Part shown: positions 1-64,000 of the stretch, in pieces
Layout of the letters: each line of letters begins with the position of its first letter
Position numbering within the stretch: position 1 is the first letter of the stretch
Source of the DNA: Escherichia phage vB_EcoP-CHD5UKE1
Reading direction: 5' to 3' (one strand)
Length of the DNA: 64,000 nt
Sequence record: NC_070989.1
Program-made: the position numbers and the translations under genes
Notes under the pieces: model-generated
Database searches by the model: none
The model's input: the letters and a program-made list of their open reading frames with translations, nothing else
What the model was told of the DNA's origin: nothing

Positions 1-1181
1 CAAACGGTCAAGTGTTTGATTCTGCTGCACCGAACATCACATATGCGTCCCCTCACACAATGGTAACACTAGCCTCCGCTCCTGGGCAGGTGGCGACTAA
101 CGGGGCAATTCAATCAATCACCTCTACAGACGATGTGGCTCCAGTGGGGGCTGGAGGTAAATACATATCCACAAACTTTGACGCATCACGTTCCAGTCCT
201 ATTTATGGTCGCTCCACTGAGGAGATTCTGACCCGTAACTTTGTTGGTGTTTGGACTATCCGTGCTCATGGTGGTTTTGTAGCAGCTAATACTTCTTGGT
301 CTGTTATCAACAGGGACAGCGCAGCTCCGGCTTTAAACACTTCTGTAGTTGGTGGTAAGGTGGAATCTAAATACACTAACCCAACCTCCTCTCAATATGC
401 TCGTATGTATATTTCCTCTTCTTGGGGGAGTGTTTGTTCTGCCGTGATTGAAGCACAAGGTACAAGTACTCACGCTTATAAGTTTTATGAGGATGGCACT
501 GTTGATTTTAGGCAGTCTGGTAAGACAAACCCATTCCGCATGTACACACCAACTGGAATTTGGTCTGGACTGACGGATGCGGGGCCAAACAATTTAACCA
601 CCGATGGAATGGACAGGGTGGCGATTTCTGGTGGCTCTGACACAGTGGTGCGTGGGTACTCTATTGGAGGATCTAAACCTAATGGTTATCCAACCAAGGT
701 TGGGTATCATATGTATTTGCCGGGAAATGACGCCTTCGGTATCGCCTGTACAACTATTGGAGGAGACAACGGAAGGTTCTGTCGATATTTTTACGACATA
801 GACGGGCAGATATATGGCTCAACTGATTATGGAAACTTTAGCTATACAAAGAGTGGTGTCTCGGATGAAAACCTGAAACATAACATTGTTGATATTGATG
901 CAGAAAGAGCTATTGAAGTAATAAAAGGACTGAAGTTCAAATCCTTTGTTTACAACGATGATGAGAAGAATCGATCTCGTCGTGGTATCATTGCACAGCA
1001 GGCAGAGACGGTAGAACCTCTGTATGTCAAGACTCGTAAGTATCCCGGAACTGGAAACGGCGATTCTATGAAAGAGCAGAAAGAGTTAGACACAACTCCT
1101 ATGCTACTTGACACTATGCAGGTTGTTCAGAATTTGCTGAAGCGTGTAGAAGAGTTAGAAGCTCAACTGGCTGCTAAGTAA
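1..1181 (+). CDS. tail fibre/tailspike protein, C-terminal part (5' end outside window), with peptidase-S74-like intramolecular chaperone domain
   Basis: Frame stays open to base 1. C-terminal ~120 aa (GVSDENLKHN...GLKFKSFVYNDDEK...RRGIIAQQ...coiled-coil EELEAQL) match the auto-cleaving chaperone domain of phage fibres/endosialidases. Terminator follows. Confidence 0.75.
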   Translation, partial: NGQVFDSAAPNITYASPHTMVTLASAPGQVATNGAIQSITSTDDVAPVGAGGKYISTNFDASRSSPIYGRSTEEILTRNFVGVWTIRAHGGFVAANTSWSVINRDSAAPALNTSVVGGKVESKYTNPTSSQYARMYISSSWGSVCSAVIEAQGTSTHAYKFYEDGTVDFRQSGKTNPFRMYTPTGIWSGLTDAGPNNLTTDGMDRVAISGGSDTVVRGYSIGGSKPNGYPTKVGYHMYLPGNDAFGIACTTIGGDNGRFCRYFYDIDGQIYGSTDYGNFSYTKSGVSDENLKHNIVDIDAERAIEVIKGLKFKSFVYNDDEKNRSRRGIIAQQAETVEPLYVKTRKYPGTGNGDSMKEQKELDTTPMLLDTMQVVQNLLKRVEELEAQLAAK

Positions 1182-1185
1182 AGGA

Positions 1186-1206
1186 TTGCCCCTTCGGGGG
1201 CTTTTA
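1186..1206 (+). terminator. rho-independent terminator after tail-fibre gene
   Basis: GC hairpin tgcccc-ttcg-ggggc followed by TTTT. Confidence 0.6.
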
Positions 1207-1275
1207 GAAGTTAAACTAGTGAATAGGTAATGAAACTAATATATCCCAAGAGGTTAATATATAGGAGACACTCAA

Positions 1276-1494
1276 ATGAAAATGATGAAACAAGCTGCAT
1301 ATGGTTTAATCTGTTTAGGTGCAGGTGTTGTGGTGTCAACCGCAGTTCCTGTAAGCGCAGTTCATCCACTAGTAACTGTCCCTGCTCCAGTAGAGAAGCT
1401 TAGCTCTCAATGCAAGCAGAGAACAATTCAAAATAACCTAGTTGTTATTTGTCCTGATGCTGAATCTAACGCTCTAAGAAAGATACTACCTTAA
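1276..1494 (+). CDS. small secreted/membrane protein (N-terminal signal-like hydrophobic segment), possibly lysis-associated
   Basis: RBS AGGAGA 8 nt upstream of ATG; hydrophobic N-terminus AAYGLICLGAGVVVSTAVPVSA; lies directly upstream of the lysozyme gene. Confidence 0.5.
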   Translation: MKMMKQAAYGLICLGAGVVVSTAVPVSAVHPLVTVPAPVEKLSSQCKQRTIQNNLVVICPDAESNALRKILP

Positions 1495-1523
1495 TTTAAA
1501 GGGACCACAAAAGGAGGTTAGAA

Positions 1524-2015
1524 ATGGATAACGTCGCATTGCCACCTGTACAATTAAACTTAAGCCCAGCTGGAATGGAATTCATCATGAAGCATGAGGG
1601 TATGAGAACAAAGGCTTATAAAGATTCCGCAGGTATCTGGACTATATGTGTAGGGGCTACGCGCGATATGAATGGTTATCCGGTTAGACAAGGATTAACG
1701 TATTCTATAGAGGATTGTCTAGCTCTGCTAGATAGAGACACACAAGACTCTGTTCGTGCTACTCAGAAGAACATAAAGGTTCCTTTACTAGTTCATGAGT
1801 TTGATGCACTCACTTCTTTCAACTTCAACGTTGGCAGTGGTGCTTTGAGCACATCTAAGTTAAGGAAAGTAATCAATGGAGATGTTAAGGGAGACGTTTA
1901 TTCCGAATTTCTTCGTTGGGATAAAATAACGGTCAAGGGAGAGAAGCAGAGAAGTCAGGGTCTTCATAATAGAAGAGTTGCAGAAGCTAATCTTTACACC
2001 GAAGGTAAATATTAA
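1524..2015 (+). CDS. lysozyme/endolysin, glycoside hydrolase family 24 (T4 E-like)
   Basis: RBS AAGGAGG; motifs HEG...KAYKD..G.WTI.VG and FDALTSFNFNVG align with T4-type lysozyme catalytic region. Confidence 0.9.
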   Translation: MDNVALPPVQLNLSPAGMEFIMKHEGMRTKAYKDSAGIWTICVGATRDMNGYPVRQGLTYSIEDCLALLDRDTQDSVRATQKNIKVPLLVHEFDALTSFNFNVGSGALSTSKLRKVINGDVKGDVYSEFLRWDKITVKGEKQRSQGLHNRRVAEANLYTEGKY

Positions 2016-2027
2016 TGGAGGTGCCTT

Positions 2028-2831
2028 TTGGCTATCGAAACTAATGCGGTAGTTATTACCGATTTAAACCCACTCTATCCTAGAGACAGGGATTACATCT
2101 ACGAGGGGGCGGCTCAAATCCGCCTCATTAAACAAACATTACAGAATACATTCCCCAATGTTACAGAACCAGTTGATATTGATTCTGACACCTTTAAGAT
2201 TATGTCAGAGAAGCTCAAGTTTACTGGTGATGCAATGGATGTTGGTGGTCTTATGATCAAGAACGTTACTCCGGGAACTGGCGACAAGGACGTTGTTACT
2301 AAAGGCCAGATGGAAGCGTTCATGAAGAACTGGATGGAGAATAAGCTCTATCGAATTGGTTCTTACTACATCACTGAAGAAGATATTAACCCCGGTGATT
2401 CTATCTCCTTAGGGTTTGGTTCTTGGGCTAAAGTGACTGGTGTCATTATGGGCACTGGTGTAGTAAACCCTGATGGTTCTGTCCCTAATGCTCAGAGAGT
2501 TGAGTTCCAAGCAGGTGGTACTGGTGGTCGTGTCTTCAACACCATTCGAACAGAGAACGTACCTTTGATGACAGTTAATGGCTCCAGCTTCTCCTTATCC
2601 AGTAACACCCACAGCCACAATATGGTATTTGGTCGTGGAGATGCTAGTGGTCATAACAGCTCGCCAAACTGGTATAGCCCGGGTGGTGGTTACAGCCAGA
2701 GAACTGATAATGACACACATACTCATACAATCTCTGGTAGTGTAAGTCTTGGTCGTGATGATATCTCTCGTCAACCTATTAACACTTTGCCACCATTCAG
2801 AGCAGCTCACATTTGGAGACGTATTAGCTAA
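2028..2831 (+). CDS. virion structural protein (putative tail/fibre-associated), Gly-rich
   Basis: Only in-frame start after upstream stop is TTG at 2028, preceded by GGAGGT; position inside structural module; no recognisable catalytic motif. Confidence 0.55.
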   Translation: MAIETNAVVITDLNPLYPRDRDYIYEGAAQIRLIKQTLQNTFPNVTEPVDIDSDTFKIMSEKLKFTGDAMDVGGLMIKNVTPGTGDKDVVTKGQMEAFMKNWMENKLYRIGSYYITEEDINPGDSISLGFGSWAKVTGVIMGTGVVNPDGSVPNAQRVEFQAGGTGGRVFNTIRTENVPLMTVNGSSFSLSSNTHSHNMVFGRGDASGHNSSPNWYSPGGGYSQRTDNDTHTHTISGSVSLGRDDISRQPINTLPPFRAAHIWRRIS

Positions 2832-2840
2832 GGAGGAATT

Positions 2841-5800
2841 ATGGCGCTGTATCCAATAAAGTCGCTAGGTGCTGTAGGCGTTATCGCTGATCAGGCTCCG
2901 ACAGACTTAGCTCCTAATGCTTTCACTAATGCTATAAATGCTCGATTTGTTGAGCAGAGAGTATTTAAGACGGGGGGCAATGCCCCTCTTTCTTATGTAG
3001 ACGAAGATAAGGATTTAACCCCTCTGTCTTTCGTTTCTATGCCTTTCGATTATTATAGCGCAGGTAATAGCTTTCTTGTTGTAGGTACAGATAAGAAGTT
3101 ATATAAACTGACAGATGAAAGCTTGACTGATATTAGCCGTAAGGTTGCTACAGTCACCAAGAAGGCTTCTGCCTCAATTAAGATTTATCCAGTTGTTTCT
3201 CAGATCGTTCCTAAAGAATCAACTATCTCAATGAACTTCAATCAGACCAAGAATCTAGAGGTTTCTCTTCTCCCTGCCGATGCTAACAATACTGATCTTA
3301 TTTGGGAGGTTAGTAATTCATCCTATGGAAGTGTTATGGTAGACCCTAGTGACTCCAAACTTGCTACTCTAACATCTTTTGAGAAAGAGGGTAATCTTGT
3401 AGTAACTATCTCTACTGCCAATGAATCCGTAGTGGCTCAGATTGCTGTTAATATCATCGATGGTGATTCAGGCATCTTCTTGAGTCAAGATACTGTTACA
3501 ATTCGTAAAGGAGGGACTACTACTCTCACGGTTGTTACTGGCAAAACCCCTGTAACTTGGTCCAGCAATAACGCTTCTATTGTATCTGTAACCCCTAACG
3601 CCAACTCTTTAACTGCTGTCATTACAGCGAATGGAGAAGGTAATGTAACAATCACTGCTGATAACGGGACTAAGACTGCTTCTTGTGAGATTGTTTCTAT
3701 CCCTCAGATTGATAGTATCTCTTTAAGCCAGTCAGATGTTACTGTGAGTAGAGGTTCTCAGTATATTTTAACTGCCACCCTTTCTCCTGCTAACGCCCCT
3801 AATCAAAACATTACTTGGACCTCTTCTAACCCAAATATTGCAACAGTATCAGGGACTAGCACACAAGGGACAGTAAATGCTTTACTTGCTGGCTTTACTG
3901 AGATTACAGCTACCACTGAAGAAGGTAATAGAGTTGCTGTCTGTACTGTACGTGTAGATTTAGCTGGAAGGACAATGAGAACAAGTGCTATGGCATTTGC
4001 TGCTCCTGTATCAGAGTCGGTAGAAACTCAAGATGAGGAAGTAGTAACTCCTCCTGAAAGTGAGGAAGTTGTTTATTTTGCTGAGCCTACATCTGGTATA
4101 GATACGTCAGGGATGTATGAAGGTAATAACTTCTATGACTACTCTAACGTGAATGATATTGAAGGTTTTGCAAGAGCTTCTTTACTGGCAACCCCTTTGT
4201 CATCTGTAACCTTAGATATTGTCAGCGCTTCTCTTGATGTTGGTGAAGAGATTGTCATTACAGCCACAGCTTCTCCAGAAGGTGAGTACTCTTATCAGTG
4301 GTCTGTTGATAAAACTGGTTATGTTTCTACAACTTCAGTTACTGGTAAATCTATCAAACTGGTTGCTCTTCGTAAAGGAGAGATTAACGTAACATGTACT
4401 GTCAGTCAGATGACTCAGAAAGATTACGATGCTTTTGATGACTATCCTTGGTATCACGCTGTTATCTCTAACTGTGCAGTTGCTACAACTCACTATGAAA
4501 CTCCTCAGGTAAAAGAATTCGAATCAGAATACTTTGTAGACCTTCCGGGGTGGGGTGAGCAAACAGTTGTTGATAATGATGGAAACCCTTCAGTCAAGAA
4601 GTTTAACTGGAAATGTGAGAGAGTGAGATCTTTTAACAACCGTCTTTTTGCCCTGAATATGAGAGAGGCTAATGCTTCTGGTGTTACCACTAACTACCCG
4701 CTTCGTCTTCGTTGGTCTAACTTTGCCAATGAGAACAAGGCTCCTACACTGTGGGATGATTTTGCTTACGATCGTGTTGTGTCTTCGGACTTAGCTTCTA
4801 ACATCGTAGGGCAGACTCAGGCTCTAGAGAATGGATATGCTGGTTACATTGATTTAGCTGACTCTAACGGCAGCTTGATTGATATCCTACCTCTTAAAGA
4901 TTACTTGTTCGTTTATACAGAGTTTGAAACGTATATAGGTTCTCCGACTAATAACACGTACCAACCTCTAATGTTCAAGAAGCTCTTTAATGACTCTGGT
5001 ATCCTTGCTCCTGAGTGTGTGGTTGAAGTAGAAGGTAGTCACTTCGTAGTTACTCAGAACGATGTAATCTTACACAATGGTGCAACCAAGAAGTCAATTG
5101 CATCTAACCGTGTCAAGAACATGTTGATTAACGAGGTGTGTCTGGTTAACCCTCTAGCAACTCGAGTACACTTGCATCAGGATAAGAAAGAAGTTTGGGT
5201 TCTGTACGTAGGTCCGGGAGAACCAAAAGAAAGCTTCGCTTGTACTAAAGCTGCTGTATGGAATTATGAGTTTGATACTTGGTCTTTCCGTACTATTCCA
5301 TATGCTCAGTGTATCGGTCTTGTTGATCCTCCTGTTTTAGAAAGAGGTCCAATCTGGTCTGACTTCCAAGAAATCACTTGGGATGACCCATCTATTAAAG
5401 AACTTGTTTGGAGAAAGGATGCAACAAACTTCAGACAGAGGGTTACGATAGTAGGTTCGTTCTTGAGGGGATTCTATCAGGTGGATGTAGGTGCTCTTGA
5501 CTATTTCTATGACAGGCTAAACGATGTTGTTATAGAGAAGCCTCTGGAAATGAGGTTGGAGAGGACTGGTATAGATTTTGATAATGTGACTAATGAGTGG
5601 AATCAGAAGCATATTAACAGGTTCCGGCCTCAGACAACCGGTTCAGGTACTTACATATTTGAAGCTGGTGGTAGTCAATTCTCAAATGAATATGGACACC
5701 CACACACATCGAAGACTTATACAATTGGTGTTGACAGGCATGTCTCGGTGAGACTGAACCATCCATACCTTTTCTATAATGTTATAGATAATGATGTTAA

Positions 5801-5858
5801 CAGTAATGCTGCTATCAATGGTTTAACGATAGAGTTTGCTGTTGGTGGGCGGAGATAA
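2841..5858 (+). CDS. large virion structural protein with tandem bacterial Ig-like (Big_2) domains; putative tail/tailspike component
   Basis: 1005 aa; two adjacent ~80-aa repeats (LSQDTVTIRKGGTTTLTV...VTITA and LSQSDVTVSRGSQYILTATLSPANAP...ITATT) typical of Big_2; RBS AGGAGG. Confidence 0.7.
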   Translation: MALYPIKSLGAVGVIADQAPTDLAPNAFTNAINARFVEQRVFKTGGNAPLSYVDEDKDLTPLSFVSMPFDYYSAGNSFLVVGTDKKLYKLTDESLTDISRKVATVTKKASASIKIYPVVSQIVPKESTISMNFNQTKNLEVSLLPADANNTDLIWEVSNSSYGSVMVDPSDSKLATLTSFEKEGNLVVTISTANESVVAQIAVNIIDGDSGIFLSQDTVTIRKGGTTTLTVVTGKTPVTWSSNNASIVSVTPNANSLTAVITANGEGNVTITADNGTKTASCEIVSIPQIDSISLSQSDVTVSRGSQYILTATLSPANAPNQNITWTSSNPNIATVSGTSTQGTVNALLAGFTEITATTEEGNRVAVCTVRVDLAGRTMRTSAMAFAAPVSESVETQDEEVVTPPESEEVVYFAEPTSGIDTSGMYEGNNFYDYSNVNDIEGFARASLLATPLSSVTLDIVSASLDVGEEIVITATASPEGEYSYQWSVDKTGYVSTTSVTGKSIKLVALRKGEINVTCTVSQMTQKDYDAFDDYPWYHAVISNCAVATTHYETPQVKEFESEYFVDLPGWGEQTVVDNDGNPSVKKFNWKCERVRSFNNRLFALNMREANASGVTTNYPLRLRWSNFANENKAPTLWDDFAYDRVVSSDLASNIVGQTQALENGYAGYIDLADSNGSLIDILPLKDYLFVYTEFETYIGSPTNNTYQPLMFKKLFNDSGILAPECVVEVEGSHFVVTQNDVILHNGATKKSIASNRVKNMLINEVCLVNPLATRVHLHQDKKEVWVLYVGPGEPKESFACTKAAVWNYEFDTWSFRTIPYAQCIGLVDPPVLERGPIWSDFQEITWDDPSIKELVWRKDATNFRQRVTIVGSFLRGFYQVDVGALDYFYDRLNDVVIEKPLEMRLERTGIDFDNVTNEWNQKHINRFRPQTTGSGTYIFEAGGSQFSNEYGHPHTSKTYTIGVDRHVSVRLNHPYLFYNVIDNDVNSNAAINGLTIEFAVGGRR

Positions 5859-5863
5859 CAACA

Positions 5864-5886
5864 AGGGGCTTCGTGCCCCTTTTATT
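5864..5886 (+). terminator. rho-independent terminator/attenuator
   Basis: aggggc-ttcgt-gcccct followed by TTTATTGTTTT; lies between two structural genes. Confidence 0.5.
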
Positions 5887-5901
5887 GTTTTGGAGGAACT
5901 T

Positions 5902-6870
5902 ATGGGTGCAGGTGGTTTTCGTAAGAATACTGGTCGCAACAACACCACACTCCCGTACAACGTTGGGTTTCTCAATAATGTACAGGACACAGAAACATAT
6001 AACGTAGCCGTGTATGATGAATTACAAAAAGTTAGCACAGCTACTAACCAAATGTTCCAAGCTATAGATGAAATTCACGAAGAGATTGATGTTCGTATTA
6101 AAGCTCTTAATGCAATGAATCTACAATTTGATGAGCTTGAGAATAGAATTACTACAGAGATAGAAACAGCTATTGCAGATATCCAAACACAGATGGGGAA
6201 TCTCTCCACTGAAGATATTTGGGATAATTCTGTTCAACCTCCTGTAAAATTAGAAAGCACTGTATCTGGCTTTAAAACAAGTATTGAGGGTAACACAACT
6301 AAGATTCAAACGGTAGAAGGTATTGTCAACGACCAAGGTCAAGAGATTGCTTTAGTTCAGACAGAGATTCAAAATATTAATGGAAGCCTCTCTCAGTATA
6401 TGAAGCTTTCTGAATATGAAGCTACATGGGGAGTCAACTCTACAGTAAACGGAAGATATGCTGGGGTCAAGTTAACTAACAACGGAACAAACAGTCAATT
6501 CCAAGTAACAGCTAACAAGTTTATTGTTGGTGATGGCAGCTCTGGTAACACACCTTTTGTGTTTGAGGGTGGTAGGGCTAGAATGGAATTCGCTGACATA
6601 AAGAACGTCAATATCACAACAGCTCAGATTGCTAACGCTAGAATCCAATGGGCACAGATCGATAACGTATCCATCTCCAATGCTCAGATTCAGAACTTGT
6701 CAGCGGATAAGATTACTGCTGGCTCTATGTGGGGTTCTAACTGGAGACTTACTGTTGGTGGGGACTTTGTTATGGGTGGCACAGGTGGGGCACAATTGTG
6801 GATGAATGGTAACAGAATAGACTTCTACGATGGAAGCGGTGCTCTGAGAATCAGGATAGGGAGTTGGTAA
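5902..6870 (+). CDS. tail fibre-like protein with short C-terminal sequence repeats
   Basis: ATG 5902 preceded by GGAGGAA (ORF-track start 5836 lies inside the terminator). N-terminal coiled-coil heptads; repeats NVNITTAQIANARIQWAQIDNVSISNAQIQNLSADKITAG resemble fibre repeats. Confidence 0.6.
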   Translation: MGAGGFRKNTGRNNTTLPYNVGFLNNVQDTETYNVAVYDELQKVSTATNQMFQAIDEIHEEIDVRIKALNAMNLQFDELENRITTEIETAIADIQTQMGNLSTEDIWDNSVQPPVKLESTVSGFKTSIEGNTTKIQTVEGIVNDQGQEIALVQTEIQNINGSLSQYMKLSEYEATWGVNSTVNGRYAGVKLTNNGTNSQFQVTANKFIVGDGSSGNTPFVFEGGRARMEFADIKNVNITTAQIANARIQWAQIDNVSISNAQIQNLSADKITAGSMWGSNWRLTVGGDFVMGGTGGAQLWMNGNRIDFYDGSGALRIRIGSW

Positions 6871-6871
6871 T

Positions 6872-7903
6872 ATGGCATACGGAATATGGACACAACCAGT
6901 AGGGCCGGGGCCAGCAACCCCCGCTCCCTTATTTATTGATAGCGGAAGCACTTTCCCTCAGTTCAAGAATAGTATAAGAGGGAGTTTTAACTTTAATGGG
7001 GCTGGGAGATCTTTCCCTATTAGTGGATGGGATGGCAGTGGTCAGATAGTTATTGTTCCTACCGGTTCTTTATGCTGGCAATGGGAAGTCCCTCCTAACC
7101 TAGTTCCTGATGTTTATTGTGTGAATAATATCTACGTAGAAAACAGTTCCTCTTTTAGAGTTACTCTGAATCAGAACCCCGGCAGTAACCCCTTATTTGA
7201 CTGTGGGTTCAACGTATATCAAATATGGCCTAGAGCGGATAGGAATTACGGAATTACCTTTTCTAATACAGCAGACTACTTCTCGATATCTGATAGTGGG
7301 GTCGTCGGTCAATGTATTTGGGCTTGGCAGGGGACCATAAACAATGCCCTTCAGATACCAAATATCGGTGGGTTCAATATGACCAATGCTGTTGTGTTTG
7401 CTAATTGGTCTGATGGAGGGATAGGACTATCTTATACCTCTGATGACAGGGTTATTCGTGTTTATCAGAACAGACCTTACATAAACGGCAACACTAACGA
7501 GGGTGGTTCTGTGTTTGCTAGAGTTGCAGTATTCTGCAATGGAGCAGGAGTTCCGGAACATAATGGAGGTTTGAATATTTATTCTCCGGGTACCACGCAA
7601 TGTGTCTTCTCTACTAACAGAACACCTTTCACTGTGGATACTTTTATAGGCTCAGGAGGCGGTAACACTGGAATGGCATACCCTATGATACCTCTTACCT
7701 CTGGAATAGGTGCGATAAAAGGCCAAGGCAGTGGATGGAGATATCAGCAAATGAGATCTCACACCATGAGTGGTTCTACGATAGGAACGGGCTATGGAAG
7801 GTATTTATTTCAGTGGGATCAGAATTACGACCTAGGAGCTGATACTGTAGTTAATTTATCAGTTCCTGTAATAAATGCAGCTAAGGTTTTTGCTGGACTA
7901 TAA
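6872..7903 (+). CDS. virion structural protein (hypothetical, tail-associated)
   Basis: Tightly coupled to upstream gene (stop TAA then ATG); Gly/Asn/Ser-rich beta-type composition. Confidence 0.55.
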   Translation: MAYGIWTQPVGPGPATPAPLFIDSGSTFPQFKNSIRGSFNFNGAGRSFPISGWDGSGQIVIVPTGSLCWQWEVPPNLVPDVYCVNNIYVENSSSFRVTLNQNPGSNPLFDCGFNVYQIWPRADRNYGITFSNTADYFSISDSGVVGQCIWAWQGTINNALQIPNIGGFNMTNAVVFANWSDGGIGLSYTSDDRVIRVYQNRPYINGNTNEGGSVFARVAVFCNGAGVPEHNGGLNIYSPGTTQCVFSTNRTPFTVDTFIGSGGGNTGMAYPMIPLTSGIGAIKGQGSGWRYQQMRSHTMSGSTIGTGYGRYLFQWDQNYDLGADTVVNLSVPVINAAKVFAGL

Positions 7904-7915
7904 CAAGGAGATATT

Positions 7916-8698
7916 ATGGCAATTAAGATGGGTATTGAAGAACTAGACCCAATGGTTCAACAGGCTTCAAAGAAGTATGGGATTCCTGCTGCTTTGATTC
8001 ATGCTGTAATCCAAAGAGAGTCTAGTGGTCGTCCTACAGTAGCCTCTGGAACTGGTCCTGTAGGCTTAATGCAGATCAGTAAAGGGTTGGCTAAAGACTA
8101 CGGTTACAAACTAGAAGACAGACTTGACCCAGCAAAGAATATTGATATGGGTGCTCGTTATATTCGAGATAACTTAAAGGCTTTTAATGGTGATGTTAAG
8201 AAAGCAATGGTTGGTTATTCAGAAGGTATTGGTGGAGCTAAGCAAATGTTCGCTGGTAAAAAGGGATTTACACCTCAAGCCCTTGACTCAATGAACAACA
8301 AACACTTTCTTCCTTTCTATGGTGATGCAGCTTCTCAGATTGCTAACCCTATCGGAGCTTTGCAAGCTGTTCAACCAGTTAACCAATTTAGTCCGGATAT
8401 TCTTGATAGAGAGAAGGCTTCTCAAGCTCCAACTCAGGCAGAAATTGCTGCTTCTAAGACTGGTGCTTTAGGTGGTAATCCAGTAGAGTTTTACTCTGAT
8501 GGGGCACAAGAAGGGGAAGATCAGAAGCATCAGCAGAACTTTGGTAATGCAGTATTAGGGGTAGCTGCTATGCTTGCTGGTAAACCTCCCACCTCTCAAA
8601 CAGTTCAGAGGGCAAGTGCACCACATGCAGCAGGTTCTCAGTACAGCCCACAAACACAAGCAGTGCTCCGACGTCTGGCTAGCATTGGTATAAAGTAA
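7916..8698 (+). CDS. virion-associated lytic transglycosylase (SLT domain)
   Basis: RBS AAGGAG; motif ALIHAVIQRESSGRP...GLMQIS with catalytic Glu-Ser and GLMQ signature of SLT/lysozyme-like fold. Confidence 0.8.
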   Translation: MAIKMGIEELDPMVQQASKKYGIPAALIHAVIQRESSGRPTVASGTGPVGLMQISKGLAKDYGYKLEDRLDPAKNIDMGARYIRDNLKAFNGDVKKAMVGYSEGIGGAKQMFAGKKGFTPQALDSMNNKHFLPFYGDAASQIANPIGALQAVQPVNQFSPDILDREKASQAPTQAEIAASKTGALGGNPVEFYSDGAQEGEDQKHQQNFGNAVLGVAAMLAGKPPTSQTVQRASAPHAAGSQYSPQTQAVLRRLASIGIK

Positions 8699-8717
8699 TA
8701 ATCTTTAAGGAGGACTT

Positions 8718-9770
8718 ATGTCTTTATTTGGAAAATCAGCTTCTAGCAAAACCACAGTGGCCCCTTCCTCTCAGGTTGATGCCCTGCTGAAGCAGATTGT
8801 TGCTAATGCTCAGAATATGCAGAACAACGATCCGGGATTCATCTCCCAACAGCTGGCTGGGTTTAATGGCAATCAACAAGGCGCTCTGAACAACTTAGCA
8901 GCTTCTACTACTCAGAAGCAATTGGCTGATATGTACACGCCTCGTACACAGCAAGGGTTGGACCAATTAAACTCTCTTGCACAGCAGTATCAGAATATTG
9001 TCAACGGTGGTGGTCTAACTGCTGATGGTGTTAATAACTTCAGTAAAGGATTGAATAACTCAGCTCTTGCTCAAGCGACTAGTAAGGCAGCTTCCAATGT
9101 ATCTCTCGGAAATGGTTCTGATTCAGGCTCTCTCCGTAGAGCTGCTGCTCAAGGTGCTGCTCTGAACAGTGCTAACACTAACCTGTCTCGTACTATCAGT
9201 GGTAAGAATATGGGTGTAAGTGCTCTGCAACAAGATCAGAACTTCCAGAGAGGGTTGCTTGGTGCTCAGTCTGGTTTAGCTGGACAGAACCTCAATCTTG
9301 GTGCTCAAGGCGTTCAGGCAACTCAACAAGCTATTCAGAATCAGCTGATGGCTGGTAATCTGCAACAGCAACAAGCTCAAGCTCAAGCTGATATTAATTG
9401 GCAGAACGCTATTGGCTCTCAGCAGTATGGGTGGAATCAGCTTAACAACCAACTTAATGTATTAAATAGTGTAAGCCCAATGGCTGGGTATACAATTAAG
9501 AATGCTGCTCCGGGGGTTAATACTGGACAACAGCTCCTAGGTGCTGGTATCACTGGTTTAGGTATTGCAGGTCGTATGGGTGCTTTCTCTCCTAACCAAC
9601 AGACTCAGAATGCTTGGAGTTCCTATAACAACTCAGGTGGGCAATCTGGAATGGCTGGTCCTATGATTGGAGGTTCTAATCTTTCTCAACAGAAAGGTCA
9701 GTCTAACTGGTTATCCACAGCAGGTAGTAATATCTTAGGTGGTGTCTTAGGGGCATTTGGAGCAAACTAA
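8718..9770 (+). CDS. Gln/Asn/Gly-rich virion protein (putative internal/ejection protein)
   Basis: RBS AAGGAGG; low-complexity Q/N/G-rich sequence with glycine-rich C-terminus. Confidence 0.55.
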   Translation: MSLFGKSASSKTTVAPSSQVDALLKQIVANAQNMQNNDPGFISQQLAGFNGNQQGALNNLAASTTQKQLADMYTPRTQQGLDQLNSLAQQYQNIVNGGGLTADGVNNFSKGLNNSALAQATSKAASNVSLGNGSDSGSLRRAAAQGAALNSANTNLSRTISGKNMGVSALQQDQNFQRGLLGAQSGLAGQNLNLGAQGVQATQQAIQNQLMAGNLQQQQAQAQADINWQNAIGSQQYGWNQLNNQLNVLNSVSPMAGYTIKNAAPGVNTGQQLLGAGITGLGIAGRMGAFSPNQQTQNAWSSYNNSGGQSGMAGPMIGGSNLSQQKGQSNWLSTAGSNILGGVLGAFGAN

Positions 9771-9782
9771 AGGAGATTTGAT

Positions 9783-10751
9783 ATGGGACTTTTCGGAGGC
9801 GGGGGTAGTAAAACTACTTCCCAAATGATTCGCCCTGAATACATTCAACAGTATATTGACCAGCTTAACCAACAGATTGGTAATACTAGTTCAGGGGATT
9901 ACGTTTATCGTGACAATGTAGGATTTAATAATAACCAGACAGAGGCACTTAATAACTTAGCACAATCTGGCGCTTTAGGCACGCTCTCACAGCAATATAT
10001 GGATGCAGCAGGTCAAGGCTTGGGCTATCTAGATAATGCCTATAAAGGTTATCAGAGCCTCTCTGGACAAGGTGGGATTACTGGAGAACAGATTGGTGCT
10101 CTCGCTGGTCAACTGTATGACGATGACGCTGTGCAAGCAGCCATTACCGCTAATAATGAACAGGTTCAACAGAACTTGGCACGTAATGCTCTTCCTCAGT
10201 TAGCTCAACAGTTTGCTGGTCAACAAGGTTCAGGTGCTCGTATGGCTAAGTCTTTTGCCCAAGGTGATGCTCTGAATCAGATGCAGGGCCAAGCAACAGA
10301 TATTACCAATAGTGCCTATAACTCGGCTATTAGCCAAGCTGAAAGCATCCTCTCTGGTAATAGACAGAATCAGGCAGCTGCTCTCTCTGGTCTTTCTAAT
10401 ATTGGTTCTAACCTTTCTAACCTAGGTCAGCAGGGTGCTAATTTGTCTCAACAGCAAATAATGAATCAATGGAATGCAGGGTTGCAGCAACAACAGCAAC
10501 AACAGAATGAATATGATAATGCCTACCAGAATGCTCAGAACGCAGCTAATTGGGGATGGCAAGATATCAATAACCAACTCGGTGCAGCAGGTGTACTTAA
10601 CGGTGCTCTCGGACAAACTACAACTACTAAAACATCTGGTGGCAAAGGTGGTTTCCTTGGTGGAGCTATGAGTGGTGCAGCAGCTGGCTCTTCCTTTGGA
10701 CCTTGGGGTGCATTAGCTGGGGGTGTAATCGGTGGGTTGGCTAGTACTTAA
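9783..10751 (+). CDS. Gln/Asn-rich virion protein, compositionally similar to the preceding gene
   Basis: RBS AGGAGA; similar composition and glycine-rich hydrophobic C-terminus; likely paralogue of 8718..9770. Confidence 0.55.
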   Translation: MGLFGGGGSKTTSQMIRPEYIQQYIDQLNQQIGNTSSGDYVYRDNVGFNNNQTEALNNLAQSGALGTLSQQYMDAAGQGLGYLDNAYKGYQSLSGQGGITGEQIGALAGQLYDDDAVQAAITANNEQVQQNLARNALPQLAQQFAGQQGSGARMAKSFAQGDALNQMQGQATDITNSAYNSAISQAESILSGNRQNQAAALSGLSNIGSNLSNLGQQGANLSQQQIMNQWNAGLQQQQQQQNEYDNAYQNAQNAANWGWQDINNQLGAAGVLNGALGQTTTTKTSGGKGGFLGGAMSGAAAGSSFGPWGALAGGVIGGLAST

Positions 10752-10764
10752 TTAGGAGATAAAT

Positions 10765-12414
10765 ATGCAACAGACAACTTACGCTCAGGTCAGAAGTCGT
10801 GACCCGAGAAATACTTTCTATGGTGTTAATCCGGGAGCGGCTTCGGCCTCTCCTTATATGGCTAGACCAACTCAGACAGCAGATATTTCTATGTATCAAC
10901 GTCCTGCTGTACCTGCTGGGCTTTCCTCTCTTGTAGGTCAAACTTCAGTAGATTATCAGAATATGTTGAATCCTGTTCAGAGTAATGGTCTTCCTTCTGA
11001 TATCCCAAATGATGTACAACCTCAAGCACAACAGGCTGTAACTCTTCCTGAGTTTGAGAATCAAGAAACCATGCAAGCTGCTGGACTTTCTCCTTCTTCT
11101 ATTCCTCCAGAATCAGAACCTCTTCCGGTAACACCTCCTACTAAACCGTTAGAAGCTGGTCCTATGGAGTTTACTCCTTCTCAGGTGGAACAGGCACAAG
11201 GTGTGATTAATACTCTTGCTCAAGGACAAGACGCTGGTGATGGAATGACTGCTGCTACTCGTGCTAAAGATCAGGAACGCGTCAACAACGATATCTTGCA
11301 AGTTGCGAAAGCTAAAGACCCTTCGGAAGCTTGGAACAAACTACAGAAAGAACCATTCTATCAGAACTCTAGTTTCTACACAGGTTTGATGGGTGTAGGT
11401 CTTTCCATTATGTCAGGTAAGTCTCCTATTGAAGCTTTCCAGATTGGTCAGGGAATGGCTAATCAAGATGAGACTAAGAAGCAACTGGAAGCTAACCGTG
11501 ATGCTCTGATTGAACAAGGCTTCTCTCAAGACTCGATCGCAGCTGCTATTGCTAACGGAGACCCATCTCTACTGAAGATGAGAGCTGTAGACCCTGCTCA
11601 GAAAGAAGCGCTGTATACTGCTCGTGAAGAACGACAAAATGCTGAATGGGATAGACGTCAACAGATTCAAGAGCAAACTATGCGTGAGCGTGCTGATGAA
11701 ACTCGTCGTGCCGCTGAAGAAAGAGCTAACATGAACTTTGAACGTCAGAAAGAGTTGATTGGTTATCGTGATAAGGTTAAGGCTGAACGTGCTGAACAAG
11801 CTGCTCAGAGTTTTAACTTTAACCCGAAAGAAGTTCGTCTTGCTCAGAATACAGCTGAAGGTACGGTTGCTAAGCAGTGGGCAGAGAAAGGTGGCCTGTT
11901 TAACCAGTCTAACAAAGACTTGGATTTGGCTGATAAGGCTGTTAAGGATAAAGACTATCAGACAGCTCGTTCTGCTTACATGCAGGCTATCATGAACTCC
12001 GCAAGGGCTGAAATCGGTGCTACTCGTTCTCTTACCGAAGAAGACTTGGGGCACTTTGCAGAAGACCCATCAATCTTCGTTCGTGTTGGCAACAAGTTTG
12101 CACTGAAATCTGGATGGCGTCCTACTGATTCTGCTCTTGCTTATGCTCGTAAGCAAGCTAACGTTGGTCACACCTCTGCAATGAAAGGTGTTGCTGATGC
12201 TAAGAGAGCTACGATTGAAGCTTACATCGGTTCTGGTATGGATAAGAAGAGAGCTACTGCATTGGTTAACCGTGCAATCCCTTCTGGTGGTTTCTATGAC
12301 CCTCTAGGTGTTTTCTCTGAACAAGCAGAAGAAGCAGTTGGTGGTGCAGCAACCAATCCTAAGCTTAATGGTGCTTTATCAGCTGTCGAAGACACTAGCT
12401 GGTTTACTCAATAA
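10765..12414 (+). CDS. virion protein (hypothetical), Pro/Gln-rich N-terminus and charged helical C-terminus
   Basis: RBS AGGAGA; 549-aa ORF inside the structural block. Confidence 0.55.
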   Translation: MQQTTYAQVRSRDPRNTFYGVNPGAASASPYMARPTQTADISMYQRPAVPAGLSSLVGQTSVDYQNMLNPVQSNGLPSDIPNDVQPQAQQAVTLPEFENQETMQAAGLSPSSIPPESEPLPVTPPTKPLEAGPMEFTPSQVEQAQGVINTLAQGQDAGDGMTAATRAKDQERVNNDILQVAKAKDPSEAWNKLQKEPFYQNSSFYTGLMGVGLSIMSGKSPIEAFQIGQGMANQDETKKQLEANRDALIEQGFSQDSIAAAIANGDPSLLKMRAVDPAQKEALYTAREERQNAEWDRRQQIQEQTMRERADETRRAAEERANMNFERQKELIGYRDKVKAERAEQAAQSFNFNPKEVRLAQNTAEGTVAKQWAEKGGLFNQSNKDLDLADKAVKDKDYQTARSAYMQAIMNSARAEIGATRSLTEEDLGHFAEDPSIFVRVGNKFALKSGWRPTDSALAYARKQANVGHTSAMKGVADAKRATIEAYIGSGMDKKRATALVNRAIPSGGFYDPLGVFSEQAEEAVGGAATNPKLNGALSAVEDTSWFTQ

Positions 12415-12434
12415 GACCTAAGTCCTGCCTTCTA

Positions 12435-12443
12435 TAATGTATA
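12435..12443 (+). promoter_or_regulatory. candidate phage-specific promoter core TAATGTATA
   Basis: Exact TAATGTATA(TAGG) 39 nt upstream of the ATG at 12482; the same 9-mer recurs at similar distance upstream of several minus-strand genes. Confidence 0.5.
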
Positions 12444-12481
12444 TAGGGGGTAGGACATTTTTATTTATAAAAGGAGACGTT

Positions 12482-15400
12482 ATGGCTAACATTAAACCGT
12501 GGGAAGAAGCTTCCAAAGCTCCTGCGTATCTGAATGCCTCTCCGGAGCAACAAGCTCAAATGAGAGAACAATATAAGGCAGCAGGTGGCTCTATTCCTGA
12601 GGAACAACCAGTAGCACAACCACAACAAGAAGAACGTGGTGCTATAGGTGAGTTTGCTCAAGGTGTGTCAAATGCTCTTCAATCTGGTGGTGCAAATATT
12701 GCAGCTAGTGCTGCTAAAGGTATTGGTGGTTTAGTTGAGATTGGTGAGAATCTAGCTGGAGCACAAACTAGTTATGGTAAGCGTATCCAAGAGAACTCTC
12801 AGAACCTTCTGAAAGAACGTATGGATAAGATTGAGGATGGGATTGGTAAAACTGTCGGTCAGTATGCTGGCGTTGCTGGTGATATCGGTTTGACAGTTGC
12901 TAACCCATTGGCTGCTGCTGCTATCATCGCAGGTCGTGAGACAGGTCGTGCATATGCAGACCAAACCCCTGAAGAGGGAGAAGATAAGTCTATTCTAGAT
13001 GCAGCCTTAGTTGGTGGTGCTAACTATGCGGCTCAGAGAATCCTTCCGGGTGCTGTCGGTACAGCTGAGTCCACGCTTGGACGTATTGGTCAGAACGTTG
13101 CTAGTAACGCAGTGGCTGGTGCTAAAGGTGGTGCTCTTGTGGGTGCTGCTGAAGCTCAGAATAAGCACGGAGATGACACAACCTTTGCTAATATATTAGA
13201 AGGTGCTATCGAAGAAGGTGCTATGGGTGCTGCATTCGGTGGTGCAGTTGGTGGGGTTCATGGTTTGATTAGCCGTCCGGATTCTGCTGTCTTCAAGAAT
13301 ACTCCAGAGTATGCGAAGACTGATATTGCTGCTGATGATGAACTAATTCGTAGTGCTAAGAATATTGATGAACTGAAAGAAGCTTACTCTAAAGCTGAAA
13401 CTGCTAACGCTGCTTCTGCTCTTAACCTTCTGGATGAGAATGGATTCCGTATTACAGATGCTGTTGCTGTAGATTCTCCTGCTGCTCAGCGTATTCTTAA
13501 TACTGACCAAGCTCGTGCTGAGAAAGCTGCTTCTGTTCAGAAAGAACATTCCAACATTCCGGGCCTTAATCCTTTATCTTCTCCTGCTAAGACTCGTGGT
13601 AAATCATTTGCTGATAATGAGCACAACCAGAAGCAGGCTGTTGCTATGAAGGATGCAATGGCTGACTACACCAAAGACAACACGAAAGCTCTTACAGATG
13701 TTCTAGATAACCTAGACCGTGAATTAACTTCTCTCCGAGCTTCTGGTGATTTTACTGGTAGTCCGATTGATATTAAGAATCGTACACAAGCTGACCGTGA
13801 TTTCATTGATGCTTACAAGACTTTCTACAATGAAGCAAATCGATTCAAAGCTCGTGATGGTGAAGACTTTAATAACTTTGTAGAGAAAGCTGCTGAACTA
13901 CAGAAGATGGCTGATAATGTTTCTCCAGAGATGAAGAAAGCTATTGGTGGGTTGAAGAAACTGAAAGGTATGCCTGAAGGTTTTAATCCTATTCAAGATG
14001 CTTACACTCTGAACAATACAGCTAAATTCATGAGCAACCAAGATCGTGGTTGGACTTCCTTGACTGATGATGGATTCCGTGAGGCTTCTTCTCCTAGTCT
14101 GGTGATGAACACTCTCGGTGCTGCTAAATATGCTCTGAATCGCTTCTCTTCTCAGCGTGCCCGTTCTCAACGTGTTAAGCAACAAGAGTCTAATAGTGAA
14201 GCTATCCGCTCTCTGGCTCGTGGTGATTTGGAAGTTGCTCGTGCTAAATCTACTGCTGATGAAGCTCGTGCTAAGATGGAAGAAGAACCAGTTGTTGATG
14301 ACATTAAATTTAAGACGCAAAATGACGTGGAAACCGAACCGGTTCGGGAGCCTTCTTCTAGTACTGTGACGGAAGAAAATCTTCCTTCTTCTACTCCTCA
14401 AGAAACCCCTCTCACAGCTCGTGATTTAGTTGCGCAAAGACGCGCTATCCGTCAGGCTGAACAGCGTCGCGCTGAAGAAGAGGCAGCAGCAGCTCAAGAA
14501 GCTCCGGTCGAACAAGCTCCACAGGCTGAACCTCTCCCTGCTCGTAACCCTTTAGAGGAACGTCGTGCAATGGAACAGCAACGTGCTCAAGAAGAGGCCG
14601 CACAGGCTCCAGAACCAACCGTAGAGGAACCAACAGTCAAAGCTGAGCCATTACCTGCTCGTGCTCCTAAAGCTCCTAAGGAAGCTGTACAGGACGTTAA
14701 ACCGGCAAGTGGTGTAGAACGTTTAGCTGCTATGTCTAGTGCTGCTCGTCAGGCTACTAAAGATCGTGCAGAACGCTTTGCTCGTTCTCTGTACTCTAAG
14801 GCTGCTAAAGCTAAAGCTACTGCTGAAAACTTCTTGGCTTATAAAGGCGATCCTAAGGAACTGATGCGTCGTATTCGTCAGGAAGATAATGCTATCAACA
14901 CTGAACGTCATGAAGAAATGGCTCGTAACCAGCTGGCCTCTCAGCAAGGTATTGCTACTGCTAAGAACAACACTGTACGAACTAATTTTGCTGAATGGGT
15001 TAAAGAACGTGGTCTGCCAGAAGACATTGCTACTAAGGCATTACGTGCTGAAGAGAAAGGTTTAGGTGGGAACGTAACTAACTTGGATAGTCTGAAACGT
15101 CGTGCTGAAAGGTTGTATCAGAAGCAGCGTGAGGATGAGTTTGATAGACTGTACCAACAAGCTCTAGAAGAGAACAAAGCTTTCGATAAGAAAGATGCTC
15201 CTAAACTGGTTGATCAGAAGAAAGAGCTTCAGTCTGAGATTGATGCTTTGATTGATTCAGAACCTTTACGTCCTGCTCAGAAAGATGCTATGCGTAAGCT
15301 GATGAATGACTTTGTAGATGGGAAGTTTAAATCTTCAGAGAAGGCTGGTAGGGAAGAGGCTTTGGAAGTTGGTCAGATGAAGGATATTTGGGATGGGTTT

Positions 15401-16903
15401 ATTAACACCTACAACAGAGAAGTGAATGCCTTCAACAAAGCTAACAAGAACTCTCAGTACGAAGCTGCTGCTAAGCACTTACAGGCTCGTGAAGAACGTC
15501 TTGCTACCCTCAGGAAAAAGGCTCAGGCTCGTTCAGATGCTAAGGCTGCTGTTGAGAATGAACGTAAAACTTTAGAGGCTATTGCAGCTCAGAAGAGTGA
15601 GATTGAGAAGATGATGGAAGGTTTACCTAAACCTGTTCGTGAGGCTCAGGAATCTCGTACATTGAAACAGTTGGCTGCTCACCATGACAAGAACTCTCCA
15701 GTTCCTCCAGAGAAGTTCCGTAGTTACATTGAACGTATCCACAACGCCGAGTCAGATTATCTTGATCGTCAGCGTCGTTTAACTGATGCAGAGGAAGATG
15801 CTCGTCAGGCCAAGTGGAACAAGATGTACGAGCAAGCGGAAGAGATGAACCGTAAGTTTGATGTGGACAAGAGAGTTAAGCGCAGTGAAGAGCTTAAAGC
15901 GGCCCAAGAGCGTGAGAATGATCTTATGGCAGTACAACGTCAACGTGATGACATTCATCGCCGCCTGATGCGTACTATGGAAGATAAGGGCATATCTAGA
16001 GAGGATGCTGAAGCGTTTGCTGGTTCCTATATGGACAACCGTTATGCACTTCTTGAGAAACCTATGACTCCTACTGAACATCAGAATGCTCGTTCTCGTA
16101 TCGAAGCTGATGTTGAGAAGTTTGCTAAGAAGTACGAATCAATGACTCCTATCGAGAAAGAGATTGTTAAGGTTACTGGAGATACTGAAGGTAAGCTTGA
16201 TAACTTGGATGCGGATACTAGGAAGGCTATTGAGGAGGCTCAGAAGGTTGACTCTGATATTAAGAAACTGCAAGAGGAAGAATTGGAGATGGAGAAGATT
16301 CGTTCTGCTCTGCCTGATGATGAAAAATCTCAAGCAAATTCTGATATCTTGGAAAGCATTAAACAACAGGAAGAGGTCTTTGCTGATAAAGTAGAGAAAG
16401 CTTTCTTGAGTGGGAAGAGCTTGGATGAGTTGGCTAGTGTGGCTGAAGTTTTAGACAGGGTTCATGGTGCAGATAAGGCTGGTAACAACCGTCGCTTTGT
16501 ACGTGCATTGCAGACTGCTGCTGAAAACAAGAAGAAGTATGGTGATAATCCAGTAGCTTGGTTTAGTGCTGATGATTACTCTGCCATTGCTAAACTTGGT
16601 GCTTCTTCCGCAGGTGGTAACAAATCCAGAGCACTGGAGAAGATCTTTGGTTCTACAGCTGAACAGGCTAAGAGTAAGTTGCTTGGTAGGGATGATGTAG
16701 CGAAGATGAGACGTGTGATTGAAGAGAACCCTGATATTAAGATTCCTTCTTACAAGACAACGAATCGTACTGAGTACTTGCAGTTCTTGGAGAAGTTTAA
16801 TGACGAAGGGAAGCCGAAGATTAAACGTGGCTCATTGTCAGAGAAGCTTGAACGCAGTAAGCGTCAATCGAGACTCCGTGTAAGAGTTCGACCTAAGGAG
16901 TGA
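12482..16903 (+). CDS. large virion protein (1474 aa), Ala/Glu/Lys/Arg-rich coiled coil; putative internal/ejection or tape-measure-like protein
   Basis: ATG 12482 with RBS AAAGGAGA (ORF-track start 12437 overlaps the promoter motif); very long predicted helical protein at the end of the structural block. Confidence 0.65.
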   Translation: MANIKPWEEASKAPAYLNASPEQQAQMREQYKAAGGSIPEEQPVAQPQQEERGAIGEFAQGVSNALQSGGANIAASAAKGIGGLVEIGENLAGAQTSYGKRIQENSQNLLKERMDKIEDGIGKTVGQYAGVAGDIGLTVANPLAAAAIIAGRETGRAYADQTPEEGEDKSILDAALVGGANYAAQRILPGAVGTAESTLGRIGQNVASNAVAGAKGGALVGAAEAQNKHGDDTTFANILEGAIEEGAMGAAFGGAVGGVHGLISRPDSAVFKNTPEYAKTDIAADDELIRSAKNIDELKEAYSKAETANAASALNLLDENGFRITDAVAVDSPAAQRILNTDQARAEKAASVQKEHSNIPGLNPLSSPAKTRGKSFADNEHNQKQAVAMKDAMADYTKDNTKALTDVLDNLDRELTSLRASGDFTGSPIDIKNRTQADRDFIDAYKTFYNEANRFKARDGEDFNNFVEKAAELQKMADNVSPEMKKAIGGLKKLKGMPEGFNPIQDAYTLNNTAKFMSNQDRGWTSLTDDGFREASSPSLVMNTLGAAKYALNRFSSQRARSQRVKQQESNSEAIRSLARGDLEVARAKSTADEARAKMEEEPVVDDIKFKTQNDVETEPVREPSSSTVTEENLPSSTPQETPLTARDLVAQRRAIRQAEQRRAEEEAAAAQEAPVEQAPQAEPLPARNPLEERRAMEQQRAQEEAAQAPEPTVEEPTVKAEPLPARAPKAPKEAVQDVKPASGVERLAAMSSAARQATKDRAERFARSLYSKAAKAKATAENFLAYKGDPKELMRRIRQEDNAINTERHEEMARNQLASQQGIATAKNNTVRTNFAEWVKERGLPEDIATKALRAEEKGLGGNVTNLDSLKRRAERLYQKQREDEFDRLYQQALEENKAFDKKDAPKLVDQKKELQSEIDALIDSEPLRPAQKDAMRKLMNDFVDGKFKSSEKAGREEALEVGQMKDIWDGFINTYNREVNAFNKANKNSQYEAAAKHLQAREERLATLRKKAQARSDAKAAVENERKTLEAIAAQKSEIEKMMEGLPKPVREAQESRTLKQLAAHHDKNSPVPPEKFRSYIERIHNAESDYLDRQRRLTDAEEDARQAKWNKMYEQAEEMNRKFDVDKRVKRSEELKAAQERENDLMAVQRQRDDIHRRLMRTMEDKGISREDAEAFAGSYMDNRYALLEKPMTPTEHQNARSRIEADVEKFAKKYESMTPIEKEIVKVTGDTEGKLDNLDADTRKAIEEAQKVDSDIKKLQEEELEMEKIRSALPDDEKSQANSDILESIKQQEEVFADKVEKAFLSGKSLDELASVAEVLDRVHGADKAGNNRRFVRALQTAAENKKKYGDNPVAWFSADDYSAIAKLGASSAGGNKSRALEKIFGSTAEQAKSKLLGRDDVAKMRRVIEENPDIKIPSYKTTNRTEYLQFLEKFNDEGKPKIKRGSLSEKLERSKRQSRLRVRVRPKE

Positions 16904-16910
16904 TAAAAGA

Positions 16911-16947
16911 AAAGCCCCAACCGAAAGGAAGGGGCTTTATTTGTTTC
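16911..16947. terminator. bidirectional rho-independent terminator at the convergence of the two transcription blocks
   Basis: aagcccc-(12 nt)-ggggctt hairpin flanked by T-runs on both strands (TTATTTGTTT on +, TTCTTTT on -). Confidence 0.65.
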
Positions 16948-17092
16948 TAAGTTTTAAAAACCATCAAATTCGTCATACATCCCAATTCTCTTCAGAAGTC
17001 TGGATGTTCATCTTCAAAGCATCCTGAGATGCCTCCGTAGAACCAATCTGATTTATTGCCAAGAATGACAACTTCTTCATTCATATACCCTC

Positions 17093-17254
17093 CTAGATTG
17101 TGTTTATAAAATTAGTAAGTTTCTCTTCACTTTCATCAAAAGCTTTTCCAGCTGCTTCCATCTCCCAAGTATCGGCATTGTCAATAAAGCTCTGAGCTTC
17201 TAATAGGTCGTGGATTAAGTCGAAGAGTTTATTTTTATCTGCTTGTGTGATCAT
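17093..17254 (-). CDS. small hypothetical protein (53 aa)
   Basis: Hand-translated ORF; AGGAA 5 nt upstream of ATG; last ORF before the convergent terminator. Confidence 0.35.
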   Translation of the reverse strand: MITQADKNKLFDLIHDLLEAQSFIDNADTWEMEAAGKAFDESEEKLTNFINTI

Positions 17255-17262
17255 GTCAGTTC

Positions 17263-17520
17263 CTAGATTAAATCGTAATACTGAATAATGTCAGAGAGTT
17301 TGAACTCTCGAATCTCATCTTTCTCTACATCTATCGCTGTCATAATCCAACAAGGTTTGCCACCGTTATGAAAACGGGAGCTAGCAACGGAGGTTCGGAG
17401 TGGAATAACGGACCGGTCAGCAACCTCGCCTCTCCAATTGCGATAGCGAAAGCGAAGCATTTGTTGCGTAGATTTTTGATCATCACTCATTTCCTTTTTT
17501 GAATTGTTTTCTTGCATCAT
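17263..17520 (-). CDS. hypothetical protein (~85 aa; start uncertain)
   Basis: ORF-track ORF 17263..17631 trimmed to the first ATG (17520) that limits overlap with the upstream HNH gene; an ATG at 17490 is an alternative. Confidence 0.4.
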   Translation of the reverse strand: MMQENNSKKEMSDDQKSTQQMLRFRYRNWRGEVADRSVIPLRTSVASSRFHNGGKPCWIMTAIDVEKDEIREFKLSDIIQYYDLI

Positions 17521-17884
17521 TCTCTTCTTTTGTTTTAATCTTATGACAAGGGTCTTTACACAGAACCTGAAAACCTTCTTTCTCACACAGAGCACGAGAG
17601 ATGATCTCATCCCAAGTGGCTTCATGGTCAAGAGGAACTATAGGCTCTATGTGGTCAATAGCCATATCCTTTACAGGGTGGTCAGAACCACACATGGCAC
17701 ACTTAAAGTGCATTGCCAGTCTGCCTGTCTTTGGATTAATCTTCTGCTCTGTCTTGGCGTCTGCTAGTGCATCGAACATGGGCTTCCACTTTCTAGTCAG
17801 AGAACGAATCCCTGACTTGATGAAAGAGTTATAACGAGCTTCAGTCCACATTCCACTACAGCGAGTCTTCTCAGACTTCGCCAT
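17483..17884 (-). CDS. HNH-family endonuclease-like zinc-binding protein
   Basis: CAMCG...DHIEPIVP...LCKDPCHKIK matches the C-x2-C/DH..P/C-x-x-CH..K pattern of HNH nucleases. Confidence 0.6.
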   Translation of the reverse strand: MAKSEKTRCSGMWTEARYNSFIKSGIRSLTRKWKPMFDALADAKTEQKINPKTGRLAMHFKCAMCGSDHPVKDMAIDHIEPIVPLDHEATWDEIISRALCEKEGFQVLCKDPCHKIKTKEENDARKQFKKGNE

Positions 17885-18050
17885 AATCAGCTTCTTCCCA
17901 AACTCGTTTGTTTACACGATGGCTTACCTTACCCTCTCGAGGAATACGACCAGTCCGCTGATCAAACAGTTGATGTTTAATCTTTTGGTCTTTACGAGAT
18001 TCACGGTTGGAGGAGTTTTCATCATATGAACGATAATCAAATTTACCCAT
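17871..18050 (-). CDS. small hypothetical protein (59 aa)
   Basis: Hand-translated; RBS AAGGA 7 nt upstream of ATG; stop overlaps start of downstream gene. Confidence 0.35.
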   Translation of the reverse strand: MGKFDYRSYDENSSNRESRKDQKIKHQLFDQRTGRIPREGKVSHRVNKRVWEEADYGEV

Positions 18051-18063
18051 TATAATATCCTTA

Positions 18064-18906
18064 TTACCAAGATTTATCTAACCATGTCCAGTCGAACAGG
18101 TCTTCCGGAGTCTGACCAACAAAGAGAAGCCGAGCATTCTCAAGCATCTTCTCTTCATCTTCAGTATCGAACTTCTTATAATATTCCATTCGTACTATAT
18201 GATACATGGTCCACTTATCTGTAACACCAGCTAGTAATTTAGCTGCTGCCTTCTTCCCTACTCCTTGACGTCGAAGCTGAAGCTTACCCCCCCACATGAC
18301 TTCTTCACGTTCCCCACATCCGGGGATATTATCCGTACCATCTCCAATCAACATTTGATAGAAGAAGTTTTGCCATGAAACTAAATCAGATACATAGTGA
18401 GGAGGAACCTCTTTTTGTCTTTCTCCACAAGCCCAACGGTAATGCCATCCGGGAGTTATCAACAAATCTTTGTCTCTAGTACAGATGATAGTGTTCTTAT
18501 CTCTACGTTGCCTTTCAGCTAGTGCATCATCAGCTTCTCTACCAAAGACCTCAATGTATTCGTACTTGGCTTTAATGTAATCACCAACGTTTTGCCAGTG
18601 AAAAGGTCTTTCTCCGGGAGGTCTGTTTGCCTTGTAGTCTTGTTGCTTAGCAACATCGAAACGGAAGTTACCACCTTCGCTGAAGTAGAATACAACCTTA
18701 CTACAACCCGAGCGAGCTATGATTGTATCGATCTTGTACTGAAGTCGTTCAATCATGAAATTGTAATCAACTGGAACACGTCCTGTGTCAAGGAAGGGAT
18801 GCTCCTGAGTAAGAGCACCTACTTCATACCGAAGAACGTCAGCGTCCACTATAGCAACTTCAGGGAGCTTAACCTCTTCCATAAATATCATCCTGAGCTT
18901 GAGCAA
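18064..18906 (-). CDS. 5'-3' exonuclease / flap endonuclease (FEN, T7 gp6-like)
   Basis: Motifs GREADDAL, CTRDKDL and IGDGTDNIPG...KKAAAKLL are hallmarks of the PIN-like 5' nuclease plus H3TH domain; true start may be the internal ATG at 18882. Confidence 0.8.
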   Translation of the reverse strand: MLKLRMIFMEEVKLPEVAIVDADVLRYEVGALTQEHPFLDTGRVPVDYNFMIERLQYKIDTIIARSGCSKVVFYFSEGGNFRFDVAKQQDYKANRPPGERPFHWQNVGDYIKAKYEYIEVFGREADDALAERQRRDKNTIICTRDKDLLITPGWHYRWACGERQKEVPPHYVSDLVSWQNFFYQMLIGDGTDNIPGCGEREEVMWGGKLQLRRQGVGKKAAAKLLAGVTDKWTMYHIVRMEYYKKFDTEDEEKMLENARLLFVGQTPEDLFDWTWLDKSW

Positions 18907-19758
18907 TAATCCAATCTAGATCTGATACTGCTGATTCAATAGTTGAGTCATTAAATAGTAGATATGTTTTTCTCTGCTCTCCTTCAATATATGAGCGAGA
19001 GTCTCCATCAAAAGAGCAACCATCTCTAAGAACTTGGACAACTTGGACATGGAAATTCTTTTCTAGTTCTCGTACCTCTGCATCAAAACCTCCGTCAGTA
19101 AACATGACAATATCATCCTGACCTAACCCTTCTTGTTTGATGCTTTTTACAGCAAGATTCCCCATATGGTTGTTGCCAAACATAGGTTTTAAGAAGTCTT
19201 CACTTGTAGAAATCATCAAATCTCTTACAGACTTCCCTCCCCATTCTGGTCTAGGTTTTTCTTTCCATTCACGGTCTTCATAGCGTGCTAGAAAGTTTTC
19301 TAGAGGTATGCCTAGTGCAGCAGCAGCTACCTTGTACATTGGCTCCTTGAAGGATTTGGTTGAATAATTGTGATGGTATGAATGGGCATTGACCCAAGCA
19401 TTGGCTATCGTATCTTTACCACAACCCGGAGGCCCATTAAGAATTACTACTAAAGGCTTATAATGGGAATCTACCACCATATTGGTCAGTGCTGGATTGC
19501 CTTGAGATTCCATTTCTAATTGCTCCGTGTGGTCATGTGAGTAGTCTACTGGAGAAGTTTTGTTACCAGTAACTTTAGGTAAAATCGCTCTAGTTGTTTC
19601 TACGTATTTACCGCCATCAATATTGATTTGAAACTCTACAAGCTCATTCTGTAACTCATATCCTGATAAGTTGGATAGCTCCTCCAACTCATCTCTGATG
19701 AAATTTAAATGTTTGATTTTAATTGCAAGAGCTTTCTTTAAAGCTTTTACCTCTTCAC

Positions 19759-19768
<10 letters not shown>
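18869..19768 (-). CDS. P-loop NTPase, putative (deoxy)nucleotide kinase with N-terminal coiled coil
   Basis: Walker A VVILNGPPGCGKDT; size and context suit a nucleotide kinase; substrate unknown. Confidence 0.55.
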
Positions 19769-21254
<1,486 letters not shown>

Positions 21255-21255
<1 letters not shown>

Positions 21256-21515
21256 TATTTTATCCCACGCTCTTTCAGAGCTTCTAACAATCCATTGTGA
21301 TTGGCAGCACATTCTGTGTACTGGTCCTGATACCACTCCAACGTAGTGGCTAGTGCCTTTCCTTGAGCACTCTCTAAAAGAGGTAGGTCAACCCTACATT
21401 CAGCTTTTAGGTTTGTTGGTAAGGGCATTGATTGCCTGCTGTTGTCGCTCGTTGAACATGCGGACATAGTCATCGCTAGCGCAGACATTATAAAAAACTG
21501 GTTTAGTTTTCTCAT
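21255..21515 (-). CDS. putative o-spanin (Rz1-like outer-membrane lipoprotein)
   Basis: Signal-like N-terminus with lipobox-like MSAC, Pro-containing periplasmic region; embedded out of frame in the 3' end of the i-spanin candidate. Confidence 0.45.
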
Positions 21516-21750
21516 AATGCATCTCTTTATAAATGGTTTCCGTGTTCTTCTTCCAGTTAGATAAACCGGTAAGAACTCTCTGAGCAACCTCATCAGCTGC
21601 CTTGCTTCTTTCAATCTCTAACTCTTGTTGATGTTTCTCTTTATCTAGATTACTACTGTCTGTTTGGTACTCGTTAAACTTCATACCACCAAAGAATACA
21701 AGAGCTGAGAAAACGATAAACCCTAAGTTATCACTTAATGTGTTTTGCAT
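21400..21750 (-). CDS. putative i-spanin (Rz-like), N-terminal TM helix plus coiled coil
   Basis: TM segment LGFIVFSALVFFGG followed by charged helical region; overlapped by the lipoprotein ORF in another frame. Confidence 0.45.
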   Translation of the reverse strand: MQNTLSDNLGFIVFSALVFFGGMKFNEYQTDSSNLDKEKHQQELEIERSKAADEVAQRVLTGLSNWKKNTETIYKEMHYEKTKPVFYNVCASDDYVRMFNERQQQAINALTNKPKS

Positions 21751-21760
21751 GTTGTCTCCA

Positions 21761-21786
21761 ACGAAAAAAGCCACCCGAAGGTGGCT
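21761..21786 (-). terminator. rho-independent terminator (minus strand)
   Basis: agccacc-ttcg-ggtggct followed by TTTTTT on the minus strand; downstream of the HNH gene. Confidence 0.65.
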
Positions 21787-21808
21787 AAGCTATAACAAGG
21801 AGAGTTAT

Positions 21809-22222
21809 TTATATGAATTTCTGCATACCTTTGATACGAGGGTTATCATCACCAACTCTCGATTTACAGTAAGCGATAAAAGATTCAGTATTGAGGTTAT
21901 CCTTTTGAGAACCCCACTGGAGATTGTCTGCTCTATTGTTGCTCGGATTATCATCCAGATGCATAACAACAGCGTTAGGAAAAGGTTTCTCACCATGAAA
22001 AGTCTCACACACTAAGATATGAATCCTTTTCTTAAACTTTCTTTTCCTGTTTACAAACACCATTCTTCCATCTTTCTCTCTATATCCGCTATATGGTTTT
22101 CCTACGAAAAGCCTAACTCCACCATTATTCGTTATGGCTGTGAAAGGCTTAATCTTAACTCTACCAAAAGATGATACGGAAAGGAAATCATAATAGGGGT
22201 GATCTTTCCAGACTTCTTCCAC
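21809..22222 (-). CDS. HNH homing endonuclease
   Basis: HLDDNPSNNRADNLQWGSQKDN HNH core and N-terminal W..HP.Y..Y.VS..G motif. Confidence 0.75.
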   Translation of the reverse strand: MEEVWKDHPYYDFLSVSSFGRVKIKPFTAITNNGGVRLFVGKPYSGYREKDGRMVFVNRKRKFKKRIHILVCETFHGEKPFPNAVVMHLDDNPSNNRADNLQWGSQKDNLNTESFIAYCKSRVGDDNPRIKGMQKFI

Positions 22223-22231
22223 TATTTATCC

Positions 22232-22978
22232 TCAAAATGGGCTATCGTTGTCGTCTTCATAAGTAGAAGCAGGCTCTTTATCAATCGTAGGGATTGAAGG
22301 AGTAGCTTCTTTCTGCTCTGTTTCAGAAGCACGAGTAATTTCACGACCAGCCAGAGGCATGTTCTTAGCGTCATTAGCTTGGGTAAGCAGGTTGCGCTGG
22401 AACGGGAACATCAGTTGATAGGATGCTACGTTCTCATCGGTTTCCGCATACGGTTCGAAGAATACCAGAGGACTGCGAGCTTCACCAACTGCTGCACGAT
22501 ATTTGGTTGGGATTGGAGAAATGGTTTTGATGGAGTTTTTAACTTCACCAGCTTTGTTAGTGTAAGAGTTAACCAGAATATTAACAGGCTGACCTAACAG
22601 AACATCCTTGAACCAAGACAGATCACCTTTCAGTGCTTGAATACTTGGGTCAATCATCTTGCAAAGATCAAGAATACCAGAGTTCTTAGCTCGTGGGTTT
22701 ACATCATAACTCTTGAACTGGCAAGCCGGACGTGGTTCTAATGCCTTACCATCGGAATCTTTACCAGTAGCATCAACACCAATCAGCTCGAAAGCCAAAT
22801 CCATACGGAAAGCCGGATTCTTAGGAGTTACTGCTTTGGTCTTCGGGTCAATCCAAGGGTCACGATTGTGAACACCCAAACCTACTACACGAACGATACG
22901 TGCTTCGTATTCACCATCAGGGATTACATCGTAGTTGGATTTACGGGAAGCAGTTGCGATAGTTGGAATCATAGACAT
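22232..22978 (-). CDS. putative ssDNA-binding protein (T7 gp2.5-like, acidic C-terminal tail ending in Phe)
   Basis: Size ~248 aa, acidic C-terminus ...YEDDNDSPF; RBS AAGGAAA; preceded by TAATGTATA motif. Confidence 0.45.
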   Translation of the reverse strand: MSMIPTIATASRKSNYDVIPDGEYEARIVRVVGLGVHNRDPWIDPKTKAVTPKNPAFRMDLAFELIGVDATGKDSDGKALEPRPACQFKSYDVNPRAKNSGILDLCKMIDPSIQALKGDLSWFKDVLLGQPVNILVNSYTNKAGEVKNSIKTISPIPTKYRAAVGEARSPLVFFEPYAETDENVASYQLMFPFQRNLLTQANDAKNMPLAGREITRASETEQKEATPSIPTIDKEPASTYEDDNDSPF

Positions 22979-23037
22979 ATTTTAATTTCCTTATTTAATT
23001 TGAAAGATTGTTGCTCTCTTTGAGCGGTTATGTATAG

Positions 23038-23046
23038 TATACATTA
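23038..23046 (-). promoter_or_regulatory. candidate phage-specific promoter core TAATGTATA (minus strand)
   Basis: Exact 9-mer 60 nt upstream of the ATG at 22978. Confidence 0.5.
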
Positions 23047-23109
23047 CGCTTATACCGATAAGAGTACTATATAATATAAGTATCTTTGGTAGTAGATATA
23101 ACACACTAG

Positions 23110-23118
23110 TAATGTATA
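23110..23118 (+). promoter_or_regulatory. TAATGTATA motif on the plus strand inside the minus-strand block (possible antisense/sRNA promoter)
   Basis: Exact 9-mer; no plus-strand ORF downstream; followed 95 nt later by a large hairpin. Confidence 0.3.
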
Positions 23119-23214
23119 TATTGTATAGCTGATAAAGTTATTGCAGGCTTGTATATTGGGCAATTCACAGAATCCCTTGCAAGTACCGAAGGGCAGGAGC
23201 CACCTGCGAGATAA

Positions 23215-23280
23215 AAATAGAGAATTAAGGAATCCTTGATTTAGGTTGTAGGGACTCCTAGGGACTTTGATTCTCTATTT
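23215..23280 (-). terminator. large hairpin (11-bp perfect stem, 44-nt loop), terminator-like on minus strand
   Basis: aaatagagaat...attctctattt inverted repeat; on the minus strand the 3' arm runs into TTTTTAT. Confidence 0.35.
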
Positions 23281-23394
23281 AAAAGAATATTAATTACTTA
23301 TTACCTAAATAATTAACTAACTTACTTAAACCAAATTCAAGAATAATAGATAAAAAGATTATTCCTAAGAAAGCTAAAAAGTAAAGGATATAAG

Positions 23395-23571
23395 TTACCA
23401 TTCAAGTAAACCTTTAAAGTTAGTTTGTTCTACTATCCTCTGATAACGAAGATTAGAATCAGCTTGTTTCTTTAACATCTCATTATATTGATCTCTGATA
23501 GAGTCTTTATAAACTACAGGTTCTTTAAATACTGAGATCTTCTTTTTCTCAGAGTTAGATAGTACATCCAT
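23395..23571 (-). CDS. small hypothetical protein (58 aa; start uncertain)
   Basis: ORF-track ORF 23395..23694 trimmed to an internal ATG because its 5' part overlaps 23555..23770 in another frame. Confidence 0.35.
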   Translation of the reverse strand: MDVLSNSEKKKISVFKEPVVYKDSIRDQYNEMLKKQADSNLRYQRIVEQTNFKGLLEW

Positions 23572-23770
23572 CACAGGTAAGATCTCCGAGAAGGGACAGT
23601 GATAACAAACGAGACTGCTCATCGCTATACAGTTGATCAATCTCTTCTTTAAGTTTTGCCAACTCAATGAAATTGATAAGTTGACCATGTTCAAGACAGT
23701 CTGTTTTTAGTATAAATAAAACTTCAGCGTCTGTTGAATCTTCACTTGAGTATTTATCAATGTATTCCAT
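23555..23770 (-). CDS. small acidic hypothetical protein (71 aa)
   Basis: ORF-track ORF, ATG start. Confidence 0.45.
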   Translation of the reverse strand: MEYIDKYSSEDSTDAEVLFILKTDCLEHGQLINFIELAKLKEEIDQLYSDEQSRLLSLSLLGDLTCDGCTI

Positions 23771-23786
23771 TTTTTACTCCTATTAA

Positions 23787-23930
23787 TTATGACCAAGATT
23801 TAACTTTTACTTCGACGTATGTTTTAACTTCACCTTTCAAGACTTCCTGAGAAGCATTTGCACTTTCCTCAGAGTGATGTACAACGGTGATATCTTTCTT
23901 TCCAATCTTATAAGTGTGAATCCAAATCAT
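23787..23930 (-). CDS. small hypothetical protein (47 aa)
   Basis: Hand-translated; ATGA overlap with upstream stop; RBS AAGGAAG. Confidence 0.35.
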   Translation of the reverse strand: MIWIHTYKIGKKDITVVHHSEESANASQEVLKGEVKTYVEVKVKSWS

Positions 23931-24094
23931 ACTTCTTCCTTATATTCCCAATTTCTTTCATAATACCCAGAGTTGTAGTTTAGGACGCACCTCTCGGCCT
24001 CTTCTATGTCGTCAGTGTTTAGGATATTTACCCATCCTCCAACTTCATCAAAACCTTCTTCTACTTCGTTAAACCATACACTATACTTTTTCAT
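23927..24094 (-). CDS. small hypothetical protein (55 aa)
   Basis: ORF-track ORF 23927..24127 trimmed to the ATG that forms an ATGA overlap with the upstream ORF stop. Confidence 0.45.
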   Translation of the reverse strand: MKKYSVWFNEVEEGFDEVGGWVNILNTDDIEEAERCVLNYNSGYYERNWEYKEEV

Positions 24095-24267
24095 CGAGAA
24101 GTTCTTCCCCAATCTTTTACATAGCATCGACCGTTAACCCACTTTGTCTCTGACTTAAATTCTTGAGACAATCCCACTTCACAGTCTTCTCTACTGGCAT
24201 CTCCTCCGATATCAATCAGATACAGGAATAGAGCTATACCTAAAGCCCAAAGAATTATCTTCTTCAT
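24091..24267 (-). CDS. small membrane protein (58 aa, N-terminal TM/signal segment)
   Basis: Hand-translated; ATGA overlap with stop of the HAD-like gene; hydrophobic IILWALGIALFLYLI. Confidence 0.4.
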   Translation of the reverse strand: MKKIILWALGIALFLYLIDIGGDASREDCEVGLSQEFKSETKWVNGRCYVKDWGRTSR

Positions 24268-24656
24268 CGAATCACCAAAGGCTCTTCAGAGTACACAGGA
24301 GCGGCTATTTCTACAGGAGGTGCTGCCCTAAGGTCATTAAGTCTTACGCCCTTCAGCATACCGTCTAGGTGGTCCTTTTTGGGGATTCCAACAGGGAAGT
24401 CGTCAATCCAAATATCGACGAAGAAACCTAGCTGTCGACAGACCTCATCCTTCTGTACACCATTACAAAAGATAATAGGAATCTGCAAACACTCTGCATC
24501 AATCTTAATGTCGTGGTTATCGTACCCATTAGGCTCTGCAAAGCGATAAGTTACAAAGCGTACATCGTAGCCCTTTTCTTGCATTAATGCCACCACAGAG
24601 CGCCACAGCTTTTTATCTGAGGTGTAAGTGTCATCATAATCTAAACCAACATTCAT
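24264..24656 (-). CDS. HAD-superfamily phosphatase (putative 5'-(deoxy)nucleotidase)
   Basis: N-terminal GLDYDDT (DxDxT) and IWIDD motif; start set at ATG 24656 with RBS AAAGGA (ORF-track start 24674 is a TTG inside the terminator hairpin). Confidence 0.55.
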   Translation of the reverse strand: MNVGLDYDDTYTSDKKLWRSVVALMQEKGYDVRFVTYRFAEPNGYDNHDIKIDAECLQIPIIFCNGVQKDEVCRQLGFFVDIWIDDFPVGIPKKDHLDGMLKGVRLNDLRAAPPVEIAAPVYSEEPLVIR

Positions 24657-24671
24657 GTCAAATCCTTTAGA

Positions 24672-24697
24672 CAAGAAAAGCCGCCCGAAGGCAGCTT
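24672..24697 (-). terminator. rho-independent terminator (minus strand)
   Basis: aagctgcc-ttcg-ggcggctt followed by T-rich tract on the minus strand. Confidence 0.55.
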
Positions 24698-24702
24698 CTT
24701 AT

Positions 24703-24879
24703 TTAACTGTTCACTTTAGCTTCAAGTGTTTCGTTTTCAATACTCAAGTCAATCACTACACCAGTAAGCTCAACGACTGCTTGGCGAAGGGCATCTTTAC
24801 CCATAGAGTGTACTTGAGATAAGAAGAAAGCTTTACCTTCTTCAGTGGATAGGGTTTCTTTTAATTCAGAAGCAGTCAT
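24703..24879 (-). CDS. small hypothetical protein (58 aa)
   Basis: Hand-translated; RBS AAGGAA 6 nt upstream of ATG; followed by terminator. Confidence 0.4.
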   Translation of the reverse strand: MTASELKETLSTEEGKAFFLSQVHSMGKDALRQAVVELTGVVIDLSIENETLEAKVNS

Positions 24880-24888
24880 TGATATTCC

Positions 24889-25056
24889 TTATGTTATGTT
24901 ATAAATTCGCATGATTGTACCACCATTGGCTTCAATAGCAGCAACCATTTGGTTTCGTTCTTCATCCGTGTAAACTAACACACTTCTAAACTCACCTGTT
25001 GCATCAGTATAAAGGATGTTATATTTCGGAGGTGGCTTACGGTAAATACCTTCCAT
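24889..25056 (-). CDS. small hypothetical protein (55 aa)
   Basis: ORF-track ORF 24889..25083 trimmed to the ATG overlapping the stop of the upstream small ORF. Confidence 0.4.
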   Translation of the reverse strand: MEGIYRKPPPKYNILYTDATGEFRSVLVYTDEERNQMVAAIEANGGTIMRIYNIT

Positions 25057-25175
25057 CACTCTTTCTCCTCTCGCTCTTTCCACAGTTCGGCTAGCTCTAG
25101 ATAGAACTCAGCCTCATCAGGACGACCTTGTTCATTACAGATGGCGCTCTGACGATAACACCAATCCGATGGCAT
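25056..25175 (-). CDS. small hypothetical protein (39 aa)
   Basis: Hand-translated; TGATG overlap with downstream gene; weak RBS. Confidence 0.3.
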   Translation of the reverse strand: MPSDWCYRQSAICNEQGRPDEAEFYLELAELWKEREEKE

Positions 25176-25239
25176 CTCTTCCACTTCAATCTCCTTGTTA
25201 CGAACCAATCAATAAGAATAGTTCATTCGTCTTATTTAT

Positions 25240-25434
25240 TCACTCTACCAATGCAGGTACTTCTATCCTTTTAACTGTGAATGTCTTGTTTGGAAACTTT
25301 CGAACTAGCTCTGCTGCTTTGGTTATTGCTAAGTTCTCTGTCTCAAAGATACACAGTTGACCATTTAATGCTACGAGAGTGGAGCCACCGCTGAAGACGG
25401 CCCAAGATTCATAATAACCACGAACACTCATCAC
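25240..25434 (-). CDS. small hypothetical protein (64 aa)
   Basis: ORF-track ORF; 4-nt overlap with upstream gene. Confidence 0.5.
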   Translation of the reverse strand: MMSVRGYYESWAVFSGGSTLVALNGQLCIFETENLAITKAAELVRKFPNKTFTVKRIEVPALVE

Positions 25435-25799
25435 TCAACCTCGATACTATATAGAGTTTTCAGTGTATCTTTAATCCAAGCCCGTCGTTTTGGATTCTTA
25501 TGATGTGCCCCGTTTTCCCTATCTATAAAATACTGATCACATCCGAATGGGTATGTTGGGTCCAAAAACTTTTCTTGATTAAACATATTCTTCATGTCGT
25601 CAATATCTAAATGCTTTGTGAAATAGTAATACCTCTTATAACAGCGAAAGTTGAAGCATAATCCGTGATCTTCACTAAACCATTTTGGATAAATTCCAGT
25701 CTTAGTTATTTCATAATATTGGAGGAGGAAATCCTCCATCCCCCTCTCTTTAGCTAAACATCTCAATGTTCTGTAGATGATATTGGTTTCTTTCATCAC
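25431..25799 (-). CDS. hypothetical protein (122 aa)
   Basis: ORF-track ORF immediately downstream of the polymerase gene. Confidence 0.55.
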   Translation of the reverse strand: MMKETNIIYRTLRCLAKERGMEDFLLQYYEITKTGIYPKWFSEDHGLCFNFRCYKRYYYFTKHLDIDDMKNMFNQEKFLDPTYPFGCDQYFIDRENGAHHKNPKRRAWIKDTLKTLYSIEVE

Positions 25800-25804
25800 T
25801 CACC

Positions 25805-27649
25805 TTAGTGTGTATGCATCCAGTTAAGTCCAATCTGACAATCAGATGCCAGAGGACATTCCATATTCAGATACTCGCCAGCTTTCTTAACACAAAGCTC
25901 GGTGTGCTCTTTGAGTTTCTGTACATCATTACGGTTTACTGAGAATTGACCTTCATCGTGCATATCAATTACCTTAGCACAATGAACCTTATCTTTCTCA
26001 ATCCACTTGTTAAGGAACATCATAGCATATTTCATAACAACAGCACCAGCACATTGCAGGAGTGTGTTAAGGGCTTTATGAACCATAACCTTACCAGTGG
26101 CATCCCGTCTCATTGTAATCTTACGACCATCAACTCCAATCAAGTATCCTTGAGCAGCTTTCTCTGTCATACGATCAATGAGGATTGCAATACATGGATT
26201 CTCTGCCAAGAAACGTGCTCGCATCACTGAACCTTCGTCAGCCCCACCACCTACAATTGAACCAAGCTTAGCGTCGCCAGCGCCATAGTTAAATGCATAG
26301 ATAAACGTCTTAGCGTTGTCACGAGTAGGAAGACCAGCAAGTTTCTGGTTGTGGGAGTGGATATCACCTTCAAGGAGAATATCACGATACATAATAGCAG
26401 AAGCTAAACCACGTTCTGCCAGAGCTTTCTTAGCTGGGTTGTTCTCTTCGATTGCCTCAGCAAGCATATCCCTACACTCTTTAATGAGGTAGTGAGCGAG
26501 CATACGAAGTTCAAGTCCAGAACCATCATACCCTAAGAATACTTCTTTACCAGCGGGTATGTAATATTTGTAAGCGCCTACAGGTTTGTCTTTCTTCCCC
26601 GGCTTACCTTTCTCGTAAATTACGTTAGTACCTTTTCGTATATAACAACCATCAGGAACAACGTTAGTAATAACGAAAGGACGAGAGTGATCACTGTCTG
26701 AGTTATAGTCAGACTCAAACAAACTGCGACACTCGTGACCAAACAGACCACGGGAGGGAATATTAACCACGATACGATGTTTGAATCGAAAAGTCGGCGT
26801 AGCGCAGCTGTTAGCTTCTGCCGAAAGTTTACCATCTTCGCGTTCCTTTGCTATGAGTCCACTGATAAGACCTAGCCTGTGAGCCGCTACAACGCGTCTC
26901 TTAAGCAAACTTCCGACACTCCCTAGCTCACCCCCTAACCCTTCTTCAAGAGTCTCCTCGAGGTTTGTAGGAGCTGTAGGCCACTTGTTTGATGTGGCTA
27001 GTGCTTTCTTAATCTCATCAAACGTTACAGGATTACGGCGATTAGGGTTCAACCCCAAACCAAATACGTAAGCCTTCATGTAATTCTTAGTCTTAAACCT
27101 GAAATGCTTTTCTAAGAACTTCTTAATATCAGCGTCAACCATCTCGGCTGTCTGCTTCTGCTTAGCATTGCCTCGCATCCAAGCAGTATACCATGCTTGG
27201 TATGTTCCATACTTTCTCATATCTTTCTTAATTTCGAAAGTATTCCAAGGCTTCTTAGATACGTTAAACTCTGGAGGAAGAAAGCCCTCATCCATAAGAG
27301 CTTCTTTAACTCGTGCATCTTTCGATGGGTCAAAGTCTACGTATTCGACACAGGTGAAAGCTCCACCAATATCTTCTCTCTTCAGCCCAACCCTATCACA
27401 ATAGGCTTGAGGCCACTTCTGTAAAGCTCCAGACTTCTTAAATGGCTTCATGTAAGTAGAGCCATCTAATCTCATCTTAGGTAAGAGAGGAATCAACTCT
27501 CTGTCAATATTAACAATAATCTCTTTAAGGAGGTGAACATACCACCGAGCATTTCTTCGGTTGAAACTCACTCCGTGCTTTGCTTGCTTAGAGATTATAT
27601 CAGCGACAGTCATCTCTGTCAAAAATGGAAGAGCGTCCGGGTTGCTCAC
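25805..27649 (-). CDS. DNA polymerase, family A polymerase domain (palm/fingers/thumb) without exonuclease domain
   Basis: Motif A YDGSGLELRMLAHY, motif B RDNAKTFIYAFNYGAG, motif C VIDMHDEGQF; no DEDD exonuclease motifs in this 614-aa ORF. Confidence 0.9.
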   Translation of the reverse strand: MSNPDALPFLTEMTVADIISKQAKHGVSFNRRNARWYVHLLKEIIVNIDRELIPLLPKMRLDGSTYMKPFKKSGALQKWPQAYCDRVGLKREDIGGAFTCVEYVDFDPSKDARVKEALMDEGFLPPEFNVSKKPWNTFEIKKDMRKYGTYQAWYTAWMRGNAKQKQTAEMVDADIKKFLEKHFRFKTKNYMKAYVFGLGLNPNRRNPVTFDEIKKALATSNKWPTAPTNLEETLEEGLGGELGSVGSLLKRRVVAAHRLGLISGLIAKEREDGKLSAEANSCATPTFRFKHRIVVNIPSRGLFGHECRSLFESDYNSDSDHSRPFVITNVVPDGCYIRKGTNVIYEKGKPGKKDKPVGAYKYYIPAGKEVFLGYDGSGLELRMLAHYLIKECRDMLAEAIEENNPAKKALAERGLASAIMYRDILLEGDIHSHNQKLAGLPTRDNAKTFIYAFNYGAGDAKLGSIVGGGADEGSVMRARFLAENPCIAILIDRMTEKAAQGYLIGVDGRKITMRRDATGKVMVHKALNTLLQCAGAVVMKYAMMFLNKWIEKDKVHCAKVIDMHDEGQFSVNRNDVQKLKEHTELCVKKAGEYLNMECPLASDCQIGLNWMHTH

Positions 27650-27665
27650 TTTATACTCCTTTAAA

Positions 27666-28088
27666 TTATTGGTAAAGTAAATCTGTAAATGCTTGGTTAT
27701 CTTCTACTACATTCAACATGGTAGCTTCATCACTATAAGCCCTAACCGTCCCGTTGACAACTGTCCAAGGAGGAGGTGGAGGTGGTGTATGGTTAGCCCT
27801 AGCTTCACGAGGTTGCTCTCGTACTAAATGAGCCACAACCCTTTGGTTAGCGACTTCTTCTCTTTCTCTAATAGCTCTCTGGATATAGGCCAGCTTCATG
27901 CCCCAAGCTTCTTCAAACTCTTGAGGATGCTTATCACTGATAACCACATACTGACGTTCAGAAATACCAGAGCGAATCTCTGATAATAATTCATGGAACA
28001 AATCTAGTTCGTGCTCAGTGAGATTCATTTCAATATCATCCCACTTTAGAACTAGGAAACGGTTTTGGTGTCTAGCTGGTAATGGCAT
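27666..28088 (-). CDS. hypothetical protein (140 aa) with poly-Pro stretch
   Basis: ORF-track ORF; contains PPPPPP. Confidence 0.5.
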   Translation of the reverse strand: MPLPARHQNRFLVLKWDDIEMNLTEHELDLFHELLSEIRSGISERQYVVISDKHPQEFEEAWGMKLAYIQRAIREREEVANQRVVAHLVREQPREARANHTPPPPPPWTVVNGTVRAYSDEATMLNVVEDNQAFTDLLYQ

Positions 28089-28091
28089 AAC

Positions 28092-28376
28092 TCAACCTCT
28101 TGGGAATGGCATCAAAAATTCCACAGCAGATTTAATTTCACTATTGATTCTTGAATCACGATAAGAGATAAACTTACCTTTGCTATCACGTAACATCACA
28201 TGAGTTCTGGCTGTTTTGTGAGGGAGTAGTGTGACACTAGTTGGGATAGTATCAATCCCTACAGCGTATTTGTCAATAGTCTTACTTTCAGCCAACAGAT
28301 AAGACCAAGTACGCGGTTTCTGCTCCGGGCGGTTGGGGTATGTGTCTCGAATCTGTACCATAGCTAACTTATTCAT
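28092..28376 (-). CDS. small hypothetical protein, tandem paralogue 1
   Basis: Shares KTARTHVMLRDSKGKFISYRDS...EFLMPFPRG with the adjacent ORF. Confidence 0.5.
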   Translation of the reverse strand: MNKLAMVQIRDTYPNRPEQKPRTWSYLLAESKTIDKYAVGIDTIPTSVTLLPHKTARTHVMLRDSKGKFISYRDSRINSEIKSAVEFLMPFPRG

Positions 28377-28377
28377 A

Positions 28378-28632
28378 TTAAACTCCTTTAGGGAATGGAA
28401 TGAGATTTTCTACTGCAACACGGAAAGATTTTTCTACGTTCTTATTCTTATAAGAGATAAATTTTCCATCAGCTCCGCGAAGGAGTACGTTAGTGCGAGC
28501 TGTTTTTGGGTTAATCTCAATCATCCGTTCGATGATCTTGTTTGATTTGTTGTGGTGGTTAGTGAAAGTCCACTTAACAACCTTGCCATCTCTGGTTACA
28601 TCAAAAATATTTACGATTTTTACAATAGACAT
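28378..28632 (-). CDS. small hypothetical protein, tandem paralogue 2
   Basis: Shares KTARTNVLLRGADGKFISYKNK...ENLIPFPKG with the adjacent ORF. Confidence 0.5.
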   Translation of the reverse strand: MSIVKIVNIFDVTRDGKVVKWTFTNHHNKSNKIIERMIEINPKTARTNVLLRGADGKFISYKNKNVEKSFRVAVENLIPFPKGV

Positions 28633-28673
28633 ACTTATTACCTAGGAAGTTTAGTTTGGTTTATATAAAAGAA

Positions 28674-28700
28674 AAGGCCACCCATTTGGGTAGCCTTATA
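28674..28700 (-). terminator. rho-independent terminator (minus strand)
   Basis: aaggctaccc-aaat-gggtggcctt hairpin followed by TTTTCTTTT on the minus strand. Confidence 0.6.
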
Positions 28701-29018
28701 TTACGATGAGCTTAAAGCTCCTTTGCGTGCTCCAGCTGCTTTTCCAGCTCGATCACCACTTTTGCCGCCGTTTGAACGGTTTGAGCTGACTGATTCAACA
28801 CATAAGTTGCTTGACGCATTAGAGCCTCCAGACTTGACAGCTCGTTTGTGTCCAACATCTTTACCTCTGACAGCAGCTTTTCCATCGCGCTTTTCAACGA
28901 TGCGACGTGCACGGTGGCGCTGAGCATCTCCGCTCTTGCTCCCAACGCCTGTTTCACCACGGGCAATTGCGGTACGTCTTTCTTGTGCATAATCTCTCTT
29001 TCCTACATGGTCTGCCAT
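28701..29018 (-). CDS. basic Gly/Lys/Arg-rich small protein (frame choice uncertain)
   Basis: Excellent RBS AAGGAG 6 nt upstream of ATG and TAATGTATA motif 36 nt upstream; an alternative helical ORF in another frame (28712..28990) cannot be excluded. Confidence 0.4.
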   Translation of the reverse strand: MADHVGKRDYAQERRTAIARGETGVGSKSGDAQRHRARRIVEKRDGKAAVRGKDVGHKRAVKSGGSNASSNLCVESVSSNRSNGGKSGDRAGKAAGARKGALSSS

Positions 29019-29053
29019 TTAAAACTCCTTAATATATCAGTGTACACTAAGGA

Positions 29054-29062
29054 GTATACATT
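29054..29062 (-). promoter_or_regulatory. candidate phage-specific promoter core TAATGTATA (minus strand)
   Basis: Exact 9-mer 36 nt upstream of ATG 29018. Confidence 0.5.
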
Positions 29063-29072
29063 ATGGATGCTA

Positions 29073-29321
29073 TTAAAACTCTGCTAAGTATTTAATATCA
29101 GAGGCATATACCTCATCAAAGGAAATAACTTCTCCGTTGTAAAGAAGTTCTATCTTCAGTATACCAGAGCATTTGGTGTCTTTAGAGTCGACTCTGATAG
29201 AGAGCTTATCAACTATCTGAGCTTTAATCTCTTCTATTACTAACTCTTGAGTATTACTCACTCCACCCTCCCGGTGGTACAAAATCATCAGGAACGTCAA
29301 TGATAGTAGGTTCTCCATCAT
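29073..29321 (-). CDS. small hypothetical protein (start uncertain)
   Basis: ORF-track ORF; 5' part overlaps the upstream ORF, so the true start is probably internal. Confidence 0.4.
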   Translation of the reverse strand: MMENLLSLTFLMILYHREGGVSNTQELVIEEIKAQIVDKLSIRVDSKDTKCSGILKIELLYNGEVISFDEVYASDIKYLAEF

Positions 29322-29439
29322 TCATGCAGGTGTCTTCATTGAACTCTTCACACTCAAAACATGCTCGTTCGATATTTTTGTAGAAGTCGATGGTTGCTGA
29401 ACCATCACCACAATCTCGGATAACTAAAGAGACTTTCAT
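29254..29439 (-). CDS. small Cys-containing acidic protein (61 aa)
   Basis: ORF-track ORF; 4-nt overlap with the PhoH gene stop. Confidence 0.5.
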   Translation of the reverse strand: MKVSLVIRDCGDGSATIDFYKNIERACFECEEFNEDTCMNDGEPTIIDVPDDFVPPGGWSE

Positions 29440-30179
29440 TTATCTTGTTCCTTTTCCATAGCTTTAACAATGGCTTTACAGAAACCAGAACGAACAATAT
29501 CATCCGACTCACCGTCTACAATCTCAGCGAACTCATACAGATCATGTTCATCAATAAAGTTGGTAGCCCAAGTAAGACCACTCTCACGACCACGCATATC
29601 ATGCTGGTTAGTATCACCCATGCAGAACAGCTGAGAGGTTTCTCCCAATCGAGTCATGATTGAGAAGGCTTCATCTTTAGTGGTGTTCTGGAACTCATCA
29701 ACAATAACAATAGCATCATTGAAAGAACGACCACGGAGATATTCCAGAGGTACGAACTCAATGTTGCTATTACCAAGTTGGCATTCATAGAACCCCTTAC
29801 CATATCGCTGAGTGATAACATCAATGATAGGCATCAGGTATGGTTCAAACTTCTCACGCATTCCTCCCGGAAGTAACCCAAGAGAGTTGCCCATGCCAAC
29901 CGAAGGGCGACTCAGAATGATCTTCTGAATCTTACCACTCTTCAGTGCATCAATAACCGTGGAAGTGATTACAAAGGTCTTACCACAGCCCGCAGGAGCG
30001 TCTGTGAACACAACTTGTTTAGTCTTAATAGCATTGAGTAGCTCAGACTGAAACTGGTTCTGAGGGACTACAGGCTTTGCTAAAACCACCTCTTCATACT
30101 CTCGCTTACCTTTACGAGTAACAAGTGCTTCCCGACGAAGGTCTTTCCGTGATTCTTTCCGTGATTGACGACGACTCAT
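29436..30179 (-). CDS. phoH: PhoH-like ATPase
   Basis: Walker A FTDAPAGCGKTF and Walker B IVIVDEFQN; length typical of PhoH. Confidence 0.85.
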   Translation of the reverse strand: MSRRQSRKESRKDLRREALVTRKGKREYEEVVLAKPVVPQNQFQSELLNAIKTKQVVFTDAPAGCGKTFVITSTVIDALKSGKIQKIILSRPSVGMGNSLGLLPGGMREKFEPYLMPIIDVITQRYGKGFYECQLGNSNIEFVPLEYLRGRSFNDAIVIVDEFQNTTKDEAFSIMTRLGETSQLFCMGDTNQHDMRGRESGLTWATNFIDEHDLYEFAEIVDGESDDIVRSGFCKAIVKAMEKEQDK

Positions 30180-30361
30180 TTACGCTCTCCAATTTCTTCG
30201 TAATGACACTCAGTAGTTAAGCAGTCTTTACAGATTGCTGTATAAACCCTGACGTTAGTAAATCGTTTATTCTTCCCTTTGGTTGGAGAGCCTTTGGCAA
30301 GCTCTCTGATAACCTTGTTACTTAAATGAAGGTTTGTTCCTTCACATCTAGAGCACTTCAT
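30176..30361 (-). CDS. small zinc-ribbon protein (61 aa)
   Basis: C-x2-C...C-x2-C spacing. Confidence 0.5.
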   Translation of the reverse strand: MKCSRCEGTNLHLSNKVIRELAKGSPTKGKNKRFTNVRVYTAICKDCLTTECHYEEIGERK

Positions 30362-30677
30362 GGTTCATATCTTTATGAATCCTGTAAACAGCTGTCGCCA
30401 TACAAGCAACAGCCTCATTATGTGGGAGGTGCATTCCTGTAGAACCATCCCAATCTTTGAACTCAGCGTCAAAGACTCCGGTAGGCTCTGGATACAGAGC
30501 TTGCAGCTCCACTAGATCATTAGCAACTTGTTGCCATTTATCATCAGACCAGATAGGGTCATCCAACCAGTAATACAAATAGGAATGGATGATCAATTGC
30601 CTTCTATGCCGATTGATTACTTCAGCTGGACTTATCTCACTTCCATTTGAAGTCCTAAATGTATTACCGTCGATCAT
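30348..30677 (-). CDS. hypothetical protein (109 aa)
   Basis: ORF-track ORF. Confidence 0.5.
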   Translation of the reverse strand: MIDGNTFRTSNGSEISPAEVINRHRRQLIIHSYLYYWLDDPIWSDDKWQQVANDLVELQALYPEPTGVFDAEFKDWDGSTGMHLPHNEAVACMATAVYRIHKDMNHEVL

Positions 30678-41315: not shown

Positions 41316-41529
41316 GAGGTTCTACCTTAATGCCTTTGATTTTTACATAATCAGCAAGCACGTTGTTGATCACCGTTGGGAAAGGAACCTCAACCTGTGT
41401 TTCAAGTACTTGACCAATACCAGCTTGCATCCACTTCTGGATTGCACGAAGGTTATCACATCCTGTGCTCGTCATCGGGATACGTCGAGTAGTTACAACG
41501 TTATCCAGCATCATCTTACGAATTTCCAT
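41296..41529 (-). CDS. small hypothetical protein (77 aa)
   Basis: ORF-track ORF; tightly packed between the amidotransferase fusion and ATP-grasp genes. Confidence 0.5.
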   Translation of the reverse strand: MEIRKMMLDNVVTTRRIPMTSTGCDNLRAIQKWMQAGIGQVLETQVEVPFPTVINNVLADYVKIKGIKVEPHVKSGS

Positions 41530-41531
41530 AC

Positions 41532-43562
41532 TTAACCTCTATTCAATGAACATTTAGGAGAATTACAATAAACTTGATTCATAGAACCAAGCGTACAACT
41601 TTCAGCATCGCGCCACGGAATCTGCTTAAAACACTCTGAGCAGTATCCGAGGGTTGACCACATGGCTTTGGTGAAGTCAGTGCTTCGGTTTCCGTCGAAG
41701 CTGACAACAGTTTTGCGGAGAGCTGTTCGTGATTCAGGAAACACACCTGCTTTCTCAGCAGGTTCCTCCTTTTTTGGCTTAGTTGAGATTGCAAAAATAC
41801 TGTTGCTACGTTTCTCAACATAAGCATCAACAACATCTTCCAGAGTTATGCCTGTCTGTTTCGCTGAGGAAGGTAATACAGTCATACGACCAATCATATC
41901 TTCAGTTACACGTAAAGCAAACTCAGGACGACGGGCGTTTGTTGTATCTGTTGCTTTAATCCATACATAACCATCTTTGATCGTAGCATTAGATACTTTC
42001 TTCTTTACTTCTACAGCGCAGACTTTACAGATATCTTCACCACGAAGACGACTAAGTTCATCATCGAACTCATTCTCTGTTTTAACTTCACCGCAGATTT
42101 CACAAACACCAATAGGAGTTTCCTCCTCTTCTTCCTCTTTAGGTTTAGTCAAACCTTCCAGACATTCAGGATGCCAGTAGCATTGATATGCGAAGACTGC
42201 TTTAGGTGCATCTTTCCAATCAATGTGTTTGTCACAACCACCACAATCACCATGAGAGTGTGCTTCCCAGAATTTACGAGTGATAGTAACGCCATTCTTG
42301 TTGACGAAACTATCATTCATATCAAAAGGGATATCATCATCGAAGTCAGCAGTAGTTGACTCAGGCTCCTTTTTCTCCAGAGATGGGTCAACAAAATGAC
42401 CTGCTGTGATCACTAAACGAACCATAGCATTAACTTCGGAGATGCAGGATACTGTCCCACGGTAAACAATTTTAGGGTCTTTCAGGGCATCCTGATAAGC
42501 CTTAATGTCTACGTTATGAACATCACCTTCGATATACTCTTGAGACTTCTCATCGTAGATATAACCAATCATCTTACCACGAGAAGGAACAGCACCAGCA
42601 GTTGCATAAGGAACAAACTCATGCGGAGTGATTTCCACAGTCATATCTCGGCGAATGTCAATGTTTCGATCGCTTGCGATTTTGTTTTGACTTACCACTG
42701 CGTTTCTTCGACGAACGTCTGCCGCTGTCACTCCCGGCTTCGTGTCGTAAGGATTGCTTGTATTGCTTTTTGAGGAACTTTGATAGTTGCTTTGGCTGTA
42801 GTTGTTCGAGTAATAACTGCCCCAACGATTGGCTACCGTAAAAACCGGAAGCTCGTGGGCGACCTCTTCAACCAGAGTCATGCTGTTGTTTGACATATCA
42901 AAGATATATTCTGTACCAACTTTACATTCAAAATGCTCATCAATACGGTTCTTGTGAGATCTAGAACGCTTCAGAATCCACATCAACATGTCTTCTTCAG
43001 AAGCACCAAACCAATCTCTGTTACAACGTGCGAGGTGGAATGGACGCTCTTCGTTACGGATGATATGAAGACGGTTATCAGAAGCATCATGCCAGATTAA
43101 GGTGAAAGCACCATCCAGCTTTTGAATAGTCTCTGCTGCACCAATAGTGTTAATAGAGTGGCAGATGTTCTCACTGTCTACCTCGAAGTTTTTGCTGTCA
43201 GGTAACAGATCTTGGTCCATCAAGGTTCCATTATGAACCAGAGTGATGTTACCATGTTGGAAAGGATGGGCGTTCTTGGCGTTAACTGCACCTTTCGTTG
43301 CATGACGACTGTGACCAACAATCCATGAAGGTGCTACAGTGTAAGCTGTTTCACCAGTGGTGTACTTCTTGTACTCATCTTGTAGGATGAATGCGAAAGA
43401 AGGAAGAGCTTCTTTATAAGTGAAGACTTCCTTAGTACTTTTACGCTGACCAAAGATACCGGAGGAATGTTGTCCTCGGAATACTCCAGCATAAAAGAGT
43501 TGGTTAAATACGTCTAAATCAGTGCTTGACAGATTACCGCCAGCTAATACGATGCCACAAAT
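41532..43562 (-). CDS. class-II (Ntn) glutamine amidotransferase-like domain fused to a Cys-rich multi-zinc-ribbon C-terminal region; non-AUG (ATT) start inferred
   Basis: In-frame extension upstream of the ORF-track ORF (41532..43223) encodes (I)CGIVLAGG...RGQHSSGI...GHSRHATKG...NAHPF...LVHNGTL, the N-terminal-nucleophile Cys signature. A stop lies 2 codons upstream of the Cys; AGGTGG sits 7 nt upstream of ATT-TGT. Confidence 0.55.
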   Translation of the reverse strand: MCGIVLAGGNLSSTDLDVFNQLFYAGVFRGQHSSGIFGQRKSTKEVFTYKEALPSFAFILQDEYKKYTTGETAYTVAPSWIVGHSRHATKGAVNAKNAHPFQHGNITLVHNGTLMDQDLLPDSKNFEVDSENICHSINTIGAAETIQKLDGAFTLIWHDASDNRLHIIRNEERPFHLARCNRDWFGASEEDMLMWILKRSRSHKNRIDEHFECKVGTEYIFDMSNNSMTLVEEVAHELPVFTVANRWGSYYSNNYSQSNYQSSSKSNTSNPYDTKPGVTAADVRRRNAVVSQNKIASDRNIDIRRDMTVEITPHEFVPYATAGAVPSRGKMIGYIYDEKSQEYIEGDVHNVDIKAYQDALKDPKIVYRGTVSCISEVNAMVRLVITAGHFVDPSLEKKEPESTTADFDDDIPFDMNDSFVNKNGVTITRKFWEAHSHGDCGGCDKHIDWKDAPKAVFAYQCYWHPECLEGLTKPKEEEEEETPIGVCEICGEVKTENEFDDELSRLRGEDICKVCAVEVKKKVSNATIKDGYVWIKATDTTNARRPEFALRVTEDMIGRMTVLPSSAKQTGITLEDVVDAYVEKRSNSIFAISTKPKKEEPAEKAGVFPESRTALRKTVVSFDGNRSTDFTKAMWSTLGYCSECFKQIPWRDAESCTLGSMNQVYCNSPKCSLNRG

Positions 43563-43641
43563 TTTCTAATCCACCTGAAGGGTAAACCCTTTCATCTAAT
43601 TAACCTTTAAATTGTGCCCCTTTATCAGAGGCACTCATTGA

Positions 43642-44745
43642 TTACAGCGCTTGCTCTAACTGATTTTCCAGATGGTCTGGAATGTACCCTGTGATATTGC
43701 TATCACTGTGACCAGACTCACGTAGTAAGTCAAAAATAGCACGAATACGTTGTTCTGGAGCGTGTCTTACTTGAGATAGGTCTGCTGTACGAAGCATAAC
43801 CAAAATCTCTTGATACAAGTTGTTAGCGTTCCCTCGAACATATCCAAGGAATCCATAGAAGTCTGACATAAGACGTAAGTCAACAAGAACCTCTCCGTTG
43901 GAGTTAGTTCGACGTAAACGAATACGACCAGACTGTTCTACTTCATGAGAACGGCAATACAAAACATCACGGGCCATACAATACCCTGAATGCAAATCAG
44001 ATTCATCCAGATTGTAATCCAGAGGAAGGTAAGGAAGCATTGGGGCAAATCGTACAGTATTTAAGTGCTCAATAAACTGATCATTGCTCATATCTGCGTT
44101 ATCTAAAGCCAGCTTCTTCAACATCAAGAAGCGGTTAACCAGATTGAGAAGTTGACCACGTTTCCACTTAGGCTCACTGATACGGAACTCAATTGAACCG
44201 TATTGGGCAAGTGGCAGAAGGTTCAGAGATGTATATTTATCCCATGAACGAACCAGACGGTTGAAGAATTCTTCACCATCGTAGTTAAATGCGTCAGAGG
44301 CATTCATTACCTGTGCTTGTACCACTGCAAACGCAGGGCAGAAATTGCTACGATAACGATGGTAGCCTGAACACTTGAACAGCATCTTTTCATAGAAGGT
44401 CCAAGCAAGGATGGTCTTCTTGAGGATATTACTATCAGCATCCCTCATATCCATATGAACGTGAGTAGAGCAACGCCAAGTCCCCTCGGCGTGCGATTCA
44501 GCTACTGCTTCACTCAGGTTGTTGATAGCGTCTAACAACTCCTGTCCGTTGTAAGGTCGTGAACATACCATTTCACAACCGTTACGCAGGGAACCATCCT
44601 CTGTGCAATCCCACATATCTGCTTCGATATGTTCAGAACCTTCGAGTTCAAGCTCAATACCGACACCGCACTGAAGTGCAATTGAACTATGCGCCTCAGT
44701 TAAACGACCTTCTCGATATCCAAAAGTTTGCGCTACAGTTGTCAT
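43642..44745 (-). CDS. amidoligase-like protein (glutamine-synthetase/gamma-glutamylcysteine-ligase fold), putative carboxylate-amine ligase
   Basis: GIELELEG, DGSLRNGCE, STHVHMD and GSIEFR motifs resemble the metal/ATP-binding strands of GS-fold amidoligases; assignment from motif memory only. Confidence 0.5.
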   Translation of the reverse strand: MTTVAQTFGYREGRLTEAHSSIALQCGVGIELELEGSEHIEADMWDCTEDGSLRNGCEMVCSRPYNGQELLDAINNLSEAVAESHAEGTWRCSTHVHMDMRDADSNILKKTILAWTFYEKMLFKCSGYHRYRSNFCPAFAVVQAQVMNASDAFNYDGEEFFNRLVRSWDKYTSLNLLPLAQYGSIEFRISEPKWKRGQLLNLVNRFLMLKKLALDNADMSNDQFIEHLNTVRFAPMLPYLPLDYNLDESDLHSGYCMARDVLYCRSHEVEQSGRIRLRRTNSNGEVLVDLRLMSDFYGFLGYVRGNANNLYQEILVMLRTADLSQVRHAPEQRIRAIFDLLRESGHSDSNITGYIPDHLENQLEQAL

Positions 44746-45359
44746 AACGAATCCACCAACGTAATATTATAATTGCTAAGGTTTTCAGAAATGTGATGAA
44801 AGTGTTCCAGAAGTCGCATCGGTTGCTGACCGTAAGAGTCACGAGGTGCTTCCAGATCTACTTGTCCTACCAGTGCACCTTTATAATGCACTTTACCATC
44901 TGTAGGATTGATGTAAATATAACGAGTAACCAATCCATCAAATTCAGGATTGAACAGACTGTAAACCATTTCACCAGAGATAGAACGACCAATCCCCGGA
45001 GCGTTTCGAATCTTGTTACCCATCAAACCCTTCGCTCTCTGACGAACAGGGTTGATATGAGTCCAGCTTACAGTGTTGCCGTTATGGAACAGATAACCAA
45101 CATCAGGTGATTCAAGAATCAAGGTTGGGTCGAACACTGGAATATTCATCGTAGTGTTTCGGAGATTCCCATGCTCATTCTTGTACCACTGCTCTACAAC
45201 AAAGTACAGAGCCTGTTCTGCTTCGTGTGAGAAGTCATCGCTGCGGAAGTTACCGCTCTGCTCAACACCAATCACAAAACACGGAAGGTTGATATTGCCT
45301 GCTCGTTTAGCAATCCATGTACCATTATAGTAATGAGAAAAATCAGCTACTAAGCTCAC
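44742..45359 (-). CDS. hypothetical protein (205 aa), member of the ligase cluster
   Basis: ORF-track ORF; 4-nt overlap with upstream gene; no recognisable motif. Confidence 0.55.
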   Translation of the reverse strand: MSLVADFSHYYNGTWIAKRAGNINLPCFVIGVEQSGNFRSDDFSHEAEQALYFVVEQWYKNEHGNLRNTTMNIPVFDPTLILESPDVGYLFHNGNTVSWTHINPVRQRAKGLMGNKIRNAPGIGRSISGEMVYSLFNPEFDGLVTRYIYINPTDGKVHYKGALVGQVDLEAPRDSYGQQPMRLLEHFHHISENLSNYNITLVDSL

Positions 45360-45368
45360 GATAACCTC

Positions 45369-46175
45369 TTATGCTACCTGAAGGAGTTTGATCTGCTGGT
45401 CAGCTTCTTTAACGTTGTTCCCGTTAATGATTTCATGAAGCTTCTCAATCGGAAGGCGAGAGTGCAATGCCATCAGAGTGGACATATCACACTGCTGAAC
45501 AACCTTGTCAACCTGATCGTAAACAAACTTACGGTTTTCACGATCACTAATCCAGAAGTTAGACAGAGAACGGTACTCAATACCATAGTCTTTATAACGG
45601 ATTGCAGATGCTTTACCGTAGAGTTCTTTACGGCGAGTATCTTTGTCCATAATTACTGCTGGGAGAGACAGGAAGTAGTCACACAGCACACCCAGCATCA
45701 TCTGAGTTTGCAGAGTGATATCCAAAGCACCAACTACGCCAAGATGTACGTGACCACCGGCAGTACGAAGTCCCTTATTCTGAGAAGTCGGGGATGGGTT
45801 TTTCTGACCAGTGAAGGCGTTGAAATCAGGAGTGCACCCGAAGATGAACGCTGATTCATTAAAGGTCTTCATCTCTTCTTCAGTGAAGATGTGAGAGCTA
45901 ACACCCGGAGCTGTTTCCATGTCCAGTTTGTTCAGGACATTATTGGTGAGATCGATACCACGTTGCATGTTATCGTTAAACGCTTCAAAACCGCTCTGTG
46001 GGTCAATATCAAACTCAGCCAGTACGTTGTCCTCTTGGAGACGAACATCCTTAGCCAGAGCGATCTTATCGTCCTTAGAGCAGCCTAATAAACCGGCTAC
46101 AGAAGTGATGATACCATTGCTAGTACGAACAAACATTTCAGGGTCAGAGCCGATAAGGAATTTGCGCTTAGTCAT
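45369..46175 (-). CDS. hypothetical protein, possibly a second glutamine-synthetase-fold ligase
   Basis: GSDPEMFV, GGHVHLGV and YGIEYRS loosely parallel motifs in 43642..44745; weak. Confidence 0.45.
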   Translation of the reverse strand: MTKRKFLIGSDPEMFVRTSNGIITSVAGLLGCSKDDKIALAKDVRLQEDNVLAEFDIDPQSGFEAFNDNMQRGIDLTNNVLNKLDMETAPGVSSHIFTEEEMKTFNESAFIFGCTPDFNAFTGQKNPSPTSQNKGLRTAGGHVHLGVVGALDITLQTQMMLGVLCDYFLSLPAVIMDKDTRRKELYGKASAIRYKDYGIEYRSLSNFWISDRENRKFVYDQVDKVVQQCDMSTLMALHSRLPIEKLHEIINGNNVKEADQQIKLLQVA

Positions 46176-47139
46176 TGTAATACTCCACTAGTTCAGAAAA
46201 GAGAGATGAGATTGTGTTACCAACTTCTTCAAGAGTAAGACCGGAATCTGCTCCAGTTCTTTGAATCAGTCGGGCTGTAAAGTTTTGTACTGTAATGTTT
46301 CCCAACTTGTCGTCTATTGCTTCACGTTTGTGACCATAACAGTTGGACCAGAGTCTTAACCACTCTGACATTGTTTCATACTCGTCCGGGTCTTGATCTT
46401 TAGCACGAGCAAATCTTCGTAAGGCATCTTGGTTATGGTTACGAACATAACCATTCTCGTTGTCGCCAACACCGAAGGGGTTTTGAACCCATACTTGCTT
46501 CGTGTATTCATCAGAGTCTACAACCAAAGGAAGGAATGCTGCTGCTGACATATTGTTGTTAATAACAATAGAGGTGCTCTCACTACTCCCATTGGCTCTT
46601 CCTCGTTGAGACCATCCACCGAAGAAGTCACGACCCAACCCAGCTAACACTAGAGCGATGCCGATGCGTTTACGCTTCAGCCACTCTTCCCTGTCTTCAA
46701 TTCCTTCTGCTAGGAAATCCATTCCACGATATTGCCCTTCCAGAATACTACGAAAGAGCATAAGTCCTGTGAAGATCTGATCTGCTGGATGCTCACGAAG
46801 GTTGACAGCAACACTATTCGCTGAAGTGATCGTAAATACGTCACGATAGCAAGACATGGAGTTCATAATGTCTGCTGTTTCAACCAAGTTCTTTTCAATA
46901 TCAGATGCAACATGACCGTGAAAAGAGTGAGTCCAGTAATTCAACATCTCCAGTTGCAAGTTGATATCACGGTTGAAGCGACGATAACGCCCTTCTTCCG
47001 AGATAACTTCACCATTAATGTCATTTACACACTGGCCTTGCATGTAGTTGTGGATACCGAAGCACCCACGACCTAAGAACTTCTGTTCCCCTAAATCCTG
47101 TTGAAGATTAAGAGGTACGATCGTTGTGGAGATTGACAT
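46168..47139 (-). CDS. hypothetical protein (323 aa), member of the ligase cluster
   Basis: ORF-track ORF; overlaps neighbour by 8 nt. Confidence 0.55.
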   Translation of the reverse strand: MSISTTIVPLNLQQDLGEQKFLGRGCFGIHNYMQGQCVNDINGEVISEEGRYRRFNRDINLQLEMLNYWTHSFHGHVASDIEKNLVETADIMNSMSCYRDVFTITSANSVAVNLREHPADQIFTGLMLFRSILEGQYRGMDFLAEGIEDREEWLKRKRIGIALVLAGLGRDFFGGWSQRGRANGSSESTSIVINNNMSAAAFLPLVVDSDEYTKQVWVQNPFGVGDNENGYVRNHNQDALRRFARAKDQDPDEYETMSEWLRLWSNCYGHKREAIDDKLGNITVQNFTARLIQRTGADSGLTLEEVGNTISSLFSELVEYYND

Positions 47140-47149
47140 AACTAACCTT

Positions 47150-48346
47150 TTATTTTCCTAAAAATAATCCGCTCATAATACCATCCCACTCAGAGGACGG
47201 AATCACTGAATACTCCGAACTTTGGTCCAGAGTTCCGCTACTGAATCGCTGAACAATATTATAAATATTGAACATATCTTTAGTCTCAGCGCGATAAGCG
47301 TAGACTAATCTGTCAGCTGTTCTTTCATCTTTAGATACCCGACGAGCAAAGGTAACCAGAAGATTGTCACCTTTGAGTATTTCTGACTCATCTTTTACTA
47401 GATCAGGGTGCATAACCGGCAAGAACATTGAGTTGTTCACTCGTAACTCTGCTGTTTCATCATTCTCATAATGAATCCATTTAAAATCTTCATCACGAAA
47501 GTGACCGCATCCATCTCTGTATGACTGTTGACGCCAAGGCACTTGAAATGCTTCAGCGTATTTATCAGCCATGCCAACCGTAAATAGTGACGCTGGGAAA
47601 ATACAAGCATCCCAATCGTTACCAACCAGAGTTGCTTTCGTTTCGCCCAAGAGGTTAGTGTAAGTGCTAACCATTCGTGAGTAAACATAAGCCTGAAGGA
47701 TTGTCCAGCCTTCAACCAACCATTTATGGAGGAAGGTTTCAACTTGACTCTCTTCATCTTCACAATAGAAGGTTCGGTCTAACATCAAATAGAACAGACA
47801 ACGATCAGCAGGGATATTCTCAGTTGCTACCCCCATAAAACCTTTATCGTGCCAGCGTAAACAGGAGGGACGATCTTTGTCCACAAATGCTTCCATAGCT
47901 TCCAGTACAGCACGAGGTGTGGTTCGGTGTTCAGGGTTTTTGTCGTTCCAACGTTCGATGTTATTTTTAGGAGGTGTGTCTTCATCTTCATATGAACACC
48001 AACTCAAAGCTTCAGCTACGTGCTTTTCATCACGCCAACGTCTAAAGCCTAACATCTTCATATGAGTTCCAGAGTTCCAGATATGCTTAATACTGCTCAT
48101 ATCCATCTCTCGACTTAATAAGAACTCTTCCCCATCAGCACTACGAACGTTAGCATCTTCATGCCACACTCGAACGTGCATGTTCCATCCATGAGTTGCC
48201 TCATACATGTTAGGGTCGAAGTAGTCATCATCTTCGTCGTCTTCATCAACGCCACCATTATAGTTGCGAAGCTGAAGGAACCCATAACAAGGAGGGTTGA
48301 CCGTTAAAACATTACCTTCAGTATCTTCTAATGTTACTGGAAACAT
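47150..48346 (-). CDS. hypothetical acidic protein (398 aa), member of the ligase cluster
   Basis: ORF-track ORF; Asp/Glu-rich N-terminal region; no recognisable motif. Confidence 0.55.
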   Translation of the reverse strand: MFPVTLEDTEGNVLTVNPPCYGFLQLRNYNGGVDEDDEDDDYFDPNMYEATHGWNMHVRVWHEDANVRSADGEEFLLSREMDMSSIKHIWNSGTHMKMLGFRRWRDEKHVAEALSWCSYEDEDTPPKNNIERWNDKNPEHRTTPRAVLEAMEAFVDKDRPSCLRWHDKGFMGVATENIPADRCLFYLMLDRTFYCEDEESQVETFLHKWLVEGWTILQAYVYSRMVSTYTNLLGETKATLVGNDWDACIFPASLFTVGMADKYAEAFQVPWRQQSYRDGCGHFRDEDFKWIHYENDETAELRVNNSMFLPVMHPDLVKDESEILKGDNLLVTFARRVSKDERTADRLVYAYRAETKDMFNIYNIVQRFSSGTLDQSSEYSVIPSSEWDGIMSGLFLGK

Positions 48347-48357
48347 TATACCAACCT

Positions 48358-48720
48358 CTATTGGTTTTTAATCAACTCAATCGACTTACGGATATAAAGA
48401 ATATCTCGGAAGTTTCGATAGTTGTTCATAAATTGGTGCTTCTGGAAAGTAGCTTCTTCCAGCGCTTTCTTTGCTTCTGCGTAGCTTTTACGGGCAAGAT
48501 GTACAACCCGCTCTGGTAGCATGTTTGCATGACGGATGACATACTTGTGAGCTTTCATATTGCTTTGCTCACGAGCAATCTTACCTTTAGCAACTTTGAT
48601 ACCATTTGCAATCCAAGCAAGTTCTTGCTCAAGCTCATCGTTGGACATTCCACCGAGGTTTGATGCAACCTTGTTCAGAGTTTCAATATTAACGTTGCCC
48701 TTGATGGGACGTGTATTCAT
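48358..48720 (-). CDS. hypothetical helical protein (120 aa)
   Basis: ORF-track ORF at the upstream end of the enzyme cluster. Confidence 0.55.
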   Translation of the reverse strand: MNTRPIKGNVNIETLNKVASNLGGMSNDELEQELAWIANGIKVAKGKIAREQSNMKAHKYVIRHANMLPERVVHLARKSYAEAKKALEEATFQKHQFMNNYRNFRDILYIRKSIELIKNQ

Positions 48721-48874
48721 ACTTACTCCTGTTGTTTACACTCGTCAATAACCCACTGATAAGTGGATTGCCCAGAAAAGAAACACTGAATAAATCCAGA
48801 TGTTCTCTGCGTTACCAGTGCTAGTGCACAAATCACTATCGCTGCTGCTAGCAGTTTTAAATCTAATTTAGACA
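48689..48874 (-). CDS. small membrane/secreted protein (61 aa)
   Basis: Hand-translated, not in the ORF track; hydrophobic N-terminus LLAAAIVICALALV; RBS GAGAGGAAA; 3' end overlaps next gene. Confidence 0.35.
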
Positions 48875-48890
48875 TATTTCCTCTCGTTGA

Positions 48891-48918
48891 ATTTAAAAAA
48901 GGACTCTCCGAAAAGAGT
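48891..48918 (-). terminator. rho-independent terminator (minus strand)
   Basis: gactct-tttcgg-agagtc followed by CTTTTTT on the minus strand. Confidence 0.55.
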
Positions 48919-49101
48919 CAAGCTTTAAATACAAAAAGATATTACCCAATATCTGTGGATAACCTGCTCTTAAAATATCTATCCGACGGATGTTAGAGGA
49001 ATGTTCCTCTCCCTAGCATCGGCCCCATACGGGAAATATATTAAGATTAGGTTAGTTGAGTCAGAATAACTCACATAGCCCTCCGAAGAAGGCTATAGAT
49101 G

Positions 49102-49569
49102 TTACTCTATCTTAACTGAAGGACAATACTTCTCTTTCTTGCTGCGATACATAACAACAATCCAGTTTGAATCACGACGCTCTTTCTTACGTCGTTTCTT
49201 TTCAGCACGAGTTTCATATGTGCTAGTTCGGTGGTCACGGTATATTCCACGAAGTTCATAAAATGCCCAACCACCACCAAACACTGCACCAGCCAAAGCA
49301 GCCAAAGATGAGGCACCAAGAGCAGGGGCAGCGAACCATGTCCACCAGTCAAAGGTTGACACGTCGTTGTGCCCGAGAAGTGTCCCACCTACTCCAGTAA
49401 GTGCCGCACATATAACAGATAAGAATCCAGACAGTATAACAAAACGCAAAACTGTTCGCCAGAAGTATTCACAAAAGTTAGTCATGTTGTCCCAATAGGA
49501 ATCAGAGAGACTTGACGTAGCTTTGTTGAATCTGTGCAACCATCCGTTCTTATTAACCTTAATCATCAT
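49102..49569 (-). CDS. integral membrane protein (about 3 TM segments) with basic C-terminus
   Basis: Hydrophobic stretches VILSGFLSVICAALTGVGGTLLG and FAAPALGASSLAALAGAVFGGGWAF; C-terminal KKRRKKERR. Confidence 0.55.
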   Translation of the reverse strand: MMIKVNKNGWLHRFNKATSSLSDSYWDNMTNFCEYFWRTVLRFVILSGFLSVICAALTGVGGTLLGHNDVSTFDWWTWFAAPALGASSLAALAGAVFGGGWAFYELRGIYRDHRTSTYETRAEKKRRKKERRDSNWIVVMYRSKKEKYCPSVKIE

Positions 49570-49799
49570 TTGCCTTTCTTAGCACGATCTTTGGCAGTTT
49601 TACCGGTGCGAATGCGATGGGAAACGTTAACCAGAGTGCCACCATCAACTACGGTAACGCTCTTGTTTTTAGCCAGATCGAACACAGTTTTCTCCGTGCC
49701 ACCCAAGCGAATTTGCTTAGGCTCACTGAAGGTTTGGGTTGATTTGGATTGGAACTGGAACGGTTGACGGATTGCATCAATTGCACTTACTTTAGACAT
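49566..49799 (-). CDS. small hypothetical protein (77 aa)
   Basis: ORF-track ORF; 4-nt overlap with the downstream gene. Confidence 0.5.
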   Translation of the reverse strand: MSKVSAIDAIRQPFQFQSKSTQTFSEPKQIRLGGTEKTVFDLAKNKSVTVVDGGTLVNVSHRIRTGKTAKDRAKKGK

Positions 49800-49905
49800 A
49801 GGGGAAATTCCTTAAAAAGTCATAGCTGCGTAGAGGGAATTCCCTACGCAAATTGGGCCGCCCACAGAGAGGCGTCATAGTACTAAAAGGAGGAGAGAAG
49901 AGGGC

Positions 49906-50022
49906 TTATTTAGCTACCTTTTTCTGTCCGTTTACGAACCAGATAATTGAACCGTCAGGCTGTCGTTGACCGAAGCCTTTCTGGTTAATCATATCGTCAT
50001 AAGAATATGCTTTACGTCTCAT
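49906..50022 (-). CDS. small hypothetical protein (38 aa)
   Basis: Hand-translated; ATGA overlap with upstream stop. Confidence 0.3.
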   Translation of the reverse strand: MRRKAYSYDDMINQKGFGQRQPDGSIIWFVNGQKKVAK

Positions 50023-50279
50023 TTGTTTTCCTGTGGAGTTAAGATAATTTCAGCTTTACTAAACTTCTCACCAACAACCATATCACCAGAGATGACACGC
50101 AGTTCTCCAGTGCCTAAGTTAACAGCTCCAGCAGGTTGACAGCCCCTGCTCTTAGCTGTAAGCATATAAATCTTTTGATCCTTACATTCTTGGAGTGTGA
50201 ATACGTCAGCCATGCTTAGGTCTTTAACATGGAGGATTATTTCCTCCTTGCTTTTAACTTTAATGTGAATAGTGCTCAT
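50019..50279 (-). CDS. small early protein, paralogue family A
   Basis: Shares the L..(G)D.F...(hydrophobic)...VNL..G pattern with eight or more other ~70-87-aa ORFs. Confidence 0.5.
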   Translation of the reverse strand: MSTIHIKVKSKEEIILHVKDLSMADVFTLQECKDQKIYMLTAKSRGCQPAGAVNLGTGELRVISGDMVVGEKFSKAEIILTPQENK

Positions 50280-50281
50280 GA

Positions 50282-50527
50282 TTACTCCTGAACCACTGAC
50301 ATACGAATCACTTCAACTGGGGCATCACTTTTCATAACACCTAATACACCAGTAAGAAGATTAACTGTCGTAATCCAACCATCTTCTACAGAGATTTTGT
50401 TGGACACATTATTGACACGGATGTAATACTGAGGGGATGCCGTTCCTCTCTGAATTACGAAAGGGTTTCCGGGAATAATTGTAGCCAGTGAAACCGTGTT
50501 ATCTTTAATCTTTGGGATGATCTTCAT
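50282..50527 (-). CDS. small early protein, paralogue family A
   Basis: Family pattern (PGNPFVI...TTVNLLTG). Confidence 0.5.
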   Translation of the reverse strand: MKIIPKIKDNTVSLATIIPGNPFVIQRGTASPQYYIRVNNVSNKISVEDGWITTVNLLTGVLGVMKSDAPVEVIRMSVVQE

Positions 50528-50778
50528 TTAGAGTCCTTAATAACGTTAGCTTCAACCTTAACAGGAATAACAGAGATACCCTCAACAGGACCACTCAAAC
50601 TTCCATCTTCCAGCCTGACACACACGACTCGATCTCGTGCAACTTCCACCCAATTAGTAGATGCCGCAGTACAAACCATGTGGATTGGACCATTCTCTTC
50701 CAGTCGGAAGGTATCACCCTTCTTCAGAGTGTGGAGCTTTGCTGTCTTGATGGTTTTGTTCAACTCGTTAACTTTCAT
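50524..50778 (-). CDS. small early protein, paralogue family A
   Basis: Family pattern (LKKGDTFRLEE...VCVRLEDGS). Confidence 0.5.
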   Translation of the reverse strand: MKVNELNKTIKTAKLHTLKKGDTFRLEENGPIHMVCTAASTNWVEVARDRVVCVRLEDGSLSGPVEGISVIPVKVEANVIKDSK

Positions 50779-50786
50779 ATTGATTC

Positions 50787-51098
50787 CTATTTAAGTTTGA
50801 GGCTAATATTAAGGTGCATACATGCCCTGTTCTGTACAGCAGCATAACTTCTACCGAGCATGTCAGCCATTCTCTGAATAGACATGAACCCAGCATTACG
50901 GATAAGGAACTGGTCTTCTTCTTCAGACCACTTAACTCGGATTGAAGCTCTTGATATTCCGAACTTAGTGCAAGCTGTGTTAACAGCATTCTCCGTTACA
51001 TTCATAATCTGAGCAACTTCTTGAACCGAGTACTCTTTGATCAATCTCCGAAGATTTTCAATCTGCATCGGAGTCCATATAGTTCTTCGTGCTTTCAT
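50787..51098 (-). CDS. putative DNA-binding regulator with two tandem HTH-like repeats
   Basis: Repeats WTPMQIENLRRLIKEYSVQEVAQIMNVTENAVNTA and WSEEEDQFLIRNAGFMSIQRMADMLGRSYAAVQNRA; start set at internal ATG 51098. Confidence 0.45.
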   Translation of the reverse strand: MKARRTIWTPMQIENLRRLIKEYSVQEVAQIMNVTENAVNTACTKFGISRASIRVKWSEEEDQFLIRNAGFMSIQRMADMLGRSYAAVQNRACMHLNISLKLK

Positions 51099-51388
51099 AC
51101 ATCCTCCAATTAAACATTTATATAAGACTTGCTTAGATAAAGATTCAATAAAATAGGGGGAGGGGACGAATCCTCCCATATCCTATTAATTAAGTTTGCA
51201 TGTAAGATCTAACAATCGGTTGCCTTTGTAGGAATAGGTGTAAAGCCAATCCAGCACTAAACTCCCGCCCCCTTAGTGGGCTGGGTTATTAAAGGGTAAC
51301 GCCCTTATGGGCTAGTTACATGAATGTTAGTTTGATAGGAGATCTGAAGTCCTATCTCAAAGGACTCTCGTAAGAATCCTTCACGATA

Positions 51389-51520
51389 TTACTTATTCAT
51401 TTTTCGTCGGCTATCTCTCCAAGCCAACCAAGTGTAGGTTTTCAACTCTTCTAAACTTTCTGGAGTGAAGAGATAATCTTTGAAGGTGTTTCCAAACCAC
51501 TCTAAAAACTCTTTAGTCAT
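51389..51520 (-). CDS. small hypothetical protein (start uncertain)
   Basis: ORF-track ORF 51389..51658 trimmed to internal ATG to avoid overlap with the membrane-protein ORF. Confidence 0.35.
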   Translation of the reverse strand: MTKEFLEWFGNTFKDYLFTPESLEELKTYTWLAWRDSRRKMNK

Positions 51521-51528
51521 AGAACCTC

Positions 51529-51777
51529 TTATTTTCTTGCGGGAAGAATTATATCCCACAACCCTGCCCACAAAACAAGGGATATAAAAATCACAGCAAT
51601 GATGGGCCATAGAAAAACTATAATTGCTATCTTTGATAGGTTTGGTTCGTTGCTCCATCCTCTGAACTCCACACTACCTTTTACGTCAAGGAATTTTATC
51701 AGAGCTGAAACTATCACCATACCTGTCAAGTAGACAATCAAGATACTAACAGGACTGATCACAAGGTTGATCTCCAC
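51529..51777 (-). CDS. small membrane protein (2 TM segments)
   Basis: Hydrophobic helices ILIVYLTGMVIVSALI and IAIIVFLWPIIAVIFISLVLWAGLW; start codon ambiguous (GTG at 51777 or ATG at 51720). Confidence 0.5.
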   Translation of the reverse strand: MEINLVISPVSILIVYLTGMVIVSALIKFLDVKGSVEFRGWSNEPNLSKIAIIVFLWPIIAVIFISLVLWAGLWDIILPARK

Positions 51778-51919
51778 ATGTTTTACAGATCACTGGTGAG
51801 TAACTACAGGCAGGGTATACAGACACCCCATCCCATGTCTCACATCCACAATCAGGACATGTACCGTTGGATTCCATGTCATCATCGTCATCTACTTCAC
51901 CGCCACCAAAACAACTCAT
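51746..51919 (-). CDS. small Cys-rich acidic protein (57 aa)
   Basis: Hand-translated; 11 Cys in CPDCGCE/CKTCGDQPCDQSC arrangement; RBS AGGGAG. Confidence 0.35.
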   Translation of the reverse strand: MSCFGGGEVDDDDDMESNGTCPDCGCETWDGVSVYPACSYSPVICKTCGDQPCDQSC

Positions 51920-51928
51920 ACAGACTCC

Positions 51929-52150
51929 CTAATAAACTAAACCTACAGCCTTTGCATCAGGTTGAGGGACTACCTTTGCGCTAGGGCGATAACCATCCAC
52001 TGAACCGTTCCAAAGATTGACACAGGTGACATATCCATCGTTTATGATGTCTGTTTTAATCCAGAAGTGTTTATCATGACCAAAAATACTTCCGTTTGGC
52101 AGAGTGGACAGCTCAACGGTTTTAAGCGACTGCTTAGAGTCTAGTTTCAT
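51929..52150 (-). CDS. small early protein, paralogue family A
   Basis: Family pattern (LPNGSIFGHD...VTCVNLWNGS). Confidence 0.5.
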   Translation of the reverse strand: MKLDSKQSLKTVELSTLPNGSIFGHDKHFWIKTDIINDGYVTCVNLWNGSVDGYRPSAKVVPQPDAKAVGLVY

Positions 52151-52157
52151 AATAACC

Positions 52158-52406
52158 TCAATTATCGTAGCATGTATTCCAATACATGTAGTTAACGTAC
52201 GTTCTCGGTTTGATTCCGTACATGATGAAGTGAGTCTTCTTAATCCTTTCCTTCAGCGTGTAATAAAGGCCATCACTGAAGTTACCAATCTTTACTTGGA
52301 AGCGTAAGGAGCGAGCATCCATTCGAAGCATAGAGATTAGCTGTACCCTACTACCTCCAGCCATCTCTTCAAGAAGCTTCTTTGTATTCCAATAATGAGC
52401 TGTCAT
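52158..52406 (-). CDS. small hypothetical protein (82 aa)
   Basis: ORF-track ORF. Confidence 0.5.
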   Translation of the reverse strand: MTAHYWNTKKLLEEMAGGSRVQLISMLRMDARSLRFQVKIGNFSDGLYYTLKERIKKTHFIMYGIKPRTYVNYMYWNTCYDN

Positions 52407-52407
52407 A

Positions 52408-52689
52408 TTACCACTCCTTACCGGTTGTTGTTACAGAACCACCACACCACTGCGCATCGGATAAGGTTTTAGTCTCCTCATCTACTGCTGCACCATTCAG
52501 GCATGAGATACCACTGTAACGCATATCAATTTCACCAGAATGAACCTTCTCGCCCTTATGCCAGCGAGAAACACAAACACCTTCCACTGCTACTGCACAC
52601 CATCCATCAGGACGGCTCTGTACGCAGCCTGTAAGGGCCACACAGACAAGGAAGATACAGATTAAGGATATTACACCACCCCAACTCAT
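52408..52689 (-). CDS. putative lipoprotein (93 aa)
   Basis: Signal peptide with lipobox LTGC (ISLICIFLVCVALTGCVQS); RBS AGGAGG. Confidence 0.55.
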   Translation of the reverse strand: MSWGGVISLICIFLVCVALTGCVQSRPDGWCAVAVEGVCVSRWHKGEKVHSGEIDMRYSGISCLNGAAVDEETKTLSDAQWCGGSVTTTGKEW

Positions 52690-52834
52690 AACTACCTCCT
52701 ATTTGATTTGGTGGACTATCTGGAATCGAACCAGAAGCTCACTAAGAAAGTAATTCCCACTGTTATAAAAGCACTTGCCTCAACAGGGATACACTAACTC
52801 TGGTGCCGTACCCATACTAGCCCTTGTTTAAAAT

Positions 52835-52910
52835 TGGTCGGGACGGAAGGATTCGAACCCTCGTAAGGCGAGTTAGAAGCTCGCTGCCTGTTCCACTAGA
52901 CTACGCCCCG
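52835..52910 (-). tRNA. tRNA-Arg (anticodon UCU), 76 nt with encoded CCA
   Basis: Cloverleaf folded by hand: acceptor CGGGGCG/CGTCCCG (one G-U), D-stem GTCT/AGGC, anticodon stem GCGAG/CTCGC with loop CTTCTAA, T-stem GAGGG/CCTTC with loop TTCGAAT, discriminator A, CCA. Confidence 0.8.
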
Positions 52911-53323
52911 ATAGATTTGAAACCGTTATACTTACCTGCACATGATCTGTTACAAAAAGAATTTGCATATTTAACATTTCGCTTTTCTTTTTCAAAAGAT
53001 CTTCCACAATAAGAGCAAACAACTGAAATCATTGTTCTTCCAGTAGTTGCTTCTAATGTTGACTTCTTTCTGTGATTTTCTATGGAAAGTATCTGAAGAT
53101 TAGATATGTCATCATTAGTTTTATTTCTGTCAATATGATCAACCTCCTCGTCTTCAGTTAGGTACCTGCCTATGTGACAAGACATTAAATATCTTGCGTA
53201 AGAAATGGTTGTCCTCTCCGTGTCGGTATTATACAAATCAACACGCTTCCTACCGTCTCTGCTTGTTCTTAAGTAGCCCAATCGCCAGTCATTAACGAAG
53301 GGGTATTCTAACTCTATCTTCAA
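52901..53323 (-). CDS. HNH homing endonuclease
   Basis: EEVDHIDRNKTNDDISNLQILSIENHRKK HNH core plus C-terminal Cys cluster; stop codon lies within the tRNA 5' acceptor stem. Confidence 0.7.
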   Translation of the reverse strand: MKIELEYPFVNDWRLGYLRTSRDGRKRVDLYNTDTERTTISYARYLMSCHIGRYLTEDEEVDHIDRNKTNDDISNLQILSIENHRKKSTLEATTGRTMISVVCSYCGRSFEKEKRNVKYANSFCNRSCAGKYNGFKSIGA

Positions 53324-53357
53324 AACCCCTCCATTGAGCTAAGGGTGCTGAGTTTGT

Positions 53358-53567
53358 TTAACTAAAGATACGCAAGGCCACATCGTGACCGATATGACCG
53401 GGAACTTTATGCTGTTCTATTTTCAAACAGCGCTTACAGACACGAGATACACTAGACTCTTTTCTCTCGACTGGAGTGTCTTTAGCGTGAGTGATTTGAA
53501 GGTTTTCAGTGATCACCCACTCGTGTTTACATCCAGAATCTTCGGGCTTTTTCTTACGAAAGAACAT
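53358..53567 (-). CDS. small zinc-ribbon protein, tandem paralogue (family B)
   Basis: CKHEW...CKRC pattern; ORF-track ORF trimmed to internal ATG 53567. Confidence 0.45.
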   Translation of the reverse strand: MFFRKKKPEDSGCKHEWVITENLQITHAKDTPVERKESSVSRVCKRCLKIEQHKVPGHIGHDVALRIFS

Positions 53568-53575
53568 AACACCCC

Positions 53576-53740
53576 TTAGATCAGATCTGTTTTCTTGTGC
53601 AGACCACAAACTTTACAGCGAGAGTAGATACGCAACCCTTGTCGCTCTCTGTCAGTAAGTTTATTTGTGATCGTCAGTTCATAAGTAGAAAGATCTTCCC
53701 ACTCATGGAAATGAAAGAAGCGTTTGAACCATTTGATCAT
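53576..53740 (-). CDS. small zinc-ribbon protein, tandem paralogue (family B)
   Basis: Hand-translated 54-aa ORF MIKWFKRFFHFHEW...CKVCG, paralogous to neighbours. Confidence 0.4.
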   Translation of the reverse strand: MIKWFKRFFHFHEWEDLSTYELTITNKLTDRERQGLRIYSRCKVCGLHKKTDLI

Positions 53741-53749
53741 AATGATTCC

Positions 53750-53911
53750 TTAGATTACATCACGATGACTAACATCACCACACACCTTACACTGAATAAC
53801 GTAACGTGTGCCCTTGTCATTATTCCCATCTGAATCTGTATAGACCAGAGGGCGAGTATCAATAATCTTCCAATCATGACAATGAAAGACACGCTTTAGC
53901 CACTTGAACAT
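53750..53911 (-). CDS. small zinc-ribbon protein, tandem paralogue (family B)
   Basis: MFKWLKRVFHCHDW...CKVCG; ORF-track ORF trimmed to internal ATG 53911. Confidence 0.45.
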   Translation of the reverse strand: MFKWLKRVFHCHDWKIIDTRPLVYTDSDGNNDKGTRYVIQCKVCGDVSHRDVI

Positions 53912-53918
53912 ATTAACC

Positions 53919-54170
53919 TCAAGCACAAGCAGGGAGGGTGATGATCTTATACTGACCTTCAAACTCTCCAAATAAACCTAAGAATGTAGGACTGTAAGTA
54001 CCAGTACAAACAAACTCATCAAACAGTGCGTTATAGCTAGGCTTAATCTTCCAAGCCCATACATAACCCATCTTGTCAATTGCAATGTAACGAGTGTTCA
54101 GAGGAACAGTCATCATCACATCATCAACTTCAATCACTTTAGTTATCGGTGCAGCTTGGAAGTTTTTCAT
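53919..54170 (-). CDS. small hypothetical protein
   Basis: ORF-track ORF 53919..54218 trimmed to the ATG adjacent to the upstream stop. Confidence 0.45.
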   Translation of the reverse strand: MKNFQAAPITKVIEVDDVMMTVPLNTRYIAIDKMGYVWAWKIKPSYNALFDEFVCTGTYSPTFLGLFGEFEGQYKIITLPACA

Positions 54171-54391
54171 CCTACTCTCCTGACGTTTAGGGTAGCTTGA
54201 TAAAATTTGACAGGACAACTTCTATCAAACGTAAATCTTGTTTCAGGGTTATTTATACAGATAGCATGTCTGTGCATAACCTTCATATATAAAGGAGGTT
54301 TTGTATCACCATCTATCTCTAGAGAGAACACATCACCATTACGGAGGCTGCCAAAAGTGTTATCTTTAGGCTCAGAGCGAACGATAATCAT
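54167..54391 (-). CDS. small early protein, paralogue family A
   Basis: Family pattern (LRNGDVFSLEIDGD...). Confidence 0.5.
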   Translation of the reverse strand: MIIVRSEPKDNTFGSLRNGDVFSLEIDGDTKPPLYMKVMHRHAICINNPETRFTFDRSCPVKFYQATLNVRRVG

Positions 54392-54564
54392 ACTTTACCT
54401 TTGATAAAAAGGTCATTACCACAGACATAGCATGAACGAACAACAGTAGCGCCACGCTGAACAATACGAACCTCTTCCTTAACCAGACTAATACGAGCAC
54501 CGCAGCAAGGGGAGTTGACATAAGAGTAACCAGCTTGCGTATGTTTGATTGTTTGCTTAGACAT
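54388..54564 (-). CDS. small zinc-ribbon protein (58 aa)
   Basis: Hand-translated; CC...C-x2-C; RBS AGAGGAAG; ATGA-type overlap with downstream gene; preceded by terminator. Confidence 0.4.
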   Translation of the reverse strand: MSKQTIKHTQAGYSYVNSPCCGARISLVKEEVRIVQRGATVVRSCYVCGNDLFIKGKV

Positions 54565-54607
54565 TTTAGCTTCCTCTTGTTAGTTTAAGTAAGAGCTGAC
54601 CCTTAAT

Positions 54608-54639
54608 TAAAACAACAAAGGCCACCCGAAGGCAGCCTC
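54608..54639 (-). terminator. rho-independent terminator (minus strand)
   Basis: aggctgcc-ttcg-ggtggcct followed by TTGTTGTTTT on the minus strand. Confidence 0.6.
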
Positions 54640-54642
54640 TCT

Positions 54643-54852
54643 TTATTGACTCACACCACGAATCAGATGATTCTGTAGCATTTCGTCTTCTGCATTATAC
54701 AGGAATGCAAACATCAACTCCTTAGCCACATCTCTTGAGCAATTAAGACACTTAGAGATTTGAGTTAGTTGCATGTTACGTTCAGTGTGTTCCATCAAGG
54801 CAATGCGAATGATCTCTCGCATACCTATTACATGAACTGTTTTAACCGGCAT
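54643..54852 (-). CDS. small hypothetical protein (start uncertain)
   Basis: ORF-track ORF 54643..54894 trimmed to internal ATG; an upstream 46-aa ORF (54842..54982) overlaps in another frame. Confidence 0.4.
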   Translation of the reverse strand: MPVKTVHVIGMREIIRIALMEHTERNMQLTQISKCLNCSRDVAKELMFAFLYNAEDEMLQNHLIRGVSQ

Positions 54853-55340
54853 AGGTCCAATTGCCTTGCTTGTTACGGATGGCTGACATTGCATGAATCC
54901 AGAAGCCTTCCAGTTTCAGAGCACCATTAGCTACTGCATCCATACGTTCAGGGCGGTTCATACGTTTGGTTGATACTTTCATACCTATCTCTCTTTGTTA
55001 GTGGAGGCATTATTGCCAGTTGATATAAGGGGTAGCCCTAGTCAGTAGACTAATCCTGACCGCGTACTCATTGCCGACCTTCTCTGCCTAAGAGTTCAGG
55101 TTCTAGAGCTATCTCTTATTCCAACTGGTGAAGACTCCCTACCCCTAGGAAGTCTCCTGAATCCCAAACCAATATGTACCCCTACATATCAGAAAGTCTT
55201 TCGAAAATTAACAGGTTTTAGTCTAACACCGGATGTTCGAGCAAGCTCTCCCTAGCGGTGTGGCATATGCCTGAATTAATAAGTTAATGAGGAACACCCT
55301 CACATAGCCCTCTGATAAACACAAGGGCTATAAGTCGGCG

Positions 55341-55559
55341 TTACTTTTGGGATAAACACAGATCAGGACGTGGCATAACAGTGGTTGATAGGCCGAAGAC
55401 TTCAACATAACCACTGTTCAAGTTAGCAGCTTTACACAGACCATCAGGGGTTTTATCTTCTAGCATCAGCCAGAAACGTCTATCGTAAGAGAAAACATCA
55501 CCACCCTTAACATCTTCTGCATTTGCATATTTAGGATAATCAACTACTTTAATTTCCAT
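55341..55559 (-). CDS. small early protein, paralogue family A
   Basis: Family pattern (VKGGDVFSYDRRFWLML...AANLNSG). Confidence 0.5.
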   Translation of the reverse strand: MEIKVVDYPKYANAEDVKGGDVFSYDRRFWLMLEDKTPDGLCKAANLNSGYVEVFGLSTTVMPRPDLCLSQK

Positions 55560-55569
55560 CTAATTGCCC

Positions 55570-55788
55570 TTATTGATAAATAGAAAGGTGGATAAGTTTA
55601 TTCACATGAGCGAAGTTAGGTAGGATTTGCATCTCATTGTTGAAGATATTAAAACAACGAACCCCGCCCTCTACAGCATAAGCAGATTTCTGAAACAGAC
55701 TACCTCCCCACACAAATACATCATGTGTTTCAAGAGATCGTAACTGAACAGCCTCGTCAACAACCTTCTTTTCAATGTTCATAATCAC
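55570..55788 (-). CDS. small early protein, paralogue family A
   Basis: Family pattern (LETHDVFVWGG...). Confidence 0.5.
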   Translation of the reverse strand: MIMNIEKKVVDEAVQLRSLETHDVFVWGGSLFQKSAYAVEGGVRCFNIFNNEMQILPNFAHVNKLIHLSIYQ

Positions 55789-56039
55789 TTCCGATTAGTA
55801 ATAACAACGTCATGAAGAAGAACAACCTTGCTTTTCGAGCTGAGCTTAAGGACTTGCTTGTTTGTTAGACTAAGGACGACACAACCACCATCAGAAGGCT
55901 TAGTCTCCTCGACCTGCGATCTAAACAGGTGAACAACCATGTAGAAATCTGCTCGTGTTTCCCTGATTTGGAATACATCTCCAAGTTTGAGATCACCAAC
56001 ACACAAAGACGGTTCATTTACTTCAAGATTAATCTTCAT
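55785..56039 (-). CDS. small early protein, paralogue family A
   Basis: Family pattern (LKLGDVFQIRETRADFYMVVHLF...). Confidence 0.5.
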   Translation of the reverse strand: MKINLEVNEPSLCVGDLKLGDVFQIRETRADFYMVVHLFRSQVEETKPSDGGCVVLSLTNKQVLKLSSKSKVVLLHDVVITNRK

Positions 56040-56292
56040 CTTTAACCTCTACCTCTACGTTGGTTATGTGGAGATCATTACGAACTTGGCAGACCTCATT
56101 TCGGTTAATAGGGACAAGCTTTCCATAGACCACATCAACGCATTTAACATGATAATCAGATGTTGAGTCTGTTCTGATATAGAGTTTTTCTCGGAAAGAA
56201 AACAAAACTCCCGGCCTCATGTTATTTAAACGAAGGTGATGGCCTGTTTCTTGGATATTAACTTTCACTGTTGATCTCCTGCTGTTTAGCAA
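56029..56292 (-). CDS. small early protein, paralogue family A (start uncertain)
   Basis: Family pattern (MRPGVLFSFREKLYIRTD...); 5' end overlaps the upstream ORF. Confidence 0.45.
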   Translation of the reverse strand: MLNSRRSTVKVNIQETGHHLRLNNMRPGVLFSFREKLYIRTDSTSDYHVKCVDVVYGKLVPINRNEVCQVRNDLHITNVEVEVKDED

Positions 56293-56554
56293 TAGCTACT
56301 CGCAAGTCTTCATTAGCACGAGCAAGGCGTTTAACTTCATGATCAAGGCTGATAAGGCGCTTGTTTCTGTCTTCAACTTGCATAATAAGATCGTTGAGTG
56401 TTACTTTAACTTTCTCATTATACATCTCATCTACTCGGACAAGAGATTTATACATTCTCTCCCAGCTTGCTGCTTTGTTTCTTAGGATAATAAATCCTAG
56501 AACGCTGATAGTTAAACAGATTACAAAAAGGAATTTATATACTTCTAAAGTCAT
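56258..56554 (-). CDS. small membrane-anchored coiled-coil protein
   Basis: N-terminal TM LFVICLTISVLGFIIL then charged helical region. Confidence 0.5.
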   Translation of the reverse strand: MTLEVYKFLFVICLTISVLGFIILRNKAASWERMYKSLVRVDEMYNEKVKVTLNDLIMQVEDRNKRLISLDHEVKRLARANEDLRVAIAKQQEINSES

Positions 56555-56753
56555 ATTATTTACCCTTTATCAGAGATTAAAAGTAATATTATTTAAGTAA
56601 GTTATGTTTAGTAAACTTATTTTCTAAGAAATTTTCAAAGGGTCTATATACAGAGCATTACCCATAGTTCCAGAATACTACCATCTTTTTCAATAAATTT
56701 ACTAAGTGATTGGTTTATAAAGGAATTTAGTTTGTCAAATCTGGCACTAGTGA

Positions 56754-57143
56754 TTATTCCCTAGAGCTATTATCGAACACTAAATCACCACAATACATAG
56801 GATTGGCATACCATTTTGGCACCCCTTCGCTCTTACTCTGAAAGTAAGTCCCACTGTACAGCGGAACATAATTCTTCTTAAGGGCACGTTTAGCCAGCCG
56901 CTCGCTTTCTCCAATAGCTTGCTTAGTCATCGGATTTTTATCACGAATCAGCTTTACATAACGTTTATAAGGTTTCTCCTGTTTTAATAGTACCGGAATC
57001 CACTCAAACTGGTTCTTTTGTCTTATCACCTGTTCAGCGGTCAGTTTTCGTTGGGCCATTCTATTTATTACGGTATCCGCAACTAAAGCCTTACATGCGG
57101 TTGGCTGATTCCCTGCCTCATAATAAATAGTCAATGTCAACAT
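56754..57143 (-). CDS. SleB-like cell-wall hydrolase family protein
   Basis: TIYYEAGNQ...CKALVADTVINRM resembles the conserved N-terminal motif of SleB/Hydrolase_2 proteins. Confidence 0.55.
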   Translation of the reverse strand: MLTLTIYYEAGNQPTACKALVADTVINRMAQRKLTAEQVIRQKNQFEWIPVLLKQEKPYKRYVKLIRDKNPMTKQAIGESERLAKRALKKNYVPLYSGTYFQSKSEGVPKWYANPMYCGDLVFDNSSRE

Positions 57144-57191
57144 TAGCTGGGCCGTTGTTATCAGAACTTGCTACCTCCTGTTTTACGGGCA

Positions 57192-57218
57192 TAAAAAAGC
57201 CCCAGCCGTAGCCGGGGC
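57192..57218 (-). terminator. rho-independent terminator (minus strand)
   Basis: gccccggc-tacg-gctggggc followed by TTTTTTAT on the minus strand. Confidence 0.65.
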
Positions 57219-57280
57219 AAACCTGAAAGCAACACATGACCGTTGCTATAAATACACTCGCAAATGCACTTATAGCAACG

Positions 57281-57303
57281 CAAAAAGCCGCTCAAAGGCG
57301 GCT
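57281..57303 (-). terminator. second tandem terminator (minus strand)
   Basis: agccgc-ctttga-gcggct followed by TTTTTG on the minus strand. Confidence 0.5.
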
Positions 57304-57383
57304 ATGCGGAAGCTTCAAATGGGGAGAGGGCACGACGCTACAGAAAGAGCGTCATAGTACTAAAAGAGGGGGCTATATTCCTA

Positions 57384-57827
57384 CTACTTAACCCTTGCCT
57401 CTTTGATGGGGTCAATGTATTTTTCAACGCCCCACTTGTGTTTACTATCTGCGTAGAAAACATCAGGTGCACACTGGCTTGTCTTAGGGAAAGCCTGAGG
57501 GTCTTTCGTGCTACCCTTAAACTTCTGTTTACCACGGGTGCGACCATTACAGAAGATTTCTAACTTCTTCTCTTCTTCTGTTTTAGCGCCCCCGCTCTGT
57601 AACAAAGAACGTTTATGATCAGCTAACAACAACGCATCAGCACGGTGGACACGATGACCTACACGTTTTGTCACACTGGAAGGAATATGGGATTCAGCCT
57701 CAGCCTTTGCAGCACGACGTTTTAAACTACGCTTACTAACGTGATTAGTTGCCTTCGGTTTCTCTTTCTCTAGTTCAGAGATAGCAAAACAACGCCCGCC
57801 CTTCATGCTGATTTTAGATTTAGCCAC
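57384..57827 (-). CDS. basic hypothetical protein (147 aa)
   Basis: ORF-track ORF; Lys/Arg-rich. Confidence 0.5.
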   Translation of the reverse strand: MAKSKISMKGGRCFAISELEKEKPKATNHVSKRSLKRRAAKAEAESHIPSSVTKRVGHRVHRADALLLADHKRSLLQSGGAKTEEEKKLEIFCNGRTRGKQKFKGSTKDPQAFPKTSQCAPDVFYADSKHKWGVEKYIDPIKEARVK

Positions 57828-57896
57828 AATCTTATTCCTTTTAGTGATAAATTATATCGGGCAAGCCCATCAAGGTGATAGGCTTGAACAAACAAC

Positions 57897-58106
57897 TTAA
57901 TCAAGTAAACCGAATGACTTCCAACTGCGTAGCAGGGTTGTACCATCATCCATAGTTACACATAATTTTAGTAGTTTCTTATTGGCACTACTCACCGTTG
58001 TAATTCGTCCGGTTGTACATTTACCTTTATTGCTATAAAGATACACTACACGACGACCTAACAAACGAGAGGGAGCTTTCTTAAACTCTGAAATATTAGT
58101 GATCAT
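57897..58106 (-). CDS. small hypothetical protein (69 aa)
   Basis: ORF-track ORF; stop/start overlap with upstream ORF. Confidence 0.5.
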   Translation of the reverse strand: MITNISEFKKAPSRLLGRRVVYLYSNKGKCTTGRITTVSSANKKLLKLCVTMDDGTTLLRSWKSFGLLD

Positions 58107-58327
58107 AATGCTTGATACCTTTGAATATGTTCAATACGGGTGGATTGAGCAAATGACGCTTTAACAGCCATTTTCCTAACTTCTTCTTTACGTTGGTTAG
58201 TGTGTACAGTATCCCAATGACTGTTATCACGTTGGCGCTGTAATATCTTACTACATTTGCGATGGTTTCCCGTGCTGCGATGTTTCTCACAAATAGGACA
58301 TTTGCCAAAATTATTACTGAATATCAT
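58103..58327 (-). CDS. small basic zinc-binding protein (74 aa)
   Basis: CPICEKH...H..KC; coupled by ATGA-type overlaps to both neighbours (preferred over the overlapping frame 58096..58308). Confidence 0.5.
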   Translation of the reverse strand: MIFSNNFGKCPICEKHRSTGNHRKCSKILQRQRDNSHWDTVHTNQRKEEVRKMAVKASFAQSTRIEHIQRYQAL

Positions 58328-58551
58328 TTTCTCAATCCCAACTTTCTTAAGATACGGCCTAACGTTGTTTCTTGCGTGATAATATAGCTGATCGCTTCAC
58401 GTTCCAATGTTTCAATCTTCATTGGTGACGGATACCATTCACCGGTAATAACACATTTATATTCAACGCCATACTTTTTAGATAGGCGGTAATGTTGACC
58501 GTTGACAAGATTCCTATAAATCGTGGTATGCGTAATTAACATGATCATCAC
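58324..58551 (-). CDS. small hypothetical protein (75 aa)
   Basis: ORF-track ORF. Confidence 0.5.
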   Translation of the reverse strand: MMIMLITHTTIYRNLVNGQHYRLSKKYGVEYKCVITGEWYPSPMKIETLEREAISYIITQETTLGRILRKLGLRK

Positions 58552-58595
58552 CTTTGATTAAATTCTTTGATTAATGCACTGAATCAATGCACTGA

Positions 58596-58632
58596 TAAAA
58601 GAAAAGGCGCTACCCATTAAGATAGCGCCTTA
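58596..58632 (-). terminator. rho-independent terminator (minus strand)
   Basis: aaggcgcta-(loop)-tagcgcctt followed by TTTTCTTTT on the minus strand. Confidence 0.6.
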
Positions 58633-58653
58633 TGTTTATTCAAATTGTCTTAC

Positions 58654-59562
58654 TTATGCTGCCTGACGTGCTGCCATAATCTCAGCCGCTTTACGCAATA
58701 CTTCTTCTTCTTCTGCTTTCGCCGCTTGTTCGGTACGGGTAGCAACCGTTGAAGAGATACGACCGCGCAGACTTTCTAACTTCTCCTGCATAGCTGCAAC
58801 AGTCTTTTCCATTTCATCAGCGTATGAATCGAGTGATTCTAATTCCTTGCTTGATGCGTTCATCAGGTAGTTATCAGAGATCGCTACCGTTGAGGCCGTG
58901 ACTTTCTTGATGAGTGAATCAAAGGACTTTTTAACCTTGCCTACTTCTTCACTTAAGGCAATGGTGTTATCACTAGTTGCGCCGTTGCGCTCATCAGCCA
59001 GTAATTTGGCTTCAATACGGATTGCATTCAAGCGTTCAACCAAAGCGTAAATATCTTGGTTAAAATCTTCCTTGTTTTTCGCCGGAATTTGCAGGTGTGC
59101 CGCCACGTTGTCATTACAACCCTTGTAAAAGTTAGGATTATCGACTTCAATTTCACGGCCTAAAGCAAAGTTTTCGAAAGCGTTTGACCAGCGAGCGCGG
59201 TTTTGTTCCATTTTGGTTTTAATTTGCGCTTCTTTCGCGTCTTCTTTAGCTTTCGCCTCACCTTCCAGATTAATCCACTTTTTACGACCATTTGCCGCAT
59301 CGGTGTTAAACTTGATAGGAGTTAAGAAAGTAATTGCGGTAGCGATAACATCCATATCACGGAAACGTTCGGTTAACAGGAAGTCAACCGCCGCCTGCAA
59401 TACATCTAACTTCTTACCATTACTGCGGAAGTGCTGTAAGTGTCCTAACAGGAAGTTAGAAACATCTTGTTTGATCGCCGCGTTATTACTGCGAATGTTG
59501 TTAGCCAGAGCATTAAAACCGGATTCGTTAACCAGAGTAAAGATTTTAGCCATAATATTCAC
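58654..59562 (-). CDS. hypothetical helical/coiled-coil protein (302 aa), first sizeable early gene
   Basis: ORF-track ORF with RBS GAAAGGTG; first gene downstream of the repeat-rich promoter region. Confidence 0.55.
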   Translation of the reverse strand: MNIMAKIFTLVNESGFNALANNIRSNNAAIKQDVSNFLLGHLQHFRSNGKKLDVLQAAVDFLLTERFRDMDVIATAITFLTPIKFNTDAANGRKKWINLEGEAKAKEDAKEAQIKTKMEQNRARWSNAFENFALGREIEVDNPNFYKGCNDNVAAHLQIPAKNKEDFNQDIYALVERLNAIRIEAKLLADERNGATSDNTIALSEEVGKVKKSFDSLIKKVTASTVAISDNYLMNASSKELESLDSYADEMEKTVAAMQEKLESLRGRISSTVATRTEQAAKAEEEEVLRKAAEIMAARQAA

Positions 59563-60474
59563 CTTTCAATTGTAAGGGCGCTATTGCCCCGCTCTCTATG
59601 AGCTTGTTTAAGTCACTATTAACTTAACTATAACCACTCGTTGTTAAGTAGTTATAGGTAAGCGGGGCGGTCTTATCAGGAGTTAACCTTGCCGCCCCCT
59701 TATCCGTGATGTTTCATCTGGTATCTTTAATTAGTCGCTATAAACGAAGCCGACCTGATAGCGATGATCAATCATCACAATAAGGCAGTGCGTCCGACTC
59801 TAATTAGTTACGTTATTGTAACCGTCGGCAATATCGTTTACTTTGCTTTCGCTCTCGCCTATCCTTTTATATCAACTCTCAATCGCTAGTCATCGCCCAC
59901 TACGGGATACTATTGCGAAAGAGTCATTGACCGTCTAATGTTCCGACGTTTTATATCTTTCGGCAAGTTTACTACATAAACCGACTATGTACTTTCATCA
60001 TAAGATGAATCTCAAGCCGTTCACATCGTAAACGTTCACACTAAACCTTATTGTTAAATAGCAATTTGCCACTTTTTAACCACTCCCCGCCGCTCTCAAT
60101 TGAGCGTTAATTCGTCGGGATTGCCTACCCTGATTAACTTCTTTCACCGTAGCACCGTTTTAGCGATGACCGCCGCTACCCTTAACCGTGGGCGATTAGC
60201 TTAAGTCTTTGCGTGTACTCGATGAATCCGTTTTATCAGTGGTGACGTTTCCAGTAAGGGAATGTAAGATTGTTTTCTCTGATAGTTTAGAGAATCTTAC
60301 ACCGTTTTATCTGGTATGTTATCTGATGGTTATTATCATCTAACATATTCAACCGATATAGGAGAATGTTTAAATTATTAAAGAGCGGTAAATCTGTCAG
60401 TGTGCTTTCTCACACTACGCAACTGTTAGCCGTTGTTACGCTTTCCTTAAGCGGTGATTTGCTTAAGTGTGCTC

Positions 60475-60503
60475 ATTATGAATCATGTTGTTTTCGCTGT
60501 CAA
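60475..60503 (-). promoter_or_regulatory. sigma70-type promoter (minus strand): -35 TTGACA, 17-bp spacer, -10 CATAAT
   Basis: Read on the minus strand: TTGACA-gcgaaaacaacatgatt-CATAAT. Confidence 0.6.
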
Positions 60504-60632
60504 CCACTTTTTTAATCTTTTTCGTCGTTCCCGCTATTGGGAGGATATATCAATCAGCTTTATTTGATTGAAGACTAAGCGGTGATGCTTATCTTATGAT
60601 TCATATTGTTAAAGAGCGGTTACTACATTTAC

Positions 60633-60660
60633 AGCTTAACACATCGTGTTAGCTTGTCAA
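60633..60660 (-). promoter_or_regulatory. sigma70-type promoter (minus strand): -35 TTGACA, 16-bp spacer, extended -10 TGtTAAGCT
   Basis: Perfect -35; weaker -10 with TG extension. Confidence 0.4.
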
Positions 60661-60960
60661 CTCTTTTTATCATCTTCTTTTAATTCCTTTCCCTTGTCTC
60701 GCGTGAATCTATGCGAAAGGGCAAGATGATAAGTCTGATTTGTCTTTTAGGAATCTAGTGCGCTTTCAAGCATTGACCATTTGAAAGTATCGAACAAATG
60801 AGGCTTATTTTGTTGCTCATCGTCCGCCTGTTCACGTATGAATCAGGAATCAATTCTAGTGGTCAACTAAGCGCCTTATAGTAATGACGTTCCCGCCACC
60901 TGTAAGACAAATCATATTTTTAAAGAGCTGGATGTTTCACGTCATCGCTTACTTATGCTC

Positions 60961-60989
60961 ATTATGTATCAGGCTTTTTCTAGTGTCAA
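60961..60989 (-). promoter_or_regulatory. sigma70-type promoter (minus strand): -35 TTGACA, 17-bp spacer, -10 CATAAT
   Basis: Read on the minus strand: TTGACA-ctagaaaaagcctgata-CATAAT; near-duplicate of the promoter at 60475. Confidence 0.6.
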
Positions 60990-61086
60990 TACTCTTTTTC
61001 AAGTATTTTCACTTTCTAGCCTGATTTTTAAAGAGCGGGGCAATTTCTTGCCTTGTATGTTTTACATCGTACCCGATGAAATGAAG

Positions 61087-61095
61087 TATACATTA
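61087..61095 (-). promoter_or_regulatory. TAATGTATA motif (minus strand) inside the early regulatory region
   Basis: Exact 9-mer; about 50 nt upstream of a TTAAAGAGCGG copy. Confidence 0.35.
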
Positions 61096-61270
61096 ATCAG
61101 ATGAGGTTGCAATAGGGTAAAGCAAATTATTTTAAACTTTTTTGAAAGGTGGGAAGTATAAGAGAATGCGCGCGGGATAACATACGCAAAACAGGCTGTA
61201 AATCACTTTCTAACGTCCTGTAAGCCATTCTAACGAGCTAAAAGGGAGTAAGGTATACAATCACCTTAGA

Positions 61271-61297
61271 AAAGAAAAAAGCCTCATAGTGAGGCTT
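61271..61297 (-). terminator. rho-independent terminator (minus strand)
   Basis: aagcctca-cta-tgaggctt followed by TTTTCTTTTC on the minus strand; downstream of gene 61374..61739. Confidence 0.6.
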
Positions 61298-61373
61298 ATA
61301 GGAAGGATTTAAAGCATCAGATAAATTATGACCATAGGCATGACTACGGCACAATAAAGAAGAAAGATTAAGC

Positions 61374-61739
61374 CTATGGATTTACACATTGACCGTTACC
61401 GGATGCCATTTCATTCATGGACTCATCAAAGAGCGTCAACGATGAGCGCATCAAGTGATCCACCGTAATTTGTTTACCGGTAGTTTCATTTACCAGTTGA
61501 ATAGTTTTAGCGTATGATTGTACATGTTCAAAATCATCAACATGCAAAATAATAACTTTAGGTGACTGTTTACCAGTTTCATAGTTTTCTATCAAATAGG
61601 TGCACTGTAAACCGTCAACCATATCAGGGGAGAATGTTGCAGCCTTTACACTACCCATAGCCGATAGCAGGACACCTAACAGGAGAACAACCAGAAAGAA
61701 GCCTACAACCGTTTTAACGACGAATTTAATAAACCACAT
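61374..61739 (-). CDS. membrane/secreted hypothetical protein (121 aa)
   Basis: N-terminal hydrophobic VVGFFLVVLLLGVLLSAMGSVKA. Confidence 0.55.
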   Translation of the reverse strand: MWFIKFVVKTVVGFFLVVLLLGVLLSAMGSVKAATFSPDMVDGLQCTYLIENYETGKQSPKVIILHVDDFEHVQSYAKTIQLVNETTGKQITVDHLMRSSLTLFDESMNEMASGNGQCVNP

Positions 61740-61834
61740 AGCAATAAACCTTTAGTTAGAAAACGTAAGAATACATCATATCAGTAATGAACAGCAGGAA
61801 GGTCGCACCAAACAAGCAACGCCAAAAATAATCA

Positions 61835-62113
61835 CTATTCATCGTTGCTACTCTCGCCAAAAAATGCTACGCTAATCTGTTCCACTTCTTCCAGCGACAG
61901 GAGAATCCCGCGTTGGGCTAAATACTTCCCAACAGTTAGATAATCTTGCACTAAGCAGACAATAGGAAAGCGGATAGTTTGTATCTCACCTTTGGAAAGA
62001 AAAGACAAATAACCAACGTCGGTTGATTCATCAAAGGATAGTGTAACGCCACCGTAATTATGCGTAGCAATTAACGCAATAGTTTCATTTCCCATAACGT
62101 TTCCAATCCTCAT
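61835..62113 (-). CDS. small hypothetical protein (92 aa)
   Basis: ORF-track ORF. Confidence 0.5.
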   Translation of the reverse strand: MRIGNVMGNETIALIATHNYGGVTLSFDESTDVGYLSFLSKGEIQTIRFPIVCLVQDYLTVGKYLAQRGILLSLEEVEQISVAFFGESSNDE

Positions 62114-62315
62114 AATGATTAACTAGTGCCTGATAATCGTCAGATGATAACTCACCGCCTAAATAGGCAACGGTTATGCGTGCTTTGTATTCTGACAAAC
62201 TGCATAGCGCGGGAGCGGATAACCTGCTTTCGCCATAACATCCTAGCACTTCAACGATACAACCGTTTAAAGATACTGATTTATTAATCACGATATGGTT
62301 AGCCATTAATATCAT
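62085..62315 (-). CDS. small hypothetical protein (76 aa)
   Basis: ORF-track ORF; overlaps neighbours at both ends. Confidence 0.45.
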   Translation of the reverse strand: MILMANHIVINKSVSLNGCIVEVLGCYGESRLSAPALCSLSEYKARITVAYLGGELSSDDYQALVNHYEDWKRYGK

Positions 62316-62562
62316 CCTTAATTAGCCCATGATTGAGCAGGTTAGCCAGTGATAAGCCACCGTCAAAATAAACAGAACGAAAATCAGCGCGGGTAATTTC
62401 AAGGCCAGCAAACTTCAACCAGTTTTTAGCTGATTGAAAATCCATTTTGCAAAAAGTAATGATAGGAACAGTAAGCTGACCATCGAGCGTATTAAACATG
62501 ATAGCGGTATCACCAATAAAACAAGAAAAGCCACTAGATAATCTAATTTCTTTAATAGCCAT
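62299..62562 (-). CDS. small hypothetical protein (87 aa)
   Basis: ORF-track ORF. Confidence 0.5.
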   Translation of the reverse strand: MAIKEIRLSSGFSCFIGDTAIMFNTLDGQLTVPIITFCKMDFQSAKNWLKFAGLEITRADFRSVYFDGGLSLANLLNHGLIKDDING

Positions 62563-62598
62563 TATTTATACTCCCAAAAGATTGGCAAATTAATTTAT

Positions 62599-63471
62599 TC
62601 ACTTACTAGCCTTAATACAGTTGGCTAAATTAACGTGAACGGTATAAACAGCGTTATCAGCGTTATTGTAAACAGTCGTGGCGATCATCGACTCATTGAT
62701 CGGGCCATAGCTAACAAGGTTAGTAACGGCTTTAACGTCTTCATAACGTTGTACAGTGCCGAAAGTCACCATATCCGCATCGTTATCAGTACGCTTAAGC
62801 ACTAAATCACTGTTAGGCTGATTATCTAACGTTTTAGATTGAAAGAGAACGCCATCATTAGTAACGTTGCTAAATTTCATCTTTAGCACGATATTATTGC
62901 CGTCACTATCCGCACCGTTGCAAATCATCCAACCCTTATTGATGGAACTAGAGAAGACACTAGCCGCATCAGTTGCAGGAGTAGGACTAGCGATAGCCTT
63001 ATCAGAAAGAGATGTGACCAGTGCACTAACACCAATAGCTGCAACCAGTGCATAACTTGCCAGATTAACAGACTTCATAATCTTACTTGCAACAGTAGGC
63101 TTGATTGGCTGTTTCTTGTTTTTCTTGTTCCATGCTTCAACCATGACAGACAAGCGGGATAATTCAGCTTTCACATCACGGCATGACTCAGGCCAATCTT
63201 TCTGATTCCAGCTATCTAAATTCGCTTGAATGTAACAATTGATAGCGTCCTGCATATCGGTAAAACCGTTCTCTTTGAACGTGCTTTCATCTTCACACTG
63301 TAAAGCGTTCGCAGTAGAGTTAATGATCAAGCAAGCCAGCATTACAGAGTTTTTGAATCCTTTACGTGCGCTTTCGTTTTCCATCCACGCATCAGGACTA
63401 CCAACAGTTAAGCCTAAAGAGGAAAGACTTTCGTTTGCTTTGTTCAAGTGGTTAATTGCTACTTTAGACAT
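62599..63471 (-). CDS. hypothetical protein with central TM segment (290 aa)
   Basis: RBS GGA 7 nt upstream of ATG; hydrophobic LASYALVAAIGVSALV; first gene downstream of the promoter at 63.5 kb. Confidence 0.55.
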   Translation of the reverse strand: MSKVAINHLNKANESLSSLGLTVGSPDAWMENESARKGFKNSVMLACLIINSTANALQCEDESTFKENGFTDMQDAINCYIQANLDSWNQKDWPESCRDVKAELSRLSVMVEAWNKKNKKQPIKPTVASKIMKSVNLASYALVAAIGVSALVTSLSDKAIASPTPATDAASVFSSSINKGWMICNGADSDGNNIVLKMKFSNVTNDGVLFQSKTLDNQPNSDLVLKRTDNDADMVTFGTVQRYEDVKAVTNLVSYGPINESMIATTVYNNADNAVYTVHVNLANCIKASK

Positions 63472-63515
63472 TTGATATTCCTTCTGGTTGATGAAAACTA
63501 CAAACTACACTCGCA

Positions 63516-63543
63516 ACTATATATTAAAGGAAAAGGCTGTCAA
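63516..63543 (-). promoter_or_regulatory. sigma70-type promoter (minus strand): -35 TTGACA, 16-bp spacer, -10 TATAGT
   Basis: Read on the minus strand: TTGACA-gccttttcctttaata-TATAGT, about 45 nt upstream of ATG 63471. Confidence 0.55.
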
Positions 63544-64000
63544 CCATTTATTTTCTAACTTTCTTGCATCCTACTGAAAACTAAAGGAATTTAATTTACT
63601 AAACTTTTTATACTCAGGGTATCAGCTTACTAGCTATTGTTACTTTATAACACCAATTCTACGGGCAGCAGACCAACAGACCAGGACACGGGGAGCATAC
63701 AACCGCAGGACAGACCACGGGGAAATATAGCAAGATAGTGCGGTAATAATATACCACTTAAATAATTAGTTAACTCAAACATCAAAGACGTTCGTACTTC
63801 GTACTCACAAAGGCACGCTGAAAAAGAAAGTAATAAAAGAAACAATTAAAAGAAATACAATCATCCACTTAATTAATACATATATCACTATTGCACTCAT
63901 AATCATTACTATTGAAACTATTATCAACGTAACTATGGGGAGCTGAACGGTAACAATACGGTATTATTAGACCTGTTATTATCACGCCTTAACAGAGTAT

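Follow-up and report, generated by a model that had tools for sequence, protein, structure and literature searches.

Why should a phage carry, in a long intergenic gap, a promoter-like motif that points against all neighboring genes and has no gene of its own downstream? The locus that raises this question lies between genes 40 and 41 in a 64,000-nucleotide stretch of DNA from Escherichia phage vB_EcoP-CHD5UKE1 (NC_070989.1), hereafter the window, whose coordinates are used throughout. The window belongs to a phiEco32-like phage (Kuravirus). Matches to the region of the gap come from 97 records of Escherichia and Shigella phages in the phiEco32 group, which among the matches is represented by the Gordonclarkvirinae genera Kuravirus, Suseptimavirus, and Nieuwekanaalvirus. 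The region is 98 to 100% identical to phiEco32, Bas91, and WFI101126, in the strand orientation of the phiEco32 record. Window positions 1 to 49906 correspond to phiEco32 13595 to 63500, and these 50 kb of annotation were examined; from 16958 up to their end at 49906, every annotated gene is on the minus strand. A first-pass annotation made from the sequence alone had called the gap unusually long, at 416 bp. In these 50 kb no other gap is as long (the runners-up are 235 and 181 bp), but because gene 41 is annotated in phiEco32, the gap measures 315 bp (22979 to 23293). The gap sits within a cluster of replication and nucleotide-metabolism genes. The genes that border it and the promoter elements inside it are as follows.

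22232 to 22978, minus strand: gene 40 (phiEco32 annotation), served by promoter P40
23038 to 23046, minus strand: -10-like element of P40, an exact motif known from the literature, with a predicted start at about 23031; drives gene 40
23086 to 23099, plus strand: -35 block TTGGTAGTAGATAT, equal to P68 positions -39 to -26
23100 to 23109, plus strand: promoter spacer, freely varying
23110 to 23120, plus strand: -10-like element TAATGTATATA, containing the exact motif
23294 to 23401, minus strand: gene 41 (phiEco32 annotation), encoding a 35-amino-acid hydrophobic peptide that matches PHROG 24970

The two -10-like elements share the motif TAATGTATA, which PMC8948821 describes as the single -10-like consensus element of promoters that E. 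coli RNA polymerase recognizes when it carries gp36, a sigma factor of the phage. Five exact copies occur in the window, against 0.59 expected, and none of 100 shuffles reaches five. Two of these copies lie in the gap, at 23038 on the minus strand and 23110 on the plus strand, exactly where the first-pass annotation had placed them. Six gp36 promoters have been published, upstream of genes 6, 13, 26, 40, 58, and 68 (Pavlova 2012, as cited in PMC8948821), and since the motif is the published gp36 element, the minus-strand copy is the known promoter upstream of gene 40 (PMC4331800, PMC8948821), its element lying inside the near-palindrome TTATGTATA-G-TATACATTA (23028 to 23046). This copy had earlier been assigned to an SSB-like gene. 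The assignment of a promoter to gene 40 stands, but the SSB label found no support: gene 40 has no Pfam match, a PHROG match of unknown function, and no PDB sequence match, and its single-sequence AlphaFold model (pLDDT of 36) offers no usable structure.

The plus-strand copy occupies 23110 to 23118, is followed by TA, and fits the consensus tAATGTAtA. Later papers, in listing the six gp36 promoters of Pavlova 2012, do not include it. One computational promoter study scanned only the strand of the downstream gene. The promoter that it most resembles is P68, located in the window at 33658 on the minus strand, 40 nt upstream of gene 68, and identical in sequence in phiEco32. The two promoters have the same 14-nt -35 block at equal spacing from the -10 element, and the 11-mer TGGTAGTAGAT has two sites in the whole 64-kb window, one at 23087 on the plus strand and the other at 33679 on the minus strand, in P68. 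A 2025 cryo-EM structure, in which gp36 and gp79 form the open complex on P68, shows the C-terminal domain of gp36 reading the -35 region; R187 and Y186 contact -37G and -34A, and mutating these bases abolishes transcription (PMC12276001). Setting the first base (T) of the P68 element at -15 yields -37G and -34A, in agreement with the numbering of that paper, and the plus-strand promoter carries both bases in the same register. Its likeness to the phiEco32 gp36 promoters, and to P68 especially, thus extends to the -10-like element (T/A)AATGTATATA, the -35 block, the spacing, and both contacted bases, and like the three middle gp36 promoters it lies within the middle-gene cluster. It differs in that all six known gp36 promoters precede genes, whereas this candidate, which is predicted from sequence, points against the cluster and has no conserved plus-strand open reading frame (ORF) downstream. 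A position upstream of a gene characterizes the six known promoters but is not required by the mechanism.

The plainest alternative would be that the plus-strand copy is a chance promoter-like motif, conserved only through recent ancestry or recombination. The group is closely related overall, with 57 of the 97 records at least 95% identical over the region, and a further exact copy of TAATGTATA, at 61087 on the minus strand, likewise falls outside the published promoter list. That copy, however, lacks the GTA at -36 to -34, and the estimated probability that the -35 block of P68 would recur at the same spacing is approximately 1e-6 (an 11-mer found twice in 128 kb, counting both strands). Moreover, shared ancestry does not account for the pattern of conservation. 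In an alignment of 17 relatives spanning the three genera, all 11 columns of the -10 element (100%) and 10 of the 14 columns of the -35 block are invariant, as opposed to none of the 10 spacer columns (0%). The 97-nt module at the 3' end of the downstream unit described below is invariant in 88 columns (91%), but conservation is 8% between the two promoters and falls to 4 to 10% immediately after this module's terminal hairpin. For comparison, codon positions 1, 2, and 3 of gene 40 are 82%, 88%, and 39% invariant in six of the 17 relatives, so that synonymous sites vary far more than the module does. Given this patterning, the chance explanation is disfavored, and we consider it highly improbable.

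Other genomes agree with the alignment. The two-element pattern was seen by eye in 13 further genomes and metagenome contigs, and in all, the promoter and the hairpin at the 5' end of the unit were inspected directly in approximately 30 genomes. In EcM-vB1-type phages, an inserted extra ORF separates the plus-strand promoter from P40, and the promoter is kept. One metagenome contig, outside the set of 17 relatives, has G changed to A at -11, such that its element reads TAATATATA; this change should cripple the promoter. We conclude that, judged by sequence, the plus-strand copy lacks none of the hallmarks of a functional gp36 promoter. The P68-like -35 block and spacing, the published contacts, and the conserved elements around a free spacer all argue that it is a real promoter. 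Whether it is a seventh gp36 promoter, previously unlisted, that drives a small-RNA gene is a joint proposition, to which we assign an even chance.

What, then, would such a promoter transcribe? According to the rule that gp36-dependent transcription, which gp79 stimulates, begins 6 to 8 bp past the element, the segment from the predicted start onward is organized as follows.

23125, plus strand: predicted start, A23125, from the 6- to 8-bp rule (PMC8948821)
23125 to 23141, plus strand: P1, a 6-bp 5'-terminal hairpin (AUAGCU-GAUAA-AGUUAU), from covariation and folding
23142 to 23187, plus strand: variable middle module between conserved flanks (5' UUGCA, 3' ACCG(G)AAGGG)
23188 to 23284, plus strand: invariant 3' module of 97 nt, made up of a small hairpin, an A-rich linker, and P3
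23193 to 23207, plus strand: small hairpin GCAGG-AGCCA-CCTGC, within the 3' module
23208 to 23214, plus strand: A-rich linker, within the 3' module
23215 to 23280, both strands: P3, a 66-nt hairpin

P1 begins exactly at the predicted +1. Across seven distinct versions of the hairpin, 97.6% of cells are paired, and two of the six pairs show compensatory changes (U-A/G-C in one and C-G/U-A/A-U in the other). None of 500 shuffles reaches the covariation score, and controls with the register slid are 28 to 52% paired. The helix folds at -2.9 kcal/mol on the plus strand versus 0 kcal/mol on the minus strand, and because one of its pairs is G-U in the window sequence, the hairpin forms on the plus strand only. 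The structural covariation at this locus resides in this one short helix and in seven distinct sequences. A hairpin that starts at the first nucleotide is a classic shield against 5'-end-dependent decay. As a general trait of gp36 transcripts, a 5' hairpin was considered and rejected: such a hairpin lies near the start at P40 and the 61087 site but not at P26, P58, or P68.

Downstream of P1, the middle module exists in two unrelated versions between the same flanks. Version A, present in the window, is 46 nt long; version B, of approximately 74 nt, is found in MN05, ECBP2, EcM-vB1, and five metagenome contigs, which gives a unit of approximately 160 nt with version A and approximately 188 nt in relatives with version B. 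Folding of the middle module is no better than that of shuffles (z of -0.95). The absence of a downstream plus-strand ORF, noted in the first-pass annotation, is upheld, in that the only candidate (TTG start, 32 amino acids, 23141 to 23239) is not conserved; in relatives, 1-nt indels and a replaced middle module interrupt it. The plus strand of the whole unit folds at -45.8 kcal/mol (z of -2.33), compared to -35.3 kcal/mol (z of -1.25) for the minus strand, and the plus-strand fold is the more stable in 17 of 17 relatives, by approximately 2 to 10.5 kcal/mol.

The conservation pattern given above indicates that the conserved unit extends from the -35 block as far as the 3' foot of P3, with a predicted transcribed part of 160 nt. 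A plus-strand transcript of roughly 170 nt, ending at the hairpin, had been proposed earlier, and its length is close to that delimited here. That proposal had also been tied to conservation of the plus motif and the hairpin in relatives, and both are conserved, to the extent of the column counts reported above for the -10 element and the 3' module. A structure and covariance analysis across relatives, which it had likewise suggested, was borne out for P1, where covariation is seen and only for the plus strand; elsewhere the RNA is invariant, and covariation therefore cannot test structure there.

The 3' module is found in all 97 records, in a single copy in each, at an identity of at least 92%, and the set of records with it is exactly the set with gp40 at 80% identity or more. 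The unit is kept while its neighbors change: gene 41 may be present or absent, and the extra ORF of EcM-vB1 leaves it intact. None of the 97 records has an annotated feature at the 3' module, outside these records no similar module was found among other phages, and scans of IMG/VR and metagenomes returned the same family only. At the Rfam gathering threshold, the whole window gave a single match, a tRNA elsewhere. With E values up to 10, the region and a version-B relative gave chance-level matches to CRISPR-DR47 (16 bits versus a threshold of 39), tp2, RsaA, and CopA. We examined and rejected the idea that the small hairpin together with GAGATAAA mimics the E. coli type I-E CRISPR repeat: the sole CRISPR-DR match is at chance level, elsewhere, and on the other strand. 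An origin from the host was also rejected, since 5,426 complete E. coli genomes contained no match at E values up to 10. With respect to targets in trans, the longest perfect complementarity elsewhere in the window, on either strand, is 11 nt, which equals the chance expectation. The literature searched describes no noncoding RNA for this phage group.

Beyond these close relatives, phages 7-11 and Privateer have merely 75 to 100 bp upstream of the gene 40 homologue and lack the unit. Three uncultivated relatives, with gene 40 products that are 67 to 70% identical to that of the window, carry at the same position a different, invariant 60-nt hairpin, which hints that a functional noncoding element may occupy the site more widely.

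At the 3' edge of the unit, P3 was examined on both strands. Its inverted repeat, AAATAGAGAAT at 23215 to 23225 and ATTCTCTATTT at 23270 to 23280, is perfect over 11 bp with 44 nt between the arms, and TAGGGACT occurs twice inside the loop, all as the first-pass annotation had described. With one G-T pair admitted, the repeat is 14 nt at 93%, and with G-U pairs the hairpin reaches approximately 24 pairs on the plus strand. The copies of TAGGGACT (23249 to 23256 and 23259 to 23266) are 10 bp apart and are found nowhere else in the window; in one lineage, GG replaces GGG in both copies, a concerted change. P3 folds at -23.5 kcal/mol (z of -3.2) on the plus strand and at -18.2 kcal/mol (z of -4.3) on the minus strand, and in neither case are any of 200 shuffles as good. 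In the 3' module, 13 columns vary, most of them in predicted loops. Since this holds in the plus- and the minus-strand model, an attempt to assign the strand of the module from its substitutions was uninformative, and the 3' module is equally compatible with a minus-strand RNA or a DNA-level role.

P3 could also be read from the minus strand, where it had earlier been suggested to be a terminator. In this account the hairpin would belong to the mRNAs of the gene 57 to 41 operon, at whose end it would either terminate or attenuate transcription or provide a site of RNase III-type processing and stabilization, and plus-strand transcription would be incidental or interfering. Collision with the convergent operon and supercoiling coupling with P40, which is 94 bp off, are examples of how such interference could arise. 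On the minus strand, the stem is directly followed by the invariant UUUUUAUC, with its run of U5 (U4 in one phage), whereas the plus strand continues with UUUAAAAG or UUAAAAUC and has no U-tract. P3 is also the more unusual for its composition on the minus strand, as judged by the z scores above, and a dedicated promoter such as P40 just downstream is what one would expect after a terminator. Against this, a simple consensus terminator scan called none here on either strand, a terminator search by the authors of the SU10 study gave none here, and the hairpin is branched, with a stem that is AU-rich at its base and an interior of 44 nt. The invariant U-run thus favors the earlier suggestion of a minus-strand terminator, and the stem, the interior, and the failed scan speak against it. 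Terminators and processing hairpins normally drift, but here 97 nt are frozen, approximately 27 nt of which (23188 to 23214) would lie beyond the point of termination. A purely minus-strand role would in addition leave unexplained both the plus-strand promoter with its P68-identical block and the covarying P1, which forms on the plus strand only. As a full account of the locus we consider it unlikely. Bidirectional intrinsic terminators offer a related precedent, with one hairpin between convergent units (here the RNA gene and the 57-41 operon) and an A-run with its complementary U-run; the present case differs in its 66-nt branched hairpin with an AU-rich base, a U-run usable on the minus strand only, the negative scan, and a sequence frozen beyond need. 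P3 may nevertheless serve both strands, as an attenuator or processing site on the minus strand and as the 3' structure of the plus-strand RNA.

A DNA-level role would be most readily pictured as a replication origin. At the T7 primary origin, an AT-rich region follows two phage promoters, phi1.1A and phi1.1B. By analogy, the transcript of an orphan gp36 promoter would prime or activate the T7-like replisome of this phage (DNA polymerase gene 53 and primase/helicase gene 75). As in T7, there is a phage-specific promoter without coding output, there are T7-like replication genes, and in some members AT-rich DNA follows. The promoter serves no gene and lies inside the replication and nucleotide-metabolism cluster; direct repeats with 10-bp spacing and inverted repeats are followed, in kuraviruses as seen by eye, by approximately 110 bp of very AT-rich, origin-like DNA; and it is sequence rather than structure that is hyperconserved, as for a DNA site. 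However, the AT-rich stretch is itself unconserved (4 to 10% invariant) and is largely gone in the lineage without gene 41, where P3 abuts a phosphoesterase gene. Cumulative GC skew tracks gene orientation, with no inflection near 23.2 kb. In place of a conserved AT-rich part, the locus has a conserved, structured 160-nt segment with covariation at the level of RNA, and a covarying P1 positioned at +1 argues for selection on RNA. A 1-nt change in the spacer of the AAGGA-A-TCCTT palindrome is tolerated, which is easier to reconcile with an RNA loop than with a protein-binding DNA palindrome. Weighing these points, we regard a T7-type origin as distinctly unlikely.

Gene 41 suggests yet another possibility. 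It is the convergent neighbor of the unit, and the 3' end of its mRNA would overlap P3. The plus-strand RNA could thereby act in cis as an antisense RNA of the type I toxin-antitoxin kind, controlling the stability or translation of the gp41 mRNA. The encoded peptide is short and hydrophobic, with its match in PHROG 24970, and because gene 41 converges on the RNA gene, the shared hairpin gives a 3' overlap of approximately 70 nt. The same geometry of convergent genes with overlapping 3' ends is that of txpA/RatA and bsrG/SR4, in which, too, a hydrophobic peptide gene converges with an antisense RNA gene and the two overlap at a shared hairpin. Here, though, the peptide gene is dispensable across the family and the RNA unit is not: gene 41 is missing from at least eight relatives in which the RNA unit is kept (ECBP2, Bas88, Bas86, E20-1, Paul, XT18, TH43, and NC-B) and is disrupted in EcoN5. 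For this reason the pairing fails. In addition, complementarity between the two transcripts is automatic and cannot account for the frozen sequence, and an addiction module is of no obvious use to a lytic phage. The toxin-antitoxin-like reading is therefore very unlikely.

The explanation that best accommodates these observations is that 23086 to 23284 is an unannotated gene for a gp36-dependent small noncoding RNA of approximately 160 nt, a reading that from sequence evidence we hold to be evenly balanced between right and wrong. The unit has its own predicted promoter, no coding potential, and discrete boundaries, and it is conserved beyond neutral expectation. The RNA would be transcribed by E. 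coli RNA polymerase with gp36 on the plus strand, against all neighboring genes. Because its promoter so closely matches P68, which is of the middle class, the RNA is expected in the middle phase, alongside gp36 and gp79. It would start at approximately 23125 with a hairpin at its very 5' end that would protect it from 5'-end-dependent decay; the exchangeable middle module would come next, followed by the invariant 97-nt module, in which P3 would mark the 3' edge and protect the 3' end of the RNA. The existence of the transcript, its start at 23125, and its 3' end at P3 are what we infer from these features. Since the plus strand has no U-tract, trimming or processing is a likelier source of the 3' end than intrinsic termination; alternatively, the RNA could be a long antisense transcript. 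On the minus strand, P3 with the U-run that follows it probably terminates or attenuates transcripts that arrive from the convergent middle operon (genes 57 to 41), after which P40 would restart transcription for gene 40 onward; such a role as attenuator or processing site would explain the presence of P40 just beyond.

How would the RNA act? Antisense overlap with the neighboring transcripts is automatic and imposes no sequence constraint, and so it does not account for the frozen sequence. A 97-nt frozen module with a concerted change in its TAGGGACT repeats is better matched by a 3' module that binds a protein sequence-specifically, as a decoy or a scaffold; given that the RNA exists, we would put such binding at roughly one in three. 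An extended version, which is tentative and in our view improbable as a whole, is that the RNA represents a new regulatory class, made after gp36 takes over, whose 97-nt module forms a ribonucleoprotein with a host or phage protein while the middle module tunes specificity. Possible partners in that case include a host RNA-binding regulator, a defense sensor (for which the RNA would be a decoy), and the gp36/gp79-modified polymerase. Overall, the observations of the first-pass annotation are confirmed, and its interpretation as a small RNA is partly supported.

Small RNAs of virulent phages are known, among them the band C and D RNAs of T4 and those reported from RNA-seq of PAK_P3. RNA-seq has also been reported to reveal small RNAs in phiR1-37 and PA5oct. 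Like the RNAs of these four phages, the candidate is short, ORF-less, structured, and intergenic, has its own predicted promoter, and is conserved in close relatives. It differs from them in that it would use a phage sigma factor, has no U-rich terminator tail, and combines an exchangeable middle with a frozen 97-nt module, and it has no sequence or Rfam relationship to described RNAs.

Work on sigma factors encoded by phages, and on the displacement of sigma by gp79, uses phiEco32 as its model system. In the current map, six gp36 promoters all serve protein genes; a seventh, if true, would add a noncoding output to the gp36 regulon. The closest sequence twin of P68, the promoter used for cryo-EM, would then drive a conserved RNA that is antisense to the middle cluster, and it would provide a natural template for studies of gp36/gp79 transcription. 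The unit is unannotated in all 97 sequenced relatives, and these include several phages that are candidates for therapy or belong to the BASEL collection; genome engineering that used the seemingly "empty" 315-bp gap for insertion would disrupt it.

The near-perfect palindrome around P40, the minus-strand promoter of gene 40 recognized by the phage sigma factor gp36, places a one-mismatch version of the gp36 motif on the opposite strand.

23028-23046: near-perfect palindrome TTATGTATA-G-TATACATTA, containing the P40 -10 element

The plus-strand half of this palindrome is not kept in the Suseptimavirus relatives. In L031 (metagenome contig ERZ1034915 NODE-75), the separate candidate gp36 promoter on the plus strand has TAATATATA in place of TAATGTATA; the G at -11, equivalent to window position 23114, is changed to A. 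Mutation of the -11 base impaired gp36 transcription in a published assay. The L031 change may reflect natural variation that weakens the promoter, or it may have arisen in assembly.

A fifth exact copy of the motif was found in the early-gene region.

61087-61095, minus strand: TAATGTATA, fifth exact copy

This copy is not among the six published gp36 promoters and lacks the GTA at -36 to -34 that is common to the other copies, and a stable hairpin (-5.6 kcal/mol) lies near the predicted start downstream of it. It may be either a further, unlisted promoter or a copy that arose by chance.

Within the putative RNA, the middle module (equivalent to window 23142-23187) is swapped for an unrelated stretch of ∼74 nt in L005, L006, L013, and L031 to L035, the carriers being MN05, ECBP2, EcM-vB1, and five metagenome contigs. 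The replacement module has a 7-bp hairpin of its own (UCUCUCA...UGAGAGA). Genomes of the EcM-vB1 type also have an insert of ∼145 bp with a 47-codon open reading frame (ORF) between P40 and the plus-strand promoter.

The genes flanking this region, and a tRNA gene elsewhere in the window, are as follows.

22232-22978, minus strand: gene 40, the "SSB-like gene" of the first-pass annotation
21809-22222, minus strand: HNH homing-type endonuclease ORF, directly downstream of gene 40
23294-23401, minus strand: gene 41, encoding a 35-amino-acid hydrophobic peptide
52835-52910, minus strand: tRNA-Arg, anticodon TCT (Rfam/ARAGORN)

The gene 40 product had no Pfam match and no PDB sequence match, and its top PHROG match was family 6599 (E value, 7e-119), of unknown function; the single-stranded DNA-binding protein label comes from two depositors only. 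Its C terminus is acidic and ends in Phe (...EDDNDSPF), features reminiscent of T7 gp2.5. The neighboring ORF matched Pfam HNH_3 (E value, 4.6e-13) and carries a NUMOD4 motif. Whereas the HNH genes of phiEco32 are genes 30 and 31, the ORF here is placed next to gene 40; in some relatives (Bas89 and XT18), HNH genes lie on the opposite side of this locus. Rfam and ARAGORN returned no match in the 64-kb window besides the tRNA-Arg. Gene 41 overlaps the gene 42 stop by 7 nt, is absent from at least eight relatives, and is disrupted in EcoN5 by a 24-nt deletion and a 2-nt insertion; on this comparative evidence, it is dispensable, or no true gene in some members.

Three uncultivated relatives of 82 to 90 kb (L023, L024, and L025), with gene 40 products 67 to 70% identical to that of the window, carry a different element.

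L023:1375-1440, L024:1378-1445, and L025:1378-1445, on the other strand from the gene 40 homologue: invariant ∼60-nt block TGGAAGCATCTAGCAAAGCTAGCATATCAAAGCTAAGCTAAGCTATATGCTTTATCCA

The block lies upstream of gene 40, where the window has its own element, and folds as a long hairpin; it may therefore be a positional analogue of the window element.

Follow-up and report, generated by a model that had tools for sequence, protein, structure and literature searches.

The minus strand of the Kuravirus phage analysed here carries a class-II glutamine amidotransferase gene that has no canonical start codon ahead of its catalytic cysteine, which raises the question of where its translation begins. 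The window, i.e. the whole stretch of DNA analysed, is 64,000 nt of Escherichia phage vB_EcoP-CHD5UKE1 (NC_070989.1). In the amidotransferase frame TAG (43568-43566) is followed by AAA (43565-43563), ATT (43562-43560) and TGT (43559-43557), then by GGC ATC GTA TTA GCT GGC GGT (CGIVLAGG with the Cys), and the frame runs from ATT 43562 through 676 codons to the stop codon at 41534-41532. According to the open reading frame listing, the first ATG, GTG or TTG downstream of the TAG is TTG 43223, so that the 113 codons from 43562 to 43224 are without a canonical start. An earlier note had described the missing start, the order TAG-AAA-ATT-TGT and the TTG at 43223, all of which were seen on the minus-strand reading. 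Here 114 codons precede the first canonical start. The window has 38 ORFs that span at least 150 codons from stop to stop; in the runner-up the figure is 27, and the median is 4.5. The stretch exceeds chance expectation. As judged from the sequence, the gene most probably encodes a class-II amidotransferase with initiation at AUU 43562 driven by a Shine-Dalgarno (SD) sequence and removal of Met exposing Cys1; the weak codon would throttle or regulate synthesis. AUU initiation was the first alternative offered in the earlier note and is the best supported, by relatives with ATG-TGT, conservation in 97 records, dN/dS and the annotation of phiEco32. The features are collected in Table 1.

Table 1. 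Features of the amidotransferase gene and its leader (window coordinates)
Feature	Position	Strand	Basis or remark
Full CDS, class-II glutamine amidotransferase (phi32_83 homologue)	41532..43562	-	676 codons + stop, ATT first; phrog_4736 E 3e-201
Rest of N-terminal half, amidotransferase domain, upstream of TTG 43223	43224..43556	-	R28-G29, GHSRHAT, NAHPF, HNG; dN/dS 0.035-0.075
TGT, catalytic N-terminal Cys nucleophile	43557..43559	-	C1-G2 invariant; aligns with GFAT1 Cys; PHROG profile position 2
ATT (AUU), putative initiation codon	43560..43562	-	At ATG position of MCGIV relatives; invariant in 97 records; start in EU330206
7-nt spacer TTAGAAA	43563..43569	-	In-frame TAG (43568-43566) inside; sequence
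SD AGGTGGA, 7 nt upstream of ATT	43570..43576	-	16S 3' end duplex -5.9 kcal/mol; same register as YAGGAGGAU in 15 other AUY leaders
Hairpin AAGGG-TTTA-CCCTT, abutting SD on its 5' side	43578..43591	-	-5.3 kcal/mol; BUCT695 differs in loop only (TTAA)
9-codon upstream ORF MKGFTLQVD*, in frame, stop 3 nt before ATT	43566..43595	-	BUCT695 retains MKGLTLQAD* without the AAAGG SD
Ultra-conserved leader block TTTAAAGG...ATTTGTGG	43555..43611	-	Inside 62-nt query; identity island between diverged flanks
Terminator-like hairpin, between amidoligase stop (TAA 43644-43642) and leader	43614..43634	-	Predicted fold

The window gene is the same gene as phiEco32 gene 83 (phi32_83, ABY52884.1 / YP_001671828.1, 'glutamine amidotransferase'). 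The phiEco32 CDS of 2031 nt, its leader sequence and its ATT start are identical to those of the window gene, IMG/VR locus L026 matches phiEco32 at 100% identity over the 240 residues that begin with the Cys, and the annotated CDSs of phiEco32, SU10 and Bas91 have the same length and start. There is no substantive difference from phiEco32, the window representing another Kuravirus isolate (closest Bas91, 99.7%). The ATT start is already known in that it was annotated in the 2008 GenBank record of phiEco32, where it is implicit in the coordinates; among the starts of the 128 CDSs in that record (ATG 112, GTG 13, TTG 2, ATT 1), the single ATT belongs to this gene. No paper discussing or testing the ATT start was found in a literature search (Savalia 2008 lay beyond its reach), and nothing relevant was found on ATT/AUU starts in combination with phage or amidotransferase. 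Most phage records have no feature annotated over the leader. Automatic callers do truncate the gene, as had been predicted, and many of the records later than that of phiEco32 carry it shortened: the product lacks 10 codons in ECBP2 and SU7, 45 in KBNP1711 and 37 in Pseudomonas phage O4.

The ATT is kept in 97 of 97 phage records holding the leader (a Kuravirus-type group) and also in five IMG/VR contigs. A 62-nt query spanning it (43551-43612) is 100% identical in 67 of the 97 records and at least 95% identical in 95, and Aeromonas phage BUCT695 shows 92% identity over the same query. Relatives among Grimontviridae, Lahexavirus, Zobellviridae and Bruynoghevirus have ATG-TGY-GG (MCGIV/MCGLV) at the aligned position. 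The earlier note had proposed an alignment against orthologues, and in it these relatives begin with ATG-TGT exactly where the window has ATT. Furthermore, the tblastn alignments of more than 300 phage homologues start at query residue 1, the Cys. The gene thus resembles known AUU/AUC-started genes in that AUU occupies the site of the homologues' AUG, a canonical alternative is absent, an SD stands at the appropriate spacing and the codon is conserved. The claim that Cys must be residue 1 after Met removal was overstated for the enzyme class as a whole, given that in Bacillus subtilis PurF an 11-residue propeptide is removed and Cys does not directly follow Met; it agrees, however, with the finding that the start codon abuts the Cys codon in every relative examined.

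The codon before the Cys was compared in 164 phage homologues, for which IMG/VR relatives were taken as the best 80 of 308 and the best 80 of 321 from two overlapping scans. ATG was found in 116, ATT in 29, ATC in 12, TTG in six and GTG in one; ATT or ATC (ATY) accounted for 25% of the homologues and was present in 26 of the 92 clusters formed at 70% identity. Unlike this phage family, the cellular glmS genes used as a control have ATG-TGT in 79 of 79 enterobacterial species. An in-frame canonical start before the upstream stop is absent in 23 of 29 non-redundant ATY leaders. ATT and ATC are interchanged in other lineages, and close relatives differ by a swap of the whole leader, e.g. O4 (ATC with hairpin) and PA11/TC6 (TTG). 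What is new, on the evidence of these alignments, is that ATT/ATC recurs in many separate lineages together with a common leader module.

This module consists of hairpin, SD and spacer. The SD had been placed 7 nt upstream of the ATT; the distance from AGGTGG (43576-43571) is in fact 8 nt, and 7 nt holds if the SD is read as AGGTGGA. A hairpin with a stem of 5 bp or more directly next to the SD was found in 18 of 29 ATY leaders versus seven of 91 ATG leaders serving as controls (Fisher 7e-9), the counts coming from related, not fully independent sequences; the hairpins of the 18 are analogous, with differing stem sequences. At an intergenic distance of at least 25 nt the contrast is 14/21 (ATY) to 2/26 (ATG). 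ATY leaders also fold more stably (minimum free energy, MFE, -4.5 versus -0.2 kcal/mol for ATG; p 2e-9) and have a stronger SD duplex (-7.6 versus -5.9 kcal/mol; p 3e-6), the 7-nt spacer is present in 22 of the 29, and 17 leaders align without gaps from SD to start. Within phiEco32 the Kuravirus SD duplex of -5.9 kcal/mol is only average (median of its genes -6.0), and the crude hairpin criterion is also satisfied by 24 of the 128 genes. For the Kuravirus leader, the MFE prediction pairs the SD with the 5' portion of the hairpin region (GGUUUACC/GGUGGAUU, -6.1 versus -5.3 for the simple hairpin), and free access to the SD is therefore not guaranteed. This SD-sequestering helix was considered as a conserved switch and rejected, as it is not kept in BUCT695, where it is weak (-2.3 kcal/mol).

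Other roles for the leader were also considered. The PeSL elements of T4-type phages are repeated mobile leader cassettes; by comparison, a cassette repeated within the genome was ruled out here, the leader block being single copy within the window. A promoter was rejected as well, there being no sigma-70-like site on the coding strand and TAATTAGAT bearing little resemblance to the gp36 promoter (tAATGTAtA; PMC8948821). A search of Rfam with nine leaders gave no match at E up to 1, and a metagenome scan with the 15-nt pattern TTAGAAAATTTGYGG was too unspecific, with 0 amidotransferases among the 120 loci returned. Upstream of the leader, the arms of the terminator-like hairpin show compensatory changes between genera in the alignment, and record WFI101126 has an annotated terminator within the matched 661-nt stretch.

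Among the alternatives to direct AUU initiation, dependence on the upstream ORF survives best. This ORF (ATGAAAGGGTTTACCCTTCAGGTGGATTAG, 43595-43566) has nine sense codons and lies in frame with the gene, as the earlier note had claimed. Ribosomes initiating at AUG 43595 would unfold the leader structure, stop at UAG 43568-43566 and reinitiate at the AUU 3 nt further on, de novo initiation being negligible. Every Kuravirus-type leader has the ORF intact, as does BUCT695, and in Kuravirus an AAAGG precedes its AUG by 8 nt, with A/U-rich surroundings. A ribosome translating it would open the helix that hides the SD in the MFE fold. The layout of stop, 3 nt and AUU is moreover that of the E. coli thrS-infC junction (UAA-GGU-AUU there, UAG-AAA-AUU here), where reinitiation and de novo initiation were about equal in reporters (PMC3592434). 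In BUCT695, however, the SD of the upstream ORF is lost (AAATG) and the sequestering helix is the weak one noted above. Of the other AUU/AUC leaders, about 28 in number, most lack an ORF that ends close to the start, only a few having an upstream gene stop 4 nt before AUY, and the median intergenic spacer is 34 nt for AUY versus 9, where coupling would predict the opposite. A comparison with GAP52 and A24 suggests that ATGAAAGG is a relic of an ancestral SD region displaced by an insertion of roughly 17 nt, and the invariance of the wobble positions shows that the constraint is not on the ORF's peptide. Strict dependence on the upstream ORF is thus unlikely; coupling, which the earlier note had also offered, may contribute in Kuravirus, but these comparisons suggest that it is not general across the AUU/AUC relatives.

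Readthrough of the UAG is considerably less probable still. Translation would start at AUG 43595 and yield MKGFTLQVD-X-KI-Cys..., which would then cleave off its own 12-residue propeptide in the manner of Bacillus subtilis PurF. In favour of this possibility, an A after UAG makes for a rather leaky stop, class-II amidotransferases with a propeptide exist, and both lineages that carry the upstream ORF have it in the reading frame of the main ORF. Nevertheless, recoding of TAG or a suppressor tRNA was rejected, as Arg(TCT) is the sole tRNA in the window and 14 phiEco32 genes end with TAG as a normal stop. A conserved N-terminal extension was found in none of the relatives, the start codon always abutting the Cys, and 23 of the 29 AUY leaders lack the in-frame upstream start that readthrough needs. 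Both of the two substitutions in the BUCT695 upstream ORF are non-synonymous (F to L, V to A), and readthrough would leave the SD 7 nt before the AUU without purpose.

Could the protein instead start at TTG 43223 or ATG 43220, giving a short product of 563 aa (63.8 kDa), with the 113 codons upstream an untranslated remnant of a decayed domain? ORF callers report this product, and the SU10 homologue, seen by mass spectrometry with nine peptides, is listed in the proteomics table at 63.8 kDa, the value of the TTG-start model, while an ATT start would give 76.1 kDa (PMC4281155). The listed value is a computed database mass and not a measurement of the N-terminus, and the entry implies that N-terminal peptides were apparently outside the searched sequences. 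A remnant is incompatible with 113 stop-free codons and with the substitution pattern: over 112 start-less codons dN/dS is 0.035-0.075 and pS about 0.7, with synonymous sites saturated between genera, which indicates strong purifying selection at the sequence level. The Pfam domain GATase_6 (residues 76-176, E 1e-14, 55 bits against a cut-off of 27) straddles the TTG at residue 114, GATase_7 scores 27.4 against a cut-off of 25, and the Cys is position 2 in three PHROG profiles. The 'first canonical starts' also differ in ECBP2, SU7 and KBNP1711, i.e. there is no conserved downstream start. All the catalytic residues are retained and lie in the start-less part under purifying selection, for which reason translation is most likely from the ATT, and the short product alone is scarcely credible. 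A sequencing or assembly error, whether of a true ATG or an indel restoring an ATG-started frame, has only the rarity of ATT starts in its favour and is practically excluded, since ATT and a near-identical leader recur in 97 phage records, produced by many laboratories on many platforms, and also in IMG/VR contigs, and AUU/AUC is found in dozens of unrelated homologues.

With regard to the enzyme itself, C1, G2, R28-G29, GH.R.AT, NAHPF, N110-G111 and D128 are invariant in an alignment of nine phage homologues; R28-G29, N110-G111 and D128 we take to be the counterparts of the glutamine-site and oxyanion residues Arg26, Asn98-Gly99 and Asp123 in GlmS numbering. The protein resembles GlmS, PurF and AsnB in its N-terminal Cys, its R-G, GH.R.AT, NAHP, HNG and D.E motifs, its Pfam GATase_6/7 matches and its structure profile matches. 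A profile search of structures identified GlmS (E 4e-10), the alignment covering GH.RWAT, NAHP and HNG, and human GFAT1 aligned from its Cys; a PDB search with the single sequence gave zero matches. The Cys codon abutting the start, the glutamine-site and oxyanion residues and a Pfam score above threshold place the protein in the class-II (Ntn) amidotransferases. No Pfam family was matched by the C-terminal 422 residues, and the protein is therefore not a GlmS, despite the label 'L-glutamine-D-fructose-6-phosphate aminotransferase'. In the window as in phiEco32, Amidoligase_2, a COOH-NH2 ligase and an ATP-grasp enzyme are encoded alongside it; no functional study of this gene cluster turned up in the literature searched.

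Under direct AUU initiation, a 30S subunit held by the SD would pair initiator fMet-tRNA with the AUU, and deformylase and methionine aminopeptidase would then take off the Met, leaving Cys1 exposed as it is in relatives that start with ATG, so that the mature N-terminal peptide would be CGIVLAGGNLSSTDLDVFNQLFYAGVFR. AUU and AUC are rare, IF3-discriminated starts, and infC starts with one or the other in all bacteria, as stated in PMC5499595, which names only infC and pcnB as AUU-started genes in E. coli; conserved AUU/AUC starts are very rare. Like E. coli infC, the window gene has a non-canonical AUU that relatives conserve, AUC taking its place in some species (PMC5499595, PMC3592434), and by analogy its start is expected to be IF3-sensitive. 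Synthesis may consequently be low or responsive to IF3, as with infC and pcnB. The product is an amidotransferase and not IF3, so that, unlike infC, there is no autoregulatory loop. A further difference is that AUY occurs in only about a quarter of the phage family, with lineages switching back and forth, and the module of hairpin and strong SD is a trait of phage AUY leaders, being known here from phage leaders alone. There is also a likeness to E. coli pcnB (poly(A) polymerase I), where an AUU start limits an enzyme harmful in excess; pcnB is a single host gene, whereas the phages have an exchangeable leader module that recurs across a gene family. A comparable rationale for a throttle here could be that the enzyme in excess would waste glutamine by hydrolysis. 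The recurring module comprises a hairpin of 5-6 bp, a strong SD, a 7-nt spacer and AUU/AUC followed by UGY; in the sequences compared, it accompanies the amidotransferase gene of several phage groups that are unrelated to one another, and it appears to be gained and lost as a whole. The hairpin may keep the SD single-stranded, stabilise the 30S complex or the mRNA, or bind a regulator. By analogy with infC and pcnB, the leader looks like a deliberate control of enzyme amount.

For annotation, callers limited to ATG, GTG and TTG remove the catalytic Cys in roughly a quarter of the sampled phage lineages. Several RefSeq records are affected, and their 'aminotransferase' entries represent proteins that could not work. 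For phage biology, a tentative extension, which we regard as possible but rather doubtful, is that the leader is an exchangeable control cassette grafted repeatedly by several phage families, through which synthesis follows IF3 status or a phage RNA-binding regulator. If true, this would add to infC a second natural case of a non-AUG start acting as the regulatory sensor, and it would explain why the 57-nt Kuravirus leader is near-invariant and 92% shared with Aeromonas phage BUCT695 while the protein is only 53% identical. The family lends itself to comparative and easy tests, in a natural setting, of how phages may use weak starts, and perhaps IF3 discrimination, to dose a potentially wasteful glutaminase.

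The stretch comes from a Kuravirus (Gordonclarkvirinae), a podophage of the phiEco32 type; over 661 bases spanning the amidotransferase start, identity is 99.7% to Bas91 and 97.9% to phiEco32, and the gene is phi32_83 (gene 83 of phiEco32). Reading of the sequence confirmed each element that the earlier note had described: TAG-AAA-ATT-TGT, with AAA and ATT the only codons between the stop and the catalytic Cys codon, no canonical start, an in-frame upstream ORF (uORF) and a Shine-Dalgarno (SD) sequence. The distance to the first canonical start is exceptional within the window: 114 codons, against 27 for the next of 38 long stop-to-stop ORFs (median 4.5).

Features of the amidotransferase locus, its surroundings and the tRNA of the window
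Feature	Position	Strand	Remark
In-frame stop TAG	43568-43566	-	next codon AAA
ATT start codon	43562-43560	-	sequence reading
Catalytic Cys codon TGT	43559-43557	-	then GGC ATC GTA TTA GCT GGC GGT
Amidotransferase frame, 676 codons	ATT 43562 to stop 41534-41532	-	open throughout
First ATG/GTG/TTG 3' of TAG	TTG 43223	-	residue 114
uORF ATGAAAGGGTTTACCCTTCAGGTGGATTAG, 9 codons	43595-43566	-	in frame
SD AGGTGGA		-	7 nt between its end and ATT
Hairpin AAGGG-TTTA-CCCTT	43591-43578	-
UUG overlapping ATT-TGT	43534-43560	-	+1 frame, SD spacing 8 nt; 8-codon ORF MWHRISWR*
String TTAGAAAAT	43562-43570	-	inside the SD-start spacer
Leader block	43611-43555
Degenerate counterpart TTTAAAGGTTAA of motif TTTAAATGTAAA	43611-43600
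Terminator-like hairpin GUGCCUCU-GAUAA-AGGGGCAC	43614-43634	-	between amidoligase stop and leader
C-terminal part	41535-42800	-	422 residues
Small genes directly 3'	41299-41529; 41094-41315	-	one a DUF7195 protein (E 5e-17)
tRNA-Arg (anticodon TCT)	52835-52910	-	only tRNA in the window

A Pfam GATase_6 match at residues 76-176 (55 bits, cut-off 27) crosses the TTG, and in three PHROG profiles the Cys aligns to position 2, directly after Met. A profile of the homologue alignment matches the structures of GlmS (E 4e-10), PurF and AsnB, its position 1 aligning to the Cys of human GFAT1. Residues C1, G2, R28-G29, GH.R.AT, NAHPF, N110-G111 and D128, the nucleophile, glutamine-site and oxyanion set of class-II amidotransferases, are invariant in an alignment with eight homologues of other phage groups. 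GATase_6, the PHROG profiles and these residues thus bear out the nucleophile domain that the earlier note had placed upstream of the TTG; homology is not confined to the region downstream of 43223, as the PHROG profiles take in the Cys and GATase_6 spans the TTG. Over the 112 codons from Cys to TTG, dN/dS is 0.035-0.075 between Kuravirus and the genera Suseptimavirus and Nieuwekanaalvirus, and synonymous sites are saturated (pS 0.70-0.77); this start-less segment is translated.

Orthologues do begin with MCGIV or MCGLV at the same position: ATG-TGY-GG was found in Proteus phage P59, Salmonella phage 7-11, Cronobacter phages GAP52 and A24, Vibrio phage Vp_R1, Aeromonas phage LAh_6, Pseudoalteromonas phage HP1 and Pseudomonas phage PaP3, so that ATT is a one-base variant of the ancestral ATG. 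The best supported reading, which we consider likely, is that the SD would direct initiation at AUU with initiator tRNA and that Met would then be removed, exposing Cys1. Termination-reinitiation from the uORF may add to amidotransferase expression in Kuravirus: UAG-AAA-AUU mirrors the UAA-GGU-AUU of thrS-infC, where, according to PMC3592434, reinitiation and de novo routes contribute about equally, and in the predicted minimum free energy (MFE) fold the SD is base-paired to the uORF region. However, the SD of the uORF and the SD-pairing helix are lost in Aeromonas phage BUCT695, and most other AUY (AUU or AUC) leaders have no ORF ending nearby. Readthrough of the UAG into a propeptide is unlikely, as TAG is a normal stop, the window holds no suppressor tRNA and no relative carries an extension. 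A truncated product started at the TTG as the only product is contradicted by purifying selection and domain boundaries. The sequencing or assembly error that the earlier note had allowed for did not hold up: sequencing error is excluded because the leader (the region 5' of the start codon) is near-identical in 97 phage records (a 62-nt query with the leader block gave 100% identity in 67 and at least 95% in 95), the sole difference in aligned representatives of other genera being a synonymous GGC/GGT after the Cys codon. The canonical UUG overlapping ATT-TGT could compete with AUU; ECBP2 does not keep its short ORF.

The ATT call is already in GenBank. In the original phiEco32 record the CDS is annotated as beginning at this codon, the one non-canonical start in 128 CDS (ATG 112, GTG 13, TTG 2, ATT 1), and the record thus embodied what the earlier note inferred; SU10 and Bas phage records use the same start. 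Truncation had been foreseen and does occur: the gene lacks 10 codons in ECBP2 and SU7 and 45 in KBNP1711, and most records carry no feature over the leader. The RefSeq CDS of Pseudomonas phage O4 starts 37 codons too late, without the catalytic Cys. A literature search found no paper discussing or testing the ATT start of phi32_83. The amidotransferase was detected in the SU10 proteome (9 peptides); its tabulated mass, 63.8 kDa, is that of the TTG-start model (76.1 kDa expected from ATT), so this proteome did not bear on the N-terminus.

Homologues with a sharply defined Cys codon (n=164) were drawn from phage records and two overlapping IMG/VR scans (best 80 of 308 and best 80 of 321). Among those listed, the codon before Cys is ATG in 116, ATT in 29, ATC in 12, TTG in 6 and GTG in 1; ATT/ATC is present in 26 of the 92 clusters formed at 70% protein identity and in 7 of the 27 at 50%, dispersed over a neighbour-joining tree. 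No in-frame canonical start precedes the upstream stop in 23 of the 29 non-redundant ATT/ATC leaders among the matches listed. As a phylogenetically narrow control, glmS reads ATG-TGT in all 79 enterobacterial genes. AUU/AUC/AUA/CUG make up 0.004-0.024% of annotated starts, and for E. coli PMC5499595, the source of both statements, gives infC and pcnB as the only cases.

ATT/ATC leaders follow one plan: a hairpin of 5-6 bp that runs up to the first base of a strong SD (usually YAGGAGGAU), 7 nt after the SD, then AUY-UGY-GG; 17 of them align gaplessly from SD to start, and every stem sequence is different. Compared with ATG leaders, they more often carry a hairpin with 5 bp or more directly adjoining the SD (18/29 vs 7/91; Fisher 7e-9) and have lower local MFE (-4.5 vs -0.2 kcal/mol; p 2e-9) and a stronger SD duplex (-7.6 vs -5.9 kcal/mol; p 3e-6), p-values that overstate independence because the sequences are related. 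The 7-nt spacer occurs in 22/29 vs 20/91 (no p-value). The hairpin contrast persists where the intergenic distance is 25 nt or more (14/21 vs 2/26); this crude criterion is also satisfied by 24 of 128 phiEco32 genes, among which gene 83 ranks eighth by local folding energy. No Rfam family matched any of nine leaders (E up to 1). Close relatives differ by swaps of whole leaders. Phage O4 has AACCTC-GTT-GAGGTT, CGGAGGA, a 7-nt spacer and ATC; PA11 and TC6, with a 99.5% identical protein, have an unrelated leader with GGAGGTG and TTG. One ATT locus (L159) equals a TTG locus (L155) plus an inserted hairpin and SD, and the Kuravirus leader looks like that of GAP52/A24 with about 17 nt inserted. GGAGGA-UAG/UAA-N4-AUY is common in AUY leaders (twelve sampled loci); in L084, L129 and L137 the triplet is a real upstream-gene stop (GGA GGA TAG/TAA) 4 nt before the start, and in others no ORF ends there. 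TTAGAAAAT also lies 25-35 nt 5' of the start in several environmental leaders and that of PA11, a recurrence that may be chance in A/T-rich sequence.

The Kuravirus leader block is almost fully identical among the three E. coli phage genera, between flanks that share 60-80% identity. BUCT695 has it at 92% identity; the amidotransferase of this phage, only 53% identical, clusters with Crifsvirus phages whose gene starts at ATG. In the BUCT695 leader the loop (TTTA to TTAA), SD (AGGTGG to AGGCGG) and uORF SD (AAAGG to AAATG) are changed, and ATT, TAG and the stem are not. A 5-bp stem or 9-residue peptide does not explain the fixed loop and wobble positions; an operator bound by a protein, overlapping signals or a leader that spread horizontally may. 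The terminator-like hairpin has no clear U-tract, and its arms show compensatory changes in other genera (GGGCGC/GCGCCC-type in ECBP2 and SU7; GGGGGC-GAAA-GCCCC in GAP52 and A24). In Grimontviridae-type phages (seven loci), TTTAAATGTAAA (core AATGTA), resembling the core of the phiEco32 gp36 promoter tAATGTAtA, lies 10-25 nt 5' of the amidotransferase SD.

By nucleophile, motifs and HMM score, phi32_83 belongs to the class-II amidotransferases; its product is not a GlmS, because no Pfam family matches its C-terminal 422 residues. The name 'glutamine-fructose-6-phosphate aminotransferase' used in databases is unsupported. Several CxxC pairs in this C-terminal part (HGDCGGCDKH...YWHPEC, CEICGE...CKVC, CSEC...CNSPKC) suggest zinc ribbons. 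The gene sits in an amidoligase/COOH-NH2 ligase/ATP-grasp cluster characteristic of phiEco32-like phages, and both small downstream genes are kept beside it in 7-11, P59, GAP52 and BUCT695.

Within the literature and databases searched, two points appear new: that AUU/AUC recurs across the family, and that it is associated with the hairpin-SD-7 nt module. A more speculative reading is that the AUY leader would be an exchangeable, IF3-responsive translational control cassette. Start-codon usage in phi32_83 works like that of infC and pcnB, whereas the autoregulatory logic of infC is absent. By analogy with these two genes (PMC5499595), the weak, IF3-discriminated AUU codon would limit or regulate synthesis of the amidotransferase.

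What the first reader, a model, noticed from the sequence alone, without database searches (positions are those of the whole stretch)
50019..56292. Expanded family of about nine paralogous small early proteins (70-87 aa)
ORFs at 50019, 50282, 50524, 51929, 54167, 55341, 55570, 55785 and 56029 share a common architecture: a conserved L-x-x-G-D-x-F (or close variant) near residue 15-25, a hydrophobic beta-like stretch, and a V-N-L-x-x-G-type segment. They are tightly packed, often with 4-nt ATGA overlaps. Such diversified arrays of small early proteins in phages are typical of host-takeover or anti-defence functions, each paralogue possibly targeting a different host factor.
Basis: seen in the sequence. 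Interest (0 to 1): 0.55.

Follow-up and report, generated by a model that had tools for sequence, protein, structure and literature searches.

The report
Nine small barrel-protein paralogues, phage early region
Nine small genes in the early region of this phiEco32-like E. coli phage are true relatives, each predicted to fold as a tiny SH3-like beta-barrel, and they belong to a large, widespread but unnamed and unstudied phage protein family that probably acts by binding host molecules, although that function is not shown.

Summary
The window is a Kuravirus (phiEco32-like; 96.8% identical to phage Bas91). All nine ORFs lie on the minus strand in the sigma-70-transcribed early region.

- **Paralogy:** in leave-one-out profile searches against all 489 six-frame ORFs, each omitted copy was the best hit outside the training set (E 2e-10 to 0.086). 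A profile built only from distant non-Kuravirus relatives found exactly these nine (E 1e-19 to 1e-7; next ORF 0.33).
- **Family:** at least 1,344 clusters at 50% identity, including N4 gp21. It has no Pfam, NCBIfam or PDB-sequence match and is split over about ten PHROGs of unknown function.
- **Variation:** seven Kuravirus genomes carry 7-10 copies each, of 14 types. Copies show median 66% identity against 97% for neighbouring genes, yet pairwise dN/dS stays at or below 0.52.

Function is inferred only. The copies are most likely non-enzymatic binders for host takeover or counter-defence (about 0.5). Nucleic-acid binding is the main rival. I rate this a new sequence family of a known fold, of moderate interest.

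The parts
50019..50279 (-). Paralogue 1, 86 aa (PHROG 12612; phiEco32 gp95 type)
   Evidence: Leave-one-out E 4.6e-5. Distant-relative HMM E 1.4e-12. Its stop overlaps the next ORF's ATG (ATGA).
50282..50527 (-). Paralogue 2, 81 aa (PHROG 7431; phiEco32 gp96 type)
   Evidence: Leave-one-out E 1.4e-3. Distant HMM E 3.4e-13. Its ATG overlaps the stop of paralogue 3 (ATGA).
50524..50778 (-). Paralogue 3, 84 aa (PHROG 7832)
   Evidence: Leave-one-out E 1.3e-4. Distant HMM E 1e-14. In phiEco32 and NJ01 this slot holds a different family type (28-29% identity).
51929..52150 (-). Paralogue 4, 73 aa (PHROG 6570; phiEco32 gp104); the most central member
54167..54391 (-). Paralogue 5, 74 aa (PHROG 10911; phiEco32 gp109); the most divergent member, lacking N-L-x-x-G
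55341..55559 (-). Paralogue 6, 72 aa (PHROG 6570; phiEco32 gp113); the only clearly acidic copy (pI 4.9)
   Evidence: phmmer E 4e-9 to paralogue 4. Leave-one-out E 1.4e-4. Distant HMM E 3.8e-15. pI.
55570..55782 (-).
   Evidence: Weakest leave-one-out hit (E 0.086) but still the top hit outside the training set. Distant HMM E 7.7e-10. Start read from the sequence and matching the 70-aa form in Bas91 and P0014. Present only in Bas91 and NJ01 of six relatives.
55785..56039 (-). Paralogue 8, 84 aa (PHROG 9955; phiEco32 gp114 type)
   Evidence: Leave-one-out E 1.7e-6. Distant HMM E 1.9e-10. ATG preceded by GAGG; 11-nt overlap with paralogue 9.
56029..56268 (-).
   Evidence: Leave-one-out E 6.7e-4. 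Distant HMM E 7.1e-13. GTG follows GGAG plus 7 nt and gives the family-typical N-terminus M-K-V, as in the 77-aa orthologue P0001.

Best explanation
The nine ORFs are genuine, expressed-type paralogous genes on the minus strand of the early, host-RNA-polymerase-transcribed region of a Kuravirus (phiEco32-like podovirus).

Each encodes a single-domain, soluble protein of about 70-86 aa, predicted to fold as an SH3-like small beta-barrel. The N-terminal 'M-K-I' strand and a C-terminal strand add to the barrel. They belong to a large, unnamed superfamily of mostly stand-alone phage proteins, which includes N4 gp21.

The conserved positions are mostly hydrophobic and glycine residues lying in the predicted strands and tight turns. 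That these form the barrel core is my reading; no solvent accessibility was computed. The remaining positions and the beta2-beta3 loop vary freely in sequence and length. No catalytic or cofactor motif is conserved.

Inferred mechanism, not shown: each copy is a non-enzymatic binder that attaches stoichiometrically to a particular host (or phage) macromolecule soon after infection, for host takeover or counter-defence. The phage lineage keeps a changeable repertoire of such binders by exchanging, gaining and losing cassettes.
For: Shown:
- Paralogy.
- Coding under purifying selection, pairwise dN/dS 0-0.52.
- Superfamily size: 1,344 representatives at E<=1e-3, mostly 66-90 aa and full-length.
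- Conservation falls mainly on hydrophobic and glycine positions.
- Location downstream of strong sigma-70-like promoters at 63543, 60989 and 60503, in the block classed as early and 'likely host takeover' in phiEco32 (PMC8948821; PMC9965538).
- Repertoire turnover: 7-10 copies per genome, 14 types in 7 genomes. Median identity is 66% with 7 of 45 slots empty, against 97% for neighbouring genes (Mann-Whitney p 3.5e-10).

Supporting the binder reading:
- The family is acidic overall (median pI 5.05; 77% below 6), which does not suit generic nucleic-acid binding.
- Tandem arrays and two-domain fusions recur in unrelated phage contigs.
- Gordonclarkvirinae are reported as highly resistant to the tested defence systems (PMC11990801).
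Against: - No member has any experimental function, and no target is known.
- There is no match to any anti-defence protein, though no such library was available.
- dN/dS below 1 gives no gene-wide positive-selection signal.
- A Bacteroidota chromosomal protein fuses five lysine/arginine-rich copies (read from the sequence) to a SprT-like protease, a context that hints at nucleic-acid binding by analogy with eukaryotic SprT-type proteases, which act on DNA-protein crosslinks (my own knowledge).
- The defence resistance of these phages may instead come from DNA modification.
Confidence: 0.5

Rival explanations
1. The proteins are small nucleic-acid-binding regulators. As SH3-like/KOW-like barrels they would bind RNA or DNA (phage or host transcripts, ribosome, replication intermediates) to modulate translation, transcript stability or DNA metabolism.
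For: - Best structural neighbours are the RNA-binding barrels of ribosomal protein L2, EF-P/eIF5A domain I and Spt5 KOW.
- Six of nine copies here have pI 7.8-9.2.
- Five lysine/arginine-rich repeats of the domain are fused to a SprT-like metalloprotease in a Bacteroidota chromosome.
Against: - The superfamily is predominantly acidic (median pI 5.05, median charge -3.4, only 7% with pI above 8).
- No conserved basic or aromatic surface motif was found; the conserved polar positions are D, K/R, T and N, with no basic cluster.
- There is no sequence match to KOW, S1, Sm or any Pfam nucleic-acid-binding family.
Confidence: 0.2
2. The copies serve the phage's own machinery, as adaptors or chaperones for phage replication, modification or assembly proteins. 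Alternatively they are dispensable cargo carried along by recombination in the early region, with little role against the host.
For: - Individual types are dispensable among close relatives.
- Members sit next to replication genes in other contigs: a helicase in L012 and a protein-primed DNA polymerase in the phi29-like L007.
- N4 gp21 lies beyond the RNAPII genes, in what I take to be the middle rather than the immediate-early region (my own reading of N4 gene order).
Against: - Five types are present in all seven genomes compared, and all types show purifying selection.
- The family persists in at least 1,344 clusters across very different phages, which argues for selected function.
- The early position and small size are typical of host-directed factors (PMC8948821).
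Confidence: 0.2
3. They bind host RNA polymerase, as the Tudor/KOW-like domains of CarD, Mfd or UvrD do, to redirect transcription.
Against: [quoted passage not shown]
- gp79 is present in this window (39643-39888, 100% identical) and is not a family member (score -1.0 bits).
- There is no sequence match to the CarD/TRCF or KOW families.
Confidence: 0.05
4. The resemblance is a composition or short-ORF artefact, and the ORFs are unrelated or non-coding.
For: Most pairwise identities are only 12-29%, and most pairwise E-values are not significant.
Against: Leave-one-out ranking, the distant-relative HMM, PHROG cross-hits, matching folds and dN/dS below 1 all contradict it.
Confidence: 0.01

Closest known systems
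PHROG families 6570, 7832, 7431, 8365, 16423, 12612, 9955, 10911, 33163 and 34455 (all 'unknown function'), and N4 gp21
   Same: These are the same proteins. Each of the nine hits its own PHROG at E 1e-26 to 1e-54 with cross-hits between them. Distant members hit up to nine of them. The N4 gp21 homologue scores E 7e-18 with the family HMM.
   Different: PHROGs splits the superfamily into about ten separate families and gives no function or fold. I found nothing published on N4 gp21.
SH3-like small beta-barrel fold: ribosomal protein L2 C-terminal domain, EF-P/eIF5A domain I, KOW, Tudor, FeoA
   Different: Sequence identity is 4-17% for the neighbours named here (the highest of any listed hit is 20%, VapX), there is no Pfam match, and Z never reaches 8. 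The proteins are stand-alone, phage-encoded, mostly acidic, and carry extra N- and C-terminal strands.
Nip of Bacillus phage Phi3T, the counter-defence inhibitor of the SpbK TIR NADase (PMC11984713)
   Same: A phage protein built on SH3-like domains that works by binding a host defence protein. This is a precedent for the proposed mode of action.
   Different: Nip is 279 aa, with two SH3-like domains plus an HU-like dimerisation domain. Homology to this family was not tested and is not suggested by any search here.
VapX antitoxin of Haemophilus influenzae VapXD (PDB 6zn8)
   Different: No toxin-like partner gene stood out among the neighbouring ORFs or their annotations in related phages, though the neighbours were not scanned against family libraries. 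The similarity is within the generic range for the fold.
DUF7244 stand-alone SH3 protein of the Drexlerviridae lysis module (PMC13164509)
   Same: A stand-alone SH3-clan protein encoded by coliphages.
   Different: That family lies beside the endolysin and is proposed to aid lysis. The present genes are in the early region, far from lysis genes, and give no Pfam hit of any kind.
phiEco32 gp79, the small RNAP-binding transcription switch (PMC12276001)
   Same: A small (82 aa) non-structural protein of the same phage group that acts purely by binding a host machine.
   Different: It is described through its alpha-helices (alpha1) and hydrophobic grooves in the paper, is 100% conserved here (window 39643-39888), and scores -1.0 bits with the family HMM.

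Membership tests
One paralogous family among the nine ORFs (the finding itself) | Each ORF is recovered by a profile built without it, ahead of all unrelated ORFs of the window | tested here: met
   In leave-one-out searches every omitted copy ranked first after the training set, with E 2.4e-10 to 0.086 against 0.11-1.1 for the best unrelated ORF.
One paralogous family among the nine ORFs (the finding itself) | Each ORF matches a profile built only from distant relatives outside the Kuravirus orthologue groups | tested here: met
   An HMM of 122 representatives hit all nine at E 1e-19 to 9.6e-8, with the next ORF at 0.33. Caveat: those representatives were themselves recruited with a profile that contained the nine.
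One paralogous family among the nine ORFs (the finding itself) | Signature motifs L-x-x-G-D-x-F and V-N-L-x-x-G | tested here: inconclusive
   F is invariant. A full G-D occurs in 4 of 9 (A-D, G-N, G-S, H-D and G-V in the others). A full N-L-x-x-G occurs in 4 of 9, is partial in 4, and is absent in 54167. The motifs are strong family-wide.
SH3-like small beta-barrel fold | Five-stranded, highly bent antiparallel barrel | tested here: met
KOW / Tudor / bacterial SH3 / DUF7244 sequence families (Pfam) | Profile match at or near the Pfam gathering threshold | tested here: not met
   None of the nine gives a relevant hit at E<=1. Among 131 superfamily members no Pfam family is hit by more than 2 members.
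phiEco32 gp79-type RNA polymerase regulators | Sequence similarity to gp79 and a helical fold | tested here: not met
   gp79 scores -1.0 bits with the family HMM, and the window's own gp79 gene lies elsewhere (39643-39888). gp79 is described as helical in PMC12276001, whereas these proteins are predicted to be all-beta.
Known anti-defence proteins (Ocr, Tad, Gad, Acr, Nip and others) | Homology to a characterised anti-defence family | not testable with these tools
   No anti-defence library is available. PADLOC (defence proteins) gave no hit, and PHROG categories are all 'unknown function'.
VapX-type antitoxins | Adjacent cognate toxin gene and specific similarity to VapX | tested here: inconclusive
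Early (host-RNAP-transcribed) gene class of phiEco32-like phages | Position in the leftward-transcribed right-hand block shown to be early in phiEco32 | tested here: met
   The orthologues are phiEco32 gp95-98, 104, 109 and 113-115, inside the early block described in PMC8948821 and PMC9965538. Strong sigma-70-like promoters lie upstream on the same strand. Expression timing of this phage itself was not measured.

The most novel reading that the evidence does not exclude
The superfamily is a phage-wide, hypervariable 'binder scaffold'. On one SH3-like barrel chassis, phages evolve and exchange many specificities, each neutralising a different host immunity or housekeeping protein. The 7-10-copy, 14-type repertoire of Kuraviruses would then be a main cause of their unusually broad resistance to defence systems. 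If true, more than a thousand uncharacterised clusters (including N4 gp21) would become a single searchable class of inhibitors with predictable architecture.
Probability: 0.15. Interest if true: 0.75.

Novelty: new variant of a known kind. Interest (0 to 1): 0.42.

Why it matters
Small early phage proteins are the main source of host-takeover and anti-defence inhibitors, yet most are orphans.

This work joins about ten 'unknown' PHROGs and at least 1,344 protein clusters into one SH3-like barrel superfamily. The family has a clear signature, a confident fold model and a natural experiment: 14 interchangeable types in otherwise near-identical, culturable E. coli phages, including BASEL phages Bas89-91 and the model phages phiEco32 and N4.

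That makes the function directly testable by deletion, expression and pull-down. It also gives annotators a reason to remove spurious labels now attached to members, such as 'endolysin' and 'two-domain glycosyltransferase'.

Tried and rejected
- **Library scans.** Pfam, NCBIfam and PADLOC scans of the nine gave nothing relevant. A Pfam scan of 131 superfamily members gave no family hit by more than two members.
- **PDB by sequence.** A profile search gave only chance matches to antibody heavy chains (E at least 0.12).
- **Word-indexed protein search.** Both the nine-sequence and the 131-sequence alignments returned almost only Kuravirus orthologues. The exhaustive profile search was what revealed the superfamily.
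- **The search for related loci.** I therefore could not measure copy number per genome across IMG/VR.
- **Giant ORFs among the hits.** P0111 and P0113 (2,667 and 3,223 aa, in phage-like contigs) contain several weak dispersed copies of the motif. P0220 sits on a 6.9-Mb contig that I take to be eukaryotic and gives repeated partial hits at E about 3e-3 each, probably spurious. None clarified function.
- **gp79 as a member.** Rejected.
- **Literature.** Searches for phiEco32 early-protein toxicity, N4 gp21, and SH3-like anti-defence proteins found no functional data on any member.
- **Recent tandem duplication.** Considered and rejected as the origin of the two clusters. The closest pair (51929 and 55341, 36% identity) is 3.4 kb apart, and adjacent copies are no more alike than distant ones.
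Full report
**What the window is.** The 6.3-kb region is 96.8% identical to Escherichia phage LorandFenyves (Bas91). It is about 90-96% identical to vB_EcoP_SU10 and many other Kuravirus (phiEco32-like, Gordonclarkvirinae) podoviruses. In Bas91 and phiEco32 the corresponding genes are all annotated 'hypothetical protein'. In phiEco32 they are gp95-98, gp104, gp109 and gp113-115.

**Checking the observation.** All nine ORFs exist at the stated coordinates, all on the minus strand. A plain multiple alignment gives only 12-22% identity to the first sequence and one invariant residue, a Phe. Most pairwise phmmer/BLAST E-values are not significant; the exception is 51929 against 55341 (E 4e-9). I therefore tested the family claim in three ways that do not depend on judging by eye.

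- *Leave-one-out.* I built an HMM from eight copies and searched all 489 six-frame ORFs of at least 35 aa in the window. The omitted copy was always the first hit after the training set. E-values ran from 2.4e-10 to 1.4e-3 for eight copies and 0.086 for 55570. The best unrelated ORF scored 0.11-1.1.
- *Distant-relative profile.* An HMM built from 122 representatives, none close to any of the nine (under 40% identity over 50 or more residues), recovered all nine at E 1e-19 to 9.6e-8. The next ORF scored 0.33, so the window holds exactly nine members. The caveat is that those representatives were recruited with a profile containing the nine.
- *PHROGs.* Each copy hits its own PHROG strongly, and seven of the nine also cross-hit another copy's PHROG at E<=0.01. 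Distant members hit nine of the nine copies' PHROGs.

Family-wide frequencies are G 97%, D 63% and F 100%, then V 81%, N 59%, L 85% and G 93%. Within this window only the Phe is invariant.

*Corrections to the gene models.*
- The likely start of the 56029 gene is GTG at 56268, preceded by GGAG. This gives 79 aa beginning M-K-V, like the rest of the family.
- The 55570 gene most likely starts at ATG 55782 (70 aa).
- ATGA overlaps are real at three junctions. Elsewhere there is an 11-nt overlap or a short gap.

**Are they real genes?** Pairwise Nei-Gojobori dN/dS between each window copy and its orthologues in six other Kuraviruses is 0-0.52, mostly 0.03-0.38. Plausible Shine-Dalgarno sequences precede the starts I inspected.

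**Fold.** I modelled the most central copy (51929) and the most divergent copy (54167) separately.
- 51929 has mean pLDDT 79.6, about 88 in the core.
- 54167 has pLDDT 91.3 and pTM 0.77.

Both show five core beta-strands in the same order relative to the motifs. G-D-x-F lies in strand 1, Y/W-M/I-K-T in strand 2, and C-V-N-L in strand 3, followed by a Gly turn. The conserved Val lies in strand 5. The better model adds N- and C-terminal strands, which fits the conserved 'M-K-I' start and 'A-x-L-x-I' end.

Foldseek against BFVD returns only uncharacterised phage proteins of about 60-90 aa. These include other Kuravirus paralogue types (EP335 twice, LAMP, SU7) at TM 0.69-0.76. They also include proteins from Cronobacter, Morganella, Vibrio, Erwinia, Serratia, Proteus, Providencia, Yersinia, Dickeya and Pseudomonas phages. 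The refutation criterion of 'unrelated folds' is therefore not met.

**How big is the family?** An exhaustive profile search of 1.84 billion cluster representatives found 1,344 with E<=1e-3. The top hits are nearly all 66-90 aa, align end to end, and show the same motif pattern.

A consensus-sequence tblastn finds members in 382 cultured-phage records: Vibrio phages of about 114-130 kb, Proteus Privateervirus, Cronobacter phages, and N4-like phages, where the gene is N4 gp21. One member lies in a phi29-like 14-kb contig.

Tandem arrangements recur elsewhere. Proteus phage 3H10_20 has two adjacent copies. One metagenomic contig has three adjacent genes carrying four domains next to a helicase. 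Two-domain proteins of 126-201 aa are also common among the hits.

One cellular context appeared: a Bacteroidota chromosomal protein with an N-terminal SprT-like metalloprotease and five lysine/arginine-rich repeats of the domain.

The family has no Pfam, NCBIfam, PADLOC or PDB-sequence match. PHROGs lists it as about ten separate families of unknown function. I found no paper describing a function for any member.

**Variation among relatives.** Scanning the early regions of Bas91, phiEco32, NJ01, SR02, IMEP8 and Ptacy1479 gives 8, 9, 10, 8, 7 and 10 copies. Together with the window that makes 61 members, falling into 14 types at 40% identity or more.
- Five types are in all seven genomes.
- Others are sporadic: the 54167 type occurs in 3 of 7 genomes and the 55570 type in 3 of 7.
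- Some occur once (phiEco32 gp98; one type each in SR02 and Ptacy1479).
- A slot can hold a different type in different phages: position 50524 carries a copy only 28-29% identical in phiEco32 and NJ01.

Across five relatives, family slots have median 66% identity with 7 of 45 empty. Neighbouring early genes have median 97% (Mann-Whitney p 3.5e-10). Some 'absent' neighbour entries for NJ01 reflect the end of the fetched locus, not true absence.

Divergent alleles have saturated dS (0.7 to above 4) with dN/dS around 0.1-0.4. The pattern looks like exchange of old, individually constrained cassettes rather than recent rapid change. The two clusters are also not recent tandem duplicates, since the closest pair is 3.4 kb apart.

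**Context.** The genes lie downstream, on the same strand, of three near-consensus sigma-70-type promoters at 63543, 60989 and 60503 (11 of 12 matches). They sit within the block experimentally classed as early in phiEco32, which that literature describes as the most diverse and 'likely' devoted to host takeover (PMC8948821; PMC9965538).

RNA polymerase purified from phiEco32-infected cells carried only gp36 and gp79 (PMC12276001). The gp79 gene is in this window at 39643-39888, is 100% identical to phiEco32 gp79, and is unrelated to the family.

**How it most likely works.**
- *Shown:* a real, expanded, exchangeable family of stand-alone SH3-like barrels in the early region.
- *Inferred:* the proteins are non-enzymatic binders. 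The conserved positions are mainly hydrophobic or glycine. No catalytic or metal-binding motif is conserved. The beta2-beta3 loop and most other positions vary. The family is acidic overall (median pI 5.05), which fits protein binding better than generic nucleic-acid binding.

Early timing, dispensability of individual types and repertoire turnover fit host-directed or defence-directed roles. Gordonclarkvirinae are reported to be highly resistant to the tested defence systems (PMC11990801), although DNA modification may explain that instead. I put this reading at about 0.5.

The main rival is nucleic-acid binding, at about 0.2. It is supported by the RNA-binding nature of the best structural neighbours, the mildly basic pI of six copies here, and the SprT fusion. 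A role within the phage's own machinery, or near-neutral cargo, is about 0.2. RNA polymerase binding is about 0.05. An artefact is about 0.01.

**Comparison with known systems and novelty.** The fold is known. The sequence family is not described or named anywhere I could search, and it fails the tested membership criteria for KOW, Tudor, SH3 and DUF7244 (Pfam) and for gp79. The functional analogies (Nip, VapX) are precedents only.

I classify it as a new variant of a known kind: a new superfamily on the SH3-like scaffold, within the familiar category of small early phage proteins. Interest is moderate. Nothing here overturns expectations. The size of the family, its presence in tractable model phages (phiEco32, N4, BASEL Bas89-91) and the natural cassette variation make an experimental answer readily reachable.

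Noticed in passing
window 53358-53971, minus strand (ORFs ending at 53358, 53576 and 53750): A second, smaller paralogous set. Three adjacent small ORFs share M-x-K-W-x-K-R-x-F-H-x-H-[ED]-W, then about 25 aa, then C-K-[VR]-C, which looks like a four-ligand zinc ribbon. They too are highly variable among Kuraviruses: the 53576 and 53750 copies are 39-59% identical across five relatives, and the 53358 copy is missing from four of six, while their neighbours are over 90% identical.
   Followed up: partly
window 52835-52910 (tRNA) and 52901-53323 (ORF), minus strand: A tRNA-Arg (anticodon TCT) whose 5' end overlaps by about 10 nt the end of a 140-aa HNH-type homing endonuclease ORF. Of the six compared Kuraviruses only Bas91 has this endonuclease here, which suggests a recent mobile insertion beside the tRNA.
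   Followed up: partly
L005 7752-7985 (IMEP8 gp111), L003 1479-1697 (NJ01_132); window 56258-56554 equivalent in Bas91 and phiEco32: GenBank labels on these tiny proteins look spurious. A 77-aa family member is annotated 'endolysin' in IMEP8. A 72-aa member is annotated 'putative two-domain glycosyltransferase' in NJ01. The neighbouring 98-aa ORF is annotated 'DNA helicase' in Bas91 and phiEco32.
   Followed up: partly
L009 3583-5019 / L010 6001-7437 (protein P0106): A Bacteroidota chromosomal gene next to SusC/SusD, LpxK and sugar-nucleotide genes. It encodes a SprT-like metalloprotease followed by five lysine/arginine-rich tandem repeats of the same SH3-like domain. This is the only clearly cellular, multidomain context seen for the family.
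   Followed up: partly
L015 2001-11672 (P0113, 3,223 aa) and L016 2001-10004 (P0111, 2,667 aa): Giant single ORFs in phage-like metagenomic contigs (27 kb and 124 kb). They have essentially no Pfam domains and carry several dispersed, weak copies of the L-x-P-G-D-x-F ... N-L-x-T-G unit. Their nature (virion-injected polyvalent protein?) is unknown.
   Followed up: partly
window 63543-63516, 60989-60961 and 60503-60475, minus strand: Three near-consensus sigma-70-type promoters (11 of 12 hexamer matches) pointing leftward into the early block, plus strong terminator-like hairpins at 58631, 57303, 57218 and 54640. These are candidates for the early transcription units of this phage.
   Followed up: no
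window about 44300-48350, minus strand (equivalents of Bas91_0079-0083 and phiEco32 gp84-88): A highly conserved (89-100% identical) cluster annotated in relatives as amidoligase and COOH-NH2 ligase, followed by two unannotated genes, with a glutamine amidotransferase upstream in relatives. It suggests a peptide-ligation or modification pathway of unknown substrate in these phages.
   Followed up: no
window 39643-39888, minus strand: The gene for the RNAP-binding transcription switch gp79 is present and 100% identical in protein sequence to phiEco32 gp79. This contrasts sharply with the variability of the nine paralogues.
   Followed up: yes
alignment of 131 superfamily members (all131 / A3): The first three residues are unusually conserved for a small protein family: M 100%, K 69%, I/V 96%. 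In the better model residues 2-4 form a strand, but an effect on translation initiation (AAA second codon) is also possible.
   Followed up: no

Follow-up and report, generated by a model that had tools for sequence, protein, structure and literature searches.

A putative HNH homing endonuclease and rescue tRNA-Arg(UCU) cassette within the tRNA-Arg gene of a Kuravirus-like coliphage

The tRNA genes of phages are usually explained by codon usage or, lately, by escape from tRNA-cleaving host defences. In phage T4, segB is a free-standing endonuclease gene located amid the phage tRNA genes, directly upstream of tRNA-Arg, and tRNA maturation by RNase P severs its transcript after the last sense codon, ahead of the stop codon, an overlap proposed to limit endonuclease expression (Brok-Volchanskaya et al. 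2008, PMC2330249). SegB has its cleavage sites in the tRNA genes of relatives devoid of the endonuclease, and its homing co-converts the adjoining tRNA genes, the tRNA markers of the recipient being replaced (PMC2330249). Low endonuclease expression via tRNA processing has also been proposed for the endonucleases of the T5 tRNA region. The locus described here points to a third force acting on phage tRNA genes, homing endonucleases that would settle in a tRNA gene and exchange its allele for one of their own.

The DNA analysed, hereafter the window, is a stretch of 64,000 nt from Escherichia phage vB_EcoP-CHD5UKE1 (NC_070989.1), a phiEco32-like (Kuravirus-like) coliphage. The closest GenBank record was Bas91 (PQ850614; 99% identity), in which a 'homing endonuclease' and a tRNA-Arg are already annotated at the equivalent positions. 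Judged from its sequence, the locus is probably an HNH homing-endonuclease and rescue tRNA-Arg(UCU) cassette that replaced most of a Kuravirus-like resident tRNA-Arg(UCU) gene. The cassette is best explained as two genes, the HNH gene being fused head-to-tail with its own tRNA-Arg(UCU). The features of the locus are shown in Table 1. The stop codon of the upstream flanking gene lies 9 nt ahead of the tRNA stub, and the downstream flanking gene is named 'putative lipoprotein' in phiEco32 and SU10. A promoter and terminator scan around the locus gave nothing above chance.

Table 1. Features of the tRNA-Arg(UCU) locus (positions in the window).
Feature	Position	Strand	Characteristics
Upstream flanking gene, 83 aa, unknown function	53358..53609	-	phrog_13426; left homologous flank
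5' stub of resident tRNA-Arg(UCU), 19 nt	53330..53348	-	nt 1-19, acceptor strand to D-loop; GCACCCTTAGCTCAATGGA
Inserted/replaced segment	52825..53329	-	SD, HNH gene, type-2 tRNA and 11-nt spacer ATTTTAAACAA; IME267 alignment
Free-standing HNH endonuclease gene, 140 aa, TTG start	52901..53323	-	Pfam HNH_3, phrog_14913
Intact tRNA-Arg(UCU), 76 nt, 'type 2' allele	52835..52910	-	CCA encoded; ARAGORN, Rfam
Conserved tRNA-like element, 115 nt	52709..52823	-	right-hand cassette boundary, outside the cassette
Downstream flanking gene, 93 aa	52408..52689	-	phrog_4281; right homologous flank

The HNH identity of the ORF, already proposed in a sequence-only reading of this DNA, was confirmed by a match to Pfam HNH_3 (PF13392; 27.5 bits, cut-off 24.8) and by a match of residues 1-133 to phrog_14913, 'HNH endonuclease' (E=4e-55). 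The motif residues D62-H63, N75 and N83-H84 lie within EVDHIDRNKTNDDISNLQILSIENH; these core residues are kept in YF01, O18-011 and Bas93 and could be aligned to the core of I-HmuI. The C-terminal part is a zinc-finger-like module (C103-x2-C106...C124-x3-C128) with a weak match to the FCS zinc-finger. A GIY-YIG (Seg-type) class was rejected for this enzyme, as Pfam and PHROG gave HNH families only. Strong purifying selection acts on the ORF (dN/dS 0.08-0.10), and dS reaches 1.7-2.0 inside backbones that are 93-97% identical. Eleven of its 14 Arg codons are AGA or AGG. A search of IMG/VR with the protein returned three loci, all distant. Among 12 sampled homologues from GenBank phages other than Kuravirus, six were located within 1.5 kb of tRNA genes and six had no tRNA nearby, so that the HNH family cannot be regarded as aimed strictly at tRNAs.

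The GGA of the stub and the GGGG just after it make up the Shine-Dalgarno sequence of the HNH ORF, whose start codon follows the stub after 6 nt. A hairpin predicted over both signals (-15.9 kcal/mol) was not significant (z=-1.3), and no family was found for the leader in Rfam at a permissive E-value. At its 3' end the ORF overlaps the type-2 tRNA by 10 nt: the third base of codon Ile138 is nt 1 of the tRNA, and the stop codon TAG (52903..52901) corresponds to nt 8-10 (U8, A9 and G10), directly 3' of the acceptor-stem strand (52910..52904). The overlap of the stop codon with the tRNA had thus been correctly noted in the sequence-only reading, although the codon was placed there inside the acceptor stem, whereas it lies past that strand. 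An intron-encoded endonuclease was also considered and rejected: no Rfam intron family matched in the window, only those 6 nt lie between stub and start codon, and no 3' part of the resident tRNA comes after the insert, a complete second tRNA being present instead.

ARAGORN identified a tRNA-Arg with anticodon tct at 52835..52910 on the minus strand, and the Rfam tRNA family (RF00005) matched over 52838..52910 with 52.9 bits (gathering score 29; E=1.6e-8). The full cloverleaf with encoded CCA (52837..52835) reported previously therefore holds. It is the sole tRNA within the window. The anticodon loop is CUUCUAA, 7 nt long, with the UCU anticodon. Identity elements of the E. coli ArgRS are D-loop A20, C35, U36 and a purine at position 73; C35, U36, A73 and a D-loop A aligning with nt 20 are present in the type-2 tRNA according to the Rfam alignment. 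The type-2 tRNA shares only 50-53% identity with the resident alleles of phiEco32 and SU10. It had no match among 5,426 E. coli genomes, so that a host origin was rejected, and its nearest kin outside Kuravirus were the tRNA-Arg genes of PVP-SE1-like myoviruses (82%). The HNH gene was present in all seven records with the type-2 tRNA at ≥93% identity, and the complete type-2 gene was found only in genomes with the HNH gene of the window. The best reading of these sequence data is that the type-2 tRNA was imported together with the HNH gene and would be a functional replacement for the disrupted resident tRNA.

The stub is unique within the window (0.01 chance matches expected) and differs by a single base (T instead of C at nt 16) from the start of the intact IME267 tRNA-Arg gene. 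It belongs to the resident, host-argU-like tRNA-Arg(UCU) and is located directly upstream of the HNH ORF. Comparison with HNH-less relatives, which had been recommended for defining the insertion boundaries, gave sharp homology breakpoints at 53330 and 52824. These relatives align to the window from 53330 rightwards, the start of the match being their annotated tRNA-Arg. The identity with IME267 was 94.3% over 299 nt on one side (53629..53331) and 89.3% over 308 nt on the other (52824..52517), with scattered tRNA-motif matches only between the two blocks. In this way, about 505 nt in the window replace about 63 nt (tRNA nt ~20-76 and CATTTA) of the HNH-less relative. Longer resident stubs, of 27-30 nt, occur in Bas93, YF01 and O18-011, and the longest of them put the original insertion point between nt 30 and 31 of the resident tRNA, in the anticodon stem. 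No 3' relic of the resident tRNA was found in the window, so the right junction is defined solely by the loss of homology. The invasion by an endonuclease gene suggested earlier is supported by the stub and the breakpoints, but its location next to a conserved RNA gene is not: the HNH gene lies inside the resident tRNA-Arg gene. Overlap of an ORF with a tRNA, as such, is not diagnostic of invasion, since this layout is recurrent in T5 and T4.

The right-hand boundary of the cassette is marked by the 115-nt element, present in 28 records at ≥95% identity and annotated as a feature in none of them. Its mean identity is 98.4%, versus 73% and 79% in the neighbouring DNA. The 5' part comprises a 6-bp acceptor stem, U8-A9 and a 3-bp D-arm with GG; the 3' part, a canonical T-arm (TCTGG-TTCGATT-CCAGA), A73 and CCA; and the middle, 64 nt of non-tRNA sequence, not more stable than shuffles (z=-0.9). 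ARAGORN detected a tRNA in it only when the threshold was relaxed to 70-80%, and then with a 4-bp anticodon stem and an artificial 22-nt 'intron', so that the call was rejected as a real tRNA. The constrained tRNA-like fold was 4.5 kcal/mol worse than the MFE. No family was found in Rfam at a permissive E-value, two IMG/VR pattern scans gave no divergent copies, and one metagenome scan gave three chance 20-mer matches without tRNA-like context. Its sequence suggests that the element may be a new stable phage RNA. T5 rna1 (144 nt) and rna2 (125 nt), described as 'tRNA-like stable RNAs with unknown functions', and the T4 species I/II RNAs are similar to it in length, are also in same-strand tandem with tRNA genes and also combine tRNA-like T-arm/acceptor ends with a non-tRNA interior; however, they share no sequence similarity with the Kuravirus element.

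The HNH gene is sporadically distributed: of about 90 Kuravirus-like records, about 10 have it. Relatives lacking it, among them phiEco32, SU10, IME267 and in all more than 40 records, possess an undamaged resident-type tRNA, and the resident allele is 83% identical to a chromosomal E. coli tRNA-Arg in 5,423 of 5,426 genomes. GenBank records are available for both HNH-positive (Bas91, Bas93) and HNH-negative (Bas86-Bas90) phages. Nucleotide 30 of the stub followed by GAGGTGATTTTTTG is common to YF01 and O18-011, which represent two different resident-allele backgrounds. Their cassettes form a 550-nt homology block of 97.1% identity with unrelated DNA at either edge; the alignable flanks are 92-98% identical, and a cassette no more similar than its flanks gives no sign of very recent transfer.

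The same slot has been occupied by other endonuclease genes. In Ptacy1532 it contains a small reverse-oriented HNH gene and a third tRNA-Arg allele, both resident relics being retained, and in Paul it contains a NUMOD4-HNH_3 gene and another tRNA-Arg allele, with a 3' relic. The three endonucleases (window type, Ptacy1532 and Paul) are unrelated to one another. The slot was found to hold no fewer than five strongly differing tRNA-Arg(UCU) or tRNA-like alleles, and the anticodon loop CUUCUAA is the same in resident and imported alleles. Additionally, compensatory changes were seen by eye in the relatives' sequences of a 'type 4' tRNA-like RNA.

For the cassette of the window, the following sequence of events is proposed. 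During mixed infection, the HNH enzyme would cut or nick the intact resident tRNA-Arg of HNH-less genomes near the anticodon-stem region, and recombinational repair off the HNH-carrying genome would copy in the HNH gene together with the linked tRNA. The stub position (nt 19-30) and the ~50% divergence of the linked tRNA point to this cleavage target. The carrier genome would be immune to cleavage, since its own resident gene is interrupted and the replacement tRNA agrees with the resident one at only about half of the positions. The replacement tRNA would maintain the decoding of AGA, needed both by the phage, in which AGA makes up 21% of Arg codons, and by the HNH ORF. Since the stop codon lies inside the tRNA, the RNase P cut that matures the tRNA would fall in codon 138 of the HNH mRNA, which would thereby lose its stop codon; by its position, this cleavage probably keeps endonuclease levels low.

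On a wider scale, it is conceivable, though somewhat doubtful, that the Kuravirus tRNA-Arg slot is a natural 'cleave-and-rescue' arena, in which several unrelated HNH endonucleases would all be directed at the only tRNA gene of the phage, and each would spread together with a tRNA-Arg(UCU) recoded so as to be immune to cleavage. In that case the fast replacement of a viral tRNA gene would be driven by selfish nucleases and not by codon usage or host defence, and D-arm-less tRNA-like alleles, tRNAs in 10-13-bp leader-trailer helices and the 115-nt element would be by-products.

Much of the pattern could also result from one old replacement with subsequent ordinary recombination in the flanks. 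Mosaic recombination without homing would consist of a one-time gain of the HNH-tRNA pair from a tRNA-array phage, for example a PVP-SE1-like myovirus, through illegitimate or short-homology recombination (e.g., at conserved tRNA motifs), later shuffled by general recombination among kuraviruses; the HNH enzyme would not be aimed at tRNA-Arg but might cut elsewhere or have another role, for example in competition or in anti-defence gene amplification. The relationship of the type-2 tRNA to the PVP-SE1 group (82%) agrees with such an origin, as the tRNA array holding that tRNA-Arg also has an HNH homologue (43% aa), and so do the YF01 and O18-011 cassettes, whose identity is not above that of the flanks, and the six of 12 homologues located away from tRNAs. 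Roles beyond homing, including anti-defence gene amplification, are described for SegB (PMC13096335). However, one gene of ~76 bp was entered by three unrelated HNH genes, in or close to its anticodon stem or 3' end; each is accompanied by a replacement tRNA of its own and by a remaining stub, and these parallel entries are hard to explain without nuclease-driven breaks at the tRNA-Arg gene. Strong purifying selection together with sporadic distribution is, moreover, typical of active homing genes. An origin by mosaic recombination without homing is thus considered unlikely.

The divergent alleles of the slot, at least five in number, might instead reflect host anti-tRNA defences that select anticodon-nuclease-resistant tRNA-Arg variants, with the HNH genes hitch-hiking, and a role of phage tRNAs against tRNA-cleaving defences (PARIS, Septu) is known. 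This is quite improbable, as the identical anticodon loops of resident and imported alleles carry no loop-level escape signature, no defence nuclease specific for tRNA-Arg(UCU) was encountered in the literature consulted, and the stubs and the tight linkage to HNH genes would be left unexplained. Finally, the earlier version, in which the window tRNA is the conserved resident tRNA and the HNH gene merely inserted just upstream, agrees with the abutting of ORF and tRNA and with the report of one tRNA-Arg(UCU) in this region in all Kuravirus-like phages (PMC9965538) but is hardly tenable, being contradicted by the true resident 5' stub on the other side of the HNH gene and by an allele that never occurs complete without this gene and has an identity of only 50-53% with resident alleles despite 89-95% backbone identity.

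In relation to codon usage, AGA represents 20.9% of the Arg codons of the window phage, and values of 20.2% for YF01 versus 3.6% for E. coli have been published (PMC9965538); the AGA-decoding role of the tRNA is supported, and was already in the literature. A putative CCA-enzyme acting in tRNA 3'-end repair, also suggested from the letters of the window, found no support. The nucleotidyltransferase ORF extends over 34850..36268 on the minus strand (472 aa) and not over 34850..36211. Its PolyA_pol head domain scored 18.6 bits, under the Pfam cut-off of 23, no PDB sequence match was obtained at E<=1, and nothing ties the ORF to the HNH gene. It matches its own PHROG family full-length, with the generic PHROGs label 'nucleotidyltransferase'.

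The slot constitutes a compact natural system in which no fewer than three nuclease families meet at the site of a single tRNA, and for which carriers and non-carriers are deposited (Bas86-Bas93). These phages are suited to questions on the cost-free invasion of a useful gene, the origin of target immunity and the throttle exerted by tRNA processing. Many kuraviruses in GenBank have missed tRNAs, HNH genes, tRNA stubs and the 115-nt element in their annotation.

The likeness to T4 SegB concerns layout and presumed behaviour, not ancestry. SegB belongs to the GIY-YIG enzymes and has the 3'-end T-psi-C motif of many tRNA genes as its recognition site, whereas the window enzyme is of the HNH type; cleavage has been demonstrated for the former and would be expected for the latter from the structure of the locus. 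Furthermore, segB is located between tRNA genes and the window HNH gene inside a disrupted one, and neither a stub nor a single dedicated 'rescue' tRNA is described for T4, unlike the window.

As in the window, the T5 tRNA region contains HNH genes co-oriented with the tRNAs, hegC (YP_006892.1), hegD and the unnamed T5.069, and their ORFs end 14-24 nt into the downstream tRNA, compared with 10 nt here. The tRNA-Gln2 that follows hegD is a pseudogene. The window protein showed 39% identity to HegD over 56 aa (HNH core and zinc-finger start) and 40% to HegC over 48 aa, a similarity confined to about 50 residues of proteins of ~190 aa in T5 and 140 aa here, which indicates distant kinship. The hegC protein is named 'H-N-H endonuclease TflI' in the PA11 record, and the PA11 homologue is annotated as TflI-like. 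T5 has 25 tRNAs, whereas here the slot is that of one tRNA, whose allele has been replaced and of which a stub is left.

I-HmuI of SPO1 (PDB 1U3E) shares the HNH_3-type core (DH...N...N/H) and was the best PDB sequence match to the window protein, a match that is not significant (E=0.38). It is an intron-encoded nicking enzyme with NUMOD domains, in place of which the free-standing window protein carries a CxxC...CxxxC module; the NUMOD4-HNH_3 type present in the slot is the endonuclease of Paul.

In the cases of introns and inteins, the function of the interrupted gene is kept by splicing. For Aeromonas phage Aeh1, nrdA is cited as split by mobE (in PMC10448857). There, as in the window, a nuclease gene occupies a useful gene whose function is saved by another route, which in Aeh1 consists of two gene halves and here of a complete substitute RNA gene.

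'Cleave-and-rescue' gene drives are engineered, a synthetic concept. Their resemblance to the window is a functional analogy only, in that the linked divergent copy should here escape cleavage. The cassette is a known kind of phage mobile element, comparable to those of T4 and T5, with a 'cut and rescue' layout.

Comparison with its relatives places the HNH gene of the window within a resident tRNA gene, that is, the tRNA-Arg(UCU) allele of HNH-less Kuravirus-like phages, and not next to a conserved tRNA as had been proposed from the sequence alone; the tRNA that adjoins it is a divergent allele, here designated the type-2 tRNA. The presence of a tRNA-Arg with an encoded CCA end (52837..52835) was confirmed by an ARAGORN call and by a score of 52.9 bits against the Rfam tRNA model (gathering score 29), over a length of 76 nt. 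The HNH identity of the ORF was likewise supported, with 27.5 bits against Pfam HNH_3 (curated cut-off 24.8) and an E value of 4e-55 against phrog_14913 'HNH endonuclease'. Its motif residues, D62-H63, N75 and N83-H84, precede C103-x2-C106...C124-x3-C128. The C-terminus (CSYCG...NSFCNRSCAGKYN) was similar to an FCS-type zinc finger (PDB 2l8e), at a non-significant E value of 0.7. Both genes overlap, by 10 nt; the sequence-only reading holds, except that the stop codon is not inside the acceptor stem: the third base of codon Ile138 is tRNA nt 1 (52910), codons 139-140 (GGG GCG) cover the remaining acceptor-stem strand, and the TAG (52903..52901) sits immediately past it, at tRNA nt 8-10. Coordinates of all features are detailed in the table.

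Features of the window and of related loci (L numbers: loci of the phages named, with coordinates local to each locus)
Feature	Position	Strand	Remarks
tRNA-Arg (anticodon tct), type-2 tRNA	52835..52910	minus	ARAGORN; sole tRNA in the 64-kb window
HNH ORF	52901..53323	minus	140 codons, TTG start
Stub of resident tRNA	53348..53330	minus	GCACCCTTAGCTCAATGGA; directly upstream of HNH start codon
115-nt tRNA-like element	52823..52709	minus	between imported tRNA and next gene
Nucleotidyltransferase ORF	34850..36268	minus	472 aa
Ptacy1532 slot	L012 1470..2040	minus	resident tRNA split by HNH gene and third tRNA-Arg(UCU) allele
Paul slot	L007 2186..2900	minus	tRNA-Arg(UCU) allele, NUMOD4-HNH_3 endonuclease gene, resident 3' relic
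'Type 4' tRNA-Arg(UCU)-like RNA, 1-6af	L004 2191..2303	minus
'Type 4' RNA, Bas93	L015 ~1930..2040	plus
'Type 4' RNA, TH42	L014 ~1350..1500	minus
Type-2 tRNA fragment, TH42	L014 ~1300..1350	minus
T5 tRNA-Gln2	L024 1345..1420		entered by hegD
T5 hegD	L024 1398..1979

The region was 99% identical to Escherichia phage LorandFenyves_Bas91, in whose record the two features already bear the labels 'homing endonuclease' and tRNA-Arg. About 95 further records of phiEco32-like coliphages (Kuravirus and relatives) showed 88-98% identity. In phiEco32, SU10 and IME267 the HNH gene is absent and a tRNA-Arg(UCU) occupies the equivalent slot. This resident allele shares just 50-53% identity with the type-2 tRNA; its full-length identity to a chromosomal tRNA-Arg of E. 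coli, found in 5,423 of 5,426 genomes, is 83%, and the type-2 tRNA had no match in that set. The stub matches nt 1-19 of the intact IME267 tRNA-Arg with one base different and occurs once in the window (0.01 matches expected by chance). On BLAST of 53250..53420, more than 30 HNH-less kuravirus records matched the window only from 53330 rightwards, over the upstream gene and the 5' end of the annotated tRNA-Arg. In the global alignment to IME267, 53629..53331 and 52824..52517 were 94.3% and 89.3% identical, respectively, and between these flanks 53329..52825 (~505 nt) replaces 63 nt. The suggested comparison with HNH-less relatives thus defined the insertion boundaries, homology ending at 53330 and starting again from 52824. 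The window was also checked for a remnant of the resident tRNA's 3' part, and none remains.

The stub was present in every HNH-positive relative examined. It measures 30 nt in YF01 and O18-011 (...GGAYAGAGCAGTAG), where it is followed by GAGGTGATTTTTTG (SD and start codon), 27 nt in Bas93, and 19 nt in the window, Bas91 and 1-6af. The 19-nt stubs are consistent with a secondary 11-nt deletion, the D-loop GGA now being part of the SD; since the longest stub is 30 nt and the shortest fit such a later deletion, the stub lengths put the ancestral junction in the anticodon stem, on its 5' strand, between tRNA nt 30 and 31. The stubs of YF01 and O18-011 represent two resident alleles (GCGCTC...GGATAG vs GCACCC...GGACAG) with an identical junction, and their stub-HNH-tRNA unit forms a discrete block of 550 nt (97.1% identity) flanked on both sides by unrelated DNA.

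Transfer RNAs at least 93% identical to the type-2 tRNA were found in seven records (Bas91, TH43, KM01, YW01, YF01 and two of O18-011), all of which also have this HNH gene (74-99% amino acid identity). TH42 and HC-25922 contain only a 3' fragment of the type-2 tRNA (~33-48 nt) and no HNH gene, which looks like the footprint of loss or replacement of the cassette (HNH gene plus linked tRNA). The fragment is followed by the ATTTTAAACAA spacer, as in the window, and then by the 115-nt element. The nearest non-kuravirus tRNAs were the tRNA-Arg(UCU) of PVP-SE1-like myoviruses (82%), whose tRNA arrays hold a co-oriented HNH homologue (43% amino acid identity) upstream of tRNA-Leu and tRNA-Arg. Outside Kuravirus, six of 12 sampled homologues of the window HNH gene were within 1.5 kb of tRNA genes (three within ~60 nt), so that proximity to tRNAs is a tendency that does not hold throughout. 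Purifying selection on the HNH ORF is strong (dN/dS 0.08-0.10). Between window-type and YF01-type HNH alleles dS was 1.7-2.0 despite surrounding backbones 93-97% identical; therefore, the cassette alleles are older than the present backbones. In KM01, YW01, SU10, NJ01, PGN6866, 1-6af and other GenBank records the tRNA-Arg and/or the HNH gene are present and unannotated, and the O18-011 record gives the 'recognized anticodon' as TTC, read as tct by ARAGORN.

The same slot has been entered by other elements. The order in Ptacy1532 is resident nt 1-26, a reverse-oriented 91-aa classical HNH gene with the third allele, and resident nt 32-76; both relics (26-nt 5', 45-nt 3') are 100% identical to the SU10 gene, and the insertion looks like a recent, independent invasion. 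In Paul, the relic is the 3'-terminal ~12 nt of the resident tRNA (TAGGGGACGCCA), and the tRNA-Arg allele lacks CCA and lies inside a 13-bp leader-trailer helix (GAGAGTACTTTAA...TTAAAGTACTCTC). In 1-6af, FH3 and Bas93, an HNH homologue 62-66% identical to that of the window precedes an unusual tRNA-like RNA, which takes the place of the type-2 tRNA. In this 'type 4' RNA, a 7-bp acceptor stem, U8-A9 and a T-arm are combined with a CUUCUAA anticodon loop and a long extra region; D-arm and CCA are lacking, and a 10-bp outer leader-trailer helix encloses the whole. It received no ARAGORN call. Between 1-6af and TH42 none of its pairs is disrupted and four carry compensatory double changes, namely acceptor pairs 2, 5 and 7 and the closing pair of the anticodon stem. 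The three endonuclease types of the slot, compared with one another, had no significant similarity. The chief reason for supposing that breaks made by nucleases in the resident tRNA gene drive allele turnover is that unrelated nuclease genes repeatedly entered one 76-bp gene, each with a substitute tRNA and each leaving a stub. Escape from an anticodon nuclease as the cause of the allele change is not indicated, since the anticodon loops of resident and imported tRNAs are identical.

Beyond the anatomy, junctions, co-occurrence, sporadic distribution and selection on the ORF, which are demonstrated here, homing with a replacement tRNA is the most likely overall mechanism and is well supported structurally. 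In a mixed infection, the HNH enzyme would cut or nick the intact resident tRNA-Arg gene of an HNH-less genome near the anticodon stem, and with the carrier genome as repair template the HNH gene and linked tRNA would be copied in. Immunity of the carrier genome would follow from the disruption of its target and from a carried tRNA that differs at about half of the positions. With the imported tRNA, both the phage and the HNH ORF would retain AGA decoding. Kuravirus-like phages have one tRNA-Arg(TCT) per genome in a published comparison, in which AGA makes up 20.2% of Arg codons vs 3.6% in E. coli K-12 (PMC9965538). For the window, a crude ORF set gave 20.9% AGA and 8.1% AGG among Arg codons. 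In the HNH ORF, 11 of 14 Arg codons are AGA (eight) or AGG (three), so that its own translation leans heavily on the tRNA carried alongside. Since the stop codon is within the tRNA, the HNH mRNA would lose it when RNase P matures the tRNA, and HNH expression is probably limited in this way.

The proposed link of the locus to a CCA-enzyme-like nucleotidyltransferase was not sustained. The 472-aa ORF gave a PolyA_pol head match of 18.6 bits, under the cut-off of 23, and a full-length match to phrog_12715, a generic 'nucleotidyltransferase'; a PDB sequence search returned no relative, and nothing ties the ORF to the locus.

The 115-nt element beside the cassette combines tRNA features (a 6-bp acceptor stem, U8-A9, a short GG-containing D-arm, a canonical T-arm, A73 and CCA) with an interior of 64 nt that is not tRNA-like. 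It was found in 28 GenBank records, annotated in none, is absent from many relatives (e.g. phiEco32) and matched no Rfam family. Across nine genomes its identity was 96.5-100% (mean 98.4%); four sites vary and indels are absent. Averages for the flanking DNA were 73% over 220 nt downstream (three different genes) and 79% over 90 nt upstream. Conservation so far above the flanks favours an RNA under selection over a relic in decay. IMG/VR pattern scans and a metagenome scan for divergent copies, for a structure test, found none. Its closest analogues are the T5 'tRNA-like stable RNAs with unknown functions' and the T4 species I/II RNAs, to which it has no sequence similarity.

Free-standing endonuclease genes in phage tRNA regions, with ORFs entering a tRNA, are a class well known from T4 and T5. 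The T5 ORFs hegC, hegD and T5.069 extend 14-24 nt into downstream tRNA genes. The HNH core of the window protein recurs in hegD, at 39% over 56 aa, and in hegC, at 40% over 48 aa. The T5 tRNA-Gln2 entered by hegD is flagged as a pseudogene and may be a further instance of damage to a tRNA gene by the HNH gene next to it. For T4 SegB homing is proven: it cleaves tRNA genes, and the tRNA markers of the recipient are replaced (PMC2330249). Its homologues show a statistical association with tRNAs (PMC13096335). SegB is a GIY-YIG enzyme and that of the window an HNH enzyme; the likeness is therefore one of presumed behaviour, not ancestry. The searchable literature yielded no description of an HNH gene in a tRNA gene with a replacement tRNA and repeated invasion of the slot. 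New with respect to the T4 and T5 systems are the location of the endonuclease within the resident tRNA gene, the divergent replacement tRNA brought along with it, and the repeated invasion by unrelated nucleases.
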